This document shows positions 1 to 64,000 of a stretch of 64,000 nt of DNA, in pieces. This DNA is from Bdellovibrionales bacterium (GTDB lineage: Bacteria; Bdellovibrionota; Bdellovibrionia; Bdellovibrionales; DASUEL01): the NCBI GenBank assembly GCA_050250255.1, contig JBFWOZ010000011.1, positions 1 through 64,000 of the forward strand, in the 5' to 3' direction. How positions within the stretch are numbered: position 1 is the stretch's first letter; every line of letters starts with the position of its first letter. Below the pieces are notes generated by a model. That model was not told where the DNA came from and ran no database searches. It saw only the letters and a list, made by a program, of their open reading frames with translations. The translations under genes were made by a program, and so were the position numbers.

Positions 1-467
1 AATAGGATAATGAGGGCCCCTAAAAGCATGACGTAGAAACCAATCATGATCCATGCGATTTGATCTTCTTGTAGACCACAGGCCGCACCAATCAAAACTG
101 AAAAAAGAATCGAAGCGTTGATGTTCTTCTGATCCAATTTCACACGGAACCGAACGAGAGCAAGAGCCGCCACGATCGCAAAAGCACGAACGATATTATC
201 GTTAATGAGTAATGTGATACCGGTCATTCCCACACAAAGAAATAGTAAGTTGCTGGACCCAATAAGAAGTTGGAAAAGCTCACGGGGCGAACTCATATTT
301 TGTTTTCCCCAGATAGATCGAACGGCAATAAAAGTGATGGAGCTTAAAATAATGCCCATAGCTACCGAGCTCAACATCAAACCAATGAGCTGCTCTGTCG
401 GTAAATTCGCTGTGGCCGTAGTGGAAGCCTGCGCAACTGTGGCTCCACCCATCAATCCATGAAACAT
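1..467 (-). CDS. DUF4956-like membrane protein (VTC-operon partner), 3' end outside window
   Basis: Manual translation from ATG 467 (1 nt after the VTC stop): MFHGLMGG...LINDNIVRAFAIVAALALVRFRVKL...LIGAACG. The 'AF...ALVRFR' motif is typical of DUF4956. Not in the ORF track because it is truncated. Confidence 0.75.
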   Translation of the reverse strand, partial: MFHGLMGGATVAQASTTATANLPTEQLIGLMLSSVAMGIILSSITFIAVRSIWGKQNMSSPRELFQLLIGSSNLLFLCVGMTGITLLINDNIVRAFAIVAALALVRFRVKLDQKNINASILFSVLIGAACGLQEDQIAWIMIGFYVMLLGALIIL

Positions 468-468
468 A

Positions 469-1395
469 TTAACCTACTCCAATGGATTTCACTTGCTGAG
501 CGACTCCCCAGCAATACTTTGAAAAACTCACTTTCGAAATGGATTGCGATTTGAGATAAGCATCAAGCCAAGAAGGCAACACACCACGATGTTTAACTTC
601 CATGATGACAGTTTCATCGCAAGAAAACACTTTACCAAGAGCTTCGGCTTCGGCCCAAATTCCCATAGACTGTAGGGCTTGACTTAGGCCGTTACGGAAC
701 GGAGTTAAGCGTTCAACAACAATACCCTTATCCAAAGTTACGCGAATTCCGCCCTTCATGCCCAAGCTCTCAGTACAAGAAGACTCTTTTCCTTCAAAAG
801 CTAAGCGCTCATAGCGAACGCGCATTTGCGGAACAAGTTGATATTGATTAACAAGATCGTTCACCATTTCCACTCGTCGGAGGAGCTCTGCCGCGTTCAG
901 ATTTTTATTGAGAGATAAGAGCTTATTAGAGATCGAAATGGTTTGCGCTTTCATCAGAAGATCTAAATTTGTAGGATCTAATTTGAATCTTTCTTTTGAT
1001 GAAACGCTTTGATCCCCTTTTTTTGTTTTGGTTTTTGCTTCAATAAAGCATGTTTCTTCGTTCCAAACACCACGAGGTGCATATCGACGGATACGAAGCT
1101 TAGATCTTTTTTCAGGTTTATTAAAGTGATGCTGAAAAAGATCCATTTCTTGAGAGTCGAAGTATATGGATTCGATGATCGTGAATCCTGAACCACCATC
1201 GGGGTAGGAAAGCACCATGTGTTGCTCTAGAAATTCGATCGTCTGAGCTTGGATAGCTCCTGGAATAAAAAATTTGTCTTCGATTCTTACAAAACTATCA
1301 GCTGCTAGATCTGTCGGCAGTTCAGATGGAGCTACATTCATTTTTTCTGCTGTACTCAAGTCGCATTCGGTAAAGTCCAAAGTATTTGGAGTCAT
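469..1395 (-). CDS. VTC-domain (polyphosphate polymerase-like, CYTH/TTM fold) protein
   Basis: RIEDKF, SIYFD, RSKLRIRRY, FIEAK, YERLAF, RVTLD, IMEVK, FSKY motifs; RBS GAGGG. Confidence 0.88.
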   Translation of the reverse strand: MTPNTLDFTECDLSTAEKMNVAPSELPTDLAADSFVRIEDKFFIPGAIQAQTIEFLEQHMVLSYPDGGSGFTIIESIYFDSQEMDLFQHHFNKPEKRSKLRIRRYAPRGVWNEETCFIEAKTKTKKGDQSVSSKERFKLDPTNLDLLMKAQTISISNKLLSLNKNLNAAELLRRVEMVNDLVNQYQLVPQMRVRYERLAFEGKESSCTESLGMKGGIRVTLDKGIVVERLTPFRNGLSQALQSMGIWAEAEALGKVFSCDETVIMEVKHRGVLPSWLDAYLKSQSISKVSFSKYCWGVAQQVKSIGVG

Positions 1396-1507
1396 TTGTC
1401 CCTCTTAGCTATTCCGTCATAGGCCAGTATTGAGTTGCGACGGAATATAACAGAGCCCTAACAAATACCTAAAGAAAGAATGGCTGGATGAACTTTTTTT
1501 AAATGGA

Positions 1508-3436
1508 CTAAGAAACTCCAAAAAATCTTAAGCTTTGCACAACAAAAACTGATGAGACGTAGGCCATTAATGTAAAAACTGTTATTTGAATGAGGGCAAA
1601 AGTGCGCGATCCACTCTCCCTTTGAGCAACTACGTAAGTTGTTAAACACTGAAGAGCAATCATGAAAAAAACAATGAGGCCCCATACGGTGGCTGTGGTA
1701 AAAAGTGGGTTTCCATCAGCAGCCTTAGCCTCTTCCATATTTTTCAAAAGCGAAGTCTGTAGAGCTTCTTCATCCTCGTCGGTGACGTTAAAAATCAAAG
1801 CGAGAGAAGAAACAAACACTTCCCGGGCGGCAAAAGCAGAAATCAGTCCTACCCCGACTCGCCAATCCACACCCATAGGTTGCATAACAGGCTCAATCGC
1901 CTGCCCCATTTTGGCCGCATAACTTTCTGCTAAGCGTTCGGAGGGGCTTTCAATGTCATAACGAGGAAAAACCGTAATGGTCCAAATGATCAAAGAGAAT
2001 ACAAGAATTGCAGGCCCCGCTTTGCGTACATAAGAATAAGTACGGTCGAAAGCGGATTTAAAAACATTTCTCAGGTGTGGTCGCCGATAGGCAGGAAGTT
2101 CCAGCATAAACCAGCCGGGGCTTTCTAATTTTAAAATTTTACCGGCAATCGCGGCCGTGATTGAACCCACAACAAGACTTCCTAAATAAATGGCCGTAAG
2201 GGCAAGTCCCGCCTTCCACGCTTCAGTTCCCTGATACAAAAAACCCAAGAGTAAGGCATACACGGGCAAACGTGCACTGCAAGACATGAGCGGAATAATG
2301 AAAATGGTAAGGAGTCTTTCGCGACGACTGTTGATCGTACGTGCCGCCATCATTGCCGGAATCGCGCAGGCGAAACCAGAAAGAAGCGGCACAAAGGATC
2401 TGCCATTTAAACCGAGCTTTGAAAGCGGCCGATCAATAATGGTGGCCGCTCGAGCGAGATAACCCCAGTCCTCGAGAATCACCATTCCCAAAAACAGAAT
2501 AAAAATTTGTGGTACAAACACAAGTACAGAACCAAAGCCTGCAAAGATTCCGTCTGACACAAAATCCGCAAGTAGCCCTGGTGGAAGTTTCTCCGCCGTC
2601 CAGCCACCCATCTCACCAAAAAAACCGTCCACCAGGTCCATGAGTGGTGCGGCTAACCAATAAATGGAACTAAAAAGTGAACCCAAAATAAGAATAAAAA
2701 ATAAAAGGCCTAATACCGGATGCAAAAGCACTCGATCAATCGCAAGTGTGGTTTGATCTGCCCGGTGACTCAGTCGATTAATTTTTTGGGCGTTCAGCTG
2801 GTGAGAACCACCCTCTTCTTCAAGCACGTCCGCAACTATTGCGTCGAGGTCCGCGTAGACTTTTTCTACTTCCGAAGAAGACCAGGTCGGAAGAGGTTTT
2901 TGTACCCGCTTTGAAGTCGACAATCGGGTTCGCACTAGACCGACAGCTTCTTGAATGCCACCACCAAGGCGACCATCCACAAGAACAACGGGAATCCCTA
3001 AGTATTTTGAAAGTTTCTCGGCATTCACTTTCAGATTTTTTTTGCGGAGAAGATCGTTCATCGTGACCGCAAGCACAATTTGAAAGTTTGATTCAAGAAG
3101 TTGTTTAACTAAAAATAAATGGCGAGACAATTGCGTTCCGTCAACGACCACCAAAAGGGCATGTGGGCTCTGATGGTTTTCATCATGTTGATAGAGAGCC
3201 GTTACTGTCACTCGCTCTTCTGGGGATTGAGCGTTGAGGGAGTAAATCCCTGGAGTATCCATGACAGAAATAACTTCTCCATAAATAGGAAGTGTTTGCC
3301 CAACCGCATACTCCACGGTCGACCCCGGATAGTTGACAGATTTGTAACTCGAACCTGTAATCCAATTATAAACTGTAGTTTTACCCGCGTTTGGCGCACC
3401 CACGACGGCAAAAGAAGAACTTAAACTTTGATGCAC
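1508..3436 (-). CDS. feoB: ferrous iron transporter B
   Basis: GAPNAGKTT, DTPGIYSL, GFACAIPAMMAAR, SCSARLPVY, AREVFVS gate/core motifs. Confidence 0.97.
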   Translation of the reverse strand: MHQSLSSSFAVVGAPNAGKTTVYNWITGSSYKSVNYPGSTVEYAVGQTLPIYGEVISVMDTPGIYSLNAQSPEERVTVTALYQHDENHQSPHALLVVVDGTQLSRHLFLVKQLLESNFQIVLAVTMNDLLRKKNLKVNAEKLSKYLGIPVVLVDGRLGGGIQEAVGLVRTRLSTSKRVQKPLPTWSSSEVEKVYADLDAIVADVLEEEGGSHQLNAQKINRLSHRADQTTLAIDRVLLHPVLGLLFFILILGSLFSSIYWLAAPLMDLVDGFFGEMGGWTAEKLPPGLLADFVSDGIFAGFGSVLVFVPQIFILFLGMVILEDWGYLARAATIIDRPLSKLGLNGRSFVPLLSGFACAIPAMMAARTINSRRERLLTIFIIPLMSCSARLPVYALLLGFLYQGTEAWKAGLALTAIYLGSLVVGSITAAIAGKILKLESPGWFMLELPAYRRPHLRNVFKSAFDRTYSYVRKAGPAILVFSLIIWTITVFPRYDIESPSERLAESYAAKMGQAIEPVMQPMGVDWRVGVGLISAFAAREVFVSSLALIFNVTDEDEEALQTSLLKNMEEAKAADGNPLFTTATVWGLIVFFMIALQCLTTYVVAQRESGSRTFALIQITVFTLMAYVSSVFVVQSLRFFGVS

Positions 3437-3645
3437 GCGGCTTCCTTTTTCCTGAGAGCAACAATCGCCCCCCTCAATTCCACAAGTACAGGCTCTCCAA
3501 AAGGAGCAATCCCTAAAATTCGAAGTTCTTCGCCCTTCGTGAAACCAAGCTCGCGAAGACGGTTCGCCATTCCTTCTGCGTGATCTTCTCGCACATCAAG
3601 AATGACACCCGTAAAACCAATAGATTGTTCTGTTAATGCTCTCAC
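3421..3645 (-). CDS. feoA: ferrous iron transport protein A
   Basis: RLRELGF, APFGEP, VALRKKEA; overlaps the feoB start. Confidence 0.93.
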   Translation of the reverse strand: MRALTEQSIGFTGVILDVREDHAEGMANRLRELGFTKGEELRILGIAPFGEPVLVELRGAIVALRKKEAACIKV

Positions 3646-3701
3646 TCACTTGAACGTACTGAAGAACCATAAGGCGGTCTAGGAAATCACAGCATTTGAC
3701 C

Positions 3702-4526
3702 TTAATGAAATCTCATTGAGAAAAGGCCACTGTGAATCTCCTCTAGAGCCTTTTTGACCTTCGGGATGAGAGCAGAGGCCAAAGCAGGCATATACTGTTT
3801 GGAGCTTTCGTCCATATAGAGTCTACGATTCATTTCGACTTGAATTGTATGGTGTCCTTTTGAAGGTTGTCCATAATGCTCGGTAATTCGTCCACCAAGG
3901 TAGGGCCAATTGTAGGCAACGCTGAAACCCTGATTTTGGTAGGCGGCAATAACAAGGTCTTTGAATTCTGCTGAACAGCTCTTTCCTTTTTGATCACTCA
4001 CGACAAAGTCTGCACGCATTTCTCCGGGATCTCGATGTTCTTTCGTTCCTTGAGAGGGCATGCTGTGAGCATCGATGTGGTAAATGTTTTTGTAATTTTC
4101 TTTTTGATAATTTTGAACCTGCTTCTGGATTTGAGCATGAAAAGGATCAAAATATTTTTTTACAATCTGTTGATGCAGTTCCACGGAAATGGGCTCCTTC
4201 ATCAAAGGCTCCCCTAAGGTGGTAATAGCCCAGTGAAGCCCGCGATTGTATTTGCCCGGCGTTTCGTTGCTTCCTTTGACGGTGGTGGGGTCCACATCTT
4301 TAGAAAAACGATTTAAATCTGCTGCATAACGATGCCACGGAGTTACGATGACCGGCACTCCCAATTCTTGAAGAGAAGGCGCGTAAATACGGTCGACAAA
4401 ACGATCCACATCTCTCATCAAAACCACTTCAGATAATCCCATAAGCCATTGTGCTTCGGGAGGAATTTGTTCGCCCGAGTGCGGTATGGTTACAAAAAAG
4501 GCCGGTCCTTGCGGTTTATTTTTCAT
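3702..4526 (-). CDS. N-formylglutamate amidohydrolase family
   Basis: IPHSG, DLNR, IDAHSMPS, NWPYLGG, IQVEMNRRLY. Start moved to ATG 4526 to avoid overlapping the divergent gene. Confidence 0.9.
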   Translation of the reverse strand: MKNKPQGPAFFVTIPHSGEQIPPEAQWLMGLSEVVLMRDVDRFVDRIYAPSLQELGVPVIVTPWHRYAADLNRFSKDVDPTTVKGSNETPGKYNRGLHWAITTLGEPLMKEPISVELHQQIVKKYFDPFHAQIQKQVQNYQKENYKNIYHIDAHSMPSQGTKEHRDPGEMRADFVVSDQKGKSCSAEFKDLVIAAYQNQGFSVAYNWPYLGGRITEHYGQPSKGHHTIQVEMNRRLYMDESSKQYMPALASALIPKVKKALEEIHSGLFSMRFH

Positions 4527-4548
4527 ATTTCCTGTACTACTATGAGTA

Positions 4549-5121
4549 ATGGCAAAGATATACACCAAAGTAGGCGACGGCGGCCAGACTTCTCTCGTCA
4601 GTGGAACGAAAATTTCTAAGGGCGATGTTCGACTCGAAGCTTATGGAACCGTCGATGAATTGAATTCTTGTTTGGGCGTTGCACGCGCTGAAATCAAACA
4701 AATAAAGGGTCACACCAAAGAGCGAAAGCAAATGGAATTGTGGCTCGCAAAAATTCAAAATGATCTTTTTAACCTAGGCTCTCTGCTCGCTTGTGAAAAA
4801 GCGGAAATCGCAAAAAAACTTCCTTCCATTTCTGAGTCGCAGATCAAAGAGATGGAATCTCAGATCGATCAAATGACTAAGGTCCTAAAGCCTCTTCGAG
4901 AATTCATTCTCCCAGGGGGCCACAGTCTTGCCGCATCACTTCACGTCTGTCGCACGGTGTGCCGAAGGGCTGAACGTTGGACCGTTCGACTTTCAAAAGA
5001 GAGCGACAACATCGATCCAGTGACGATAAAATATTTAAATCGTCTCAGTGATTTTTTATTCACTATCGCCCGTTACGGAAATCATCTGACGAAGACTCCA
5101 GAACCAACTTGGGAAAAATAG
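4549..5121 (+). CDS. ATP:cob(I)alamin adenosyltransferase, PduO type
   Basis: KIYTKVGDGGQT, YGTVDELNS, FILPGG, RTVCRRAER, YLNRLSDFLF. Confidence 0.95.
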   Translation: MAKIYTKVGDGGQTSLVSGTKISKGDVRLEAYGTVDELNSCLGVARAEIKQIKGHTKERKQMELWLAKIQNDLFNLGSLLACEKAEIAKKLPSISESQIKEMESQIDQMTKVLKPLREFILPGGHSLAASLHVCRTVCRRAERWTVRLSKESDNIDPVTIKYLNRLSDFLFTIARYGNHLTKTPEPTWEK

Positions 5122-5125
5122 TTTC

Positions 5126-6238
5126 ATGAAGATCGTCAAAGCGACTGAGTCCGACGCGCCTGAATTGACGAAGTTTTTCGCCTGTCAAATTCTCCATGGA
5201 CCTGTCGATATTCAAATTGTTCGCCCAGGACATTTTTTTGATCAATATCGCTTACAATCTAGCGAGTTTGACGTTTTTGTTTTGAAAACAAATGAAAATG
5301 AAATCCGGGGAATGGCGACGATCATCTATCGCAAAGCCTTTATTGCCGGAAATGAAACCTACATCGGATATTGTACCGATTTACGAGTCGCTCCCGACCG
5401 AGAAACCATTCTTACATGGACCAAACATTTCCTTCCCGTTCTTCAAGACGCTATGAAGGAGCGAAATTGCAAATATTTTTTCTCTGTCGTTGTTCCTCAA
5501 GACAGTCGAGCTTACAACGCTTTAGTGCGACCTCGCAGTGCACGCCGCAACATCCCTCGCTTTTACATGCTTGCCCGCTTTGAACTTGTCACCGTTATGG
5601 GCCGACTTCCTTGGGCCACAAAACCTCTTTCGACAATCGACATTCAAAGAGGAGAAAACAAAGATTTTGAACCTCTTCTTGAATACCTTCAAAAATCTTC
5701 GCAAGAACGCACGCTCAGTTACGTCTACACGCCGGAACTTTTGCGCGAACGCCTCACTCGCTGGCCCGGCTTCAGCATTGAAAGTTTTTTTATTGCTCGC
5801 GATAGCAAAGGCAAAATCATCGGTTGTGTGGCTCCATGGGATAGTTTTGAAGTTCAGAATTTTGTCGTTCGTGAATACCATGGATTTACAAAGACTCTCA
5901 AAACAGCCGTGGGACTTGCTTCCTACACAGGAATTGCCCAAGCCCTACCCGATCTCAATAAATCTCTCAACTTTATGTATCTCACTCATCTCTATGCGGA
6001 TAACCCAGATATTTTCTATTCTCTGCTCTATGAATCTTATGAAATCGCAAGACCCAATAAATCTCTCGTGTATGGACATTTCGTAAATCATCTCACAACA
6101 CTTCCACCACGGCCTTTTCTCTCTACCACTTTACCGCTGGCCGTTTACTCTCTCTTGCCTCCCGATCAGCCACTGCCTGATTTCCTCCGCATGAGCCGAT
6201 TAGTTGCCGCGCCCGACATCGAAGTCGCCTTTATTTAA
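5126..6238 (+). CDS. putative GNAT-fold acyltransferase
   Basis: 370-aa ORF 4 nt after the upstream stop; IGYCTDLRV segment resembles a GNAT beta4 motif. Confidence 0.5.
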   Translation: MKIVKATESDAPELTKFFACQILHGPVDIQIVRPGHFFDQYRLQSSEFDVFVLKTNENEIRGMATIIYRKAFIAGNETYIGYCTDLRVAPDRETILTWTKHFLPVLQDAMKERNCKYFFSVVVPQDSRAYNALVRPRSARRNIPRFYMLARFELVTVMGRLPWATKPLSTIDIQRGENKDFEPLLEYLQKSSQERTLSYVYTPELLRERLTRWPGFSIESFFIARDSKGKIIGCVAPWDSFEVQNFVVREYHGFTKTLKTAVGLASYTGIAQALPDLNKSLNFMYLTHLYADNPDIFYSLLYESYEIARPNKSLVYGHFVNHLTTLPPRPFLSTTLPLAVYSLLPPDQPLPDFLRMSRLVAAPDIEVAFI

Positions 6239-6682
6239 ACTCTTATCTCCGTCTGTAATTTGAAGATTTGCCAGTGGAAGAATTGCATTTTTCATTGGGA
6301 GAATATGTCTTGTATCAGGAAAACTTATGGCAGGAATTAAGGCGAATGTTGCGTTGCGGTGCCTTTGTGTCTCTGATTGCGCACTGATTTTAAAAAAAAG
6401 TAAGTGAAAATTTCCGATGTTATTCCGGCACCCGTTTTTGGTGAAGATGGCTGGCAAATCGATACCAATACCTTTGGCCTGCTGCTTGCTTATGTATCAG
6501 TTCGTAACATTTCTCGGTGCCTCCACATTCGTGGGTTCCGATGGCAACCGAAAACACCTTTCCCAATGACCATTCCTTCGGCTGGCTAACCCAGAGCAGC
6601 CGCCTGCGCGTGTTTCAAAGTGCATAAATCTCAATTATCCACTAAAAATAGCCGAAACATCACTAGAGGATAAACTCATACT

Positions 6683-7720
6683 ATGGAGACAAAACCCATG
6701 ACTGCTGCCAAAAAAATCCAACCTGCACGCAAACTCACAGTGATTCCCGGCGATGGAATTGGGCCAGAAATTACCGAACAAGTGGTTCGTATTCTCCAAA
6801 AAGTAGGCTCTCCTTTTGAATATTTCGAAGCGCATGCAGGACTCATCGCGATTGAAAAACATAAAGAACTTTTACCCGAGAGCACACTGGAATCCATTCG
6901 CTCTACAGGGCTAGCACTCAAGGGACCTATCACCACTCCGGTGGGTGGTGGCTACAAAAGTTTGAACGTCACCTTACGGCAGACATTTGATCTCTACGCA
7001 AATGTGCGTCCGGTGAAATCGCTTCCTGGAGTTGAAACCCCTTTTAGAAATATCGACATGATTATCGTTCGTGAAAACACAGAAGATCTCTATATGGGCA
7101 TTGAACGCAAAGTCGACAATGACACGATGGAGAGCATTAAGCGAATCACTCGCAGTGGCAGTGAGCGCATCTCAAAATATGCTTTTGAGTTGGCAAAAAA
7201 CTTAGGTCGTAAAAAAGTTCATGTGGCTCACAAAGCTAACATCATGAAAATGACTGACGGATTGTTTCTCGACGTCTTCAAAAAAGTCTCTGGTGCTTAT
7301 CCAGGAATCGAAGCCAAAGACGTGATTATAGATAACTGTTGCATGCAGCTTGTTTCAAAACCACAACAGTTCGACATGATCGTTACAGAAAATCTCTACG
7401 GAGATATTTTAAGTGACCTCTGTGCTGGACTTGTCGGTGGTCTCGGCGTGGTTCCTGGCTCGAATATTGGTAAAGATGCAGCGATTTTTGAAGCGGTACA
7501 CGGCTCTGCCCCTGATATCGCAGGTCAAGGTAAAGCAAATCCTACCGCCTTACTCCAGAGCGCCGTGATGATGCTTCAACACGTTGGGGAATACGATAAA
7601 GCGGATAAAATTATGACCGCACTTATCGAAGCCCTCAAACACACTCAGACGCGCACACCCGATCTTGGCGGAAAGGGTTCGACAAAGTCGTTTGCTGACG
7701 CCATACTCTCTAACTTGTAA
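6683..7720 (+). CDS. isocitrate/isopropylmalate dehydrogenase family (probably NAD-dependent IDH)
   Basis: PGDGIGPE, SLNVTLR, VRENTED, HKANIMK, NLYGDILSD, FEAVHGSAPDIAG; the true start may be ATG 6698. Confidence 0.92.
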   Translation: METKPMTAAKKIQPARKLTVIPGDGIGPEITEQVVRILQKVGSPFEYFEAHAGLIAIEKHKELLPESTLESIRSTGLALKGPITTPVGGGYKSLNVTLRQTFDLYANVRPVKSLPGVETPFRNIDMIIVRENTEDLYMGIERKVDNDTMESIKRITRSGSERISKYAFELAKNLGRKKVHVAHKANIMKMTDGLFLDVFKKVSGAYPGIEAKDVIIDNCCMQLVSKPQQFDMIVTENLYGDILSDLCAGLVGGLGVVPGSNIGKDAAIFEAVHGSAPDIAGQGKANPTALLQSAVMMLQHVGEYDKADKIMTALIEALKHTQTRTPDLGGKGSTKSFADAILSNL

Positions 7721-7745
7721 GAACTAAAAATAAGAGAGTTAGGAA

Positions 7746-8615
7746 ATGCGAATATTGGTGTTTGGCGCCCAAGGTGGATTGGGGCGCACCTTTCAACAGT
7801 ACAGAACCAAGCTTGAACAAAAATTGGATTGGACCTTTTGTGGCCGCGAGGACATCGACGTTACAAAAGAGGTTTCCGTCCGTTTTAAAATTGATTCTGT
7901 AAAACCTCACGTGGTGATCAATGCTTCGGGCTACACGGCTGTTGACCAAGCCGAAATCGATAAAGAGAAAGCTTTTGATGTAAACACAAAAGCCGTGGCT
8001 ACCATAGCCGAAATTTGCGCCAAAAACTCTATCCAATTTGTGACTTATTCAACTGATTTTGTATTTGATGGAAACACAGATCTTCCCATCAAAGAACGCG
8101 ACCCCACAAATCCCATCAATGTTTACGGACAGTCTAAACGTGAAGGTGAAATCGCGGCTCTTCAACATCCTACTTCAACGGTGATTCGCACAAGCTGGCT
8201 CTACAGCGAACTCGGCAAAAGTTTTCCTAAAACTATTTTAGAAAAAGCCATCCGGGGTGAAGAGCTCAAAATCGTAGGCGACCAATTTTCAAGCCCTACC
8301 TGGTCTCAAGATCTCGTTCGCAGCACAATGAAGTTAGTAGAACTTGGTGAAAAAGGACTCTTCCATTTTTCAAATTCGGGTACCGCGAGCTGGTTCGATC
8401 TCGCTGCACAAACGATCGAAATTTATAGTCAAAAAAAGAAGCTCAGTCTTAATATGCCCCTTAAAATTACCACCGAAGAATTCCCACGTCCCGCACAGAG
8501 GCCTAAATACTCGGTTTTGAACTGCGACCGTATTAAAAAACGAGGAATTATCTGCCGGAATTGGAAAATGGCTCTTGAAGATTACGTGGAACAGCTGATA
8601 AAAACAGGCCTATGA
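7746..8615 (+). CDS. rfbD: dTDP-4-dehydrorhamnose reductase
   Basis: GAQGGLG, YTAVDQAE, STDFVFDG, YGQSK, DQFSSPT, RPKYSVL. Confidence 0.95.
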   Translation: MRILVFGAQGGLGRTFQQYRTKLEQKLDWTFCGREDIDVTKEVSVRFKIDSVKPHVVINASGYTAVDQAEIDKEKAFDVNTKAVATIAEICAKNSIQFVTYSTDFVFDGNTDLPIKERDPTNPINVYGQSKREGEIAALQHPTSTVIRTSWLYSELGKSFPKTILEKAIRGEELKIVGDQFSSPTWSQDLVRSTMKLVELGEKGLFHFSNSGTASWFDLAAQTIEIYSQKKKLSLNMPLKITTEEFPRPAQRPKYSVLNCDRIKKRGIICRNWKMALEDYVEQLIKTGL

Positions 8616-9625
8616 AAAATTTTAACAAAATTCTTGTCACTGGCTGCGCAGGTTTCATTGGCTCCAATTTTTTACGTTGGGTTTTTCAAAATCAAAAAAA
8701 TGTCTCTGTCGTTCATGTCGATGCCCTCACTTATGCAGGCAATCTAGAAAATTTAGGAGAATGGCTCAAGTCTCCCCGCCATCAATTTGTGAAAGCGGAT
8801 ATTCGCGATGTTGATCAAATGAAAGCACTCGTCAAAGACGTTGATGCCGTTTTGAATTTTGCAGCCGAAAGTCATGTTGATCGTTCTATCGATGGGCCTA
8901 AAACATTTATCGAAACAAATGTGAATGGAACGTTTTCCATGCTCGAAGCCACTCGAGCTTCGAGCCGACCTATTCGTTACTTGCAAGTTTCCACAGACGA
9001 GGTTTACGGAAGTTTAGCAGACACCGGGCTTTTTACTGAAGAAACTCCGCTTGCACCCAATAGCCCCTACTCGGCTTCAAAAGCCTCGGCCGATTTACTC
9101 GTGCGCTCCTATCATCACACATTTGGACTCGATACTATTACCACGCGTTGTTCGAACAACTATGGACCTTATCAGTTTCCTGAAAAATTAATTCCTCTCA
9201 TGATTAAGAATGCCAATGAAAACCTCCCACTCCCCGTTTACGGGGATGGCATGAATGTTCGCGATTGGATTCATGTTGAAGACCATAACCGCGGAGTTTG
9301 GGCCGCTTTGACTCTTGGAAAATCAGGAGAAGTTTATAATTTTGGTTCTGACAATGAGTGGCCTAATATTGAAATTGTGAAAACGATCTTAAAAAAGTTA
9401 AATAAACCTGAATCTCTAATTAAATACGTCAAAGATCGACCAGGCCACGATCGTAGGTACGCCATTGATGCTACAAAATCCAAGAAGGAACTTGGCTGGA
9501 AAGCTCAAGTACCCTTTGAACAAGGTTTAAGCTCTACAATTACATGGTATCTAGAAAACCAGAAATGGGTTCAATCCGTCACCAGCGGTGAATACAAGTC
9601 CTTCTACAACCGCTGGTATAAATAA
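8612..9625 (+). CDS. rfbB: dTDP-glucose 4,6-dehydratase
   Basis: GCAGFIGSNF, AAESHVDRSI, STDEVYG, YSASKA, DRPGHDRRY. Confidence 0.97.
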   Translation: MKNFNKILVTGCAGFIGSNFLRWVFQNQKNVSVVHVDALTYAGNLENLGEWLKSPRHQFVKADIRDVDQMKALVKDVDAVLNFAAESHVDRSIDGPKTFIETNVNGTFSMLEATRASSRPIRYLQVSTDEVYGSLADTGLFTEETPLAPNSPYSASKASADLLVRSYHHTFGLDTITTRCSNNYGPYQFPEKLIPLMIKNANENLPLPVYGDGMNVRDWIHVEDHNRGVWAALTLGKSGEVYNFGSDNEWPNIEIVKTILKKLNKPESLIKYVKDRPGHDRRYAIDATKSKKELGWKAQVPFEQGLSSTITWYLENQKWVQSVTSGEYKSFYNRWYK

Positions 9626-9720
9626 ATATAGTAGAGTTCACAAAATTTGTATCTACCCTTGTACTTTAATTTAAAAAGTTATATCTAGATCGTGATTAAA
9701 ACTATTCACTCTGGAGTTCT

Positions 9721-10161
9721 ATGAAAACAGTCACTTTTTTCTTACTCGCATTTATTCTTCTTGGACATTTTCCAAAAGTTCACGCGCAACAACGTTTTAA
9801 ACGTCAAACTGTTATCTGTAGAATTGAAAACGAAACAACCGTGAGGAGCTACACACTGCGATTTTATCCAGGCCAAATCAGCAACAATCGGATTTCTATC
9901 GCTGGTATGATTTCCTGCAAAAAACAGATGTGCGGTGGAAAGTTACAACTACTTGATCCTAAAATTGTTAGCGATCATCGCAATATGGTTGTTCGCTTAT
10001 CTGCGAGCAACGAAGTCTTGAATTTTGTATTTACAATTCCTTTTGAATATCTCCATAAAACACTTCCAGAAATTCCTGTGAGATTTAATGCTTACAGTAT
10101 AATTCCAGGGAACGAAATGCCCGAAACTCTTGAGCTAGTTTGCAAAAATAGTTTGAACTAG
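9721..10161 (+). CDS. hypothetical secreted protein
   Basis: RBS GGAG; signal peptide ending VHA; Cys pairs. Confidence 0.75.
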   Translation: MKTVTFFLLAFILLGHFPKVHAQQRFKRQTVICRIENETTVRSYTLRFYPGQISNNRISIAGMISCKKQMCGGKLQLLDPKIVSDHRNMVVRLSASNEVLNFVFTIPFEYLHKTLPEIPVRFNAYSIIPGNEMPETLELVCKNSLN

Positions 10162-10224
10162 TGAATAAGGGGGGGAGGAAGGCGCCTTTACAACGCCTTC
10201 CTCAATATTCAGTTGGAGGGGGAA
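10156..10224 (-). ncRNA. structured C-rich hairpin (candidate sRNA or bidirectional terminator)
   Basis: Perfect 10-bp stem GAGGAAGGCG/CGCCTTCCTC plus outer TGAATA/TATTCA stem; unpaired C-runs on the minus strand; between convergent genes. Confidence 0.35.
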
Positions 10225-10295
10225 TGTGTTTCATCTTTATGCGTGAAACTAAAATCAGATTAGTCCACACATCTAAAATCCGTATGAAAACAGAA

Positions 10296-11723
10296 TTAAA
10301 CTTTTTTAATTTCGAAACGGAACGTTGTCCCATCTGTATTAGACTTCTCTAAATCTAAAAATCCGCCGTGGAGATGAGCTATTTGCTTTGCGATGGCTAA
10401 GCCTAGACCAACGCCGGGAATTTGTGCTCGCTGATCTGCGCCGCGGCTAAAGCGTGCAAAAAGTTTTTTCTGATCGTCTTCAGAGATTCCGACACCCTTA
10501 TCGCTGATACGCGTAACGATACGATCCCCTTCTGTACCAACACTAATTTGTATCGTTTGTCGCTCATGAGAATACTTTAAAGCATTTTCAATCAAATTAT
10601 AAAACATCGACTGCAAGAGATCTTGATCTCCACTAACAAGAAATTCTCTCAAGTCTTGTTCTGAGTCTTGATACTGCAACTTAATTCCTACGTTCTTTTT
10701 CTTGGCGATTTTTTCCAGACGCGCAATTGCAGAGACAATCGCTTCATCGACCTGAACCTTTCCTAAAACGAAAGATTTTTGTCCTGAATCCATTCGAGCA
10801 ATAAGCAAAAGATCTTCGATGATTTTAGAAAGATGACTTAATTCATCATGAGCACTCTGAAGAAAGTCATTAATCTCTTCTGTCGATCGCTCTTTTTTTA
10901 GAATAAGATCCAATTCTCCTCTCATTATAGCGAGTGGAGTCTTCAGTTGATGAGAAGCATTTGAGACAAACTGATCTTGGCTATCAAAGGCCTGTTTTAA
11001 GCGGTCGAGCAAACTATTGAGAGTCACCGCGAGCTCATGCAACTCATCTTGAGCGGCCGGCACTGGCACGCGAACACTCAAATCCGTCGCGCTAATCTCT
11101 TTAGCTTTATTAATAATTTCACGAACAGGAATCAACGCTCGGCCGGAAAAGTAATAGCCGCCGATAGCAGCTAAAACAAGCACAAATGGAATCGACGTTA
11201 CGAAAAAAGTAAAAAGAGAAGACATCTGGCGATCCAAGAGCGTTGTTGGCACTGCAATTTGTAAAACCAATTTAGGTACTGGAGGTTGATGGATCGTAAA
11301 ATTTAATAACCGAAAAGGTTCCTTTTTATCAACACCCAGCTCGTAAAGACTTCGGTAAATGATTTGCCCATATGCGAGCTCCGAAAGTTCTCTTGTCGAG
11401 ATAGGAAGCTCGGATTCTCCTAGAGTCACGGAGCGAGCAATAATCTCTCCCTCTAAAGTTCGGATTTGTAAAAAGGCTTTCCCTAGAGGGAACGGAAAAA
11501 TTTTATCTTTAAGCATTTGTCCACGTAATTCAACATCTCCATAACCCCCAATATCAATCGCCTGCGAAAGATCCACAGCGTAATTATAAAGAGTGGCATC
11601 AAAATCAGCTTGGTGGCTCACTTTATAACTGCGATAGAGAACAACGCTGAAACCGATAAGAGTGGTTCCAAAAATAATGACGAACAAAGCTGTTAGACGA
11701 AAGCGGAAACTTGTTATGAACAA
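10296..11723 (-). CDS. sensor histidine kinase (2 TM, HAMP, HisKA, HATPase; CusS/heavy-metal-sensor-like)
   Basis: FVSNASHQLKTPL H-box, NLIENALKY, DKGVGI, GVGLGLAI. Confidence 0.95.
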   Translation of the reverse strand: MFITSFRFRLTALFVIIFGTTLIGFSVVLYRSYKVSHQADFDATLYNYAVDLSQAIDIGGYGDVELRGQMLKDKIFPFPLGKAFLQIRTLEGEIIARSVTLGESELPISTRELSELAYGQIIYRSLYELGVDKKEPFRLLNFTIHQPPVPKLVLQIAVPTTLLDRQMSSLFTFFVTSIPFVLVLAAIGGYYFSGRALIPVREIINKAKEISATDLSVRVPVPAAQDELHELAVTLNSLLDRLKQAFDSQDQFVSNASHQLKTPLAIMRGELDLILKKERSTEEINDFLQSAHDELSHLSKIIEDLLLIARMDSGQKSFVLGKVQVDEAIVSAIARLEKIAKKKNVGIKLQYQDSEQDLREFLVSGDQDLLQSMFYNLIENALKYSHERQTIQISVGTEGDRIVTRISDKGVGISEDDQKKLFARFSRGADQRAQIPGVGLGLAIAKQIAHLHGGFLDLEKSNTDGTTFRFEIKKV

Positions 11724-12398
11724 TTATGCGCCCTCTTTCATTACATAGCCAACGCCCACAACGGTATGAATCAACCTCAAGGGAAATGGTGCATCTACCT
11801 TTTTTCGAAGCATATTGACGTAGACATCGATGACATTACTTTCGTTATCGAAATGAATGTCCCACACATGCTCTGCTAATTCTGTACGGCTTAAAGGGCG
11901 ATTCACGTTTCGTAAAAAGTATTCAAGCAGTGCAAACTCTTTAGCAGTTAATGAAATCTCTTGGCCCATTCTTAACACTTGCCGAGTCACAAGATTCATT
12001 TCTAAATCTTGAAATTTGAGCTCACTATTCACTTGAGCGCTTTTACGCCTTAAAAGAGCGCGCACTCGCGCGAGGAGTTCTTCGAATTCAAAGGGCTTGG
12101 TTAAATAATCATCTGCACCGGCATCTAGGCCATGAACCTTGTCCTTGGTTCCTGACAATGCCGTGAGCATAAGGAGTGGGCCTGTGTATCCATCAGATCT
12201 TAAGTGTCTGGCAGTGTCGATTCCATTTTGCCCTGGCAACATGACATCTAACACGACAAGGTCGTATTCATTCTCGGCAACGAGAGACTCTGCTATTCCT
12301 CCCGACTCAGCGATATCCACTGAGTAGCCGACCTCCTCAAGGCCTCTTTTTAAAAAAGATGCCATTTTTTTTTGGTCTTCAACGACAAGTAACCTCAT
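11724..12398 (-). CDS. OmpR/PhoB-family response regulator (CusR-like)
   Basis: LVVED, LDVMLP, GADDYLTKPF, SNVIDVYV, IHTVVGVGY; ATG 12398 overlaps the upstream TGA (ATGA). Confidence 0.95.
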   Translation of the reverse strand: MRLLVVEDQKKMASFLKRGLEEVGYSVDIAESGGIAESLVAENEYDLVVLDVMLPGQNGIDTARHLRSDGYTGPLLMLTALSGTKDKVHGLDAGADDYLTKPFEFEELLARVRALLRRKSAQVNSELKFQDLEMNLVTRQVLRMGQEISLTAKEFALLEYFLRNVNRPLSRTELAEHVWDIHFDNESNVIDVYVNMLRKKVDAPFPLRLIHTVVGVGYVMKEGA

Positions 12399-13186
12399 TC
12401 GAACCTCAAGATCGCATCGAGATTTTTCCACTTTGTACCTTCTTTGACTTTGGGAACGGTACGGCCCACCACCTCAAGCAATTTGTGCTCTCCATTGGCT
12501 GAGGGTGTTTTATCAAAATAGAAAAGTAGAGGGTCAACAAGCGCTGCAATCACAAAACTTGATGGTTTCATTTTAATCACCACCACTTCTTTTTTCCTTA
12601 GTATCGTGTCCGGCTCTTTAAAAAATTTAAAACCTACGGTTTCTAATCGATCTAAAACAGGCAACCGAATGGATATGGTTTTACCGTCCATCAACTCCTT
12701 CCAATGTTTGTTGAGTTTCGGGTGAATTTGATCTACCGCCGTCAGATCTGGGTCAAACTTCTCATCATCCTTCTTAGTCTTCCCCTCTTTTGTATATTGA
12801 AAATAGATTTTTCCTTCTTTGATCTCAAGAGAACCTTCTTCACGTAACTGATGCTGCTGAAAAATAATTTTCTGAAGTTTGTCTGAAGAATAATAAACTT
12901 CTTCAGTAGCTACAGGCGCACCTTCGAGGCTTTTAAAACTTCTCGTCACCTTTTTTTGATCTGCGGGAGTCGCGGGTATATGCGAATCGTCTCTTGTGAA
13001 ACGAAACAAGTGTAGCTCTGTTTTTTTATCAAGAATGTCCGCCTTGAGAAGAGAGAGATTTTTTGTCTCCACTTTCGCGCTCATTTTTGCATCAGCCTGG
13101 GGAGTTTTTTGTTGTTCCTTCGCCCATAAATAATCACCAAAAAACAAACTAAATACTAAAACTGCCGTGAGGATAATTTCGTTCAT
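12395..13186 (-). CDS. hypothetical exported protein, first gene of the two-component operon
   Basis: RBS AGGAG, N-terminal hydrophobic signal, translationally coupled to the regulator. Confidence 0.8.
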   Translation of the reverse strand: MNEIILTAVLVFSLFFGDYLWAKEQQKTPQADAKMSAKVETKNLSLLKADILDKKTELHLFRFTRDDSHIPATPADQKKVTRSFKSLEGAPVATEEVYYSSDKLQKIIFQQHQLREEGSLEIKEGKIYFQYTKEGKTKKDDEKFDPDLTAVDQIHPKLNKHWKELMDGKTISIRLPVLDRLETVGFKFFKEPDTILRKKEVVVIKMKPSSFVIAALVDPLLFYFDKTPSANGEHKLLEVVGRTVPKVKEGTKWKNLDAILRFE

Positions 13187-13319
13187 GAGACTCCTTTTGT
13201 TTTGCGTGCGACTTTACGCGCCAAGCATGCTCGATTTTAGTCCTGTTGTCGTCCATAAAGCACACCCTGACAATACCTGGCATACCGAGTCGTTTCCGTC
13301 TGTGTTAGACTAAATAGAC

Positions 13320-15269
13320 ATGAAAAAAAATGAGCTAAAAATCCTAATCGTTGAGGATGATAAAACATTTTCGGAAGCTCTTAAACAGGCGATCATGAAA
13401 GCCGGCTATACCGCCCTCGTAGCGCACAATCCAAGCGACGCACTTGAGCTTCGTAAAACAAATGATTTTTCGATTCTCCTCATTGATTGTTTACTGCCGA
13501 AAACGACCGGCGTAGAACTCGCACTTCAACTCAAGGGCAGCAGCTCCGTCCCTACCATCGTCATTTTAATGAGTGCTATTTTTAAAGATAAGAATTTTAT
13601 GAAAGATTCCTGTTCTAAAACAGGAGCCACACACTTTCTCACAAAACCTTTCAACGTTGAAGACTTAATAAAAATTCTTAATACAGAACTAGCGTCCATG
13701 GTGGATGACACCTTCCCTCCTCTCGTCGAACTTCTGATGAAGGACAATCCTACTCCGGGCGAAAAATTGATGGCAATAAAGCTCACAACCACATCGCATG
13801 GATACGATATCCCTCGCATCATTGGCCTTCTTATGTCTTCTGTTTCGGAAAACGGCCTTTTAGAACTTACGGATCATGAGAACAGAACATCTACAATTTA
13901 TTTTGAGAAAAATCGGCTCGTAAGAGTTGAGTCTCAAGATCGGCAATCTTATTTCGGATCTCTCTTGGCAGAAAAAAAATTGATTCCTCACGACATTCTT
14001 GAGGCTGCACTAAAGAACGACAATCCAGACAACAAGCGTGTTGGCGAACGTTTAGTTGAGGCGAATCTGTTAAGTCCACATTACATTTCACTGATCAATA
14101 CAGAACAGATGGCGATTCGCCTAAGCACTTTGATTCAAAATATTAACTACGGTATTTCTTTTAAAGAAGCTCCGGTGTCTGAGTCGGAAGGACATTTCGA
14201 TAAACCTAATCTCGCTGCTTTTTTTAATGACTGTGTTGACGCAAAACTCTCTCTCGACTGGTTAAAAAATTATTATTTGAATTGGCAAGACGCTCAAATC
14301 AAGTTCACAAAACTTTTTGAAAAATCAAACCCTATTCTTACTTATGGTTCTATTTCTCGAGTTAAAAATCTTATTTCCCAAATCGAGGGGAATACGACGC
14401 TCGCCCAACTTTTGGAAGCTCACAAAGAAAACATTAGCGATGTTTATAATGCTGTCCATCTTTTGACTTTACATCAAATGATCTACTTTGAACGTAAAGC
14501 AAAGACAATTGATACGACTCTCCAAGCAGCAAGACTCACTCAACTACAAAACGAGTATGTGACAAAAGATGATTTTGAAGTTCTTGGTATTCCTCGACGA
14601 AGCAAGCCTATCGATATTAAAAAGGCGTACTATGAGCTCTCTAAACGCTATCATCCAGATAAGCTCCCGCAGAATGTTGAAAAAAATATTCTTGATCTTA
14701 CCACGTACGTTTATTCTAAAATTACGGCAGCCTACAACAGACTCATTGATGACGAACAAAGAGCCAACTACCTCAAAGAATTAGAGGTTGGCCAAGCAAG
14801 TAAGATCATGGAAGCCGAACGTCACATCGAAGAAGGAAAAAGTCTCCTGAAAGTTGGCCAGGCCTCTAAGGCTTATGAGAAATTTAAGACCGCGAGCACT
14901 CTGCGTCCCATGAACAGCGAATTGCAGCTACTCTTGATTTGGGCACAGCTTGCCGCTCTCAACATGACAGCTCCAAAGTCAGAGGAAACCTTGGTTCAAG
15001 CCAGCATGGCGCTCAACAAGATTTTGCCTGAGGATCGCCATAACGCTTTTTATTATTTTGTAAAGGCCCTTTATCAGAAGCATGTCGGAGACTACCCTTC
15101 TGCTCTTGATAATTTAAATCATGCGGTCTCTCTTCAACCAGACTTCATTGAAGCCAAGCGAGAACTCAATCTTCTACAAATTACCATGAAGAAAACCTCG
15201 ACTAAATCAACAAGCATTCTTAATGCAGATCTCAAAGATGTGGTCGGAATGTTATTTAAACGGAAGTAA
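13320..15269 (+). CDS. receiver + DUF4388-like + DnaJ (J-domain) + TPR protein
   Basis: ILIVEDD...LIDCLLP...KPF receiver; FEVLGI...KKAYYELSKRYHPDK J-domain; C-terminal TPR-like helices. Confidence 0.85.
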   Translation: MKKNELKILIVEDDKTFSEALKQAIMKAGYTALVAHNPSDALELRKTNDFSILLIDCLLPKTTGVELALQLKGSSSVPTIVILMSAIFKDKNFMKDSCSKTGATHFLTKPFNVEDLIKILNTELASMVDDTFPPLVELLMKDNPTPGEKLMAIKLTTTSHGYDIPRIIGLLMSSVSENGLLELTDHENRTSTIYFEKNRLVRVESQDRQSYFGSLLAEKKLIPHDILEAALKNDNPDNKRVGERLVEANLLSPHYISLINTEQMAIRLSTLIQNINYGISFKEAPVSESEGHFDKPNLAAFFNDCVDAKLSLDWLKNYYLNWQDAQIKFTKLFEKSNPILTYGSISRVKNLISQIEGNTTLAQLLEAHKENISDVYNAVHLLTLHQMIYFERKAKTIDTTLQAARLTQLQNEYVTKDDFEVLGIPRRSKPIDIKKAYYELSKRYHPDKLPQNVEKNILDLTTYVYSKITAAYNRLIDDEQRANYLKELEVGQASKIMEAERHIEEGKSLLKVGQASKAYEKFKTASTLRPMNSELQLLLIWAQLAALNMTAPKSEETLVQASMALNKILPEDRHNAFYYFVKALYQKHVGDYPSALDNLNHAVSLQPDFIEAKRELNLLQITMKKTSTKSTSILNADLKDVVGMLFKRK

Positions 15270-15290
15270 AATCAAGAAACAGGTAAAGTT

Positions 15291-16043
15291 TTATCTCTTT
15301 CGAGTGGCAGAGTACTGACGTGCGAGAGCTTTTGCGAACTCCATGCGCTCTCGATCGATATCACTATAAAGACCATCTTTTTCTTCCTGACGAAAATCTT
15401 TTACTTGATCGGCCACTAAGGCTTTATTAAAACCTTGATAGGCAGGAAGCTTTGTACGCCCAGCGATTTCTCTATATTTTTTGGAACGTTTATTTTTCTG
15501 CTCTTCGCTCTCTTTGAGTCGCTCTTGAAAAGAGGCAAGAGAGGTTCTCTTCTCTGCTGTAGCCTTTGGAGTCGAGTAGTTCACAGGTTTAGCTGCAGGA
15601 CTTTTTGATTCTTTCTCATGAACAAAAATGTCTTCATCAGATCCTGCGGTGTACTCAGCTTTTTCGTATTTATCGAGAAGGACATCTTCGTTAAGATTTA
15701 ATAAGTTGGCAATTAATTCAATCATTGTATGAGGCGAGACGGGAGATTCTAAAACGGTCACCGCTTTTTTATCCGCAGGCATCAAAGCTTTGCCCTTGGG
15801 ATTGATAAAAATTGTTGGCGGGATATTCGCTTTTTTTTGCAGAAGCTTTGGAAGTGTTTTGGTTCCATTCACTCGATGGCCCTGAGCTGTAATAACAAGC
15901 ATGTCGGGGTTGAAGGCCATTAATTTTTCATAGACGGCTAAATCATTCTGTATGCCGACTACATCAAAGCCTACCTTTTTGAGTAGCGTTTCGAGGAAAA
16001 TCAATTCCTTGTATTCTTCAATTGCGAGGAGAATGCGAGCCAT
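15291..16043 (-). CDS. atypical (pseudo-)receiver domain protein
   Basis: N-terminal receiver-like pattern (RILLAIEE...PDMLVIT) lacking the phosphoacceptor Asp and the conserved Lys; charged C-terminal tail. Confidence 0.55.
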   Translation of the reverse strand: MARILLAIEEYKELIFLETLLKKVGFDVVGIQNDLAVYEKLMAFNPDMLVITAQGHRVNGTKTLPKLLQKKANIPPTIFINPKGKALMPADKKAVTVLESPVSPHTMIELIANLLNLNEDVLLDKYEKAEYTAGSDEDIFVHEKESKSPAAKPVNYSTPKATAEKRTSLASFQERLKESEEQKNKRSKKYREIAGRTKLPAYQGFNKALVADQVKDFRQEEKDGLYSDIDRERMEFAKALARQYSATRKR

Positions 16044-16131
16044 AGGTTATTTTGTCCTCTATGGTCAATGGGGTCAATGAGTGGTTGGGCGAGTATTGAC
16101 GCCATTAGCAAATAATTGTTAAGTAGGAGAG

Positions 16132-16998
16132 ATGAAAATCAGTGGTTTTACCGTCGTTCGAAACGCCATCCTCATGGGCTACCCTATTTTAGAATCCATC
16201 AAAAGCATTCTGCCTTTAGTCGATGAATTTATTGTAGGCGTGGGGCAATCGGACGACGAAACTAAAAAACTCATCGAAGGTCTAAATGAGAAGAAAATCA
16301 AAATTTTTGATTCCTTTTGGGATACAAAAAAGACAAAGGGTGGGTTGATTCTAAGTGAAAAAACGAATGAGGCTCTGGCTCATTGTCAAAATGATTGGTG
16401 TTTCTATCTTCAAGCCGACGAAGCCGTTCACGAACAAGACTATTCAAAAATATTAGAGGCAGTGAAAAGGTATGATTCAGATCCTGAGACGCAGGGACTT
16501 CTTTTTCGCTACCTTCACTTTTATGGTTCCTACCACACGATAGCAACAGCAAGAAACTGGTACCGCTATGAAATACGGCTTGTTCGCAAAAGCACAGGAA
16601 TTCAAAGTTTCAATGATGCTCAGGGTTTTCGGGTCCACGGTCAAAAACCTTATGTACGACTCACCAATGCCCATATTCATCACTACGGCTGGGTTAAACC
16701 TCCACAGCTGATGGGACAAAAAAGCAAGCTTCTTAGCCGCTGGTGGCATGGCAACAAACTCGATGAACAGTTTCAAAACTTTCAGTATCGCAAAGAGTAT
16801 GGCTTACGGCCTTACAAAGGCACCCATCCGGCCGTCATGAAAGAGCTTGTAGCCTCTCAAAATTGGAACTTTAATCCACGTATGCAGCTCTCAGATTGGA
16901 CCCCGCAACAGGTCAATTACTTAGCAAGCGACCTCTTTGAGAGCGTCTTTCGCTACCGTATTGGAGAATACAAAAACTATAAACTCCTAAGAGATTAA
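16132..16998 (+). CDS. glycosyltransferase family 2 (GT-A)
   Basis: ISGFTVVRN, SDDET, WCFYLQADE, HHYGWV. Confidence 0.85.
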   Translation: MKISGFTVVRNAILMGYPILESIKSILPLVDEFIVGVGQSDDETKKLIEGLNEKKIKIFDSFWDTKKTKGGLILSEKTNEALAHCQNDWCFYLQADEAVHEQDYSKILEAVKRYDSDPETQGLLFRYLHFYGSYHTIATARNWYRYEIRLVRKSTGIQSFNDAQGFRVHGQKPYVRLTNAHIHHYGWVKPPQLMGQKSKLLSRWWHGNKLDEQFQNFQYRKEYGLRPYKGTHPAVMKELVASQNWNFNPRMQLSDWTPQQVNYLASDLFESVFRYRIGEYKNYKLLRD

Positions 16999-17071
16999 GG
17001 GAACCTTACCTCTAGCCGACCCTATGAAAACGTGCTAGCTTATGGGGATCATTTATTAAAGCGAGAATTCT

Positions 17072-17968
17072 ATGGAAAAAAAACGTACAGAAACTATCCA
17101 ACTCCCTCCCCGCAGCTTTGAAGTTAAGGGCGACAAATTGACCGTTAAAATTGGTCAAGGTCACAAACTCTCGGTGATCGCCGGTCCTTGCGTGGTGGAG
17201 GAAGAATCCCTCATGATGGAAACAGCTCGTCGTCTTGTCGATATCTGTGAGCGACTTGATGTAGGCCTTATTTTTAAAAGTTCTTATGAAAAAGATAATC
17301 GCGGAAGTGAAAAAAACTGGCGTGGCCCTATGGCCATTGATGGTTTAAAAATTCTTGCAAAAATTCGTAAAGAGTTCGGAATTCCTATCCTCAGCGACAT
17401 TCATCGCCAAGAAGACGTCGAGATGGCCGCCGAATATTTAGATGTTCTCCAAATTCCCGCTTATCTTTGTCAACAAACCTCCCTCGTTCTTGCTTGCGGA
17501 CAGACAGGGCGTGCGATTAACGTAAAAAAGGGACAATTTCTCGCTCCAGAAAATATGTCGAGCGCTGTAAGTAAACTTCGCTCTGTCGGTAACAAGAACG
17601 TTCTTCTTACTGAGCGTGGAGCTTGTTTTGGTTACAATCGCTTAGTGGCCGACATGCGCTCGATCCCCGTTATGCAAAGCCTCGGTGCTCCGGTGGTATT
17701 TGACGCCACTCACGTCGTACGTCTGTACGGTATTTCAAGTGCGGATCCTGCAGGTGGGGAACCGGCTTATGTCCCTCACCTCACATTAGCTGCCGTCGCT
17801 GCTGGTGCAGACGCTCTCTTTTTAGAGACTCATCCAGATCCAATGAAGGCGAAATGTGATGCGGCTTCGCAATTGAATCTCAATAACTTTGAGAATCTTG
17901 TGAAGATGGCCGTCAATGTACGCAAAGCCATTGGTACTCCCGAAAACGTAGGACAGATGTCTCTTTAA
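17072..17968 (+). CDS. kdsA: 3-deoxy-D-manno-octulosonate 8-phosphate synthase (metal-dependent type)
   Basis: IAGPCVVE, LQIPAYLC, NVKKGQFLAP, TERG, FDATH, FLETHPDP; KANRS motif altered to KDNRG. Confidence 0.9.
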   Translation: MEKKRTETIQLPPRSFEVKGDKLTVKIGQGHKLSVIAGPCVVEEESLMMETARRLVDICERLDVGLIFKSSYEKDNRGSEKNWRGPMAIDGLKILAKIRKEFGIPILSDIHRQEDVEMAAEYLDVLQIPAYLCQQTSLVLACGQTGRAINVKKGQFLAPENMSSAVSKLRSVGNKNVLLTERGACFGYNRLVADMRSIPVMQSLGAPVVFDATHVVRLYGISSADPAGGEPAYVPHLTLAAVAAGADALFLETHPDPMKAKCDAASQLNLNNFENLVKMAVNVRKAIGTPENVGQMSL

Positions 17969-18014
17969 AAATAGAGCATAGTGATTTCTAAGCTTAAGAA
18001 TTCAAGGAGGATGA

Positions 18015-19121
18015 TTGAGCTTGTACAAAGGACGCCTGGCCGGAAGATATATTTTCGTTGAAATGCTCCCTGCATTTGTCATCGGCGTTATGGTTTTTAT
18101 TTTCATTCTTCTCATGTTTCAAATTCTACGCCTCACGGAATTTGTACTTGTCCATGGCGTAGACATTCGTACCGTTCTCGAAATTGTTCTTTTTTTAACG
18201 ATCAGTTTCCTCCCCGCCGTCCTCCCTATGAGTCTCCTCTTTTCCGTCCTTCTTTCGTTTAGTCGGCTCAGCAGTGACTCAGAAATCGTGGCGTTTAAGG
18301 CTGCAGGTCTGCACCTAGGGTACTTAACCGTTCCCCCACTGGTATTAGGAATCATCGTTGCGGCTTTTTCGGCCCATATTTCTTTTTACTCGGCCCCTTG
18401 GGGAAACCGACAGTTTGAAGTTTTAATTACAAAGCTTGGAAATTCCAAAGCCGCAGCGACCATTCGCGAAGGAACTTTCTCCGAAGGTTTTTTTGATATG
18501 GTCATGTACGCGCAAACTGTGGATACGAAGAATAATCGACTCTCAAACGTATTTATTTATGATGAACGTGATGCGGGTAATCCAATCACCATCATTGCTA
18601 AATCTGGACAAATCACGCCCAACACGAATGAACAAAAAGTGGGAGCGCTTTTAAAACTCACACAAGGTCACATCCACCGTACAACCAATGATTCGTACAC
18701 GAAAATTAACTTCGATTCCTACGATCTTAATCTTTCTCGACCTATCGGTGAAGTCACAGCAGAAAAATCCATTCTTTCACATACCATTACGGATTTAAAA
18801 ACCCAGATGCAGGACTCGAGTCTTCCTGAAGACAAACGAAAAATTCTTCTCAACGAATATCACAAGCGTTGGGCGATCTCGGCCGCCTGCATTCTCTTTT
18901 CGATTCTCGGAGTGGGTTTAGGCGCCGTCACTCATAAAAGAACGGTCCGTTCTGGAAGCCTTATTATCTCTTTAGGTGTCATTATCGCCTATTGGGGTCT
19001 TTACGTCACAGGAGATGCCGTCGCCAGACAAGGCTATCTCCCCTCTTGGCTCGCAATCTGGAACGCCAATATTTTCTTTAGTTTCCTCGCCGCTTGGTTT
19101 TTGAGAAAAAACTGGAATTGA
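18015..19121 (+). CDS. lptF: LPS export ABC permease, LptF-like
   Basis: RLSSDSEIVAFKAAG, EYHKR, 3+3 TM layout; TTG start after GGAGG. Confidence 0.85.
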   Translation: MSLYKGRLAGRYIFVEMLPAFVIGVMVFIFILLMFQILRLTEFVLVHGVDIRTVLEIVLFLTISFLPAVLPMSLLFSVLLSFSRLSSDSEIVAFKAAGLHLGYLTVPPLVLGIIVAAFSAHISFYSAPWGNRQFEVLITKLGNSKAAATIREGTFSEGFFDMVMYAQTVDTKNNRLSNVFIYDERDAGNPITIIAKSGQITPNTNEQKVGALLKLTQGHIHRTTNDSYTKINFDSYDLNLSRPIGEVTAEKSILSHTITDLKTQMQDSSLPEDKRKILLNEYHKRWAISAACILFSILGVGLGAVTHKRTVRSGSLIISLGVIIAYWGLYVTGDAVARQGYLPSWLAIWNANIFFSFLAAWFLRKNWN

Positions 19122-19970
19122 GAGAAGCGCCTGCACATCTTGCGCATCACGAATTGGGAAAGCACCGTTCGCGAGCAAATCACAACTCCCACTCCAGTTA
19201 CGCAACACCGGAGAGCCGGGCACCACTCCTAAATTACGATGATTTTCTATCGCTAAACGTGCGGTCATAATAGAACCACTTTTTCTTTTAGCTTCAATGA
19301 GTAAAAGCATAGGAGAAAGTGCTACAATCAAGCGATTTCGCTGATGGAAATAATAATTTCTGATCGGTTCGTAAGGAAGAAGCTCGCTGACGACGGCACC
19401 CCGGTACTTAATGATTTCGGGGATCATCGTAAGTAAAGTCGGCGGATAACATTCCGCGAGTCCCGAGGGTAAAAAAGCTACTGTCGGAGATTTTTTAGAA
19501 ACTGCGATGTAGTGTGCCCACTGATCAACCCCACGTGCACCACCGCTGACAAAACAAACTCCTTCTTTTGCTAACGCAGGAAGGTGCGTGGTCATCCACT
19601 CCCGAGAAAGGGAGTGAGCCTCTCGACTGCCAACAATAGAGAGCGTTTTTTCAAATGGATGTTTGAGAGTGCCCCAATAAATAAGATTGAGTGGGGGTGA
19701 CTCTAAATCCAAAAGCGAAGCTGGATAATCGGGATGGCCCGGCCAGACGTGACGAGCGGAATGTTTTTTTATCCATTCCCAATTCTTTGTGACGTATCGC
19801 CACTTCTGCGAAACTTCCTCGGGCTCCAACTTTTTCCCAAGCCATTCCTCCATTTGGGAGTGCAAACCCTCGAGGGACTTTGACTCCTTTAGTAATTGTT
19901 GGAAATTTTGAAAAGGGATCCCACCAAAAGCCTGTAAAAAAAGTGCCGTCCAAGATTCTCGTTGAGTCAT
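18972..19970 (-). CDS. dprA: DNA-processing protein DprA
   Basis: YPASL, SIVGSR, VSGGARGVDQWAH, FHQRNRLI, EAKRKSGSIMTA, VPGSP; ATG 19970 follows GGAGG. Confidence 0.92.
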   Translation of the reverse strand: MTQRESWTALFLQAFGGIPFQNFQQLLKESKSLEGLHSQMEEWLGKKLEPEEVSQKWRYVTKNWEWIKKHSARHVWPGHPDYPASLLDLESPPLNLIYWGTLKHPFEKTLSIVGSREAHSLSREWMTTHLPALAKEGVCFVSGGARGVDQWAHYIAVSKKSPTVAFLPSGLAECYPPTLLTMIPEIIKYRGAVVSELLPYEPIRNYYFHQRNRLIVALSPMLLLIEAKRKSGSIMTARLAIENHRNLGVVPGSPVLRNWSGSCDLLANGAFPIRDAQDVQALLSIPVFSQKPSGEETKENIGVPDCEPRGEIALSGDGISCDVKTPIGDNDT

Positions 19971-20080
19971 TGCAATGCCTCCCGCACAAGGGCTCATGCA
20001 AACTCATTGAGAACAGTGAACACATCATTCAAAGACTTTACACATACGAGGGCCGACGGTTTACGAATATATAGACACGT

Positions 20081-21616
20081 TTATTGGAATCTTTCGCGAG
20101 ATCCGGTTTTGTCACCGGGGCGGATATCGCCACGCGCTTCTAGGACAAGTGCGGTAGAAAGACGTTCGCTTGTATTGACGATTCTCACAAGAGCGATAGG
20201 TCCTTGAACTGTCTTAACCACGGTCTCGGCATTTCGTTCGACCGGGCTTTTAAGGATGGAATAAATCTCGCCCTCTTGAACGCCATCACGACTGCCGCCA
20301 TTGAGATAAATAATGGTGTTCGTCGCCATCAGACGTCGGTCGGCATCAAACTCCCCGCCGACCACCGTAACAGAGGCAGAACCTGAAGCACCTTCCTTAG
20401 AATAAGAAGTGACAGGAATATTTCCTCGAAAAAGCTGAGCTCCACGTTCGATCGGTGCCACCATATTTTTCACAATCGCGCGGAACCGATTATCGCCCAA
20501 ACTTTCAATGATTTCTAACTCTCCTTGAAATTCCACAGGATATCCGGGTACAGACATGTACGAGTTACTCATTTTATCGAGAGTTTTAAAGGCCGTGTAG
20601 ATTTCGCCCTCTGCCGCAGCTTCAAGTTCCAAAATCACTTCTTGAAAAAGAGCCGCGCGATCTCCGCCGGCTTCCATTTCAATCACTCGTCCGATGCTTG
20701 AAGGTGCACGATCCGAAATGTAGCTATGTAAGAGCGTTTCATCCCCTATATCCTGGAGTCTTTTCTTTCGCGAAATGCTAAACCCTGCATTGTCATATTT
20801 TCGATCCGCCTGGGTCCAACTCGGAATACTTCGAGGAATATTTTTGAGAACGGGACGGAACGCCGGCGGCGCAGGAATTTCGGCATTCGCCAGGTAAGCT
20901 TTGGCCTGTTCCGGTGTGACCGAAGCTTTTGCCTCGGTTTCATTAAAAGCATATCTGTTCTTCCCAACATTGACGCTGGGCTCTTGCGACACACTACCTG
21001 GAGAAAAGCTGAGCACTTCTCCCGGCTCTAAAATATGAGGATTGGTATAGTCGCTATTGAGTTGCCATAATTTTGGCCAAAAGAATCCGTTACCAAAAAA
21101 TGTAGTACTCATACCCCACATGGTATCGCCAGATTGAACCGTGTATTTTTCTGAAGATTTTGGACCTACGATTTGAAACCACTCGGCATCAGAAATTTTA
21201 CCTGAATAAAATTGTTTGTAGATGCGACCCATGCGCTCTTCAAATTCCGCGTCAGGCTGGTCGTCGGCGATAGGCATCTCACTTGGCATAGGTGCCGCGA
21301 TTTCGGGTGCTGGAACAGGCTCCGCTTCTTCCGCGACTTCTTCTGCAGGTTCGTTTTCAACTGGCGCCGGTGTCACTTGCTCTTCTGCTTGCTGGGAAGG
21401 CATTTCTGCATCGAGCTCTTCTTGTAAGTTGCTATCTTCGATATCTAAATCTTGTTTTTGGGCGTCTTGCCTGTCTGCGTTTTCGATCTCTTGCTCAAGA
21501 TCATCGAAATTTTCGATAGACTCTCCGACATTATCCAAATCATCTTCTTGCGCATGTACCGCAGAAAGAGATGCGAGAGTCAAAAGAAGGCTCAAGAGAA
21601 GAATTCGCTTCATCAC
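20081..21616 (-). CDS. LysM-domain exported protein
   Basis: Signal peptide, acidic N-terminal region, YTVQSGDTMWG...WPKLWQLN...NPHILEPG LysM; usual position upstream of dprA. Confidence 0.88.
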   Translation of the reverse strand: MMKRILLLSLLLTLASLSAVHAQEDDLDNVGESIENFDDLEQEIENADRQDAQKQDLDIEDSNLQEELDAEMPSQQAEEQVTPAPVENEPAEEVAEEAEPVPAPEIAAPMPSEMPIADDQPDAEFEERMGRIYKQFYSGKISDAEWFQIVGPKSSEKYTVQSGDTMWGMSTTFFGNGFFWPKLWQLNSDYTNPHILEPGEVLSFSPGSVSQEPSVNVGKNRYAFNETEAKASVTPEQAKAYLANAEIPAPPAFRPVLKNIPRSIPSWTQADRKYDNAGFSISRKKRLQDIGDETLLHSYISDRAPSSIGRVIEMEAGGDRAALFQEVILELEAAAEGEIYTAFKTLDKMSNSYMSVPGYPVEFQGELEIIESLGDNRFRAIVKNMVAPIERGAQLFRGNIPVTSYSKEGASGSASVTVVGGEFDADRRLMATNTIIYLNGGSRDGVQEGEIYSILKSPVERNAETVVKTVQGPIALVRIVNTSERLSTALVLEARGDIRPGDKTGSRERFQ

Positions 21617-21711
21617 CTTCTATTCTAGCGAAGCCCATCAGCGAATCAATTTGTCAGAAATTTCAGCACTTAAGTCGAGGCGCACCCAACCTCAAACCCT
21701 CAACCAGCTTA

Positions 21712-21936
21712 TTACCTCTCAAAAGCAAGTAGGCTTTTCACTAGCTCTTTCAGGTCCATTCGAACATTCATGTCCTGTACCCGCTCGAAGAAATTACGTG
21801 AGCTTCGGGAGGACTCGCTTTTCGATGGGGTCTGAGATTCGTAAGCTTTATTTTGCACCATGGATTTCACATGGGAGCTACGTTTTTTATCTAGAGGGTT
21901 ACGACCAATGCGCGACTTGTTATTCGACTCAGACAT
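21712..21936 (-). CDS. small basic protein, putative ParA partner
   Basis: Overlaps the parA stop, RBS GAGG, N-terminal RIGRNPLD motif. Confidence 0.65.
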   Translation of the reverse strand: MSESNNKSRIGRNPLDKKRSSHVKSMVQNKAYESQTPSKSESSRSSRNFFERVQDMNVRMDLKELVKSLLAFER

Positions 21937-22726
21937 AAGACATCCTCTCTAATTTTATTTTTAATTCTTCGGCAAGTTCTGCAAACTCAGCAGAGCTTTT
22001 AGAAGAGGGTGCGTATTGGAAAATCGATTTTCCAAAGCCTGCACTTTCTGCGACCTTTACACTATTATGAATTTTTGTTTCAAAAAGGAGTGAGCCGAAT
22101 TTTTCTGCGAGAAGTTTGGAGACATCTTGATTTAAACGACGGCGCTGATCAAACACGTTACGAATAATTCCCACAATCTCTAAATTTTCATTCCAGCGTT
22201 TGAGATCACGAATCGTCGCTTCCAGCTGCGAAAGGCCCTCTAAAGAAAAGAAATCCGCTTGGAGTGGTACGAGAACACCGTGAGCGGCCATAAGACCGTT
22301 TAACGTCAGAAGATTTAAAGAAGGCGGATTATCGATGAGAATAAAATCAAACTCTTTTCGAAGTCCTTCGAGAGCCGCTTTCAAGACCGACTCTCTCGCC
22401 GCGCGTGAAACTAAGTAATACTCAACTCCCGCGAGGGCGGCATCACTTGGCAGAAGATAAAGCTTAGCTGAGACTTGAGAGAGATCATGAAGTGAAAGAA
22501 CTCTTTTGTCTCGAGCGAGATAAACCTGATCCAAAGTAAGAGTTGAAGGCTCCACTACAACACCGGTATAGGCTGTGAGATTCGCTTGAGGGTCGTTGTC
22601 GATCAACAAAACCTTGTGTCCCGCGCGCGTGAGAGCCGTCGCTAAATTAAAGCAGACAGTTGTTTTTCCGACGCCACCTTTTTGATTGGCGAGAGCGAGA
22701 ATACGGGCTGAAGGATTTTCGCTCAT
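21929..22726 (-). CDS. ParA/Soj-family ATPase (orphan, no parB)
   Basis: NQKGGVGKTT deviant Walker A, IDNDPQAN, IDNPPSL. Confidence 0.93.
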   Translation of the reverse strand: MSENPSARILALANQKGGVGKTTVCFNLATALTRAGHKVLLIDNDPQANLTAYTGVVVEPSTLTLDQVYLARDKRVLSLHDLSQVSAKLYLLPSDAALAGVEYYLVSRAARESVLKAALEGLRKEFDFILIDNPPSLNLLTLNGLMAAHGVLVPLQADFFSLEGLSQLEATIRDLKRWNENLEIVGIIRNVFDQRRRLNQDVSKLLAEKFGSLLFETKIHNSVKVAESAGFGKSIFQYAPSSKSSAEFAELAEELKIKLERMSYV

Positions 22727-22782
22727 CGATCACTCCTAACAAAATAAACGTTAGATTTGATAAGTAACTGAAGTGAGAGTCA

Positions 22783-23038
22783 ACGCTTCACACCCCGCTT
22801 TTTATAAAAATTGTGAAGCGTCAAAACTATCCAAATAGTTATCCACGGACTTTGTGGAATGACATAAGAACCAGACCTTAGACTTGCTTGTTTCCGCGGG
22901 TTACAGCGATTTGATGAAAAATTAAACATGAGCTAAGTCTTTGAATTTACAACAAGAAATGAACAATATTAGGGTTTCATTAAAGATCTGTGAAGAAATC
23001 TTAAATCCGAACTTCGAGCGAGGAAAACCTGTGGAAAC
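22783..23038. promoter_or_regulatory. parA/comEC divergent control region with DnaA-box-like sites and inverted repeats
   Basis: TTATCCACG 22839-47, TGTGGAATG 22853-61, TGTGGAAAC 23030-38; 10-bp IR ACGCTTCACA/TGTGAAGCGT. Confidence 0.4.
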
Positions 23039-23070
23039 CCCTATCCTCGCACCTTCTGTGGTTTTTACTG

Positions 23071-23952
23071 TTGCACACACGAAGTATTATGTTTCTTTTT
23101 CTAGCAATAATCCTTCTAGGCATTGAATTTCGCACCCTAGATTTGCACAATTTTTCAGCAACACTTAGTCAACCTTTTCATGCTGAGTGTTTAAGCTCGG
23201 TTCCCACCAGTTCATGGAGCGAACTTTACGCAGCAACAGTCTGTGGAAAAAATCTGCAGAACTCAGAGATGTCCTTTTATTTAAAAAAATTCGGACTTCT
23301 CCACATGATTGTGGTTTCTGGTGCACACCTTTTGTTCTTAGAAAAGCTCATTATCACGCTTGGATTGCGCGCAAAAATTTTTGTCTACCCGCTTATGATT
23401 CTTTTTTGTCTCGTTACGTCACTTCAAGCACCCGTGCTTCGGGCTCTCGTCGCGATTTTTTTAAATGATGTGAATGACAGATTTCATCTTTTTTGGCGTC
23501 CGGTACAGATCACATGGCTTTCCGGGATATTCCTATGGCTCCTATTTCCCGACTGGATCCATTCTTTTTCGTTCTTACTGAGTTGGGCTTGTGCACTCGC
23601 ACTCGCACTCATGGCGGGCCAATCTGCCTTTAAAAAACAACTTTTCCTTTATCTCTTTCTTGGCCTCTTCTTACTTCCGCTACAGACATCTCATCCCATC
23701 TCCATTTTATTAAATCTTCTTTTTGCTCCCCTGATCGGTTTTCTACTTTTTCCAACAAGCCTTTTTGCCTTTTTCATACCGGCTTTTACGCAGATTCCTG
23801 ACACGCTCTGGGCCGTGCTCTTTCGTATATTAGAATGGCTCCATCAAGGCGTTGAGTCCGTATCGCTACAGTATCCGATCTCGCTTCTTACCCTTTGGGC
23901 TGTCCTCTGGCTGACGCATCTTCTTTTGGAAATCTGGAGGCAACCTCGATGA
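23071..23952 (+). CDS. comEC: ComEC/Rec2 competence membrane domain
   Basis: FGLLHMIVVSGAH, PVLRA, SFSFLLSW, NLLFAP. Confidence 0.85.
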   Translation: MHTRSIMFLFLAIILLGIEFRTLDLHNFSATLSQPFHAECLSSVPTSSWSELYAATVCGKNLQNSEMSFYLKKFGLLHMIVVSGAHLLFLEKLIITLGLRAKIFVYPLMILFCLVTSLQAPVLRALVAIFLNDVNDRFHLFWRPVQITWLSGIFLWLLFPDWIHSFSFLLSWACALALALMAGQSAFKKQLFLYLFLGLFLLPLQTSHPISILLNLLFAPLIGFLLFPTSLFAFFIPAFTQIPDTLWAVLFRILEWLHQGVESVSLQYPISLLTLWAVLWLTHLLLEIWRQPR

Positions 23953-24707
23953 AGCATGGCATGTGGGCGCTTCTCCTCTTTTTCTGTCTTTATCCTAAAG
24001 CTCTCAAAAACGGAGTTAGGCCCTATTGGCTGATTTGGAATGTAGGCCAAGGACAATGGGTCTCATGGGTGGGAACTACGTCGTGCTATCACTTCGACAT
24101 GGGAGGCGAAAAAAACCCTCTCTCGCTCGTAAGAAGAGAATGTGGCGAAAAGAAAAACTTGCTTCACCTCTCGCACCCCGATTGGGATCATATCAGTTTC
24201 GTGAGTCCTGGATTACGCCGCCTGAATTCTCTGTGTCTTGTTTCCTCTTCCGTCTCGATGCTTAAAAGATCCCCCGCCTCTTCCAATAAAAACAATCGGA
24301 AAAAATCTAAGTTCCTCACCCAACTGCCTGCCTGTTTGTCTCACACACCGGTTCAACAATTTGTTCCCGCTTTTGAGCCCACATCATCGAGCAATGATCA
24401 AAGTGTGATTTATCTATGGAAACAGTTTCTTTTACCTGGGGACGCCTCTGTGCGAAAAGAAAAAATTTGGAGTGAACAAATAGAGCTTTCAAAAATTCAA
24501 TGGCTACTTTTAGGACATCACGGAAGTCGCACGAGCAGCTCCGCAAAACTCCTCAAACAGCTCCCCGCTTTACGAATGAGCTTTGCCTCAGCAAGGCACA
24601 GTAAATATGGCCATCCTCATGAGGACGTACTTTTGCGATTGAAAGAGAAGGGTGTTCCCGTATTAAAAACGGAAGAGTGGGGAAATATAAAGATAGATTC
24701 TTTATGA
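23949..24707 (+). CDS. ComEC-type metallo-beta-lactamase-fold domain, stand-alone
   Basis: NVGQG, SHPDWDH, PGDA, GHHGSRTSS, YGHPH; ATGA overlap at 23949-52. Confidence 0.85.
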   Translation: MKHGMWALLLFFCLYPKALKNGVRPYWLIWNVGQGQWVSWVGTTSCYHFDMGGEKNPLSLVRRECGEKKNLLHLSHPDWDHISFVSPGLRRLNSLCLVSSSVSMLKRSPASSNKNNRKKSKFLTQLPACLSHTPVQQFVPAFEPTSSSNDQSVIYLWKQFLLPGDASVRKEKIWSEQIELSKIQWLLLGHHGSRTSSSAKLLKQLPALRMSFASARHSKYGHPHEDVLLRLKEKGVPVLKTEEWGNIKIDSL

Positions 24708-24713
24708 GCAACA

Positions 24714-24737
24714 ACCCTACTAAAATTTCAGTAGGGT
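24714..24737. terminator. hairpin between convergent genes
   Basis: ACCCTACT-N8-AGTAGGGT 8-bp stem. Confidence 0.5.
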
Positions 24738-24747
24738 CGAGAAAAGA

Positions 24748-25599
24748 TTAGCGAGGAAGTAAGCAGCCCACTTTATTTAAATCCAACTGACGATTTTGAT
24801 TTAAACAGCTGTAAATCCAAGCGACTTGTTGAGCGTAGCCACGGCCTGGCTGAATCGTAATATTGCCGTTTTGATCCACTTCACAAGGATTGTTTAACGT
24901 ACATCTTTGGCTATTTTCATTGTTTGTGTTGTTCACACCAATCACTGTGCGTGTACCGGCAACAAGTACGGGAGATCCTGAAGTTCCACCGATTGTTTCA
25001 CAACCTGGGTTGCTGTAACGAATCGAATCCGACCATGTCCAACGATCTTCTTTCACCGTAGGAATAATCGCTTCTGCACGACAGGCGTAACCACGTTTCC
25101 AATACCCAGAAATCACTTCAATGTCAGTCGATGGACGAACATACTCTTTAGAAAGAGTGAATGGACGTGTATTGAACTCGTTATAGATTTGAGCAAAAGT
25201 TTTTGAAAGTGTGTAAATCGCCATGTCCGTTTTTGTCATTGTTCCGTAGAGAATTTCTGTTGAAACAACCGTGCCCTTTAATTCGGCTTGAGGACCTAGA
25301 ATGCGAAAGCTGCGAGTTACGGGAACATGTACCTTTACCATTCCAGCTGGCATCAATTCGATACAGTGCCCATTTGTGAGGACCATTGCGGCATCTGTCT
25401 CTAAGCTATTTTCAAAGCGTACGATGCTACCAGAACAGTTAGAAAGACCGACAATACCTTCAAAACTAAATGCAAAACTATCTGCAGCTACAGTCGATAG
25501 TCCCCAAGGCGGTAAGTTTTTGCTGAGTTCAGGTACCGCAAAAGCAGGAAACGAAGTTGTGATTGTTAAAAGAAATGAGAATAAAAACGTTAATTTCAT
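24748..25599 (-). CDS. secreted trypsin-like (S1) serine protease
   Basis: Signal peptide; triad motifs LTNGHC, KTDMA, GGTSGSP; ATG 25599 after GGAGG. Confidence 0.9.
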   Translation of the reverse strand: MKLTFLFSFLLTITTSFPAFAVPELSKNLPPWGLSTVAADSFAFSFEGIVGLSNCSGSIVRFENSLETDAAMVLTNGHCIELMPAGMVKVHVPVTRSFRILGPQAELKGTVVSTEILYGTMTKTDMAIYTLSKTFAQIYNEFNTRPFTLSKEYVRPSTDIEVISGYWKRGYACRAEAIIPTVKEDRWTWSDSIRYSNPGCETIGGTSGSPVLVAGTRTVIGVNNTNNENSQRCTLNNPCEVDQNGNITIQPGRGYAQQVAWIYSCLNQNRQLDLNKVGCLLPR

Positions 25600-25669
25600 A
25601 AGGTCCCTCCAGGCGTGCATTCAAACCAGGAGGGCCCTATGTGTCAAATAAAACAGAGCAAACCTTTGT

Positions 25670-26674
25670 TTACTGTAAGAACTGACCAGTTGCGTAAGCT
25701 AAGGCTTTAGTTATATTGGCCATATAGTTGAAATCAAGTCGTGCATCTACGATATCGCAAGCTTTGTGATAACAAGGATCCCCATCTCCGCCGAAGAAAT
25801 TCTCGGAGATCACCACAGAGCCAATTTGAGCTTTCCAAAAGTGAGCATGATCGCTGCGATCTGTACAGGCGGCTACACGTTGAAGCGGAAGATTTAAACT
25901 CACCACTCCTTGCATGATCTTCTCAGAAAAACCCATCGAGTCTGCACGATTACAATCAATGACATGGAAGGCTCCATCTTTACGGCTATTTGTTCCCATC
26001 ATTTCCATATGAATATTACCGATCACTTGCATGCGATTTAAAGTCGGCACATAAAAACTAGAGCCGACAAGGCCTAACTCTTCTTGATCAAAAGCGACGA
26101 TTCGTAAAGTGTAACGAAAACTTTGTTGCGAAAGAGTTTTTGCAATAGCAAGAGCTGCAATCGTTCCACTTCCATCATCATTGGCACCAGCAACACTGAC
26201 CACAGAATCCATGTGAGAAGAAACAATAAACACCTTAGAAGGATCTGTTCCCACTTTTTCAGCAATAAAATTTTCACCTTGCTGTGGAGGGAGAGTTTTT
26301 TTGTACGGCTGAGTGGAGACGGCAAAGCCTAAAGCTTGATATTCTCTTGTGAGAAACTTTCTAGCAAGAAGACGACCGTTCGCCGAGCTTCGCTCCGAGA
26401 TTCTTACAGACTGACCATCGATCATTGTAGGGAGGGCTCCAGAGAGTTCCGACAATTTTTGCTTTAAAAAAGCAGGATCAACATTGATTGCAAATAAGGG
26501 ATCTTCAATTGGAACGACAGGAAGAGGCATGAGCTTCGCCGATGCAAAAGCTCGATAGTCTGTCGACCAACTGTGTCCTTCATGCGCAATGGCGCGAGCA
26601 AAAATCACCTGGAAAATAATAAAGAGAAATAAAGCGAACCCACGATAAATGGGCAAATTTTTTGATTGATTCAT
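25670..26674 (-). CDS. secreted M28-family metallo-aminopeptidase
   Basis: SSHMDS, GANDDGSG, EELGLVGS, RSDH, YH; ATG 26674 after GAGGAGG. Confidence 0.9.
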   Translation of the reverse strand: MNQSKNLPIYRGFALFLFIIFQVIFARAIAHEGHSWSTDYRAFASAKLMPLPVVPIEDPLFAINVDPAFLKQKLSELSGALPTMIDGQSVRISERSSANGRLLARKFLTREYQALGFAVSTQPYKKTLPPQQGENFIAEKVGTDPSKVFIVSSHMDSVVSVAGANDDGSGTIAALAIAKTLSQQSFRYTLRIVAFDQEELGLVGSSFYVPTLNRMQVIGNIHMEMMGTNSRKDGAFHVIDCNRADSMGFSEKIMQGVVSLNLPLQRVAACTDRSDHAHFWKAQIGSVVISENFFGGDGDPCYHKACDIVDARLDFNYMANITKALAYATGQFLQ

Positions 26675-26729
26675 GTAGCCCCTCCTCTCATTTTCATAGT
26701 TCAGAGGGGCGATGTCGTCAATCAATGGC

Positions 26730-27842
26730 TTAGATGAGACTGCTAAATGGACGGTATTCCATATCAAGATCACGCGCTACCGGCTCATAACAAACATAAC
26801 CGCCATAAACGTTTACGCCTTTCATGAGAGCTTTGTCTTGAGCGACCGCCGTTTCCATACCTTTTTGAGCAAGAATGGAAGCATACTTAAACGTCACGTT
26901 CGTAAGAGCGTAGGTCGAAGTGCGAGAAACCACACCTGGCATATTTGGTACACAGTAATGAATTACGCCATCCACTTCATAGGTTGGATTTTTGTGACTT
27001 GTAGGACGACAAGTTTCAATACAACCACCTTGATCCACCGCTACGTCAACAACCACACTGCCTGGTGCCATTGCACTCACAAGTTGTTTGCTCACAAGTT
27101 TTGGTGCTTTACGCCCTGTTAAGAGAACTGCACCCACCAAAAGATCCGCTCGCACAACGCTCTCTTCGATATTTTTGATGTTGGAATAAAGAGTTGTCAC
27201 CCGACCATCAAAAATATGATCGATGTATTCAAGGCGGTTATGATTCACATCTAAAATGGAAACTTCAGCACCAAGACCTACAGCCATTTGAGCCGCGTTT
27301 ACACCCACAACTCCACCACCAATGATCACCACTTTACCGCGTGGCACTCCTGGAACGCCCCCCAGAAGGATTCCTTTCCCACCATGATCTTTTTGTAAGT
27401 AGAAAGCACCGATCTGAGTTGCCATACGACCTGCCACTTCACTCATAGGAGTGAGAAGAGGAAGAGTTCCGTCTTCGGCTTGAATCGTTTCGTAAGCAAC
27501 CGACTTCACTTTTCGTTGGCAAAGAACTTTTGTGAGTTCAGGTTCTGCCGCCAAGTGAAGGTATGTGTAGAGAATTTGATTCTCTTTGAGGAGTTCATAT
27601 TCATCAGGAAGAGGCTCTTTCACTTTTACGATCATGTCGGCTTTTGCGTAGACTTCTTTTTTTGTGTCAAGAATCGCGGCACCAGCTTTGATGTAGTCTT
27701 CGTTTGAAATTCCGCTACCTACACCCGCATCTTTTTCAATAAAAACTTTGTGACCCTCTAGAACAAGTTGCTTCACGCCCGCTTCGGTCATTCCGACGCG
27801 ATTTTCGCTGATTTTAATTTCCTTAGGCACACCAATGATCAT
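26730..27842 (-). CDS. ald: alanine dehydrogenase
   Basis: [47 protein letters not shown]. Confidence 0.98.
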
Positions 27843-27916
27843 AATCGTTTGTCTCCTGTGTATTTTGTGGAATACTTGTTTTTACAGAAGATTCTTAGGA
27901 GTGGCGAGCTTTTTCT

Positions 27917-28735
27917 ATGGGAGTTTTGTTCCGAGCTATGAAAGCATTAGGTGAACATTTACCTTCGTTGTTTTGTACTTTCGTTGTGGCGGCAGTGCTT
28001 CTGACCAGTGGCGTTAGCATTGCTCTCCCCCCCGAAGGCTTCGAAAATTTCGCTCTGATTGGCCGGGGAAAAGGAACGCGAAGCCTTGCCATTGATGGAA
28101 TGTACAATCGCCCCGCTTGGCGTTCTGACTCTGAATCGCTTCAATTCTATGCGGGATGGCCTACGGAAAACAAAAATTACTTAACCGTCGGCGCTCGTTC
28201 TTTAGCCGCACCTCAATTTGGCGATCGTTTCGCCGCGTTTGCACGATGGGATTGGACTTTTTTTGATGTGACCTCGATTGCCATCAAATACATCCACGAA
28301 GAGTGGCGCTACATCGCAACGAGCAAAGAGACTTGGGCGCTCGACTACAATTTTTTTATTCCCTTTGGTGAGCAAAAGACCGGATTTTACTTTTCGCTTG
28401 GAGCGTATTACCGATGGATGAAGCAACGCTGGAATGATCCTTGGTCTTCGCCCCTTAATTACAACACGAAAGATCAAGAGTGGTTCTTCCAAAGTGTAAT
28501 GGGTTGGCAAGTGGGCTTAGGAGATACCGGAAGCTATATGACTTTTGATTGGAACTTACGAGATCAATTCTCTTATTACAATTTTGACAATATGGCGTTT
28601 GATCTCTCTTTGAATTTCGATGGTGGTGATAGTTTTTTATTTCGTCTCACGAGCGGTGTGCGCACTTCTGCGCTGACAATGGGCACCGGTTATCCAGCTG
28701 AGTATTATGGTGGGATGGGGTTTGTGATTTATTGA
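27917..28735 (+). CDS. hypothetical outer-membrane beta-barrel-like protein
   Basis: Signal-like N-terminus, aromatic-rich alternating strands, terminal aromatic residue (GFVIY); start uncertain. Confidence 0.6.
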   Translation: MGVLFRAMKALGEHLPSLFCTFVVAAVLLTSGVSIALPPEGFENFALIGRGKGTRSLAIDGMYNRPAWRSDSESLQFYAGWPTENKNYLTVGARSLAAPQFGDRFAAFARWDWTFFDVTSIAIKYIHEEWRYIATSKETWALDYNFFIPFGEQKTGFYFSLGAYYRWMKQRWNDPWSSPLNYNTKDQEWFFQSVMGWQVGLGDTGSYMTFDWNLRDQFSYYNFDNMAFDLSLNFDGGDSFLFRLTSGVRTSALTMGTGYPAEYYGGMGFVIY

Positions 28736-28816
28736 AGTTTGAAGGCGCCACTTAACCTACTGGGTTTTCTGGGATACCGGAATCTAGGCACACGGTATCC
28801 AGGATTGCTACCGGAA

Positions 28817-28871
28817 AAGGTACGGACACACTTTTGGGACGCATTGAGTCCCAAAAGTGTGTCCGTACCTT
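28817..28871. repeat. REP/REPIN-like palindrome
   Basis: Perfect 24-bp IR AAGGTACGGACACACTTTTGGGAC-N7-GTCCCAAAAGTGTGTCCGTACCTT. Confidence 0.8.
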
Positions 28872-28942
28872 CGGACTAAGGCCCAGGTGAGAAACTGCGC
28901 GCAAGACTATCGATAAATCGCAAAATCTTTTACTCTAAGAAC

Positions 28943-31153
28943 ATGCGTACTATTCTTCTCACCAGCAGCATTTTGTTCATCGTTTTGAGCTGTTCTTCGC
29001 TCTCTGAAAAGCAAAATTTGCCTCCCGAAAATCTCATGCCTGTTTACAAATCAGGAATGGCCGCACCTCAAGCACAAAAAGCGAATGCGCTTATTGAACA
29101 GTACATGGAAGAGAACAAAGAGAAGGCCGCGCATTGGTGGGGAAAATACAATCGCGCTATGATTCTTACGGAACAAAAACCGACCGAGGCTTGCGTGCTC
29201 TTTACGGAACTTTCTCAGGAAAAAGATTTTCCTCTTCAAGCGATCGCGAATCTCAGATCTTACCAAACATGCCCTGTCACTCGTGAATCTGCGCAACGTC
29301 TTTGGCAGACCTCACGCACTTTTCCTGTTTGGACAAAGTCCCTTGCGGTGGATATCTCTCTCACTTCAGCGGCTTCCCTCTCTGCAAAAAAAGAACAAAT
29401 TCAGTTTTTAGAAGAAAAAGCAAAATTCACATCTATCACAGAAGAACGTATTGAGCTTTTTCAAGCAGCCCTTCTCATTGCTCGAGAGTTACGTGATAAA
29501 GAAAGCATCAAGCGCGTAGAGAAAAAACTGCACACCGCAGCTCCTCGTTTCCAAATACGCCCTCCAAAAGAGAACTACCTCAAAGTTGCACACGACTTTC
29601 GAAAAGCTCGCGATTTTGAAAATGCTCGGAAGTACTACCGACTCGTTTTCGAAGATCGCAAACGAAAAACAGAAGATCGGCTCGCCGCTTTAAAAGGAAT
29701 TCGTTTTGTCTTCAAAACCGAAAATAAAAAAGAAGACTACTTAGAAGCCACACGGAAAATTGCAAAATTCACTGGGGCGCTTTTAAAATTCAACAAACGG
29801 GTTCGCGATCAGGCGAAGCTCACCAATCTACATATCGATGCCCAACTTCTTCTTACTCGAACTCTTTGGACGGCGGGTGATGTACAAGGCTCTCTCTTAG
29901 TTCTCAAGCAGCTCGCCCAAAAATATAAAAAACATCCGCAAGCCTCGGAGGTACATTGGCTCATCGCCCGTATCTCAGAAGAAGCCGGAAATTACGAAGA
30001 GGCCCTCAAGGGTAACAAAATTGCGCTCCAGTTAGAAAAAGAAGGCACGGCCCTTTGGGAAAAGCTCGTTTGGCAAAAAGCTTGGAATCAACGAAAACTA
30101 AAAGATTTTGCGGCCGCGGCTCATACGTTTTTGACCTTGATCGATAAAACAAAAAAGTCGGATTACAATATTAAATATCGTTTTTGGTACGGACGCGTTT
30201 TAAAAGAACATCAGCAAAAAGAAGAAGCCGAAAAAACTTTTCAAGCGCTGATCAGCGACGACCCTATGGGATACTACGGCCTTCTCGCCTATCGCGAGAT
30301 TGGACTACAATATCCACCTCTTACCGCAAAGAGCTCGAAAACTTTTGAAAAACCAAGTTTTGTTTCTGAGGAAGATTATAAAGTTGTTAAGTGGCTCGCT
30401 TCCGTGGGAGAAACCACTCTTCTTCGTTCCTTCATCAAACGTGTGACCGCAAAAACCTCATTTTTCAAAATGAACACGGAAGATCAAAGCCGCATTTTAA
30501 ATTGGTATGCGGCCGTCGATGATTATCTAGGACTTTTTCAACAATATGGTTGGATTTTAGCGACTCATAAAGAGCTCTTAACTCGACATGCTGATTTGAT
30601 TTTCCCGAGACCGCATGAAGCTGTCGTACGCACTGTTGCGAGTGACACGGGTGTAAAACCGGAACTGATCTATTCCATTATGAGACAGGAATCGGGATTC
30701 AATCCTCGCGCTCGTAGCCCCATGGATGCGTTTGGACTCATGCAACTCATTCCTAATACTGCAGAGATCGTAGCGAAAGAGCGATCTTACGACTACAAGC
30801 AGACCGATGATCTCTACAAACCAGTTGTGAACATCACGATCGGTTCGGCCCTTTTAAAGAAGCTCATGTCTCAATTTGATAAACAGTTTATTATCACCGT
30901 GGCTTCTTACAATGCTTCGGAAGATGCGGTTCTGACGTGGCTCAAAACGAGATATCGTGATGATCCGCTCGAGTTTATCGAGGATATTCCTTATTCTGAG
31001 ACGATGACGTACATCAAATTGGTACTACGGAACTTCATCTACTACTCTAGGCTCGCTGACCAGGACGATTCTATGGACTTTCCCGAGTGGTGTTTAGAGG
31101 GTTTACAGTCCCTCAAAACATCGTCGCTCAGATCCCCCGTCTCAGTTCAATAA
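28943..31153 (+). CDS. lytic transglycosylase lipoprotein (TPR-like helices + SLT domain)
   Basis: Lipobox VLSC; IMRQESGF, GLMQL, ASYNA, IPYSET motifs. Confidence 0.92.
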   Translation: MRTILLTSSILFIVLSCSSLSEKQNLPPENLMPVYKSGMAAPQAQKANALIEQYMEENKEKAAHWWGKYNRAMILTEQKPTEACVLFTELSQEKDFPLQAIANLRSYQTCPVTRESAQRLWQTSRTFPVWTKSLAVDISLTSAASLSAKKEQIQFLEEKAKFTSITEERIELFQAALLIARELRDKESIKRVEKKLHTAAPRFQIRPPKENYLKVAHDFRKARDFENARKYYRLVFEDRKRKTEDRLAALKGIRFVFKTENKKEDYLEATRKIAKFTGALLKFNKRVRDQAKLTNLHIDAQLLLTRTLWTAGDVQGSLLVLKQLAQKYKKHPQASEVHWLIARISEEAGNYEEALKGNKIALQLEKEGTALWEKLVWQKAWNQRKLKDFAAAAHTFLTLIDKTKKSDYNIKYRFWYGRVLKEHQQKEEAEKTFQALISDDPMGYYGLLAYREIGLQYPPLTAKSSKTFEKPSFVSEEDYKVVKWLASVGETTLLRSFIKRVTAKTSFFKMNTEDQSRILNWYAAVDDYLGLFQQYGWILATHKELLTRHADLIFPRPHEAVVRTVASDTGVKPELIYSIMRQESGFNPRARSPMDAFGLMQLIPNTAEIVAKERSYDYKQTDDLYKPVVNITIGSALLKKLMSQFDKQFIITVASYNASEDAVLTWLKTRYRDDPLEFIEDIPYSETMTYIKLVLRNFIYYSRLADQDDSMDFPEWCLEGLQSLKTSSLRSPVSVQ

Positions 31154-31162
31154 CTTAAGTAA

Positions 31163-31205
31163 AATCAATAGCTTACATCATCTCAAGCGAGGCATCCGGT
31201 TTGCT
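31163..31205 (+). promoter_or_regulatory. sigma54 (-24/-12) promoter with IHF-type site
   Basis: AATCAATAGCTTA (WATCAANNNNTTR) at 31163-75; GGCATCCGGTTTGC (GG-N10-GC) at 31191-204; RBS GGAGG and ATG downstream. Confidence 0.7.
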
Positions 31206-31231
31206 CTATTAAGTCTCAAACCGGAGGCTTC

Positions 31232-32527
31232 ATGCGCGACAAATTACTACTTTCAGTCCTACTTAGTGGTCTCTTCTCTATGAGTGCTTATCTCGTCGTA
31301 GAGAATTTCGTAGAAGGCACTGACTACCAAGCACGCCTCACCAGCCTCGGTGTTCCTCATGAAATTCCAATGGATTTAAAAAAGGAAGTAAAAGTCCTTC
31401 TTGCTGACCCAGCAGTTTCCAAAAATTGGGGACTCATGGGTACAGGTGGCGCGAGCGATATTAAAGCTCACCGTGCATGGGAAATCACCCAAGGTAGCCG
31501 TGAAATTCGTGTGGCTATTATTGATACGGGTGCCGATATAAAGCACCCCGATCTAAAAAATAATCTTTGGGTGAATAATGGTGAAATCGGAAAAGATGCC
31601 AACGGCAAAGACAAAACTACAAACGGTGTGGATGACGATAAAAATGGTTTCGTAGACGACGTTCATGGTTGGAACTTTGTGGGGAACAATAACAACCTCG
31701 TCGATCATCACGGACATGGAACTCATATTGCTGGTATCGTAGGTGCAGAAGGCGGTAACGGTATTGGAATCAGTGGTGTTGCTCCGAATGTGAGTTTGAT
31801 GGTTCTCAAATATTACGACCCTCAATCACGTGCTAACGACAATTTAACAAACACGATCAAAGCCATTCGATACGCTGTAAAAATGAAAGCCCACATCATC
31901 AATTACTCTGGTGGAGGCGTGGAATACAGCGCTGAAGAACGTAAAGCTATCGAAGAAGCCAACCGTGAAGGAATCCTTTTCGTAGCCGCTGCAGGTAACG
32001 AGCGTTCTAATTCTGACATCTCTCATTACTATCCTGCAGATTACGATTTACCGAACATCATTTCTGTAACTGCGATCAATCCCAACGCTCAAGTTCTTGC
32101 GAGCAGCAATTACGGAATGAAAACGGTCCACATCGCAGCTCCGGGCGAAGGTATTTTTTCAACTCTTCCTGGGATGAAATATGGAATCATGACGGGAACT
32201 TCTCAAGCGACTTCGTTTGTCTCTGGAGTTGCGGCTCTCATCATGGCTGCCAATCGTTCTTTTAACTTTGTGCAGGTAAAAAATCAGATTCTCTCTACCG
32301 CAGATGAAATCTCTACGCTTCGCTCAAAAACACGTACAAGCGGGAAACTTAATTCGTGGGCGGCTCTTGCGATTCAACCGTTACTTCCCATTACGGGAAT
32401 CGTTGCTCAAGCAGGAAACCATCAGGCCTTTGCCGCAGCTCCACAAGCGAGCGTCGAAATCGATAATCTTGTGACTCTTTCGACTTTGATGAAGGCACTT
32501 GAGAGGCAACCCGCACGCAAGAACTAA
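31232..32527 (+). CDS. subtilisin-like (S8) serine protease
   Basis: VAIIDTG, HGTHIAG, AAGN, GTSQAT. Confidence 0.95.
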   Translation: MRDKLLLSVLLSGLFSMSAYLVVENFVEGTDYQARLTSLGVPHEIPMDLKKEVKVLLADPAVSKNWGLMGTGGASDIKAHRAWEITQGSREIRVAIIDTGADIKHPDLKNNLWVNNGEIGKDANGKDKTTNGVDDDKNGFVDDVHGWNFVGNNNNLVDHHGHGTHIAGIVGAEGGNGIGISGVAPNVSLMVLKYYDPQSRANDNLTNTIKAIRYAVKMKAHIINYSGGGVEYSAEERKAIEEANREGILFVAAAGNERSNSDISHYYPADYDLPNIISVTAINPNAQVLASSNYGMKTVHIAAPGEGIFSTLPGMKYGIMTGTSQATSFVSGVAALIMAANRSFNFVQVKNQILSTADEISTLRSKTRTSGKLNSWAALAIQPLLPITGIVAQAGNHQAFAAAPQASVEIDNLVTLSTLMKALERQPARKN

Positions 32528-32530
32528 AAA

Positions 32531-32579
32531 CTCAGAGCTCTGAACTCGGAGTTCTGAGTTCTGAGCTCCGAACTCCGAG
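32531..32579. repeat. 7 tandem copies of palindromic heptamer YTCNGAR
   Basis: CTCAGAG CTCTGAA CTCGGAG TTCTGAG TTCTGAG CTCCGAA CTCCGAG fills the gap between two convergent stops. Confidence 0.85.
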
Positions 32580-33044
32580 TTAGCGTGGTGTCAGAAACAG
32601 AACTATCAATACAAGTACAATAACCACCGTAAAACCCAGTAGCGCGTAAACCCATTTCAAGTACGGGCGCACGTGTTTTACGGGTGCTGCTTTTAAACTT
32701 GTCATTAACACTGTTTGTAAAATTTGAGCTTGTCTTTTAAGGGCCACTTCATTATGTGGATCGGCCTCTAAAATGCGACGATATTTCATCGAAGCAAAAC
32801 CTAAGTTTCTCTCAAGTGTAGCTTGCGCAATAAAACTTTCGTGAAAGGCATCTTCTTCCCATCTCGACAAAATCAATTGCCACGCCATCTCTAAACGCTC
32901 CGAACCAGAAATCAAGGCTCCTAGCTCACGATCCGTCCATTTTTTAAAGACTAACCCACAGGCGAGACATTCTTTCGCACCCACAAAAGGGTGTGCACCG
33001 CATTTAGGGCAGGCATCTGTGGATTTTTCTGGGTGAGATTTCAA
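32580..33044 (-). CDS. hypothetical Zn-ribbon protein with C-terminal TM anchor
   Basis: CPKCG...CLACG; hydrophobic C-terminus. Confidence 0.75.
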   Translation of the reverse strand: MKSHPEKSTDACPKCGAHPFVGAKECLACGLVFKKWTDRELGALISGSERLEMAWQLILSRWEEDAFHESFIAQATLERNLGFASMKYRRILEADPHNEVALKRQAQILQTVLMTSLKAAPVKHVRPYLKWVYALLGFTVVIVLVLIVLFLTPR

Positions 33045-33100
33045 CGTTTTTCCCTTTCATTTTTCTTTATTAAAATCGAGAACCGCCCTACAGTCAAAGT

Positions 33101-34633
33101 GTGATGATTCAATGGTTCTTTCCTATTCTCTCAGGGCTATTTTTAGGGACAAGCTATATTCCTTTTTATCCTTGGGCTCTTTTTGTTGTTTGGGTCCCAC
33201 TCTGGATCTGTTGGTTTAAAAACCCTACGTATAAAAACATCTTCCTGACCGGCGTACTCAGCACGGTCACTTTCAATATGATTGGGTTTCACTGGATTGC
33301 CTCTACTGCCCGAGAGTTTGGTCACCTTTCTTGGGATGTTTCTATTTTAATCTTAATTCTTTTTTCTCTTATCTCCGCCCTTCACGTTCCGCTTTCGGGT
33401 GTGGCTTGGCTGTATTTAAGAAAAAAGTATTCTATGGGCCTTAACGAATCAATTTGGGTTCTCGCTGTTTTGTACTGGGTTTTCGAAACGCTCTCACCAA
33501 CGATTTTCCCTTGGAATCTAGGCTATCCATGGCTCTGGGCACAATGGCCAGGGATTCAGTGGGCCGATGTCGTGGGCTTTCAGGGTTTAAGTTTTGTGAC
33601 CGTGGTCTTAAATGCTTTGGTCGCTTGGTTTTTTCTTTCGCCTCTGCCGTATGCGAAAAAATTAAAACCTTTACTTGGAGGCTTTGCCTTTTTTCTTTCG
33701 TTACAGCTCACTGGCTATTTAAAAAGCCGCGGCCTTCCGCAGGCCGATAAAACTTTGAAGGTTCTGGCGGTTCAAGCCAACATCGGAAATTTAGAAAAAG
33801 CCTACGCAGAAAAAGGCATGGGGTACCAAGACTATATCATAGATCAGCATTTTGATCTGACTCGTAAAGCGCTCAAAGAAATGCCTAAGCCCGATCTCAT
33901 TGTGTATCCCGAAACGGCGCTTCCGATACCTCTTGATGCCGATTACAAAGACGCTCTTTACAATAAAAAATTAAATTTCTTTCTCAAAGAGACCGGAATT
34001 CCTATTATGGTAGGAGCGTATTCCGAACCGCCACCTGATCGTGGAACCAGAAACTCTGTTTTCTTGCTCGATCCTCAGGGAGAAATTCTTGGAAGTTACG
34101 ACAAGACCCTACTGCTCGCATTTGGGGAGTACCTCCCTGGAGGGGATCGCTTCCCTATTTTATATAAATGGCTTCCTTTCGTTTCTCATTTCTACGCGGG
34201 CCATGGCCCCAGCATTATTAAATTGGGTGATTTACATTTTGGAATTCAGGTTTGTTATGAAGGACTTTATCCTTGGTTCACCACTGAGCTTGTGAATTTA
34301 AAAACTCAAATTATTTTTAACGCGACCAACGACTCTTGGTTTGGAAAAAACTTTGAACCTCAACAACATCTCTACATGACGGCGGCGCGCGCTATCGAGT
34401 ATCGAAGACCCCTCATACGAACAACCAATACGGGCATCACAACGGCAGTCCTGCCGAGTGGTCAATTCCTACAACAATCTCCCATCTACGAAGAGTGGTT
34501 TGGAGTTTTTGAAGTTCCATATTCAACGACGCCGCAAATCACCCTCTATTCCCGTCTAGAGCCTTTTCTGGTATATCTAGTTCTCTTTATGTCGATTGGT
34601 GTTTTTGGCGTTTTGAAAAGAAAGTCGTTGTAG
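33101..34633 (+). CDS. lnt: apolipoprotein N-acyltransferase
   Basis: TM N-terminal half; YPE, YDK..L..FGEYLP, VCYE, NATNDSWF, TNTGIT. Confidence 0.96.
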   Translation: MMIQWFFPILSGLFLGTSYIPFYPWALFVVWVPLWICWFKNPTYKNIFLTGVLSTVTFNMIGFHWIASTAREFGHLSWDVSILILILFSLISALHVPLSGVAWLYLRKKYSMGLNESIWVLAVLYWVFETLSPTIFPWNLGYPWLWAQWPGIQWADVVGFQGLSFVTVVLNALVAWFFLSPLPYAKKLKPLLGGFAFFLSLQLTGYLKSRGLPQADKTLKVLAVQANIGNLEKAYAEKGMGYQDYIIDQHFDLTRKALKEMPKPDLIVYPETALPIPLDADYKDALYNKKLNFFLKETGIPIMVGAYSEPPPDRGTRNSVFLLDPQGEILGSYDKTLLLAFGEYLPGGDRFPILYKWLPFVSHFYAGHGPSIIKLGDLHFGIQVCYEGLYPWFTTELVNLKTQIIFNATNDSWFGKNFEPQQHLYMTAARAIEYRRPLIRTTNTGITTAVLPSGQFLQQSPIYEEWFGVFEVPYSTTPQITLYSRLEPFLVYLVLFMSIGVFGVLKRKSL

Positions 34634-34642
34634 GAGAAAAAG

Positions 34643-36946
34643 TTGCTAAATCATTTAGACTGGACGGAGCTGATTCGCGTTTTAGAAACCTTTGCCACTT
34701 CCGAACGTGCACGCGAATCCCTTCGACATCTTGAACCCCTATCAGAACCTCAAGCTGCACTTCAAAGCGTTTACGAAATTGAGGAAGCACGCATTATCGT
34801 GAACTCTGGTCGCAGGCCTTCTATGGAGAGTCTTGATATTTTTGCGACGTGGTTTGAACGTCTAAAAAAGCAAGCTACACTGAAAATCCTTGAGCTCAAA
34901 GATGTCAGACGTTTTTGCATGGAAGTACAAGGCGTTCAGGAAGCCACAAGCTCTTACTCTTCGACTTGGTTAAAATCGATTTTTACCGAATTATTTGATC
35001 CCAAAGAGGCTCTTTCCGCTATTGATCAAATCATTACGCCCTCAGGTGATATCCGCGCAGATGCCAGCGAAGAACTCTCACAACTTTTTAAATCGAAACA
35101 AGATAAAGAGCGACACTTACAATCGACACTTAATAAGCTAGTAAAAAATCACGGCTTGGAATCTGTCCTGCAAGATCGCTTTGTCACCAATCGCGAGGGT
35201 CGCTGGGTTCTACCCATTAAAAGCGGAATGCAGCACAACTTTCAGGGCATTATTCACGATGCCAGTCAGACAAAACAAACTGTTTTCATGGAACCACAGG
35301 AAGTGATTTCCATTAATAACGAACTTCGTGAAATTGAAATTAAAATAGAAAAAGAAATCGAAAAATTGATTACGGAGCTCTCTCACTATTTGTCTACCTA
35401 CTGTCTCGCGCTTCAGAAAGCTCGTAACACTCTCGAGACAGTGGATATTCGCCTTTCTCAAGCCCAACTTTCCGAGCAACTCAACGCTCAGCCTTTTCGT
35501 TTTTCAAAAGAGAATATGTATCTCTCCAACTTAAGACATCCGATACTGGCATTGAAAAATCCTAAAGTGATTTCCAATACAGTTGAGCTGACGCATGCGC
35601 AGCGCATTCTCCTGCTGTCAGGTCCCAATGCTGGAGGAAAAACTGTTCTTTTAAAAGCGATCGGACTTGCCGCACAAATGGCACGCTGTGGATTACCCAT
35701 TTGCGCCGACGAAAACTCAGAGGTCATATTTTTTCATCAGATTCACGTCGCCGTTGGAGACGAACAAAGTGTGCATCGCAACTTAAGTACGTTTGCCGCT
35801 CATCTCACAACACTAACAGAAGCCACAAAAGTAAAAGGTCCCGAACATCTCATCCTTGTGGATGAAATTTGTGGAGCTACCGATCCTGAAGAAGGCTCGG
35901 CACTCGCAAAATCTTTTATCGAACACTTTGCAAAGTCGGAAGTTTTTGGAATCATTACCAGCCACTTGGGCGCCCTTAAAGAAGGCTGGTCAAAAGAGTC
36001 GGGAGTTCTCAACGGTCGCTTAGAGTACGACGAGATCGAAGGAAAATCGACCTACAAACTTTTTCTCGGTCTACCAGGACAATCTCAGGCTCTTAAAACC
36101 GCAAAAGCAATTGGTGTTCCTCTATCGATCGTCGATCGTGCAGTGGAACTCTTGCATCCGGAAACACGTCATCGTAAAAAGAAACTCGATGAACTCGAAG
36201 CCATCAAAGATGAAATGCTTCAATCGAAGAAAAAAATGGAAGAAGAAGGTTCCAGGCTTAGTGCTCTAAAAAATTCCTATACTGAAATGGTGGAGAAATT
36301 TAAAAAAGAGCGCGAAGTTTTGATCCAAAAAAGCGTTAAACTTGCCGAACAAAAAATTGAAGCCTTTATTGAGGCCGCGAAATCTAGTCAGCAGCAGCTT
36401 AAATCTCTTCACGAAGTTAAAGATCAACTTCCTACGATCATTAAGTCGCCACAAAAAGTGAGCATTTCAAGCCCCGAAGAGTTTGCCACTAGTTTTCCAA
36501 GAGGCTCGCTCGTGTATGTGAGCGCGGTTGGCCAAGATGGCATTGTACAAAGCGAGCCGGATTCAAAAGGGCTCGTGACGATTCTCGCACAATCCATGAG
36601 AGTGCAGGTGAGCTGGAAAGACCTACTACCTCCTCGAAACGCCGCGAAAAGTACTGCCGCTTCACGCCCTCGTGGGGGTAGTAATCAGTTGGTGGTGGAC
36701 GAAAGAATCATCGACCTTCGCGGCCAAAGAGTGGAAGAAGCCCTTAGAGAATTGGATTCTCAACTGGATCTCGCCTTAAGAAACAAAGAAGACCGTTTAA
36801 AGGTCATTCACGGACATGGCACCGAAGTCTTAAAAAAATCTGTGAGAACTTATCTCTCCCGCTCCGTTTACGTACGAAAATGGCGTTCAGGTGACAACCA
36901 ATCCGGCGGTGATGGCATCACCTGGGTCGAACTCTCCGACATCTAA
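34643..36946 (+). CDS. mutS2: MutS2 with C-terminal Smr domain
   Basis: GIIHDAS, LSGPNAGGKT, LSTFAAH, VDEICGATDPEEG, IDLRG, IHGHGT. Confidence 0.95.
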   Translation: MLNHLDWTELIRVLETFATSERARESLRHLEPLSEPQAALQSVYEIEEARIIVNSGRRPSMESLDIFATWFERLKKQATLKILELKDVRRFCMEVQGVQEATSSYSSTWLKSIFTELFDPKEALSAIDQIITPSGDIRADASEELSQLFKSKQDKERHLQSTLNKLVKNHGLESVLQDRFVTNREGRWVLPIKSGMQHNFQGIIHDASQTKQTVFMEPQEVISINNELREIEIKIEKEIEKLITELSHYLSTYCLALQKARNTLETVDIRLSQAQLSEQLNAQPFRFSKENMYLSNLRHPILALKNPKVISNTVELTHAQRILLLSGPNAGGKTVLLKAIGLAAQMARCGLPICADENSEVIFFHQIHVAVGDEQSVHRNLSTFAAHLTTLTEATKVKGPEHLILVDEICGATDPEEGSALAKSFIEHFAKSEVFGIITSHLGALKEGWSKESGVLNGRLEYDEIEGKSTYKLFLGLPGQSQALKTAKAIGVPLSIVDRAVELLHPETRHRKKKLDELEAIKDEMLQSKKKMEEEGSRLSALKNSYTEMVEKFKKEREVLIQKSVKLAEQKIEAFIEAAKSSQQQLKSLHEVKDQLPTIIKSPQKVSISSPEEFATSFPRGSLVYVSAVGQDGIVQSEPDSKGLVTILAQSMRVQVSWKDLLPPRNAAKSTAASRPRGGSNQLVVDERIIDLRGQRVEEALRELDSQLDLALRNKEDRLKVIHGHGTEVLKKSVRTYLSRSVYVRKWRSGDNQSGGDGITWVELSDI

Positions 36947-37029
36947 AAGGTGCCAGTGTCATTTTTCTGGCTACACCGCGGCCACTTCATGGAGCGATGT
37001 AGCCAGAAAAATGACACTGGCACCTTTTA
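36944..37029. repeat. REP/REPIN-like palindrome between convergent genes
   Basis: Perfect 32-bp IR TAAAAGGTGCCAGTGTCATTTTTCTGGCTACA-N22-reverse complement; arms include both stop codons. Confidence 0.85.
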
Positions 37030-37896
37030 AGCTCCGGGGATTTGGTTGCTGAATTCTTGTTTTGGTGAGCAGTTCGGTTTGTCTTTGTAGGGCCACTTGT
37101 AATTTTTAGGTAACTCTACGACCGATTCCATGCAGGATTCGATTTCCACTCTCTCTTCGGCAGTCTTTAATTTTTCTTCCGTTCGGATTTCTGACCAAAC
37201 AATCATTCCCTTTTTCACCGCAAAAAGAATTCGCCCATAGACCCTGCTCTCTAAAGAACCGCGAATCATTCCTGGTGGCAAAGTCACGCGACCTGAAATT
37301 TCGATGTCGGCGCACTGATCTTTATCGCCGCACTCTACAAATTGGGTCAAAATGGAAACCATATCAATTTTTAAAGGTAAAGCATTGTGACGACTGAGCC
37401 ATGTATGCTCGAGCGTCCATGTATCTCCCTTAGAAACAGGGGTCGAGGGAAGGGGAATTGGCTGAACAAAGAAAATACTTTCTGAAGAATAACCTCCCGC
37501 CTTAAGTACGTGAGCCGAGGGAGTAAGGATAAAATCGATACTTTCATTGAGTTCTGGAAACGAAAGGTCATTGAGCTCAACCGCACCTTCTTTTTGCAGA
37601 GTCTGAATGCGATAACGGATATTTCCGTTTGGTAACACCTCAATCACTGTGCTCTTTGTTGTGAAGTCGACGAATTCTTCTCTCTTCACTTTAATTTTAC
37701 GCGCATCACTTGTCGATTTCGTAGAAATATAGCGATATTTTAAGACATCAACATGACCCTTAGTTTTACTGATTTCAAGTCGAATGGGTTCTTTGAAAAT
37801 CACTTCTTTGACTTTACTTGCGCCGGGAAGAGAATCTACTTTTGCCCCGTGACTACACCCAACCATAATCAATAAAAGAAGCCATTTCACTTTCAT
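37027..37896 (-). CDS. hypothetical lipoprotein
   Basis: Lipobox MVGC; PVSKGDTW motif; RBS GGAG. Confidence 0.8.
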   Translation of the reverse strand: MKVKWLLLLIMVGCSHGAKVDSLPGASKVKEVIFKEPIRLEISKTKGHVDVLKYRYISTKSTSDARKIKVKREEFVDFTTKSTVIEVLPNGNIRYRIQTLQKEGAVELNDLSFPELNESIDFILTPSAHVLKAGGYSSESIFFVQPIPLPSTPVSKGDTWTLEHTWLSRHNALPLKIDMVSILTQFVECGDKDQCADIEISGRVTLPPGMIRGSLESRVYGRILFAVKKGMIVWSEIRTEEKLKTAEERVEIESCMESVVELPKNYKWPYKDKPNCSPKQEFSNQIPGA

Positions 37897-37915
37897 AGAA
37901 ATTCTCCGGCAATGC

Positions 37916-38776
37916 CTAATGTGTTTCGTCGGGAGTATCGGTTTCGCTATTGAGCGAGTGACCTTGACGATATCGTTCTACAAGCTGCTCATCTTTTGTC
38001 GGAAAAGAAAATAGAATGAAATGACTGCCAGACATAACATCCTGAATAGTGACCACAACGTATTTCACGTCCCCTTCATCTAAACTAAATTCCTTAATAA
38101 AATGAACAAGCGTATTACCCTGAAGATCTGATTTTCTCCAAATTTCATCAGCTTCTTCAATCGCCTCTTGTCGCAAGTGTATATACTTTGCGAATTCATC
38201 TTCTGGAATATCCTTATTGGATCGGACGCCTATCATCGCTTGAAAGAGATTTTGCGCCATCTCATCGCCCTCAGAAAGTGCGTCCCCTTCTGAGGCTTCA
38301 ATTTCGATTTCCGATTGAGATTTGTCATATATCAAACGACCCCGTCGGTAGTGCTCAACCAATTTTAAATCCGTTGTGGGGAAGTGTAAGAAAACAAAAT
38401 TTGGTGCCGACTGAGTTTGTGTTACAATTGCGATATAATAAATGCTTTGGTCATCAACAGAAAATTCACCAATGTACTGATGTAGAGGGGTGCCCTTTAC
38501 TGTTTCTGTGTCTTCCCAAATTTCAGAAGGTTCCTCTAAAAGAGTGTTTAAACAATCTTCGTATTTAGAAAATTCCTCTTGAGAGATATCATCATCTCCT
38601 CGGTGCGCCATGTACTCTTTTTCTAACTCACCGATTGGATTTGCAAAATGCTCGTAAAGACATTTTTCTGAGCAAAAGATGAGATCTTTCTCTTCATCGA
38701 TGATGAAAGCATCTTTCTCTTCCACTGCATTTTTGCAGTTATGACATTTTGTCACGAGCCATTTTTTCGATGTCAT
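37916..38776 (-). CDS. acidic protein with N-terminal TRASH-like Zn finger and two tandem ~90-aa domains (possibly PBECR2-like fold)
   Basis: CHNC...FCSEKC; two copies of DI.E.EF.KY...EIW...FPT.D..LVE.YR.G; TAATG coupling at 38774-78. Confidence 0.7.
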   Translation of the reverse strand: MTSKKWLVTKCHNCKNAVEEKDAFIIDEEKDLIFCSEKCLYEHFANPIGELEKEYMAHRGDDDISQEEFSKYEDCLNTLLEEPSEIWEDTETVKGTPLHQYIGEFSVDDQSIYYIAIVTQTQSAPNFVFLHFPTTDLKLVEHYRRGRLIYDKSQSEIEIEASEGDALSEGDEMAQNLFQAMIGVRSNKDIPEDEFAKYIHLRQEAIEEADEIWRKSDLQGNTLVHFIKEFSLDEGDVKYVVVTIQDVMSGSHFILFSFPTKDEQLVERYRQGHSLNSETDTPDETH

Positions 38777-39660
38777 TAAAATTGAACCCCAACATCTGTC
38801 CGCCAAGTCAAATCACTCGCGCTTGGCAAAGAGGAATCCCATACGGCCACTTCAGTCTCTTTTGAGGAACGAGATTGAGCAAGAGGATAAGTGAGTCGGC
38901 TCGAGATAAAAAATTGCGAAGCATGTTGCCATTTCACTCCGGGGCCTATTCCTGCCCAATCCACTCCTCGAGCGATTTCCATTTTATCTTTGGCCACACC
39001 ATAAGCGCGATACCACAGCATATGTCCAAACACCGTCCACTGACGAAATATTTTTCGACCTACCATCAATTCCAAATCAACGATATCGCGAATATCAACG
39101 CTTGTGTCTTCTTCATTCAGTCTCCAGCGATAACCTACGCCGAGACTGCTCACATAACGAAGTGGATTGAATTTCCATTCCATACCGGCTCGGTAAGTGT
39201 CGTGACGGGCTGCGAGTTTACTTCCGGGCCTAGAAAAGGTCGCCATCCCATGAATCCACGTTTCAAGTCGTCCCATGTCCCAAACACTCAGAGCAAAACG
39301 ACCATAGGGATTCCCTATTTCCTTCACTTCACCGCCGCGAACTTGGCCTACCAAATAATTTCCACCAAACCCAAATTCGTAACGCCCTGGCTTCCTCAAT
39401 GTGAGACCTAGACCATAGGATGTGCCGCTTTGACGAAAGCTCTCATTACGAAAACTGTCAGCTTCAAGCCCAAATCCCCATCTCGCACCGTAAAATAACC
39501 CTGGAGCCTCGTAATTGGTACGTGTCTGAGGAATTTCCTCAGGCTCGTCATCAACAGCGCTCTCGGATTCTGGAATCGCTTCGTATTCTTGTGCCTGGAC
39601 TAAAGTTAGAGGGAATATGAATACGAGTAATAAACTAAAAACAAAAAAACACTTTCTCAT
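38776..39660 (-). CDS. hypothetical outer-membrane beta-barrel protein
   Basis: Signal peptide (AQA), alternating strands, C-terminal Phe (DVGVQF). Confidence 0.7.
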   Translation of the reverse strand: MRKCFFVFSLLLVFIFPLTLVQAQEYEAIPESESAVDDEPEEIPQTRTNYEAPGLFYGARWGFGLEADSFRNESFRQSGTSYGLGLTLRKPGRYEFGFGGNYLVGQVRGGEVKEIGNPYGRFALSVWDMGRLETWIHGMATFSRPGSKLAARHDTYRAGMEWKFNPLRYVSSLGVGYRWRLNEEDTSVDIRDIVDLELMVGRKIFRQWTVFGHMLWYRAYGVAKDKMEIARGVDWAGIGPGVKWQHASQFFISSRLTYPLAQSRSSKETEVAVWDSSLPSASDLTWRTDVGVQF

Positions 39661-39843
39661 CTATCACCCCATTCATAGGATAAAGTTTGACGACAAATCA
39701 TGTCAATCAAACATGTCGGGACCACTCACTTTGGGGCTTGCAACTCTCTGTGATCACACAGCAAAATAGAGGTAGAGAAAAAACAAGACCGTCCATTCTC
39801 TATTTAGATTTTTAATTGATCGAATGAGCAAGGAGGCTCTTAC

Positions 39844-40161
39844 GTGATTTATATCAATCAGGAACAGCTCAAAGAACTTGAAGCGCTACTCTCTCAGTCG
39901 GCCAATGGAATTCATCTGCTCTTTGATCACAAATCTCTGACAGATATTCTCCAACATCCCACTGAGGCAATGGAGTTTTTCACAATGGAAAACCTCAACC
40001 GGGTACAAAGTATTCTTGGAGAATTTTTGAAGAGACAAAAATTTGATGAGAAGCAAAAATATCTTTTTTCTCTCGATAAAGAGAGTTACGAGCTGCTCGT
40101 AAGAAGCTATTTTAACATCGTAGAAAATACGATTTTAGAAACAACCAAATTGAGACACTAA
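39844..40161 (+). CDS. hypothetical helical protein
   Basis: Strong RBS AAGGAGG before GTG; 105 aa. Confidence 0.8.
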   Translation: MIYINQEQLKELEALLSQSANGIHLLFDHKSLTDILQHPTEAMEFFTMENLNRVQSILGEFLKRQKFDEKQKYLFSLDKESYELLVRSYFNIVENTILETTKLRH

Positions 40162-40174
40162 TTCTCGTCTCATT

Positions 40175-40201
40175 TTAGATTCGCTATTTATTGGCCGATA
40201 A
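40175..40201 (+). promoter_or_regulatory. sigma28/FliA-like promoter
   Basis: TTAG-N15-GCCGATAA (perfect -10), 6 nt before ATG 40208. Confidence 0.55.
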
Positions 40202-40207
40202 AGATGT

Positions 40208-40468
40208 ATGGTTTTCTTTATCGGCCTTTTTATTTCTATGGGCGTAACTGGCGTTTCTCAAGCCGATTATCGCGCTTACCAACTCCAGATTTCAAAAAAT
40301 GGGCAGACTGTTCGAACCGTGATCGCAACTCTTGATCACTATCAATATCCTGAATACTACCCTCTAGAAACTGAGGAAACGGTCGAGTATATTGACTCAT
40401 GGATGTGCTACGGGCGCTTTGAAAAATTCGCTCCTCCATGCGCAAATACTAAAATAACTGCCAACTAG
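40208..40468 (+). CDS. small hypothetical secreted protein
   Basis: Signal peptide (SQA), SWMCYGR...PPC Cys pair. Confidence 0.7.
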   Translation: MVFFIGLFISMGVTGVSQADYRAYQLQISKNGQTVRTVIATLDHYQYPEYYPLETEETVEYIDSWMCYGRFEKFAPPCANTKITAN

Positions 40469-40582
40469 ACCAGTTCAACGTCTAATTCCCGTTACCCTTC
40501 CCTCAACGCACCCCTCAGAAAATGGTACAGTAAACTAAGGTTGTGGCTGATTTTTCAATCAGCATAAACGTTCCAGGAGGGA

Positions 40583-41977
40583 ATGGCCGTGGCTGACATG
40601 AACATCCAAGATGCCAATAAAAATATCGCGGATCTTCAGGCTCAGTATGAGCGCAAAAAACGCGAAGTCGTTCAAAAAGGCGAAACTGAAATCAAAGAAC
40701 TCCAGGAAGCCAATAAAGAACGTGAGATGGCAGTTCGTGGCCAAGGCGAAGCCGCCGTTAATCACATTTCTAAAAACAAAACAGCACAAATTAACGCCCT
40801 GCAGGCGCAAAGCCAAAACGCCGTACAGTACGCCAAAGAAAAAATTGATCATGTCGTTCAAGAACAGCAAGAGTTCGGAAAAGTACAATCTAAAAAATTG
40901 CAAGAAGCTCAAGCCAAGTACACGAAACAAATGCAAGAGCAACAAATGCAAATGTCTAAGCAGCTTGCAGAATTAAAAGCCGAAAATCGCGAAACAATCG
41001 AAGGTGAATCGCAGAAATTTTCTCAAGAAAAGATGAAGTATAAAAACCAACTTCAGCAGCAGATAAAACAAAACGAAGAGAGATTAAAAGAAGTTCGTAA
41101 TCGCAGTTCTGAGCAAATTGAAAAAGAAATGGCTATCAACTCACAGCAGTACAACCGTATTCAAGACGCTTACCAGAGCAATATCCAAGAGAAAAAAGTA
41201 GAGACCGAAAAGAAAATTCAAGATCTTGAAGCCAGAACGAGCGCTGAGTTTGAACGTCAAAAGACAGTAAATCAGAAAAAAGTTCAAGAAGTTCACAAGA
41301 TGGGAATGGAGCAAAGTACCAAGATCGAAAACGATCAAAATATGATGCTTCAAAAAAGAAAACTGCAACATGAAGCCACAAAAACAAAACAGGAAGAATA
41401 TTTAAATAAAGATGTGATGGAGCAAAAAGCCCGTCACGAAAGAATCGTCAATGAAACAAAACGACGCGCTCAAGATGAGCTCGCTATCACCAATAGACAA
41501 CACGAAGATCGTCTTCACAAACAGCGCGCGGACTTCAACCGTACTTACCAAAAAAATCAGGACATCAATAAACAAACTCTGCAAAGCCAGAGTGAACACA
41601 TCATTCGCGCCATCCAGAATCAGCGCAAAGAACTTTTAAGCCAAGTCAAAAATTACACCGATAAACAGGGTGATCCGTTTTATCACATCGTCGACTACAA
41701 ATCGAAATTGAACGAAGGTGCCGAGTCTTACACTTTTTCTACCATCGTTCCTGAAACAGAAAGAAAAAACATCACCGTCCGAGTACATCCCGATAAGGTG
41801 GTTTTAAGTGGCATTCGTTCTTTTGAAGATAAAACAGAAGATCAAGGAAGGAAGCTCAGCACCAATTCCTACCAAACATTCCATGAGGAATTTGCGCTCA
41901 GCCGTCCAATAAAAGAAAACAAAATTGTTCAGATTTACGAAGAGGGAGTACTCTCCGTTTTCATCCCCAAGGCTTGA
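40583..41977 (+). CDS. long coiled-coil protein with C-terminal Hsp20/alpha-crystallin-like domain
   Basis: About 360 aa Q/E/K-rich region, then VPE...ITVRV...VLSG...YQTFHEEF.L...YEEGVLSVFIPK. Confidence 0.8.
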   Translation: MAVADMNIQDANKNIADLQAQYERKKREVVQKGETEIKELQEANKEREMAVRGQGEAAVNHISKNKTAQINALQAQSQNAVQYAKEKIDHVVQEQQEFGKVQSKKLQEAQAKYTKQMQEQQMQMSKQLAELKAENRETIEGESQKFSQEKMKYKNQLQQQIKQNEERLKEVRNRSSEQIEKEMAINSQQYNRIQDAYQSNIQEKKVETEKKIQDLEARTSAEFERQKTVNQKKVQEVHKMGMEQSTKIENDQNMMLQKRKLQHEATKTKQEEYLNKDVMEQKARHERIVNETKRRAQDELAITNRQHEDRLHKQRADFNRTYQKNQDINKQTLQSQSEHIIRAIQNQRKELLSQVKNYTDKQGDPFYHIVDYKSKLNEGAESYTFSTIVPETERKNITVRVHPDKVVLSGIRSFEDKTEDQGRKLSTNSYQTFHEEFALSRPIKENKIVQIYEEGVLSVFIPKA

Positions 41978-42091
41978 ATTTTCTCGTAAAAAAATCGGAT
42001 CCTTCGTTGCTCGGTCGGGTCGCTTGTGCAACATACAGGAAGTATGTTTCCGCGCTCCCCTCGGCTGCGATCTTTTTACGAGAAAATTCAA
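41974..42091. mobile_element. 118-bp palindromic MITE-like element
   Basis: Perfect 19-bp terminal IR TTGAATTTTCTCGTAAAAA; internal hairpin AACATAC-AGGAA-GTATGTT; no ORF. Confidence 0.6.
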
Positions 42092-42100
42092 ATTTATAAA

Positions 42101-42346
42101 TTATCGTCTTAAGAGAGTTTCGACTTCGCCAAGCATGTACTGAAGTTTGCCGTGAAGGTCTTCAAGACGCGTGAGATTCCCGCGAAGTTCTTCCAAAATG
42201 GCCGGGCGACCAAAGTGCAATTCCCCTTCACGTTTAAGAAGCTCATATAAAGACGCTTCCGCATGCACCATTTCTTTTTCGATAATCATGCTCTCTGGAG
42301 CACCAGAAGTTGCTTCGAGAACGTTGGTGGGAGGCGTTTTACTCAT
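42101..42346 (-). CDS. small hypothetical protein
   Basis: RBS AAGGA before ATG 42346; C-terminal helix LEDLHGKLQYMLGEV. Confidence 0.65.
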   Translation of the reverse strand: MSKTPPTNVLEATSGAPESMIIEKEMVHAEASLYELLKREGELHFGRPAILEELRGNLTRLEDLHGKLQYMLGEVETLLRR

Positions 42347-42497
42347 GATATCCTTCTTATCTTTCGTGTAACGTCGTCTAAACATGTTGTAGCGTCTGTA
42401 TTGCCTGATTTTAGGGCCTTTTGGGGCCGCTATCCAGACCTAATGCTAGTCTTGCAAATACGATGCGCAACTTAAATCATCTTACAAACGGCGAAAT

Positions 42498-43094
42498 TTA
42501 ATACTCACATTTCAATGATGCGACGTCTGCAGGAGCCGGGGACCTTCTTAATTCTCCATTATCCAAAACGAGGGCCATAACGCTCCCTGACTCGGTATTA
42601 TGCTGCAGTCCCAAAACATGCCCAATTTCGTGCACGAGGAGACTTTCTATGTCCACTTTTGTGCCGTCAGGCTGGAGGGAATATTCAAAGTTTTTTGCGT
42701 TGATTTTGATATCGGCTTCTTTGATTCGGTTGGCTTCCCAGTAGATTGTGGTGCGAGCTTGCTCCCCAGGCTTTTCATCTTCCCAAGTATTTAGCCAGTA
42801 AATTCCCGAAACACCATCACGAGCGGGAGCATTCTCTGCACCTACAACTCCTGCATCACGAACTAACGGGCGCCCGAGAGCTTTCTCCCACTGAACCATG
42901 GCACTTCTAAGAGCCGGCAAATATTGCGATGGAAAAGAACTATGAACATAGAGGTGAACAGGGACCGCGTCTTTCCAAGATACACGTTGGACGCTGCTAT
43001 TTTGTACAAAATTGCAGGATTCTTGAGGCTCTTGTTTTTGACTACAAGAGGTTCCTAAAAATACGATGAGAAGCAAAACAATCCACTTCTTCAT
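42498..43094 (-). CDS. matrixin-family (M10, metzincin) lipoprotein protease
   Basis: Lipobox GTSC; HEIGHVLGLQH; SVM Met-turn. Confidence 0.92.
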   Translation of the reverse strand: MKKWIVLLLIVFLGTSCSQKQEPQESCNFVQNSSVQRVSWKDAVPVHLYVHSSFPSQYLPALRSAMVQWEKALGRPLVRDAGVVGAENAPARDGVSGIYWLNTWEDEKPGEQARTTIYWEANRIKEADIKINAKNFEYSLQPDGTKVDIESLLVHEIGHVLGLQHNTESGSVMALVLDNGELRRSPAPADVASLKCEY

Positions 43095-43125
43095 GTTCAC
43101 AACGTTAACCACTCTAGAATCCTTT

Positions 43126-43177
43126 TCCAAAAGGAGAGCCAATTGAGGCTCAACTGAGAAACTACAAGTCTTTGATA
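43126..43177 (-). promoter_or_regulatory. IHF-type site plus degenerate sigma54-like promoter
   Basis: TATCAAAGACTTG (43177-65); TGGCTCTCCTTTTGGA (GG-N10-GG). Confidence 0.45.
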
Positions 43178-43394
43178 TTTAACGGCTTTTTTTAATAAAA
43201 AAGGAATGGTCTTTAGGCGTGATGGCTGAAATAAAGAGGTTCTGCCCCTAAATCTCTTAACCCGACCTCTAACTGACTGAAATAAGAAGGGATTTTCAGT
43301 GCCTATAATCTCGACACGGAAAAAGAAAGGAAGGCCCAAAATCGACCTTAATTTCTGCTGCCAAATCTCCCTTCACGCCTTTATTCTTTAGGGT

Positions 43395-44675
43395 ATGTAT
43401 TCACACAGTATTCGCATCTTGGGAATTCTCTTACTTCTCTCTTCATGTGCTCGCGCGCCTTTAAAAGAAATGAGTGAGGCGACGCGCGCCACCACCTGCC
43501 CGACCTTCCAAGATAGTCTCCCCATAGAGACTCTAGAAAAGGGTCTTAAAGAGAACATCGAATTCCTCAAAACCAACTCTCGAGGCCCGAGCGTTTATCA
43601 GTTTGGTGATCGAGTCATGTCCCGTACGGATTATGTCCTTGCTCTCGAATACCTCTCCGAGAAAATACATAAAGAGTGGAACACCCCGGAGCTTCAAAAA
43701 ACTTTCAACGAACAGTTTGAATGTTTTGAGGTTTATGGCGGCGAAAGTTGGGGAAATGTTTTTGTGACCTCCTACTTTGAACCTCTGCTTTTATCTTCCA
43801 GAAAGCAAACTGCAAAACACTCACAGCCTCTCTATCGAATACCACCCAACATGGTACTCATTCAGATGGATGAGTTTTTTCAGACCTTCCCAACTTTACG
43901 GGAGAACATGAAAAATCCTAACGAACAACGGACTCCTTTCTCAGTTCTACGCGGACGTTTAGAAGCGTCGAAGAATTCCGATGAACCGCCGACTATTCAT
44001 CCCTTTTATGATCGTAAAGGCATTGATCAAGACTACTCTTTGAAAAAACAAAAAATAGAAATTGCTTGGGTAGATCCCATTGACGCTTTTTTTCTACAGA
44101 TTCAAGGCTCGGGAACTTTAGAATACTCGGATAGGTCAAAGGTGCGCGTAGGTTATGCCGGACAAAATGGACACAAGTATGAAGCGCTCGGAAAATTTTT
44201 GACCGATGTGATTCCTCTTGAGTCCATGACCATGCATACGATCGAAGAACATCTTCGTACCTTGCCGAAGGACCAACTCCAAACGCTACTGAACAAAAAC
44301 CCAAGCTACGTCTTCTTCAAAAAACTCGATAGCAAAGCCATCACTTATCTAGGTACGCCCGTTATCGCGAGGCGAACCATCGCGACTGATCAGCGCTTTT
44401 TCCAAAAAGGCTCGCTTGCCTATTTAGAGATTGAAGAGCCTGTTTTTGAAAAACCGACTGATACGATTCCTAAAGAATGGGTCGCAAAACCTCGATTCGT
44501 GATTGATCAAGATACCGGTGGCGCCATTCGTGGCGGCGGTCGCGTCGACCTTTTTTGGGGAGAAGGTGCGGAGGCCAGACAAGCTGCAGGAGTTATGAAA
44601 AGCAAAGGGCGTCTCGTTTACATCGCTCCCAAACAAACTCTTCTCGATCAACTCATAAAGACAAAACCAAAATGA
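43395..44675 (+). CDS. mltA: membrane-bound lytic murein transglycosylase A
   Basis: Lipobox LSSC; TSYFEP, FFLQIQGSG, NPSYVFF, DQDTGGAIRG, RVDLFWG. Confidence 0.95.
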   Translation: MYSHSIRILGILLLLSSCARAPLKEMSEATRATTCPTFQDSLPIETLEKGLKENIEFLKTNSRGPSVYQFGDRVMSRTDYVLALEYLSEKIHKEWNTPELQKTFNEQFECFEVYGGESWGNVFVTSYFEPLLLSSRKQTAKHSQPLYRIPPNMVLIQMDEFFQTFPTLRENMKNPNEQRTPFSVLRGRLEASKNSDEPPTIHPFYDRKGIDQDYSLKKQKIEIAWVDPIDAFFLQIQGSGTLEYSDRSKVRVGYAGQNGHKYEALGKFLTDVIPLESMTMHTIEEHLRTLPKDQLQTLLNKNPSYVFFKKLDSKAITYLGTPVIARRTIATDQRFFQKGSLAYLEIEEPVFEKPTDTIPKEWVAKPRFVIDQDTGGAIRGGGRVDLFWGEGAEARQAAGVMKSKGRLVYIAPKQTLLDQLIKTKPK

Positions 44676-46213
44676 TGTGGTTACTGCTCACACTATTGAT
44701 TTTTATTGGCGCGGTGGGAGCTTACAACTTTCATCTCTACAGTCATTTCTGCCAACACACCTACGATTTAGGAATTTTCTTAGAAGCCTTTAAAAAATTA
44801 TCCTTCGCTGATTGGAATCCTTACATTTCCACGAGACAAATTACAATTCTGCAAGATCACTGGGAACCGATTTTAGTTTTACTCTCCCCATTGGCTCGTT
44901 TTTTCTCTCTCCCCGGTTTTGGCTTTGGAGTGGAAATCGCGTTTTTTATTCTCGCAGGTCTTTCCCTCTATCTTTCAGCGAGAGATCAATCTTCACAAAA
45001 AAGAGATCTTGCAATCTGCCTTGCCATTTTATTTTTGTTACATCGTGAAACTTTTGAAGCGGTCTTTTATCCTATTCACCCTTCTACCTGGGCCGTGTTT
45101 CCTTTAATGCTCGCAGGATTATTTATTCCGACCCTCATGCCGAACCAACTAGGAAAACATGTGAGCCTGCAGAAGGAACCTTTTTATACTCAGTTCGTTC
45201 GCCTCCTGGCCATTGTGATTTTGCTCAACCTTTTTAACGAACAATACTCTTTAGCGGCTCTTGGTCTTGTGTTAGGGGCCTTTCTCTTTTTACCACGTCG
45301 GCTGCCGACACTTTTGGTTCTCCCATTTAGTCTCGCCTTTGTGTGGTGGGCCTTTCAAGGTCGGAGCTCCATTGTTGGACAAATGTTTCACCACACCGAT
45401 AGACTTAAGCTCAACCCACTTCTTCTTTTACAGAGTTACAACTGGGATCTCCCTCAATTCAAAACCCTTCTTTTATTCTTCTTAGGGTTTGCGCCTCTCA
45501 TTTTTTTTCTGATCAAATCCATTCCGCATTGGAATCGCAATCACCTAAGACACTTTGGAGTCTGGCTTGGCCTTTTTAGCCCACTGATTTTAGGACGCCT
45601 GCTCTCAGGCTCTTTTGGTCTTCACTACAATGTGATTTTGGTGGTCGCCGCCATCGTCCTCTTTTTTCTTTTGATTGATGTGAAGGAGTGGCCCAAGAAA
45701 TCCATCGCTTCCTGGATTTTCGCGTTTGCCATCCTCATGAGTCTTGGCAAATGGGGCAAAGTGTACGCCACCGTCATTCAAGACAAAATGCCAAATTGTA
45801 TGCGCATCGATACGTCGTCAGGAAATCACTTCACCAATGTTTCCAACAGGCAAAAAAAGCTCAACCATATTTACGATTTGATTTCACTGGAGAGCGGGCC
45901 AACGAAAGTGCTAGCTCTCGGCAACTTAGTTCCGACCCTTCTCTCCATCCCCCATGCAGAAGTTTTTCATTTGGGAGCTTTTCAAATCACCAACAGTGAA
46001 AGCTTCGACTGGTTGGTGGTCGAGCGAGGGGTTTATGGAAATCATAATGGCGTTCCGCCAGAAAAGCTTGAAGCACTTATCAAGAATTTAAAATTTAGAC
46101 CTGAATTACAAATCATCTCTGACGATGCCACACTTTTTGTCGTAAAGGGCTCTCTTCCAAAATCTTTATTTCGCGGATTTTTCTACGATCAGCGCTACAA
46201 CCCAGTCGAATAA
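44672..46213 (+). CDS. DUF2079-like multi-pass membrane protein (GT-C-like)
   Basis: YDLGIF, DHWEPIL, HP, E and HY motifs; many TM segments; ATGA coupling to mltA. Confidence 0.7.
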   Translation: MMWLLLTLLIFIGAVGAYNFHLYSHFCQHTYDLGIFLEAFKKLSFADWNPYISTRQITILQDHWEPILVLLSPLARFFSLPGFGFGVEIAFFILAGLSLYLSARDQSSQKRDLAICLAILFLLHRETFEAVFYPIHPSTWAVFPLMLAGLFIPTLMPNQLGKHVSLQKEPFYTQFVRLLAIVILLNLFNEQYSLAALGLVLGAFLFLPRRLPTLLVLPFSLAFVWWAFQGRSSIVGQMFHHTDRLKLNPLLLLQSYNWDLPQFKTLLLFFLGFAPLIFFLIKSIPHWNRNHLRHFGVWLGLFSPLILGRLLSGSFGLHYNVILVVAAIVLFFLLIDVKEWPKKSIASWIFAFAILMSLGKWGKVYATVIQDKMPNCMRIDTSSGNHFTNVSNRQKKLNHIYDLISLESGPTKVLALGNLVPTLLSIPHAEVFHLGAFQITNSESFDWLVVERGVYGNHNGVPPEKLEALIKNLKFRPELQIISDDATLFVVKGSLPKSLFRGFFYDQRYNPVE

Positions 46214-47422
46214 TTATTTGGATTGGCCAACGATCATAACCGTATCGCCCAATTTGATCGGTACTGGGAACGCCAAGGGTTTTTCAAGCGAAGCCGGAAT
46301 CTTAAACTTTGGACTTAACATAGAAAAAACTTTTTGCAGGAAATAGCTAAAAGGCACAAGGTATGGAAAGTGCGCATGCTTCGTGAGTTTAAAGCCCGCT
46401 CTCTCGAGAGTTTCGTAATAACCGCGATCTGAGAAATAGTAGTAGTGCATATCCATAAACCATGGCCAACGCGGACCCAGAGCTTGCGAAAAACTGGATT
46501 CAATATTGATCGTTGAAAAGAGCACGTCACCACCGGGTTTTAAGAAGGGTCTTAATTCTTTCAAAGTCGTAATGGGATCTGGCAAATGTTCGATCACATC
46601 AAAAAGAACGATCGTATCGAATTGGTCTTTAAGTAATCCTGATTTTAAAAGCTTTTCGACATTTCCATTATGAAACTTCAGCTTGGGATATTTTTTTTGT
46701 GCGTACTCGGTTGCGTGGGTTGAAGGTTCAATCCCCGTGTATTGACCGGCTACGTTTTGAACGACCTCGGCAAAAGCACCGTAGTAACTTCCGATCTCGA
46801 GGACTTTTTTGTTTTCGAAGTAGCTTTGGTAATCTTTTAAAATACGACGGTAGGTCATGTGGCGAGCGGCGATGTTTTTAATGTATTCAAGATCCGCCAC
46901 ATTTTTGTAGTTTTCAAAACCTTCTTCTTTGGTTTTTTCAAAAGACTGATCGGCGATATTGATCAGAAATCCATTACGACATTCAGGGCAGTAGTAAATA
47001 TCAGGGTATTCACCGTGGTCAAAAGACGAACAGGCAAAACTTCCTTGCATCGCTTTATGTTTACGGCGAGCGGGATAGAGCAAAACGCAATGTCCATAAT
47101 CACAGATACGGCAGCGAATCCCCGTCTTTTGTTTTCGGTCATATTGACGAACAGCCCAGGCCCCTACCAAAAGAGTGGCGACCATAAAGAAATAAATGGG
47201 AATCAAAGTATCTGGAGCAAACGACCAAATCAAAACGCACAAACCCCAAAACACAAGCGAGAGAGGCAGCGCAAAGTAAAATGCGGTTTTGATTTTTAGA
47301 CGTCTGAGGAAGCTCAAAAAAATGTACATGATGTAGAGGTAAGGTATAGAGGTGAGCTTTCGGAAGATCAAACCATTCCTCGTAGAGCTTTTAACGGTGA
47401 CCACTTTTGTCGCTCGAAACAT
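46214..47422 (-). CDS. class I SAM-dependent methyltransferase with N-terminal TM helices and Zn-binding Cys pairs
   Basis: CRIC...CPEC, VLEIGSYYG, GIEPS, FDVIEHLPDP, LKPGG, HYYYFS; start uncertain. Confidence 0.85.
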   Translation of the reverse strand: MFRATKVVTVKSSTRNGLIFRKLTSIPYLYIMYIFLSFLRRLKIKTAFYFALPLSLVFWGLCVLIWSFAPDTLIPIYFFMVATLLVGAWAVRQYDRKQKTGIRCRICDYGHCVLLYPARRKHKAMQGSFACSSFDHGEYPDIYYCPECRNGFLINIADQSFEKTKEEGFENYKNVADLEYIKNIAARHMTYRRILKDYQSYFENKKVLEIGSYYGAFAEVVQNVAGQYTGIEPSTHATEYAQKKYPKLKFHNGNVEKLLKSGLLKDQFDTIVLFDVIEHLPDPITTLKELRPFLKPGGDVLFSTINIESSFSQALGPRWPWFMDMHYYYFSDRGYYETLERAGFKLTKHAHFPYLVPFSYFLQKVFSMLSPKFKIPASLEKPLAFPVPIKLGDTVMIVGQSK

Positions 47423-47568
47423 TTTTGCGTAAAGGTTTAAGACATATTAAAATGCGAGTAATTTCAATAGGTTGCGCTGCATTCTTTATGAAGTGCGCGA
47501 AACACGTATTTGACGAGAAATCATCGCCTTCCAAATCGAAATGAAGGCAAGAGGAAGTCATAAACTCG

Positions 47569-47584
47569 TGGCATTACAGTTGCT
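47569..47584 (+). promoter_or_regulatory. sigma54 (-24/-12) promoter
   Basis: TGGCATTACAGTTGCT, near consensus TGGCAC-N5-TTGCW with exact spacing; IHF-like TTTCAATAGGTTG at 47462-74. Confidence 0.75.
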
Positions 47585-47594
47585 CTAGTAAGTA

Positions 47595-47645
47595 GTAACC
47601 CCTAAGCGGCTGGTACCCCCCCCCTAAACCAGCCGCTATTTTTTT
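47595..47645 (+). ncRNA. candidate ~50-nt sigma54-dependent sRNA with C9 loop
   Basis: Predicted +1 near 47595; AGCGGCTGGT-ACCCCCCCCCTAA-ACCAGCCGCT-ATTTTTTT intrinsic terminator; no ORF. Confidence 0.6.
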
Positions 47646-47740
47646 GCCCAAAATTTGAATCGCAAGCCATGGAGAGCAGAGCTTTAGAGTTTGATTTAAA
47701 GGCCAAAATTAGTGATATTGCTTCTCTATTCAACCGTTAC

Positions 47741-47817
47741 GCGCTCCTAGCTCAATTGGATAGAGCATCAGACTTCGGATCTGAGGGTTAGAGGTTCAAG
47801 TCCTCTGGAGCGCGCCA
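47741..47817 (+). tRNA. tRNA-Arg(UCG)
   Basis: 77-nt cloverleaf: GCGCTCC/GGAGCGC acceptor, TCAGA-CTTCGGA-TCTGA anticodon arm, AGAGG-TTCAAGT-CCTCT T arm, encoded CCA; TTGATT-N17-GATATT upstream. Confidence 0.97.
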
Positions 47818-47842
47818 ATCAAAAAATAAAACCATCCATAGT

Positions 47843-47932
47843 GTGCGCTCCAGAGGTTCTACGGACTTTGTCGCCGGAAGCGACAAAGTGGGAGGACCAA
47901 GTCCTCTGGAGCGCACCAGTCGCTTCAGCGAC
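47843..47932 (+). repeat. tRNA-Arg-derived duplication (att-like 3' copy plus inverted copy, minihelix-like)
   Basis: CAAGTCCTCTGGAGCGCACCA (47898-918) matches the tRNA 3' end at 20/21; GTGCGCTCCAGAGG (47843-56) is its complement; GTCGC/GCGAC hairpins inside and after. Confidence 0.8.
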
Positions 47933-48078
47933 AAGAATTCATGAATACGCGCATTCTTGAATTCACGTATTCAATAGCGACTACAGAAAACCTTAGCTCC
48001 ACTCTCACAAAAACCTTTGTGCATTCTCAATAAGATAATCCCCATCGCGCCGGGTTTCTGTAAGGTAACAAATTCAGT

Positions 48079-48117
48079 GTGCGTCAGCTAATTATCTAAC
48101 TGACGCACTTTGCGTCA
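48079..48117. promoter_or_regulatory. putative operator TGACGCA-N3-TGCGTCA plus extra half-site
   Basis: Palindrome with perfect 7-bp arms at 48101-117 and GTGCGTCAG at 48079-87, just upstream of the HTH gene. Confidence 0.6.
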
Positions 48118-48160
48118 AAATTCCTTGTGCTGAGGTGAAACTGCTTTTATATATCCGCGT

Positions 48161-48994
48161 ATGCAAAAGCAAAGTTCGCCAAAATATAGAGAAATGTTGA
48201 ACGAGGAGTTGATCTCGCGAACCGAGAGAAACAGTCGTTACTCCGTTCGTTCTTTTGCACGTAGCCTGAATCTAGACAGCGGTGCACTTTCGCAGATTCT
48301 TTCGGGCAAACGCATTCCATCGGTAAAAGTAGCCGCTAAACTGATTGAACGCCTTGGCCTCTCTCCTGATGAAAAAGCAACTTTCTTAAGTTCGCTCGCC
48401 GAGATTCACTGCAATCGAAAATTACAGCGAACTCGCAAATTTTTTAAGGACATTTCGACAGAAATCAAATCCGTGACTGGGCGAGTTCAATATCGTGACC
48501 TCAGCTTAGATTTATTCAGAACAATTGCCGACTGGCATCACTACGCCATCCTGGAGCTCACTTTTGTCGACGGGTTTTCTTCCAATCCGAGATGGATCGC
48601 TGCAGAACTAGGAATTTCCATTTCAGAAGCTAACCTAGCTATTGCTCGCCTAAAAGAACTTGGGTTTTTAAGTGATGAAGACGGCGAACTTAAAAAGTCT
48701 ACACCTCCCCTTCTTACCTCCGATAGAACTTTAACGACTAGCGCTCATAAGAAACGACAAAAACAAATTCTTGCGAAGGCTATTGAAGCCATCGATGAAG
48801 TACCACTAGAGTTTAGAAATCACTCCGCGATGACCATGGCCATTGATCCCAAAAAAATTCCAGAGGCGAAAAAGAAGATTCAAACTTTCTTGGATGATCT
48901 TTCTGTCTTTCTCGAATCGGGCAAAAAAACTCAAGTTTACGAAGCTTCCGTTTGTCTATTTCCAATTCAAAAAAATCGAAAGGGTTACTCATGA
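48161..48994 (+). CDS. TIGR02147-family (XRE HTH + DUF4423-like) regulator
   Basis: YSVRSFARSL...LSQILSGKR HTH; IADWHHYAILEL, WIAAELGIS, MAIDPKKIPEAKKKI, VY....LFP. Confidence 0.88.
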   Translation: MQKQSSPKYREMLNEELISRTERNSRYSVRSFARSLNLDSGALSQILSGKRIPSVKVAAKLIERLGLSPDEKATFLSSLAEIHCNRKLQRTRKFFKDISTEIKSVTGRVQYRDLSLDLFRTIADWHHYAILELTFVDGFSSNPRWIAAELGISISEANLAIARLKELGFLSDEDGELKKSTPPLLTSDRTLTTSAHKKRQKQILAKAIEAIDEVPLEFRNHSAMTMAIDPKKIPEAKKKIQTFLDDLSVFLESGKKTQVYEASVCLFPIQKNRKGYS

Positions 48995-50106
48995 AACATT
49001 TAATGATTTTAGGTATACTTGCCGCCCTGCCGGCATATGCAGAGGCCGGCAACGGATCGCATGGCGGAGACGTGTTTGCATGTTTCTCAATACCTCTAGA
49101 AAAGGCCGTCACTAAGATTGAGCAGGGCTATTTAATGACGGCGGAAGGCCGACGGGCGCTGACCAAAGTACAAACTGTGGAATTCACTCGAGCGGAAGCT
49201 GCAAACATTCTCAATCCCGTTGCCGTGAGGCATATGAATAGCCCGTTTGAAATTGCGCTTCAGGCGATCACCACATCCTTTAAGGAAGTGCCCACATTTT
49301 TCCAAAGAATAGAAAGTGCGCGAGATTATGTGGGCCTCATTCCTGACGGTCTTCCAGCCCCTAATGGTCTTTATGATCTAAAAGATGAAGGGATTAATTT
49401 TCCACCTGAACCAAATTGCGTTCAATTACAAGCCGCTATTCGGGAAGGCCGAACGATCAACTTTGACCGAACCCTCTGGGAGAAAATGTCTGGCTTCCAA
49501 CAAGCGCTCCTCCAATTTCACGAGGAGATTTATTATATCGGTGTTCACGCCCCTTACTACCACGGTACTTCAGCACGTACGCAGTTATTGATTACCCACT
49601 GGCTGACTGGAAGAAAGACAGTTCCGGCAACGATTCAAGCTTTCACTTCGGACGCTTATCCAAGCGTGATTCAATATGCAACGCAGGCAGATCTAAAGAC
49701 TTATTATGACAAAGCGTTAGTAGCTTATGGACTTACCGAAGATTGGCTCAAGAAACAGATCGATGCTTGCAATCAGTGTCAGGATTGGTGGGAGAATCAT
49801 CCTAAAGATAAATATCCGACTGAAGGTGGCAGAAGAATCGACGCTATTTGCCCTTACTTGCCTCGTATTCCCGAAATTAATGACGCTAGAAAATTTTTCT
49901 ATGGTGTGGGTCCAAGTTGGGGATACGAACATGACTTTGAGCTGAATAAACTAAAAGCCTTTGGATGGGCCAGTCCCATAGCGATACTCACTTACTCGAA
50001 TCTGTTGGGTAAGTTGTCAATTTGTAGTGATGAAGGATTTCAAGCGATTTTCAACAAACTCGCAGAATCAAAAAAGAAATTAACAGAATATGAATCTCAA
50101 CCTTAA
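48991..50106 (+). CDS. hypothetical secreted protein (GNGSHGGD N-terminus, HEEIY motif)
   Basis: Signal peptide (AYA); ATGA coupling with the regulator. Confidence 0.75.
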   Translation: MKHLMILGILAALPAYAEAGNGSHGGDVFACFSIPLEKAVTKIEQGYLMTAEGRRALTKVQTVEFTRAEAANILNPVAVRHMNSPFEIALQAITTSFKEVPTFFQRIESARDYVGLIPDGLPAPNGLYDLKDEGINFPPEPNCVQLQAAIREGRTINFDRTLWEKMSGFQQALLQFHEEIYYIGVHAPYYHGTSARTQLLITHWLTGRKTVPATIQAFTSDAYPSVIQYATQADLKTYYDKALVAYGLTEDWLKKQIDACNQCQDWWENHPKDKYPTEGGRRIDAICPYLPRIPEINDARKFFYGVGPSWGYEHDFELNKLKAFGWASPIAILTYSNLLGKLSICSDEGFQAIFNKLAESKKKLTEYESQP

Positions 50107-50138
50107 TTTAAGGGTTACATTTTAAAAGAGGAAAAAGT

Positions 50139-50567
50139 ATGAAGTGTCTAAATGTGTTTTTGTTTGCAAGTATGATTTCAAGTTTTACACTTGCCGATCA
50201 AGTAGAGAATGTGGTTCCTACGCCAGGGATGTATGGAAGCGATTGGTCTCATTGCGCTAAAATGCTCATCCCAAGTGCCAACGGGAACATCGTCTACACG
50301 CTTCAAGTGGGCGCTCCGTACGGAGTGGGGCCGGCGTTTTATAATTGTCCGCCCAATGTGCCTGAGCGATACGTACGAGTTTCTACTCGAGTCTTCAAAC
50401 GTGAACCTGGAAATGGACAAATTATTGTTTTGAGTCGCGACCGCGTTGACTACAACGGGAACCAAGATCGCTTGATCCTACCAATGCAGGATTGTGCGGC
50501 ACCCGCTACGGGAGCCATCGGAAACGGAAATGCACAACCTCGCCCAACATTTTGCCCTAAAGATTAA
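50139..50567 (+). CDS. hypothetical secreted Cys-containing protein
   Basis: RBS GAGG, signal peptide (TLA). Confidence 0.7.
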   Translation: MKCLNVFLFASMISSFTLADQVENVVPTPGMYGSDWSHCAKMLIPSANGNIVYTLQVGAPYGVGPAFYNCPPNVPERYVRVSTRVFKREPGNGQIIVLSRDRVDYNGNQDRLILPMQDCAAPATGAIGNGNAQPRPTFCPKD

Positions 50568-50570
50568 CAA

Positions 50571-50593
50571 CTCGAGCGGTAGCCCCGCTCGAG
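50571..50593. terminator. GC-rich hairpin ending the TIGR02147 operon
   Basis: CTCGAGCGG-TAGCC-CCGCTCGAG. Confidence 0.55.
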
Positions 50594-51087
50594 CAAACTT
50601 TGTCCCAATTAAAAAATACCTATCTTCAATTGCCCCACATACACTTCATGTATGTCGACCAAGCAACGTTGTTACTTCGAGCATAACTCCAGGCTCGTAA
50701 GCTGCCCGGAGTGAAGCTCCTATACGAAGGCTCATCTTTACACCAGCATCGTGCAACGTGGTGCTTGTTTTTTGAGTGCTGTAAAACACTCCGGTTGAAA
50801 GTGCCGCTAACTTATTATGTCTGGTAATATAGCCATGAATACTCTTGTGAAATTGATTAACAAAATCAAGTAACCTTCAATTGAAGTAACGCCATAAACT
50901 CAGCAGCTCAATTGACAATTTGTCTCATTTTTTGCTCTTCTCAAACATTTACCTCCTATGACCAGTCTTTGTATGTGCCCCAGTGTCATGATGCGTATAA
51001 ACTTTTAATCATAAAATATAACTATGCTGATATATTGACTTAGCAATACGAAAGCTCAGATTTAAACTGTGAAAATAGCTGAAATGC

Positions 51088-51852
51088 ATGAAAGCGTCGG
51101 TTTTAAGTATGGTAAAAACACATCAAAAAAACGATTCGACTTCTGGAGTTTGTCGAAGTAACGGTGACGAACTACCAGCAAGCTCCAATTTTAAACCAAA
51201 GCGAACTGAAATTTTGTTAGTTTACGCTATTCTTATCGTCATATCGCTTTTTGCACTGTTAGATATTAGCGAGGACCTTTCATTTCATACTCCGCTTTCG
51301 CATATTATTACTGATGCGAGTCTCACTATTCTTGCTATTTTCTTTTTACTTGTCCTTCTCTACAGAACTCGGTTTGTACATTGGCGTACTACTAATCTCT
51401 ATGCAACGCTTTCTGAATCAATGAAAGAAGTTGAACGCTCCAAGAGTGCAGCTGAACAATCAAAACAACAAGCTGATCACGCAAGAAAATTTGCGGAACA
51501 TTACAAACAACAGGCCCATCAATCAAAACAATTGGCTGAAGAATTAAAAGTTGAAGCTGAGCAGACTCTTGAGGATAAGCGACTTCTATTAAAAGGATTG
51601 GGCCAGATCATCGATACGCAAATTGAAAAATGGAAATTGTCAGCAGCGGAAAAGGAGATTGCTCTATTTCTTCTCAAAGGCTTAAGCCATGCGGAAATTG
51701 CAGAGATCCGAAAAACGAGTGAAAGAACCGTACGTCAACAATCCTTAAAAATATACGCGAAAGCAGGCCTTAGTGGCCGCTCCGACCTTGCAGCCTATTT
51801 CATAGAAGATATGCTTGCGCCTCTTGAGCCCCGCGGCGAAAGTCTTACTTAA
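51088..51852 (+). CDS. membrane-anchored LuxR-family regulator (2 TM + coiled coil + HTH)
   Basis: Two hydrophobic helices; LSAAEKEIALFLLKGLSHAEIAEIRKTSERTVRQQSLKIYAK HTH. Confidence 0.88.
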   Translation: MKASVLSMVKTHQKNDSTSGVCRSNGDELPASSNFKPKRTEILLVYAILIVISLFALLDISEDLSFHTPLSHIITDASLTILAIFFLLVLLYRTRFVHWRTTNLYATLSESMKEVERSKSAAEQSKQQADHARKFAEHYKQQAHQSKQLAEELKVEAEQTLEDKRLLLKGLGQIIDTQIEKWKLSAAEKEIALFLLKGLSHAEIAEIRKTSERTVRQQSLKIYAKAGLSGRSDLAAYFIEDMLAPLEPRGESLT

Positions 51853-52099
51853 TTAGGTATTCAATGATTATGGGGTCGGACCTTTGTCATACAGTTCTCC
51901 GTTCATTAGGCTAGACATAAAATTTATTTTGTATGTCGAAAGACTGCCTGAAGCACCTTAACTTCAGCTGATTTTCTCCCACTGGAGATATGTCTTTCGT
52001 TAGATATTTTTCTTTCATGAATCCTTATCACATCAAAGAGGAACAAAAAAATTAATATGACCTCTTCAGATTGCTGGTGGTCCAAGGAAGGAACTTTTT

Positions 52100-53644
52100 A
52101 TGAAAAACATAGTAAGCGCGGCTCTGCTTTCAATATCGCTAGGGCTAGCGATACAAAGTCGGGCAGCCAACATTGACCCAAAGAATTTAGAAGCCGCGAA
52201 GCCCACATCGCCTCCTGTCCAATGGACAGATGTCAAAAGCTGGAAGCCCTTTGGCCATCGTTGGGCCGGAGCTTTGAATGCACAAAGTGAAATGATTGCG
52301 ATTTACGATCTGTCTTATCCGAATCTTCTCAGCACCTTTCCTTTCACTACTATTGGCGGCAGCAAAATCAGAAAATCTGATATCCTCAAGATGATTTTGG
52401 AAGCGAAATTAAATCCAAATGTTAATCAAAAAGACGCGGATAAAGCGATTGATGAGCTTCAAAAAACTCAAGGTGGCGCTATTGTTGATGGCGAGCTACC
52501 AGCGAATTGGTGGAAGAATGTTGTATGGAAGAATTTTCGCGCACAAAATAATGACGAACCTTCGTTATTCGCACTTTCTGAAATCAATATCGGCGCAGGG
52601 CTAAAAGCCAACGACCTCAAAAAGTTGGAGGATGCTATCAGTGGAATTGAATCTGCACTCAACGATCTGGAAGGTGTTGGCACAGGCAATCAGTTCATGA
52701 ACCGTTTTCAATTTCAACGAGTTGCACCAGGTACCTTTGAGGTTCAATACGTGACAAATGGCTTAGGAGTTTCGAAGCCCCGTAAAATCGTCGACCTCAT
52801 GTCAACGAAAGTTGAGTTTTATAATACAATGAAACTCGAACTGGCAAAGCAAGTTTTAGATCAAACTATTGGGCTGATTCCTGGAGAAATCGTCAAGGCC
52901 CTTGTCGAAACAGTTGTTAGCCGTTTTTTTCATTTTCATAAACTTGTGTTGAGCGGCCATCAAAACATGGCTGTGGAATTAGTTAACTCTATTCAAGATG
53001 GAACTCCAATTCCTGGCACAGCATTGACTAACAGCGAACGACTTAAAGCTGTCGAAGCAATTTCATTCGCCCAAAGCTCTTTACTCACTAGCTTCAAATG
53101 GATTTGGCAGAAACCGGCAGACGAATGGGAAAAAGATTTAAAAAAACATGAGGATCAAGCTCAAGCTGGGATTAATTGGGTGGCTCAACATGATCTGAAA
53201 ATTTCAACCCTTAATAGGCGTTTTGCCTACAGCCTAGATCCAATGACTCAAGTTATGAAACTTCTCAATTTGGCTAAAGACAAACCGAATGCAAAGAATG
53301 GCCCAATCGCTGCGATTGATTTTTCCCGCCCAGAAACTCTGTATAAGTATAGATTGCTTGTCGAAGTCATGTCGGCTGCCGTTGTTTTTGGAACGAAGTT
53401 TATACCGGTACCATATGTGGGAACTGTTATAAAGAAAGCTTATACGCAATTTGTTGAAAAGCCTGTTGATGACGCAAAAATCTGGGAAAGTCGAATGACC
53501 GTTCATCTTGAAGGACGATCATTAGAAGATCACACCCTTGACTTCAGCATCCTGGATCATCAGCGCGTGAATCCGTTATTTCAATCTCGTGAAAACATGA
53601 ACGCACTGATCAAAGCTCGAAAACGAATGATTGGATTGCTCTAA
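52100..53644 (+). CDS. hypothetical secreted protein
   Basis: RBS AAGGA, signal peptide (SRA), 514 aa, no family recognised. Confidence 0.8.
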   Translation: MKNIVSAALLSISLGLAIQSRAANIDPKNLEAAKPTSPPVQWTDVKSWKPFGHRWAGALNAQSEMIAIYDLSYPNLLSTFPFTTIGGSKIRKSDILKMILEAKLNPNVNQKDADKAIDELQKTQGGAIVDGELPANWWKNVVWKNFRAQNNDEPSLFALSEINIGAGLKANDLKKLEDAISGIESALNDLEGVGTGNQFMNRFQFQRVAPGTFEVQYVTNGLGVSKPRKIVDLMSTKVEFYNTMKLELAKQVLDQTIGLIPGEIVKALVETVVSRFFHFHKLVLSGHQNMAVELVNSIQDGTPIPGTALTNSERLKAVEAISFAQSSLLTSFKWIWQKPADEWEKDLKKHEDQAQAGINWVAQHDLKISTLNRRFAYSLDPMTQVMKLLNLAKDKPNAKNGPIAAIDFSRPETLYKYRLLVEVMSAAVVFGTKFIPVPYVGTVIKKAYTQFVEKPVDDAKIWESRMTVHLEGRSLEDHTLDFSILDHQRVNPLFQSRENMNALIKARKRMIGLL

Positions 53645-53672
53645 TCGTCGTTCCACTCATTTAAATAAACTG

Positions 53673-53699
53673 GGAGGGTTCGTAACCCTCCTTTTTTTT
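53673..53699 (+). terminator. intrinsic terminator
   Basis: GGAGGGTT-CGT-AACCCTCC-T8. Confidence 0.85.
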
Positions 53700-53922
53700 A
53701 TTTCAAAGGGTTACGAAATTCTCTGAGACCTTGGTCTGGTTACTTTGATATGTCAAATGTCTCAGTCTCAGTTTTTAAGTCGGCTCCATTAAGTTGGAGT
53801 CCAAGTGTGGCGTCTGACATATATCTTTTCTTCTGTATTTTGATTTTGATGAAGATCAATTCAAACTAAATCGCATAAGCCAAGGATTGCTTGTGCACAA
53901 AACGTCCAGCATGGAGGGACAA

Positions 53923-55020
53923 ATGAAGACCAAAATTATTCTATTACTTTGTTTTTTGATTATTTCAAATTCAATGTTGCGCGCGTCTGCAAAGGGGTTG
54001 GATTATTATGAAATTAAATCCGCTGAGGAGCTGCTTTCAAATCACGAATCCTCCGAAAAGGCTGATGAGTTCAAGATTGCCTTAATTGGCGATACAGAAG
54101 CAGGCGCGGGTTTTGGTTCGGTCTTAAAGTTAATTGCCACTGAAAAAGCGAACGTTGTCATGATAAACGGAGATTTAGGTTATGGATCTTCCCCTGACAT
54201 GTGGAAAGGTCGCCTTACTTCATCGATAGATACAGATTCCATTGCAGTCATTGGCACCCTCGGAAACCATGACGTAGGCTCAAATACAAGTAAGTATGTT
54301 TCAATATTCGATAATCTGCGGACGGATAAAAATGGCTTGAAGACTGCATGCACTGGAAGTGTGGGAGTCTCAGAAGGTCATGATATCGTTGCAGCTGATG
54401 AAGTGTGTACGTTCGGGAACGTAAGTATAGTAAGTAATGCCATAGGGCAAATTTTCACAAAGACCTATTTGGAAAATAGACTCGAAGCTAAACTCAAAAT
54501 CATACCCGCAACTAATTGGAAGCTCGTGGGATACCATTTTACACTTTCCTCTATGAATCCAGGTCTAAAAGGTGATGAATCGAGTTTTAGATTTTTCGAT
54601 CTCATTCGGCAATATGGTGCTATAGGAGCACAAGCCCATACACATAGTGCTATGGCCTCGTGTCCGATTTCTTCTCCTTTCAAAAGTGGTTCTGCGATTC
54701 AGTGTCATCCTGAGTTTAAAAGCCTTGAAGGTCGTTTTGTAATGCCAGGTACAGCAGTCTACGTGGATTCTTCTCTTGGCGGAAAAGAGGCGCGAAATCG
54801 CGGACGCTGTAAAAATCCAGCAGAGGGTGGCTGCAAACACATGGTAGATCTCATTTCAAGTGATGGCTATACAAGAGTCGATGGCTCCAAAAACACCAAC
54901 TTTAATCGTTTGGGTGCGCTCTTTTTTGTTTTTAATGTCGGAGGTGATGCTTCAAAAGCGTATGCTTATTTTAAATCCATCGACGGACAAACAATATTCA
55001 AGTTTGCGCTTGTGCGATAA
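53923..55020 (+). CDS. secreted calcineurin-like metallophosphoesterase (purple-acid-phosphatase-like)
   Basis: IGDT, NGDLGY, GNHD, GYH, AHTH; signal peptide; RBS GGAGG. Confidence 0.8.
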   Translation: MKTKIILLLCFLIISNSMLRASAKGLDYYEIKSAEELLSNHESSEKADEFKIALIGDTEAGAGFGSVLKLIATEKANVVMINGDLGYGSSPDMWKGRLTSSIDTDSIAVIGTLGNHDVGSNTSKYVSIFDNLRTDKNGLKTACTGSVGVSEGHDIVAADEVCTFGNVSIVSNAIGQIFTKTYLENRLEAKLKIIPATNWKLVGYHFTLSSMNPGLKGDESSFRFFDLIRQYGAIGAQAHTHSAMASCPISSPFKSGSAIQCHPEFKSLEGRFVMPGTAVYVDSSLGGKEARNRGRCKNPAEGGCKHMVDLISSDGYTRVDGSKNTNFNRLGALFFVFNVGGDASKAYAYFKSIDGQTIFKFALVR

Positions 55021-55081
55021 TATTAAGAGCAGAATACCGCGGCGAAATGCAGAAAATTGATACCAAATTATGAGGGGGGAT

Positions 55082-56326
55082 TTATTTTTTACGAGTTTTG
55101 TTCTTTTTTTTCTTCGGTTTAGTAAAAAGACTTTCTTCGAAGGCGATCATCTCGGCAACGCCCATCTCTTCGGGCTTTTCTTTGGTCGCCACTAGCATTT
55201 GTTGGTCGAACTTTGCTTCGTTGAGTTTTGTCTGCAAAAACTCTTCGATGGCGAGAAGCTTCTCTTGTTCCTCTTCGCTCACAAAGGAAATGGCATCCCC
55301 TTTCGCGAAGCCACGGCCCGTACGCCCAATACGATGCACGTAGTTTTCTGGATCATCAGGTAGATCGTAGTTAATCACGTGGGTGATGCCTGGCAAATCA
55401 ATACCCCGAGCGGAGAGATCCGTTGCGATCAGAACGATATTGTTCTGAGTACGAAACTGCTCAAGATTCTTTTCGCGATCTTCCTGATGAAGACCCCCGT
55501 GTAAACCTACTGCTAAGATATTATTTTTTTCTAAGTGAGCGATCACACGCTCTGCTTTGACCTGAGTTCTTACGAAGACAATCGGCTTTGCTTCGGGAGC
55601 TGATTTTAAAAAGCTTACGAGCAAATGGCGTTTTTCATTCATGGGGATTTTCACGATAGAGTGAGTGATGTTCTTCGAAACAAATTCTTCGGGAGAGACT
55701 TGGATACGAAGAGCGTTCGAGCGAATAAGCGAGTAAGCGGTGCTTTTAATGTTTTTATTAATGGTGGCTGAGAAAAAGAGCGTTTGATGTCTTTGAGTCA
55801 GAAGTCTCTTAATGGCTTCAATTTCTTTAATGAATCCTAGATCCATCATACGATCGGCTTCATCAAGCACCAGTGTTCTCACCGCCCTCACATCAATGTG
55901 CCCTTGGCGAATGAGATCGAACATGCGGCCCGGAGTGGCGATTAAAATGTCCACACCGCCAGCAAGCTGGGCAATTTGTGAGTCTTGCTCCACCCCACCA
56001 TAGACCGAATAGTTGGTCGCCTTGGTGTGGGCTGAGAGTTTTGAGAACACCTTGCCGATTTGCTGAGCCAGTTCTCTTGTTGGAACCATGACAAGACATT
56101 TGATACCGCGATCATTTCTCTTTTGCTTAAGATCGTGAATGCGAGAAATGAGCGGAATCGCAAAAGCGGCTGTTTTACCCGTGCCTGTTTGGGCGATGGC
56201 GAGCACATCCTCGTCGTTAAAAATCGCTGGAATCGTTTTGTATTGAATATCGGTTGTTCGAAAATATCCATTCTGTTCAAGATTGGCTTTAATTTCGGGA
56301 GCAATTGGATATTTATCGAATCTCAT
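55082..56326 (-). CDS. DEAD-box RNA helicase
   Basis: AQTGTGKT, PTRELA, TPGR, DEAD, SAT, ARGID, HRIGRTGR. Confidence 0.97.
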   Translation of the reverse strand: MRFDKYPIAPEIKANLEQNGYFRTTDIQYKTIPAIFNDEDVLAIAQTGTGKTAAFAIPLISRIHDLKQKRNDRGIKCLVMVPTRELAQQIGKVFSKLSAHTKATNYSVYGGVEQDSQIAQLAGGVDILIATPGRMFDLIRQGHIDVRAVRTLVLDEADRMMDLGFIKEIEAIKRLLTQRHQTLFFSATINKNIKSTAYSLIRSNALRIQVSPEEFVSKNITHSIVKIPMNEKRHLLVSFLKSAPEAKPIVFVRTQVKAERVIAHLEKNNILAVGLHGGLHQEDREKNLEQFRTQNNIVLIATDLSARGIDLPGITHVINYDLPDDPENYVHRIGRTGRGFAKGDAISFVSEEEQEKLLAIEEFLQTKLNEAKFDQQMLVATKEKPEEMGVAEMIAFEESLFTKPKKKKNKTRKK

Positions 56327-56375
56327 TTTTCAATCTCTGCTTTAACACGGACACGAGAATTTTCTCGGAGTTTCT

Positions 56376-56735
56376 TTATTGATTAGCTTCCAAAGTATCC
56401 ACACATGAATCAATAAGATTTAAAAAAGATTCGAGAAAATCTCCTTTTTCATCAAACACCTGAGCCATGCTTTTGACTGAGTAGATCAGACACTGCTGAG
56501 GCTTTGCTTTTGAAGTTTCGATATGTGCCATTTGAACAGAGAGGGTGAGACGATGAGCCTGCTCGAACCATTCAACCCTAGTGAATTCATAAGTATAATC
56601 ACCACCGTTACACCAAAAATCACCACAAACGCTATTCAGTTTTGCTTTGATACGGCCAAGATCGACGGGTCTAAATTGGTCTGCCTGAGCCGAAAAACTA
56701 AAAATAAAGATACTAGCTGCCAATAGAAATTTCAT
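56376..56735 (-). CDS. small hypothetical secreted protein
   Basis: RBS GGAGG, signal peptide (AQA), CGDFWC motif. Confidence 0.8.
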   Translation of the reverse strand: MKFLLAASIFIFSFSAQADQFRPVDLGRIKAKLNSVCGDFWCNGGDYTYEFTRVEWFEQAHRLTLSVQMAHIETSKAKPQQCLIYSVKSMAQVFDEKGDFLESFLNLIDSCVDTLEANQ

Positions 56736-57043
56736 AATACCTCCAAAAGAATATGAAACACATAGCTGAGAGCCAGTGAACCTTCAAAAGATGAATGATG
56801 AACCAGCAAGATTTGCAATTATTACTGCGCTCAAATCATCCACGTTACATTCTCTCTTTGGCAGCGCCACAAAAGATACTTCTCTGGCTTCAGAAAAAAG
56901 CTCCAGAATAACCTTTGAAATTAGAGAAATCTCTCCACGAGGAGGAGGCGCAGCCTTCACTTACCCAATTTGGCCCCTAAGTGCACATTATAAAAAATTA
57001 ATCTCTTTTTCGTTTTTCAGATATGAGATAGATTTGTAAATCT

Positions 57044-57508
57044 ATGAAAAATTATCTCGCAATTCTGTTTTTGTTTTTAGCTAGTGCCTGTGCAAGCCCT
57101 CGTCACTATGATTCTGGAGCGCAAGAAGCTCCCTATCATGAGGCTGGACACTCACCTATCATATTCTCTGATACCACGAACCCTAATGCAGCTCTCATCC
57201 AAGCAACCTATGCAGTCATGTTTAGTAGCGATTATTACACCTCTTCAAAAATCGGTGGAGATTGTAAGTTTAAAAACGCAAAATCCTCACTCCCTTTCCC
57301 TTGTCGAAACGTCAAATTGATCTTGAGAAATAGCGATGGCACAGAAGTCTCACGAGCACAAACCAACGAAAATGGAGCTTTTATGTTTGCCTCAGAGAAA
57401 GACAAAAAATATTTTATCGAAATCTTAGGTGCAAAAAGTTACGAAGGCTCTCGTACAGGAACCCTTACCAGAGGGCAGAAAATCATCATAGAAATCGCTC
57501 TCAAGTAA
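57044..57508 (+). CDS. hypothetical lipoprotein with Ig/transthyretin-like (carboxypeptidase-regulatory-like) domain
   Basis: Lipobox ASAC; QTNENGAFMF motif. Confidence 0.7.
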   Translation: MKNYLAILFLFLASACASPRHYDSGAQEAPYHEAGHSPIIFSDTTNPNAALIQATYAVMFSSDYYTSSKIGGDCKFKNAKSSLPFPCRNVKLILRNSDGTEVSRAQTNENGAFMFASEKDKKYFIEILGAKSYEGSRTGTLTRGQKIIIEIALK

Positions 57509-57647
57509 CTCTTCCTCACTGCGTTGGTCATGTGGTCTACGGCTGGATCACTGGGTCATTCTGTTGAGCACCTACAAAGGTCCAGCTAACACAAAAGGAA
57601 TTCAAGCACTGCTTTATTTACAGCTAAAAAGCATTGAGAATGAATTC

Positions 57648-58406
57648 ATGGGTAAAGGCTTAGCAGATAAAAAAATTGTTCTGATCGCGGTTGCAGATAA
57701 AGAACAAAAAGAGAGGATCACGACCCTTGTTTCAGAACACGTGAGCAAATGCCAGTTCTATTACGCGAGTGACGGTTCCGAAACCCTTTCAAAAATTGAT
57801 AACGATCCACCTGACATCTTAATCGTAGATGAGCATCTCTCTCGCTTTAGCGGAATCCAAATCACCGAAAAAATATTAGAGAAAAAGAATAGCCAAATCG
57901 GTGTCATCATTTTATCGCAAATACCCGAGCAAGATCGCTTTGTAGATGAAGTTGTTATCGGGCAAATCCAATTTGCTTCGAATTTTCAAGAGAACGCCTC
58001 CAAAATCCTCAACCGTGTTTTAAACTACATCTCGTACGGAGACAAAGCAGAGTTTCGTCTGTGCTATCTTTCGCCCAAAGAACTTCTCATGCGTGAAGGT
58101 GATAAGGCCGAATTTGTTTACATTCTTAAAAAGGGAAGCCTACAGGCCGTCGTAAAAAGACAAGATAAAAATATTCTCCTTGGAAATATTGAGCCGGGAG
58201 AATTTGTAGGCGAAATGTCTTACATCAACGGTGAAATGCGAAATGCCAGCATCATTGCGCTTTCTGACTGCGAATTGATTGAAATTCCCATCGACCAAAT
58301 GGACCACTTGCTTTTTCAAAAGCCCGCATGGGCACGTGCACTTTTAAAAACTCTTTCCAAAAGAGTGAAGGTGAATAACGAAAAACTGGCCGTCACCGTA
58401 AGCTGA
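57648..58406 (+). CDS. receiver + cyclic-nucleotide-binding domain protein
   Basis: PDILIVD receiver; LMREGD, GEFVGEMS, RNAS cNMP motifs. Confidence 0.85.
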   Translation: MGKGLADKKIVLIAVADKEQKERITTLVSEHVSKCQFYYASDGSETLSKIDNDPPDILIVDEHLSRFSGIQITEKILEKKNSQIGVIILSQIPEQDRFVDEVVIGQIQFASNFQENASKILNRVLNYISYGDKAEFRLCYLSPKELLMREGDKAEFVYILKKGSLQAVVKRQDKNILLGNIEPGEFVGEMSYINGEMRNASIIALSDCELIEIPIDQMDHLLFQKPAWARALLKTLSKRVKVNNEKLAVTVS

Positions 58407-58455
58407 CGGGTCATTTTTCGGGTGTCACGACTCGATCCTTAGTAGACGTTCGGCT

Positions 58456-60342
58456 TTATCTCTGTCCTTTAGAACCAGTTGGTGTCACCGCTCCCGTAAC
58501 GTTGGAATCCTTCAAACGAGTAACCTTGCCAACATGTGCTCGACTCACTTCTAATTCAAAGGCTTCATTTATTTGATAATCATGAAATAAATCTTCAGCA
58601 AACAAATCTAAATCATATGAGTGTTTTTTGTCTCTATAGACATATTCAATTTTTACTTTGTAACTAGAGGTTTTTTCCGTTTTTTGATTTGCCCCTGGAT
58701 GAAATGATTGAGGCCAAGGAAGCGGCCTATGATCCTGTTCATTACCACTTACCGTTCGGCTATTGACAGCACTCCATACATAAGTTTCATAGGAGCATTT
58801 CGTATCGTAAACAGGTTCGTCACAATACTTTGTTTGAATTTCGGTAGTATCAGGTGCACAGCTTTCCGTGAAGCTACCATTTCCATTATCTGCATAAGTA
58901 CATGTACCTTTGATCGTATGTATTTCTGTCCCGCAAGCAACTTGCACTGTGGATCTTTGAGCTTGATGACAACCATGGACATTGAACGCGCCGGGGTGTT
59001 CCCCGCGTCCATTGACCGGCATAATTGGAGAGCTTTCATGAATTTGATCTTCCCAGGCCGTGCGTGTTACGCTTTTAAACTCTAAAAGAGCTTCTGTGTG
59101 TGACCATGATTTTGAAACAAGTTGTCCCTGCACAATAGAAGTTTTGAAAAGAAAGTAAGCACCACCGGCAACGGCAGCAACTCCTGCTCCCCCTACCAGC
59201 ATTTGAGTTTTTGTTAGACCACTAGGTGTAAGAGAGCGCTCGGGAGAGGTGCTGTCTGCACGAACCTTGGGGCGCTCTTTTGTATGAGGCGCTCCACAGG
59301 ATCCACATTTATGATGAATTGCTTTATTGGAGGTGCCACAGGAAGTACAGGACCAATCTTTCCCTCCATTTGCGACCTTCTTTTCTGCTTCACCACGAAC
59401 ATCATTTGTATCATCAATAATTCGACCCTTAGAATCTCGTGGACCATCATCTAAATAATGTTTTGTACCGGCAGGTTTGCCTTTTCCACAATTCGTACAA
59501 GAAGCATTGGTTTCACCTTGCGCTGGTCGTGCCGATATTTTTTTAGTTCCACAACTTGGACAATCCCAAAAACCCCAAATTTGTCGAGACCCTGATTGCA
59601 TCATGACGCTAGAGAGTGCCCCCATTGCTGCAGACTCTTGAACCATAGCATTGGCAATCGAAGCTAATCCCTCTGCGCTCACCGCATACGACGACGCACC
59701 AGCAAATGCGAGAGCACCCTGAGCGTTAATAGTCATAGTACTTTGAGATGCCGATTTGAGCGCGCTACTGACTGAAGAAATCGTTTTTGGTGCTGGCGCA
59801 AGGAGAATGGCCGTGTTCGTTATAAAACGCCCAGCCCGCTCTGGATCGCCAGATAATAATTCGTTAAGAGTAGATTCAAAAACAGCTCTAGGGATCTCTT
59901 TAACAGTAGCGCCCCATCCTTGTTCTTTGACGGCCTGATATAATCCAGATTTTGGTATATACACTTTTGCGTCATGAGCGGCTTTAGCGCTACCGAATAA
60001 AATTTTAGCACCTGTGACTGTAGCTACTGCCGTATCAAAAAGGGAATAACAGAGTTCGCGTGCCGTATCCACAGCAGCTCCTATCATACCCTTTGCGCAC
60101 GCTACTAAGTTCTTTGGACTTCCTTTTACAATATTAACGGGCAGATCAATAACATAGGTCTTGGCCTGATCCATGAGTACAATTCGCTTAATTTGTGACT
60201 GTTCCTTTTGAAGCCGCTTTAAAACGGCTTGAATTTGGGCTTGGCGTTCTGGATTTATCTCTTGAGCTACAGAAGCGTTATGAGAAAAGAGGGTGACAAA
60301 AATTGCTAAACAGCTGAACTGCTTGAGACACTTTAAAATCAT
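58456..60342 (-). CDS. exported/membrane protein with two RanBP2-like Zn ribbons, a TM helix and a Cys-rich C-terminal domain
   Basis: Signal peptide; WDCPSCG...CTNCG and WSCTSCG...CGSCG; VGGAGVAAVAGGAYFLF TM; DNGNG, EPVY motifs. Confidence 0.75.
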   Translation of the reverse strand: MILKCLKQFSCLAIFVTLFSHNASVAQEINPERQAQIQAVLKRLQKEQSQIKRIVLMDQAKTYVIDLPVNIVKGSPKNLVACAKGMIGAAVDTARELCYSLFDTAVATVTGAKILFGSAKAAHDAKVYIPKSGLYQAVKEQGWGATVKEIPRAVFESTLNELLSGDPERAGRFITNTAILLAPAPKTISSVSSALKSASQSTMTINAQGALAFAGASSYAVSAEGLASIANAMVQESAAMGALSSVMMQSGSRQIWGFWDCPSCGTKKISARPAQGETNASCTNCGKGKPAGTKHYLDDGPRDSKGRIIDDTNDVRGEAEKKVANGGKDWSCTSCGTSNKAIHHKCGSCGAPHTKERPKVRADSTSPERSLTPSGLTKTQMLVGGAGVAAVAGGAYFLFKTSIVQGQLVSKSWSHTEALLEFKSVTRTAWEDQIHESSPIMPVNGRGEHPGAFNVHGCHQAQRSTVQVACGTEIHTIKGTCTYADNGNGSFTESCAPDTTEIQTKYCDEPVYDTKCSYETYVWSAVNSRTVSGNEQDHRPLPWPQSFHPGANQKTEKTSSYKVKIEYVYRDKKHSYDLDLFAEDLFHDYQINEAFELEVSRAHVGKVTRLKDSNVTGAVTPTGSKGQR

Positions 60343-60415
60343 TTTATGAACTCCAGGCTATTGTTCGAAGGACTATCCACTTAGGAGTTCAAAAAAAGGA
60401 CCACAAAAGCGTTGG

Positions 60416-61972
60416 TTATTTCACAAACTGCGAGCGGATTCTTAGAAAATCTTTTTGAAATTTTTCTGCCTGCGCCTTGTCGCCCTGAGCTTCATAGATA
60501 CGGGCCAACACTTCGTAGGATTGATAAAACTGTGAATTGATTTGAATCGCTCTATCTAAGTGTTCAACCGCTTTAGGAATTTTCTCCAGTCGCAAAAATA
60601 CAAGTGCTAAATTGTGATGCGTTTGGGGATATTCATCAGAGACCGAAATTGCTTTTTCATAAGTGCGAATGGCTTTCTCAAATTCTCCCTGATCGGCATA
60701 AGCCATCGCCAAGTTATTATGAACCCGTGCCGAACCTGTTTGAGAATTTTCCAAAATGTGAGAGTAAAACGTGATCGGGTCACTCCAGAATGTATTTTGC
60801 CTCCAGGTGAGAACCATTTCTACGCACAGAATGATTCCAATAATGGCAATAAACGCTCTTTGAAAACTGAGCTTTCCAAAATAAGTTTTCAAACTTTGAT
60901 AAGCCGTCTCTCCGACGCCTAACAAGAGCCCCACGGTTGGTAAATAGAGCCAGTGATCAAGAAAGAAAGCGTTCATTGGAACGAGAATTCCAGTGTGCGG
61001 GAAATAGGCCATAAAAAACCAGAGGAGACCGAAGGCCAAAGGCAAGATTCCACGCCTTAAATCCCTAAATACTTTCCAAGTTGCAAAGAGTACCAAAGCT
61101 AAACCCAAGAGCACTGGCCAAGTGAAGAACTCTATATAAACCGGAAATTCTTTATCTAAATGAAGTGGTGAAGGATAAAAAAGAATTTTTACGTAAGACG
61201 GCAGAGTCGCCAAGAAAGTATAAACGCGATAAAGAATATTTTCTGTGTAGAGATTGCTCTCTTTGTAAAAATTAAACGTGTTATCAAAATTCAAAAATGT
61301 TTTTCGAGCGAGTAGATAACCTAAAGTAATCAGAAAAAATGGCCATGTTTTTAAATAGGTCTTCACCTTCCAACGCTCGGCACTCACTACAAACAGACAT
61401 AGAAGACTCAAAGGTAAAAAAACGACAGAGGCCTCTTTTGATAAAATGCCAAAGACGTAAATCACACTGGCCCAAACCAAGCGTTTTCCTACTAAAAACC
61501 AAAGCCCCAACAAACAAAAGAAAGCATAGAGTACATCGGCCGTTGCACTCATGTAAGTCACGGCTTCGGTATGCACCGGATGCGCAGCCCACAAAAGAGC
61601 GACCACAAAACAGGCTCGTTGATGAAATCCCAACCGACCGCCTAAAAGAAAAACCATCATGGCATTGAGCGCATGAATGAGAACGTTCAATGCATGAAAG
61701 GCGACCGTTGAAAGACCAAAAAGTTGAAAAACGATGAGATACAACTCGCCCTGTAGCGGCCGATAGAAAGAATCTACCCCCCCCGCACCGGTCGTCGTTG
61801 TACCTTGGAAAATATCAAAGAAGTGACCCCAGGATCGATAGAAGGCATTTTTTACGATGAAAAATTCATCGTCATACAAAAATGTATTCCAATACACATT
61901 GCCGTAGGCCACGACCACAACAAGCCATAGACATAAAATTTCAAACCACTTTTTATTCGCCCGGAAGGACAT
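60416..61972 (-). CDS. TMTC-like GT-C membrane glycosyltransferase with C-terminal TPRs
   Basis: FLYDD, YRPL, FHALNVLIH, HPVHTEAV, SKE, LYLP, then HNNLA TPRs. Confidence 0.85.
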   Translation of the reverse strand: MSFRANKKWFEILCLWLVVVVAYGNVYWNTFLYDDEFFIVKNAFYRSWGHFFDIFQGTTTTGAGGVDSFYRPLQGELYLIVFQLFGLSTVAFHALNVLIHALNAMMVFLLGGRLGFHQRACFVVALLWAAHPVHTEAVTYMSATADVLYAFFCLLGLWFLVGKRLVWASVIYVFGILSKEASVVFLPLSLLCLFVVSAERWKVKTYLKTWPFFLITLGYLLARKTFLNFDNTFNFYKESNLYTENILYRVYTFLATLPSYVKILFYPSPLHLDKEFPVYIEFFTWPVLLGLALVLFATWKVFRDLRRGILPLAFGLLWFFMAYFPHTGILVPMNAFFLDHWLYLPTVGLLLGVGETAYQSLKTYFGKLSFQRAFIAIIGIILCVEMVLTWRQNTFWSDPITFYSHILENSQTGSARVHNNLAMAYADQGEFEKAIRTYEKAISVSDEYPQTHHNLALVFLRLEKIPKAVEHLDRAIQINSQFYQSYEVLARIYEAQGDKAQAEKFQKDFLRIRSQFVK

Positions 61973-62483
61973 AATCTTTCGTCAATGGAAAATAGAAGTC
62001 GGCAGCTTCTTGTACTTCAGGTGAGGTGCTCTCAGGCCATGACCAAATTTCGACACGGCAACCGCGCGATTTTAAAAACCAGATTAGGGGCAGAAAATCT
62101 TTGTCTCCCCCTAAAATAATGCACACATCGAGTTTTTCGGCCATCGTCACCGCATCGATAATCAAAAAACTATCGGCATTTTTTTGCGGTCTTTTGATTT
62201 CTCCGCCAAGACGTGCCCAGAAGGTGGCAAAAGTTTTAGAGATCTCTTTATAGAGAGGTTTGTAATAGAGAATCCTTAGGACTTCGCGATCCCCCACTTG
62301 ATCTAAAATCTTTTTATAGTCCGTTCGCCCCTCATGGTGTTTTAAACCTGAGAGCTCAATATTTTCGGCATCGATAAAAATTCCGACCTTCTGGAAAACC
62401 AGATTTTTTTGTCGGTCAGATTCATGGGGTTTGTTGTCGGCAGGGCGGTCTGTTTTTGGTGGGACTGGGGTTTTGTTTCTCAT
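61953..62483 (-). CDS. NYN-domain (LabA/DUF88, PIN-like) protein
   Basis: IFIDAENI, KNADS, GGDKDFLPL, GCRVE, AADF. Confidence 0.88.
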   Translation of the reverse strand: MRNKTPVPPKTDRPADNKPHESDRQKNLVFQKVGIFIDAENIELSGLKHHEGRTDYKKILDQVGDREVLRILYYKPLYKEISKTFATFWARLGGEIKRPQKNADSFLIIDAVTMAEKLDVCIILGGDKDFLPLIWFLKSRGCRVEIWSWPESTSPEVQEAADFYFPLTKDYVLPGE

Positions 62484-62540
62484 ATATCCTTAAGTGAGAT
62501 CATCTCTAGGTTGAAGGCTTAAGAGCATTAAAGCGGCATT

Positions 62541-62559
62541 GAGAATGAAAGTCATTATG
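62541..62559. promoter_or_regulatory. Fur-box-like operator
   Basis: GAGAATGAAAGTCATTATG matches GATAATGATAATCATTATC at 15/19, next to a TTGACT -35 upstream of fur. Confidence 0.65.
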
Positions 62560-62598
62560 ATCTTGACTAAATAGCTCCCCTGCGCCAAAAAATAGAGC

Positions 62599-63057
62599 AT
62601 GGAACAACTTCAGACTTTCACAACGCATCAAAATATCGACCTTAACCACCTCAAAAAGGTCGTTCGCGCCATTGGACTAAAGGTCACACAACAACGCCTT
62701 TTCATTCTGGAAACAATCCTTAAGGGAAGCATTCACGTGACTGCTCAAGAGGTGTTCGAGTCGGTCCTACGCAAAGCTCCTGACATCGGGTTTGCCACTG
62801 TCTACCGTTTCTTAAGAACTCTTTGTGAGCATGGGTATATGACAGAAGTACGAATGGGTGGACTCCCCGCTCGTTACGAATGGGCCCAGCGTCGCCATCA
62901 CGATCACCTCACCTGCACACGCTGTCGCAAAATTTGTGAATTTGAAAATGAACAAATTGAAAAACTCCAATCCGACATTGCTGAGCAATTTGGTTTTGTT
63001 CTGACCAATCACATTTTAGAACTTTATGGCGTGTGCGCCGAGTGCCGTGGCTCTTAA
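62599..63057 (+). CDS. fur: ferric uptake regulator family
   Basis: GLKVTQQR, ATVYR, HHDHLTCTRC, CAEC. Confidence 0.92.
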   Translation: MEQLQTFTTHQNIDLNHLKKVVRAIGLKVTQQRLFILETILKGSIHVTAQEVFESVLRKAPDIGFATVYRFLRTLCEHGYMTEVRMGGLPARYEWAQRRHHDHLTCTRCRKICEFENEQIEKLQSDIAEQFGFVLTNHILELYGVCAECRGS

Positions 63058-63637
63058 AGCCGTCTTTCTTGATCTCGGAAACGTTGTCTTAGAACTCAAT
63101 ATCCAAGAGGCTTTTGAGGCCCTTGGCATTCGTGATCCCTGGAAAAAACTTTCCGAGTGGAACAAACATCATCTTTACGAAACCGGAAAAATTCCTACCG
63201 ACATCTTCATTGCCGAAACAAAAAAATATTTTAATCTCAATTTAGAAGAAGCCGAGTTTATTTTGAAATGGAATCTCATCGTCAAAGATGTACTTCCCGG
63301 TGTCGCGGATGTGCTTAAAGCTATTCGTAGCCACGTCCCTCTCTATGCCCTTTCCAACACCAACGCTCTTCATCTTGAGCACTACAAAAATATGAAAGGC
63401 ATGGAGCACTTCAATGTTATTTTTGCGAGTCATTTGCTTGGATACAGAAAACCTCAGCGCGAAATCTTTGAGACCGTTCTTTCACGAATTGGAATTGAAC
63501 CCCATGAAGCTCTCTTCGTAGATGATATGCCCGAGAATGTTCAAGCCGCACGCGAAGTCGGACTTCATGCGGAAGTGTGCATGACTTCCAGTGAGCAACT
63601 CCTTAAAATTTTTGAACGCTATCATAAAAAAACATAA
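63047..63637 (+). CDS. HAD-superfamily phosphatase (YihX-like)
   Basis: FLDLGNV, LSNTN, RKP, FVDD; probable GTG start at 63047. Confidence 0.9.
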   Translation: MALKAVFLDLGNVVLELNIQEAFEALGIRDPWKKLSEWNKHHLYETGKIPTDIFIAETKKYFNLNLEEAEFILKWNLIVKDVLPGVADVLKAIRSHVPLYALSNTNALHLEHYKNMKGMEHFNVIFASHLLGYRKPQREIFETVLSRIGIEPHEALFVDDMPENVQAAREVGLHAEVCMTSSEQLLKIFERYHKKT

Positions 63638-63740
63638 ACCGATCGCTACCTCCTAGACCTCCTCCCTCTCAAAAGCCGTTTTACCTTCCGATTTATAAAT
63701 TTATATTATTTAATTAATATAAATAAGGAAACGTCGACAT

Positions 63741-64000
63741 ATGATTAATCCAAGGATGGATGTTCGAGCGACTGTTTTTGGTCTGCTCGCGTGTTCAATG
63801 ACTTTTAATCTTGCTTGCGGCAATACTCATGCGACACCTAATTCCCCCCTCTCCCCCGCCCAAGCACAAAAATCTAATGGTACTCCCACCAAAAAAATTC
63901 CTCTCACGGAATGGCCCAAACTCACGGATGACTTGGATTTCGGGGACTTAAAGACTGCGATCTCAAGACAACTCGAGCGATTTCATAATAAAGATCTTTC
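63741..64000 (+). CDS. lipoprotein, possibly MltA-like; truncated by the window end
   Basis: Open frame from ATG 63741 after AAGGA: lipobox-like NLAC, then WPKLTDDLDFGDLKTAISRQL, resembling the N-terminus of the MltA at 43395. Confidence 0.5.
   Translation, partial: MINPRMDVRATVFGLLACSMTFNLACGNTHATPNSPLSPAQAQKSNGTPTKKIPLTEWPKLTDDLDFGDLKTAISRQLERFHNKDL

Follow-up and report, generated by a model that had tools for sequence, protein, structure and literature searches.

A short RNA gene with a C-rich terminator loop and a sigma-54-type promoter is predicted across the Bdellovibrionales

Does the intergenic stretch upstream of a tRNA gene in a Bdellovibrionales bacterium encode a small regulatory RNA, and if so, how widely is it kept and what could it act on? 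The window, by which we mean the whole 64 000-nt stretch of DNA analyzed, comes from contig G000:C11 of a genome of 3.09 Mb with 43.7% GC. An initial annotation had proposed a sigma-54-driven RNA of ∼50 nt that ends in a C9-loop terminator and resembles Pxr of Myxococcus, and each of the sequence elements it listed was found in place. The region is flanked upstream by a divergent methyltransferase-like gene (46214-47422, minus strand) and downstream by a tRNA-Arg gene (47741-47817). Between them we observed a possible degenerate activator site CGTA-N9-GACA (47428..47444, plus strand), an IHF-like site TTTCAATAGGTTG with one mismatch to the consensus (47462..47474, plus), an inverted repeat seen by inspection of the letters (GCCTTC at 47526, GAAGGC at 47543) and a match to the sigma-54 (−24/−12) promoter motif, TGGCATTACAGTTGCT (47569..47584, plus). 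Placing the start 12 nt past the C of the −12 element gives a predicted sRNA of ∼51 nt on the plus strand (47595..47645). It would begin with a tail carrying a C-tract, GUAACCCCUA (47595..47604), which includes ACCCCTAA at 47598 and is predicted to be single-stranded, being unpaired in the fold. Fold and covariation then define a 10-bp stem (47605..47637, arms 47605-14 and 47628-37) that closes a 13-nt loop ACCCCCCCCCUAA with C9 at 47616-24, and the U7 tail of the predicted intrinsic terminator follows at 47639..47645, a feature seen across the family alignment. The stem of the family reads GCGRYYWGG/CCWRRYCGC, and the window copy is one pair short of it.

The predicted RNA folds as the annotation had claimed, into the C9-loop hairpin with its U-tail, at −18.5 kcal/mol (z = −5.5), a value equalled by none of 200 shuffles. 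The hairpin is missing from a terminator scan because its 13-nt loop exceeds the 3-8 nt loop limit of that scan. No plus-strand ORF of at least 20 aa covers 47595-47645, in line with the absence of an ORF stated earlier, while two short minus-strand ORFs overlap the region. By scanning the 3.09-Mb genome for sigma-54 matches that run into a C-loop terminator we found that 2 of the 22 strict matches lead into this architecture, and thereby recovered a paralogue (G000:C15, minus strand, about 8824-8908) with the same promoter, tail and stem and a C11 loop. For the neighbouring tRNA a sigma-70-like promoter had been claimed as well; a sigma-70 scan did not list it, and by eye an 8 of 12 match, TTGATT-17-GATATT, can be placed at 47691-47719. 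Directly 3′ of this tRNA lies an 83-nt hairpin (47838-47920, −46 kcal/mol, single copy in the genome) in which part of the tRNA-Arg 3′ end recurs twice, once inverted and once direct; a repeat derived from the tRNA or a scar of integration may explain it.

Next, we investigated the distribution of the element. BLAST of the region matched it in three genomes of the same order. A pattern of promoter, C6 and T5 gave zero control matches and was present in 114 of the 384 genomes of the order that were scanned; within genus g31 it was present in 38 of 44. A pattern scan of 185 579 genomes returned 105 stretches, and 88 of these are family members with the family hairpin, namely 85 that passed the filter after removal of L061 and three added by eye (L090, L110 and L149). 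The members belong to Bdellovibrio, Bdellovibrionales or related ranks, except for two that coincide with order members in place and sequence, and the named carriers include four Bdellovibrio bacteriovorus strains (L067, L124, L135 and L155). Locus L061, which has a Gammaproteobacteria title, passed the filter and was judged a chance match; it is excluded from the alignment, from the 105-locus IHF count and from the 108-locus C-tract counts given below, and is 1 of the 109 loci in the counts of inverted repeats, dyads, +1 positions, neighbour genes and orientations. From an alignment of 54 diverse copies (A1), which also served for the covariation test, we derived a model (R1) that scores the window copy at 71.9 bits. 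Of 151 Bdellovibrionales genomes sampled, R1 matched 115 (E<1e-7 in 95), and every one of the 12 other families sampled had matches; several of the weak matches within the order retain the architecture by eye. Outside the order its matches were 2 weak ones among 120 further genomes of the phylum. Of two largely identical samples of 121 genomes from the phylum of G504 and G505, one gave a single weak match, to the seed genome, and the other gave none. Myxococcota were covered by the strict pattern scan.

Some relatives depart from this pattern. At L222 (G275:C1:1674522-1675866) we observed four tandem copies of a divergent member with promoter, at a period of about 420 bp. Six further divergent members (L127, L130, L158, L214, L219 and L225) carry two tracts in a longer 5′ tail, and their short loop closes GG-UUCCCCCA-CC. 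At G261:C211:25850-25923 a sigma-54 promoter is followed by a family-type stem that lacks C-tracts; this may be a paralogue that has decayed or been retargeted.

The stem positions of A1 are paired in 99.8% of cells (slid controls: 23-55%) and 4 of the 10 pairs changed on both sides, with none of 500 shuffles as high, although such counts are inflated by the relatedness of the sequences. Since the earlier sets of loci had been selected using the promoter, we ran a search with stem and U-tail alone as a non-circular test. It found 51 sites in 50 of 101 genomes, and 50 of the 51 have a C-rich loop. At 49 of these 50 the motif GG-N9-TGC lies at the right distance upstream although the search did not demand a promoter, so that promoter and C-loop are conserved jointly, as had been suggested. 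The predicted RNAs of the 109 loci measure 49-68 nt, apart from one outlier. A 5′-tail C-run of at least 4 is present in 107 of 108 loci, a count partly demanded by the selection pattern, and the loops together contain 987 C and 18 G in 1464 nt. In 18 of 108 loops we observed CCUCCUU, the genome's own 16S 3′ end, compared to 1.7 in shuffled loops (14 of the 18 are one identical loop). A small peptide as the product was rejected, given an ATG in only 31 of 109 loci and lengths spread over all three frames. No Rfam family matched at the locus, and the small-RNA family is absent from Rfam 15. A search of the freely accessible main texts found no description of the C-loop RNA, and supplementary or unpublished sRNA lists could include one. 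Taken together, these features form one conserved unit in the order: the promoter motif accompanies the two C-tracts, the stem with its covarying pairs and the U-tail, whatever the neighbour genes. We are highly confident that this is a real, order-wide and uncatalogued sRNA gene, and the family conservation thus supports the undescribed stand-alone sigma-54-type sRNA gene that had been put forward.

For better evaluation of the promoter we analyzed the surrounding signals. The genome holds RpoN and 13 strong sigma-54 activator matches, and the predicted +1 is a G in 63 of 109 loci and a purine in 90 of 109. The RNA is likely made by the sigma-54 polymerase. In 39 of 109 loci (6.8 in shuffled sequences), mostly of one clade, a conserved dyad TGTC-N9-GACA precedes the promoter box by about 68 nt. 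The window's version at 47428-44 is weak: its matrix score of 7.3 falls between the 95th (6.3) and 99th (9.7) percentiles of random windows, which is marginal; the IHF-like site follows it closely, as in the textbook arrangement. In genus g31 (L026-L054) a second, CGACAATTGTCG-like palindrome occurs about 85-95 nt before the promoter box, beside TGTC-N9-GACA. IHF-like sites with at most one mismatch number 4680 in 6.19 M strand positions of the genome, and taken alone the IHF-like site and the 6-bp inverted repeat are at chance level. Across the family, IHF-like sites 96-175 nt upstream of the promoter box were observed at 23 of 105 loci compared to 7.5 in shuffled sequences (maximum of 17 in 200 shuffles), a band that was picked post hoc, after the upstream motifs had been counted. 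The IHF-like site of the initial annotation is therefore unremarkable by itself and modestly supported by the enrichment of its motif in the family. Read as an enhancer, the inverted repeat GCCTTC/GAAGGC did not hold up: with at most 3 mismatches it occurs in 5 of 109 upstream regions compared to 3.6 in shuffles and is not conserved. No activator motif was found in the flanks of the 109 loci (300-1500 nt as a rule). The genes behind the strict sigma-54 matches of the window genome encode mostly exported-looking proteins and include a pilin-like gene (contig C83) with a G5 Shine–Dalgarno (SD) sequence.

The conserved element might still belong to a neighbouring gene, as its leader or attenuator, or might insulate as a promoter-terminator unit whose transcript is irrelevant. 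At 71 of 89 loci a gene on the same strand does begin downstream, mostly 15-120 nt away. However, the downstream gene varies. Among 88 loci tabulated, 29 have a coiled-coil gene upstream and an amidase gene downstream, 12 show the reverse and 9 have other neighbours; the coiled-coil cluster was built by single linkage and may be loose. A tRNA follows in the window and a convergent gene at the paralogue, and in the window genome both copies lie away from the usual site, with the amidase gene on another contig. (The labels ‘amidase’, ‘RNase PH’, ‘coiled-coil’, mutL, carD, lon and pilA are by-eye readings of sequences; the names fliA, ftsZ, fliW, DksA-like gene and thymidine kinase do not come from such reading.) Because the orientation between the flanking genes flips, the arrangement argues for a stand-alone gene and against a leader of any one gene. 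An insulator would, moreover, have no need of conserved unpaired C-tracts. We also compared eight public RNA runs, as assembled contigs, with the family locus L026. Two runs of one study have long flat contigs across the element, which may be DNA, and six leave the RNA part uncovered, which is uninformative for a species of ∼55 nt. Contigs of the downstream gene from two studies (X8 and X9) start at the U-tail, as a cis element would have it, but two more runs of X9's study (X11 and X14) stop elsewhere. The public RNA contigs are compatible with both presence and absence of the transcript, and on all this evidence we regard a cis element as highly improbable.

We consider it probable that the element is a conserved stand-alone Bdellovibrionales gene for an RNA of ∼50-60 nt, likely made by sigma-54 polymerase, which likely represses translation independently of Hfq by placing its two exposed C-tracts on G-rich ribosome-binding sites. 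An enhancer-binding protein at TGTC-N9-GACA would turn the gene on at one stage of the predatory cycle, and IHF would assist in lineages with the dyad farther away. The terminator hairpin would end and protect the RNA and display the loop, and tail and loop would mask GGGGG- or GGAGG-type SD sites on a set of mRNAs, for which fliA, ftsZ, mutL and exported proteins are predicted candidates only. In the one genome searched, which is 99% complete, neither Hfq (control positive in 5 of 14) nor ProQ (1 of 14) was found; KhpA is present. In its unpaired parts the RNA is rich in C and has almost no G, and the loop of one clade reads CCUCCUU. GGGGG peaks 4-8 nt before ATG in the window genome, and a site with at least five G occurs at 119 of 2777 crudely called genes (4.3%). 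By a rough heuristic, genes with a G-run SD are richer in signal-peptide proteins (60/119 compared to 283/880, p = 1e-4), and such an SD is found at 4 of 27 listed genes with a sigma-54 promoter (p = 0.03). An accessibility-aware ranking of the 2777 genes as targets placed fliA 4th, ftsZ 13th, fliW 17th and a DksA-like gene 23rd. The gene it puts first (G000:C22, minus, 12763) codes for an uncharacterised protein of 212 aa whose N-terminus is rich in lysine; a long tract of G lies 17-28 nt ahead of its start codon.

The comparison between genomes gave results in both directions. Between the window genome and 2.4 Mb of the carrier G049, mutL and ftsZ came first among 457 orthologue pairs. In the pairs of these two distant carriers, sites with at least four G are shared with an odds ratio of 3.1 (p = 0.005), compared to 1.6 for AGGAG (p = 0.058). 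G-run SDs relative to AAGGAG were not commoner in carriers (median 0.27, n = 28) than in non-carrier members of the order (0.26, n = 3) or in genomes from outside it (0.31, n = 67), with 98 of 151 rows entered and the first 67 of 120 rows as the outgroup. A G-run of at least 4 at fliA was observed in 15 of 19 carriers outside g31, in 0 of 9 g31 genomes, in 2 of 3 non-carriers and in 4 of 18 outgroups. For ftsZ, 5 of the 7 carriers compared had the G-run, as did 6 of the 15 outgroups; this comparison had no order member lacking the RNA. The results against target specificity are as strong as those for it. At the fliA start of g31 (L265-L273) we observed GAGGG...AUGGGG in 7 of 9 sequences and AUGGCG in the other two; GAGGG...AUGGGG is antiparallel-complementary to the CCCUC of the g31 loop and the CCCCAU of its tail, so that two-site pairing is possible there.

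The same lack of specificity in the fliA, ftsZ and G-run SD tests fits a real RNA that serves as decoy or ligand of a C-preferring protein, such as a KH-domain protein (KhpA/B) or Rho, bound by the stem and the C-tracts, with mRNA pairing secondary. Rho and some KH proteins do prefer C, KhpA is encoded in the genome, and the stem letters are near-invariant across the order (G-C pairs in 51-54 of 54 sequences at five positions). The stem sequence is conserved beyond what a terminator would require, a hint at a protein partner. However, ∼50 nt is short for a Rho loading site, and the 16S tail CCUCCUUA spelled in the loops of some lineages fits SD pairing better than poly-C binding; we consider the protein decoy unlikely. 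The redundancy of the two C-tracts and the lack of a clear conserved target among mRNAs would also suit a sponge or antidote directed at another RNA whose loops are G-rich, instead of a regulator of mRNAs, but accessible G-runs are found at the start sites of many mRNAs, and this explanation appears quite improbable to us. Pairing with SD sequences is the mode that we infer to be best supported, by its chemistry and by the precedents sX13 and RepG, with all targets candidates only.

The tiny RNA gene is conserved throughout an order of predators, including culturable B. bacteriovorus strains, and its predicted RNA is too short for standard RNA-seq. With a single gene to delete, and with both a sigma-54 enhancer and a seed predicted, its part in the change between attack and growth is directly testable, and the RNA would add to the few sRNA systems in bacteria without Hfq and ProQ.

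Among known systems, the RNA shares conserved C-rich motifs, predicted to be single-stranded on a stable stem, with sX13 and RepG, a likeness of functional kind and not of sequence family. According to the available text on sX13 of Xanthomonas, that RNA carries single-stranded C4/C5 motifs and represses, independently of Hfq, mRNAs with G-rich motifs near their start codons, in a host where about 5% of genes have a G-rich ribosome-binding site (PMC3771888), close to the 4.3% given above for the window genome. sX13 differs in its length of 115 nt, its three stem-loops and its polA locus, and no sigma-54 promoter is described in that text (PMC3771888). Compensatory mutations in sX13 failed to restore regulation (PMC3771888), and therefore even the precedent is not simple pairing. 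RepG of Helicobacter pylori, as far as the available account goes, binds a G-run with a C/U-rich terminator loop that alone suffices for repression (PMC8295292), and a C-rich terminator loop is likewise the predicted pairing region of the Bdellovibrionales RNA. The sRNAs found in print for B. bacteriovorus, on the available text, are APsRNA1-7 and merRNA, eight attack-phase sRNAs of 98-655 nt (PMC3627812), and a 261-nt hit-locus sRNA (PMC3818213). They come from the same genus, are intergenic and non-coding and have been proposed to act in the switch between attack and growth (PMC3627812, PMC3818213), which is an open question in Bdellovibrio. In contrast to the order-wide C-loop RNA of ∼55 nt, which is not among these nine in the text available (PMC3627812, PMC3818213), they are attack-phase or FliA-linked and species-limited, not being conserved beyond the species.

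Pxr of Myxococcus xanthus, to which the locus had been likened, is described in the available texts as an RNA of 108 nt with three stem-loops and with long and short processed forms, which gates a developmental switch, is located beside and downstream of pxrK/pxrR, is driven by PxrR and is confined to Cystobacterineae (PMC5684412, PMC5568312, PMC11928866). Both RNAs have a predicted sigma-54 promoter, a host without Hfq and, going by those texts, tandem paralogues. The C-rich loop ascribed to Pxr is indeed there, a C7 run in SL1 (UUCCCCCCCA), and the short loop GG-UUCCCCCA-CC of our divergent members is close to the tip of SL1. What did not carry over from ‘Pxr-like’ is the rest of the architecture: one hairpin and 49-68 nt compared to three stem-loops and ∼108 nt in the texts available, the C-loop in the terminator instead of SL1, and no neighbouring activator gene. 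RF01812 (Pxr) gave no match at the window, in 14 family loci or in the genome, whereas two true pxr loci scored 129.2 bits as the control. PxrR found no support as the activator, its best genome match being 43% identical (others 41-47%), with no distinct helix-turn-helix match, no PxrR neighbour and no clear orthologue, though a distant one may exist. The Bdellovibrionales RNA is not a member of Pxr. Distant kinship is conceivable: model R1 scored Pxr at 12.2 bits (E = 0.17) and unrelated GC-rich hairpins of the same pattern at up to 18.7 bits, while the 5′ terminator arm GCGGCCCGG of Pxr, part of its SL3 stem with a conserved 8-bp core, agrees with the consensus of our family, without any shift, at 8 of 9 letters, a level reached by none of 96 other strong terminators of the window genome. 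One could speculate that the RNA is an order-wide switch of the predatory cycle, a condensed Pxr cousin with the C-loop moved onto Pxr's terminator stem, in which one sigma-54 signal yields an anti-SD decoy that silences the class of G-rich SDs (FliA, FtsZ, pilin and exported predation proteins). We hold this to be doubtful; if true, myxobacterial development and bdellovibrio predation would share one ancestral RNA gate.
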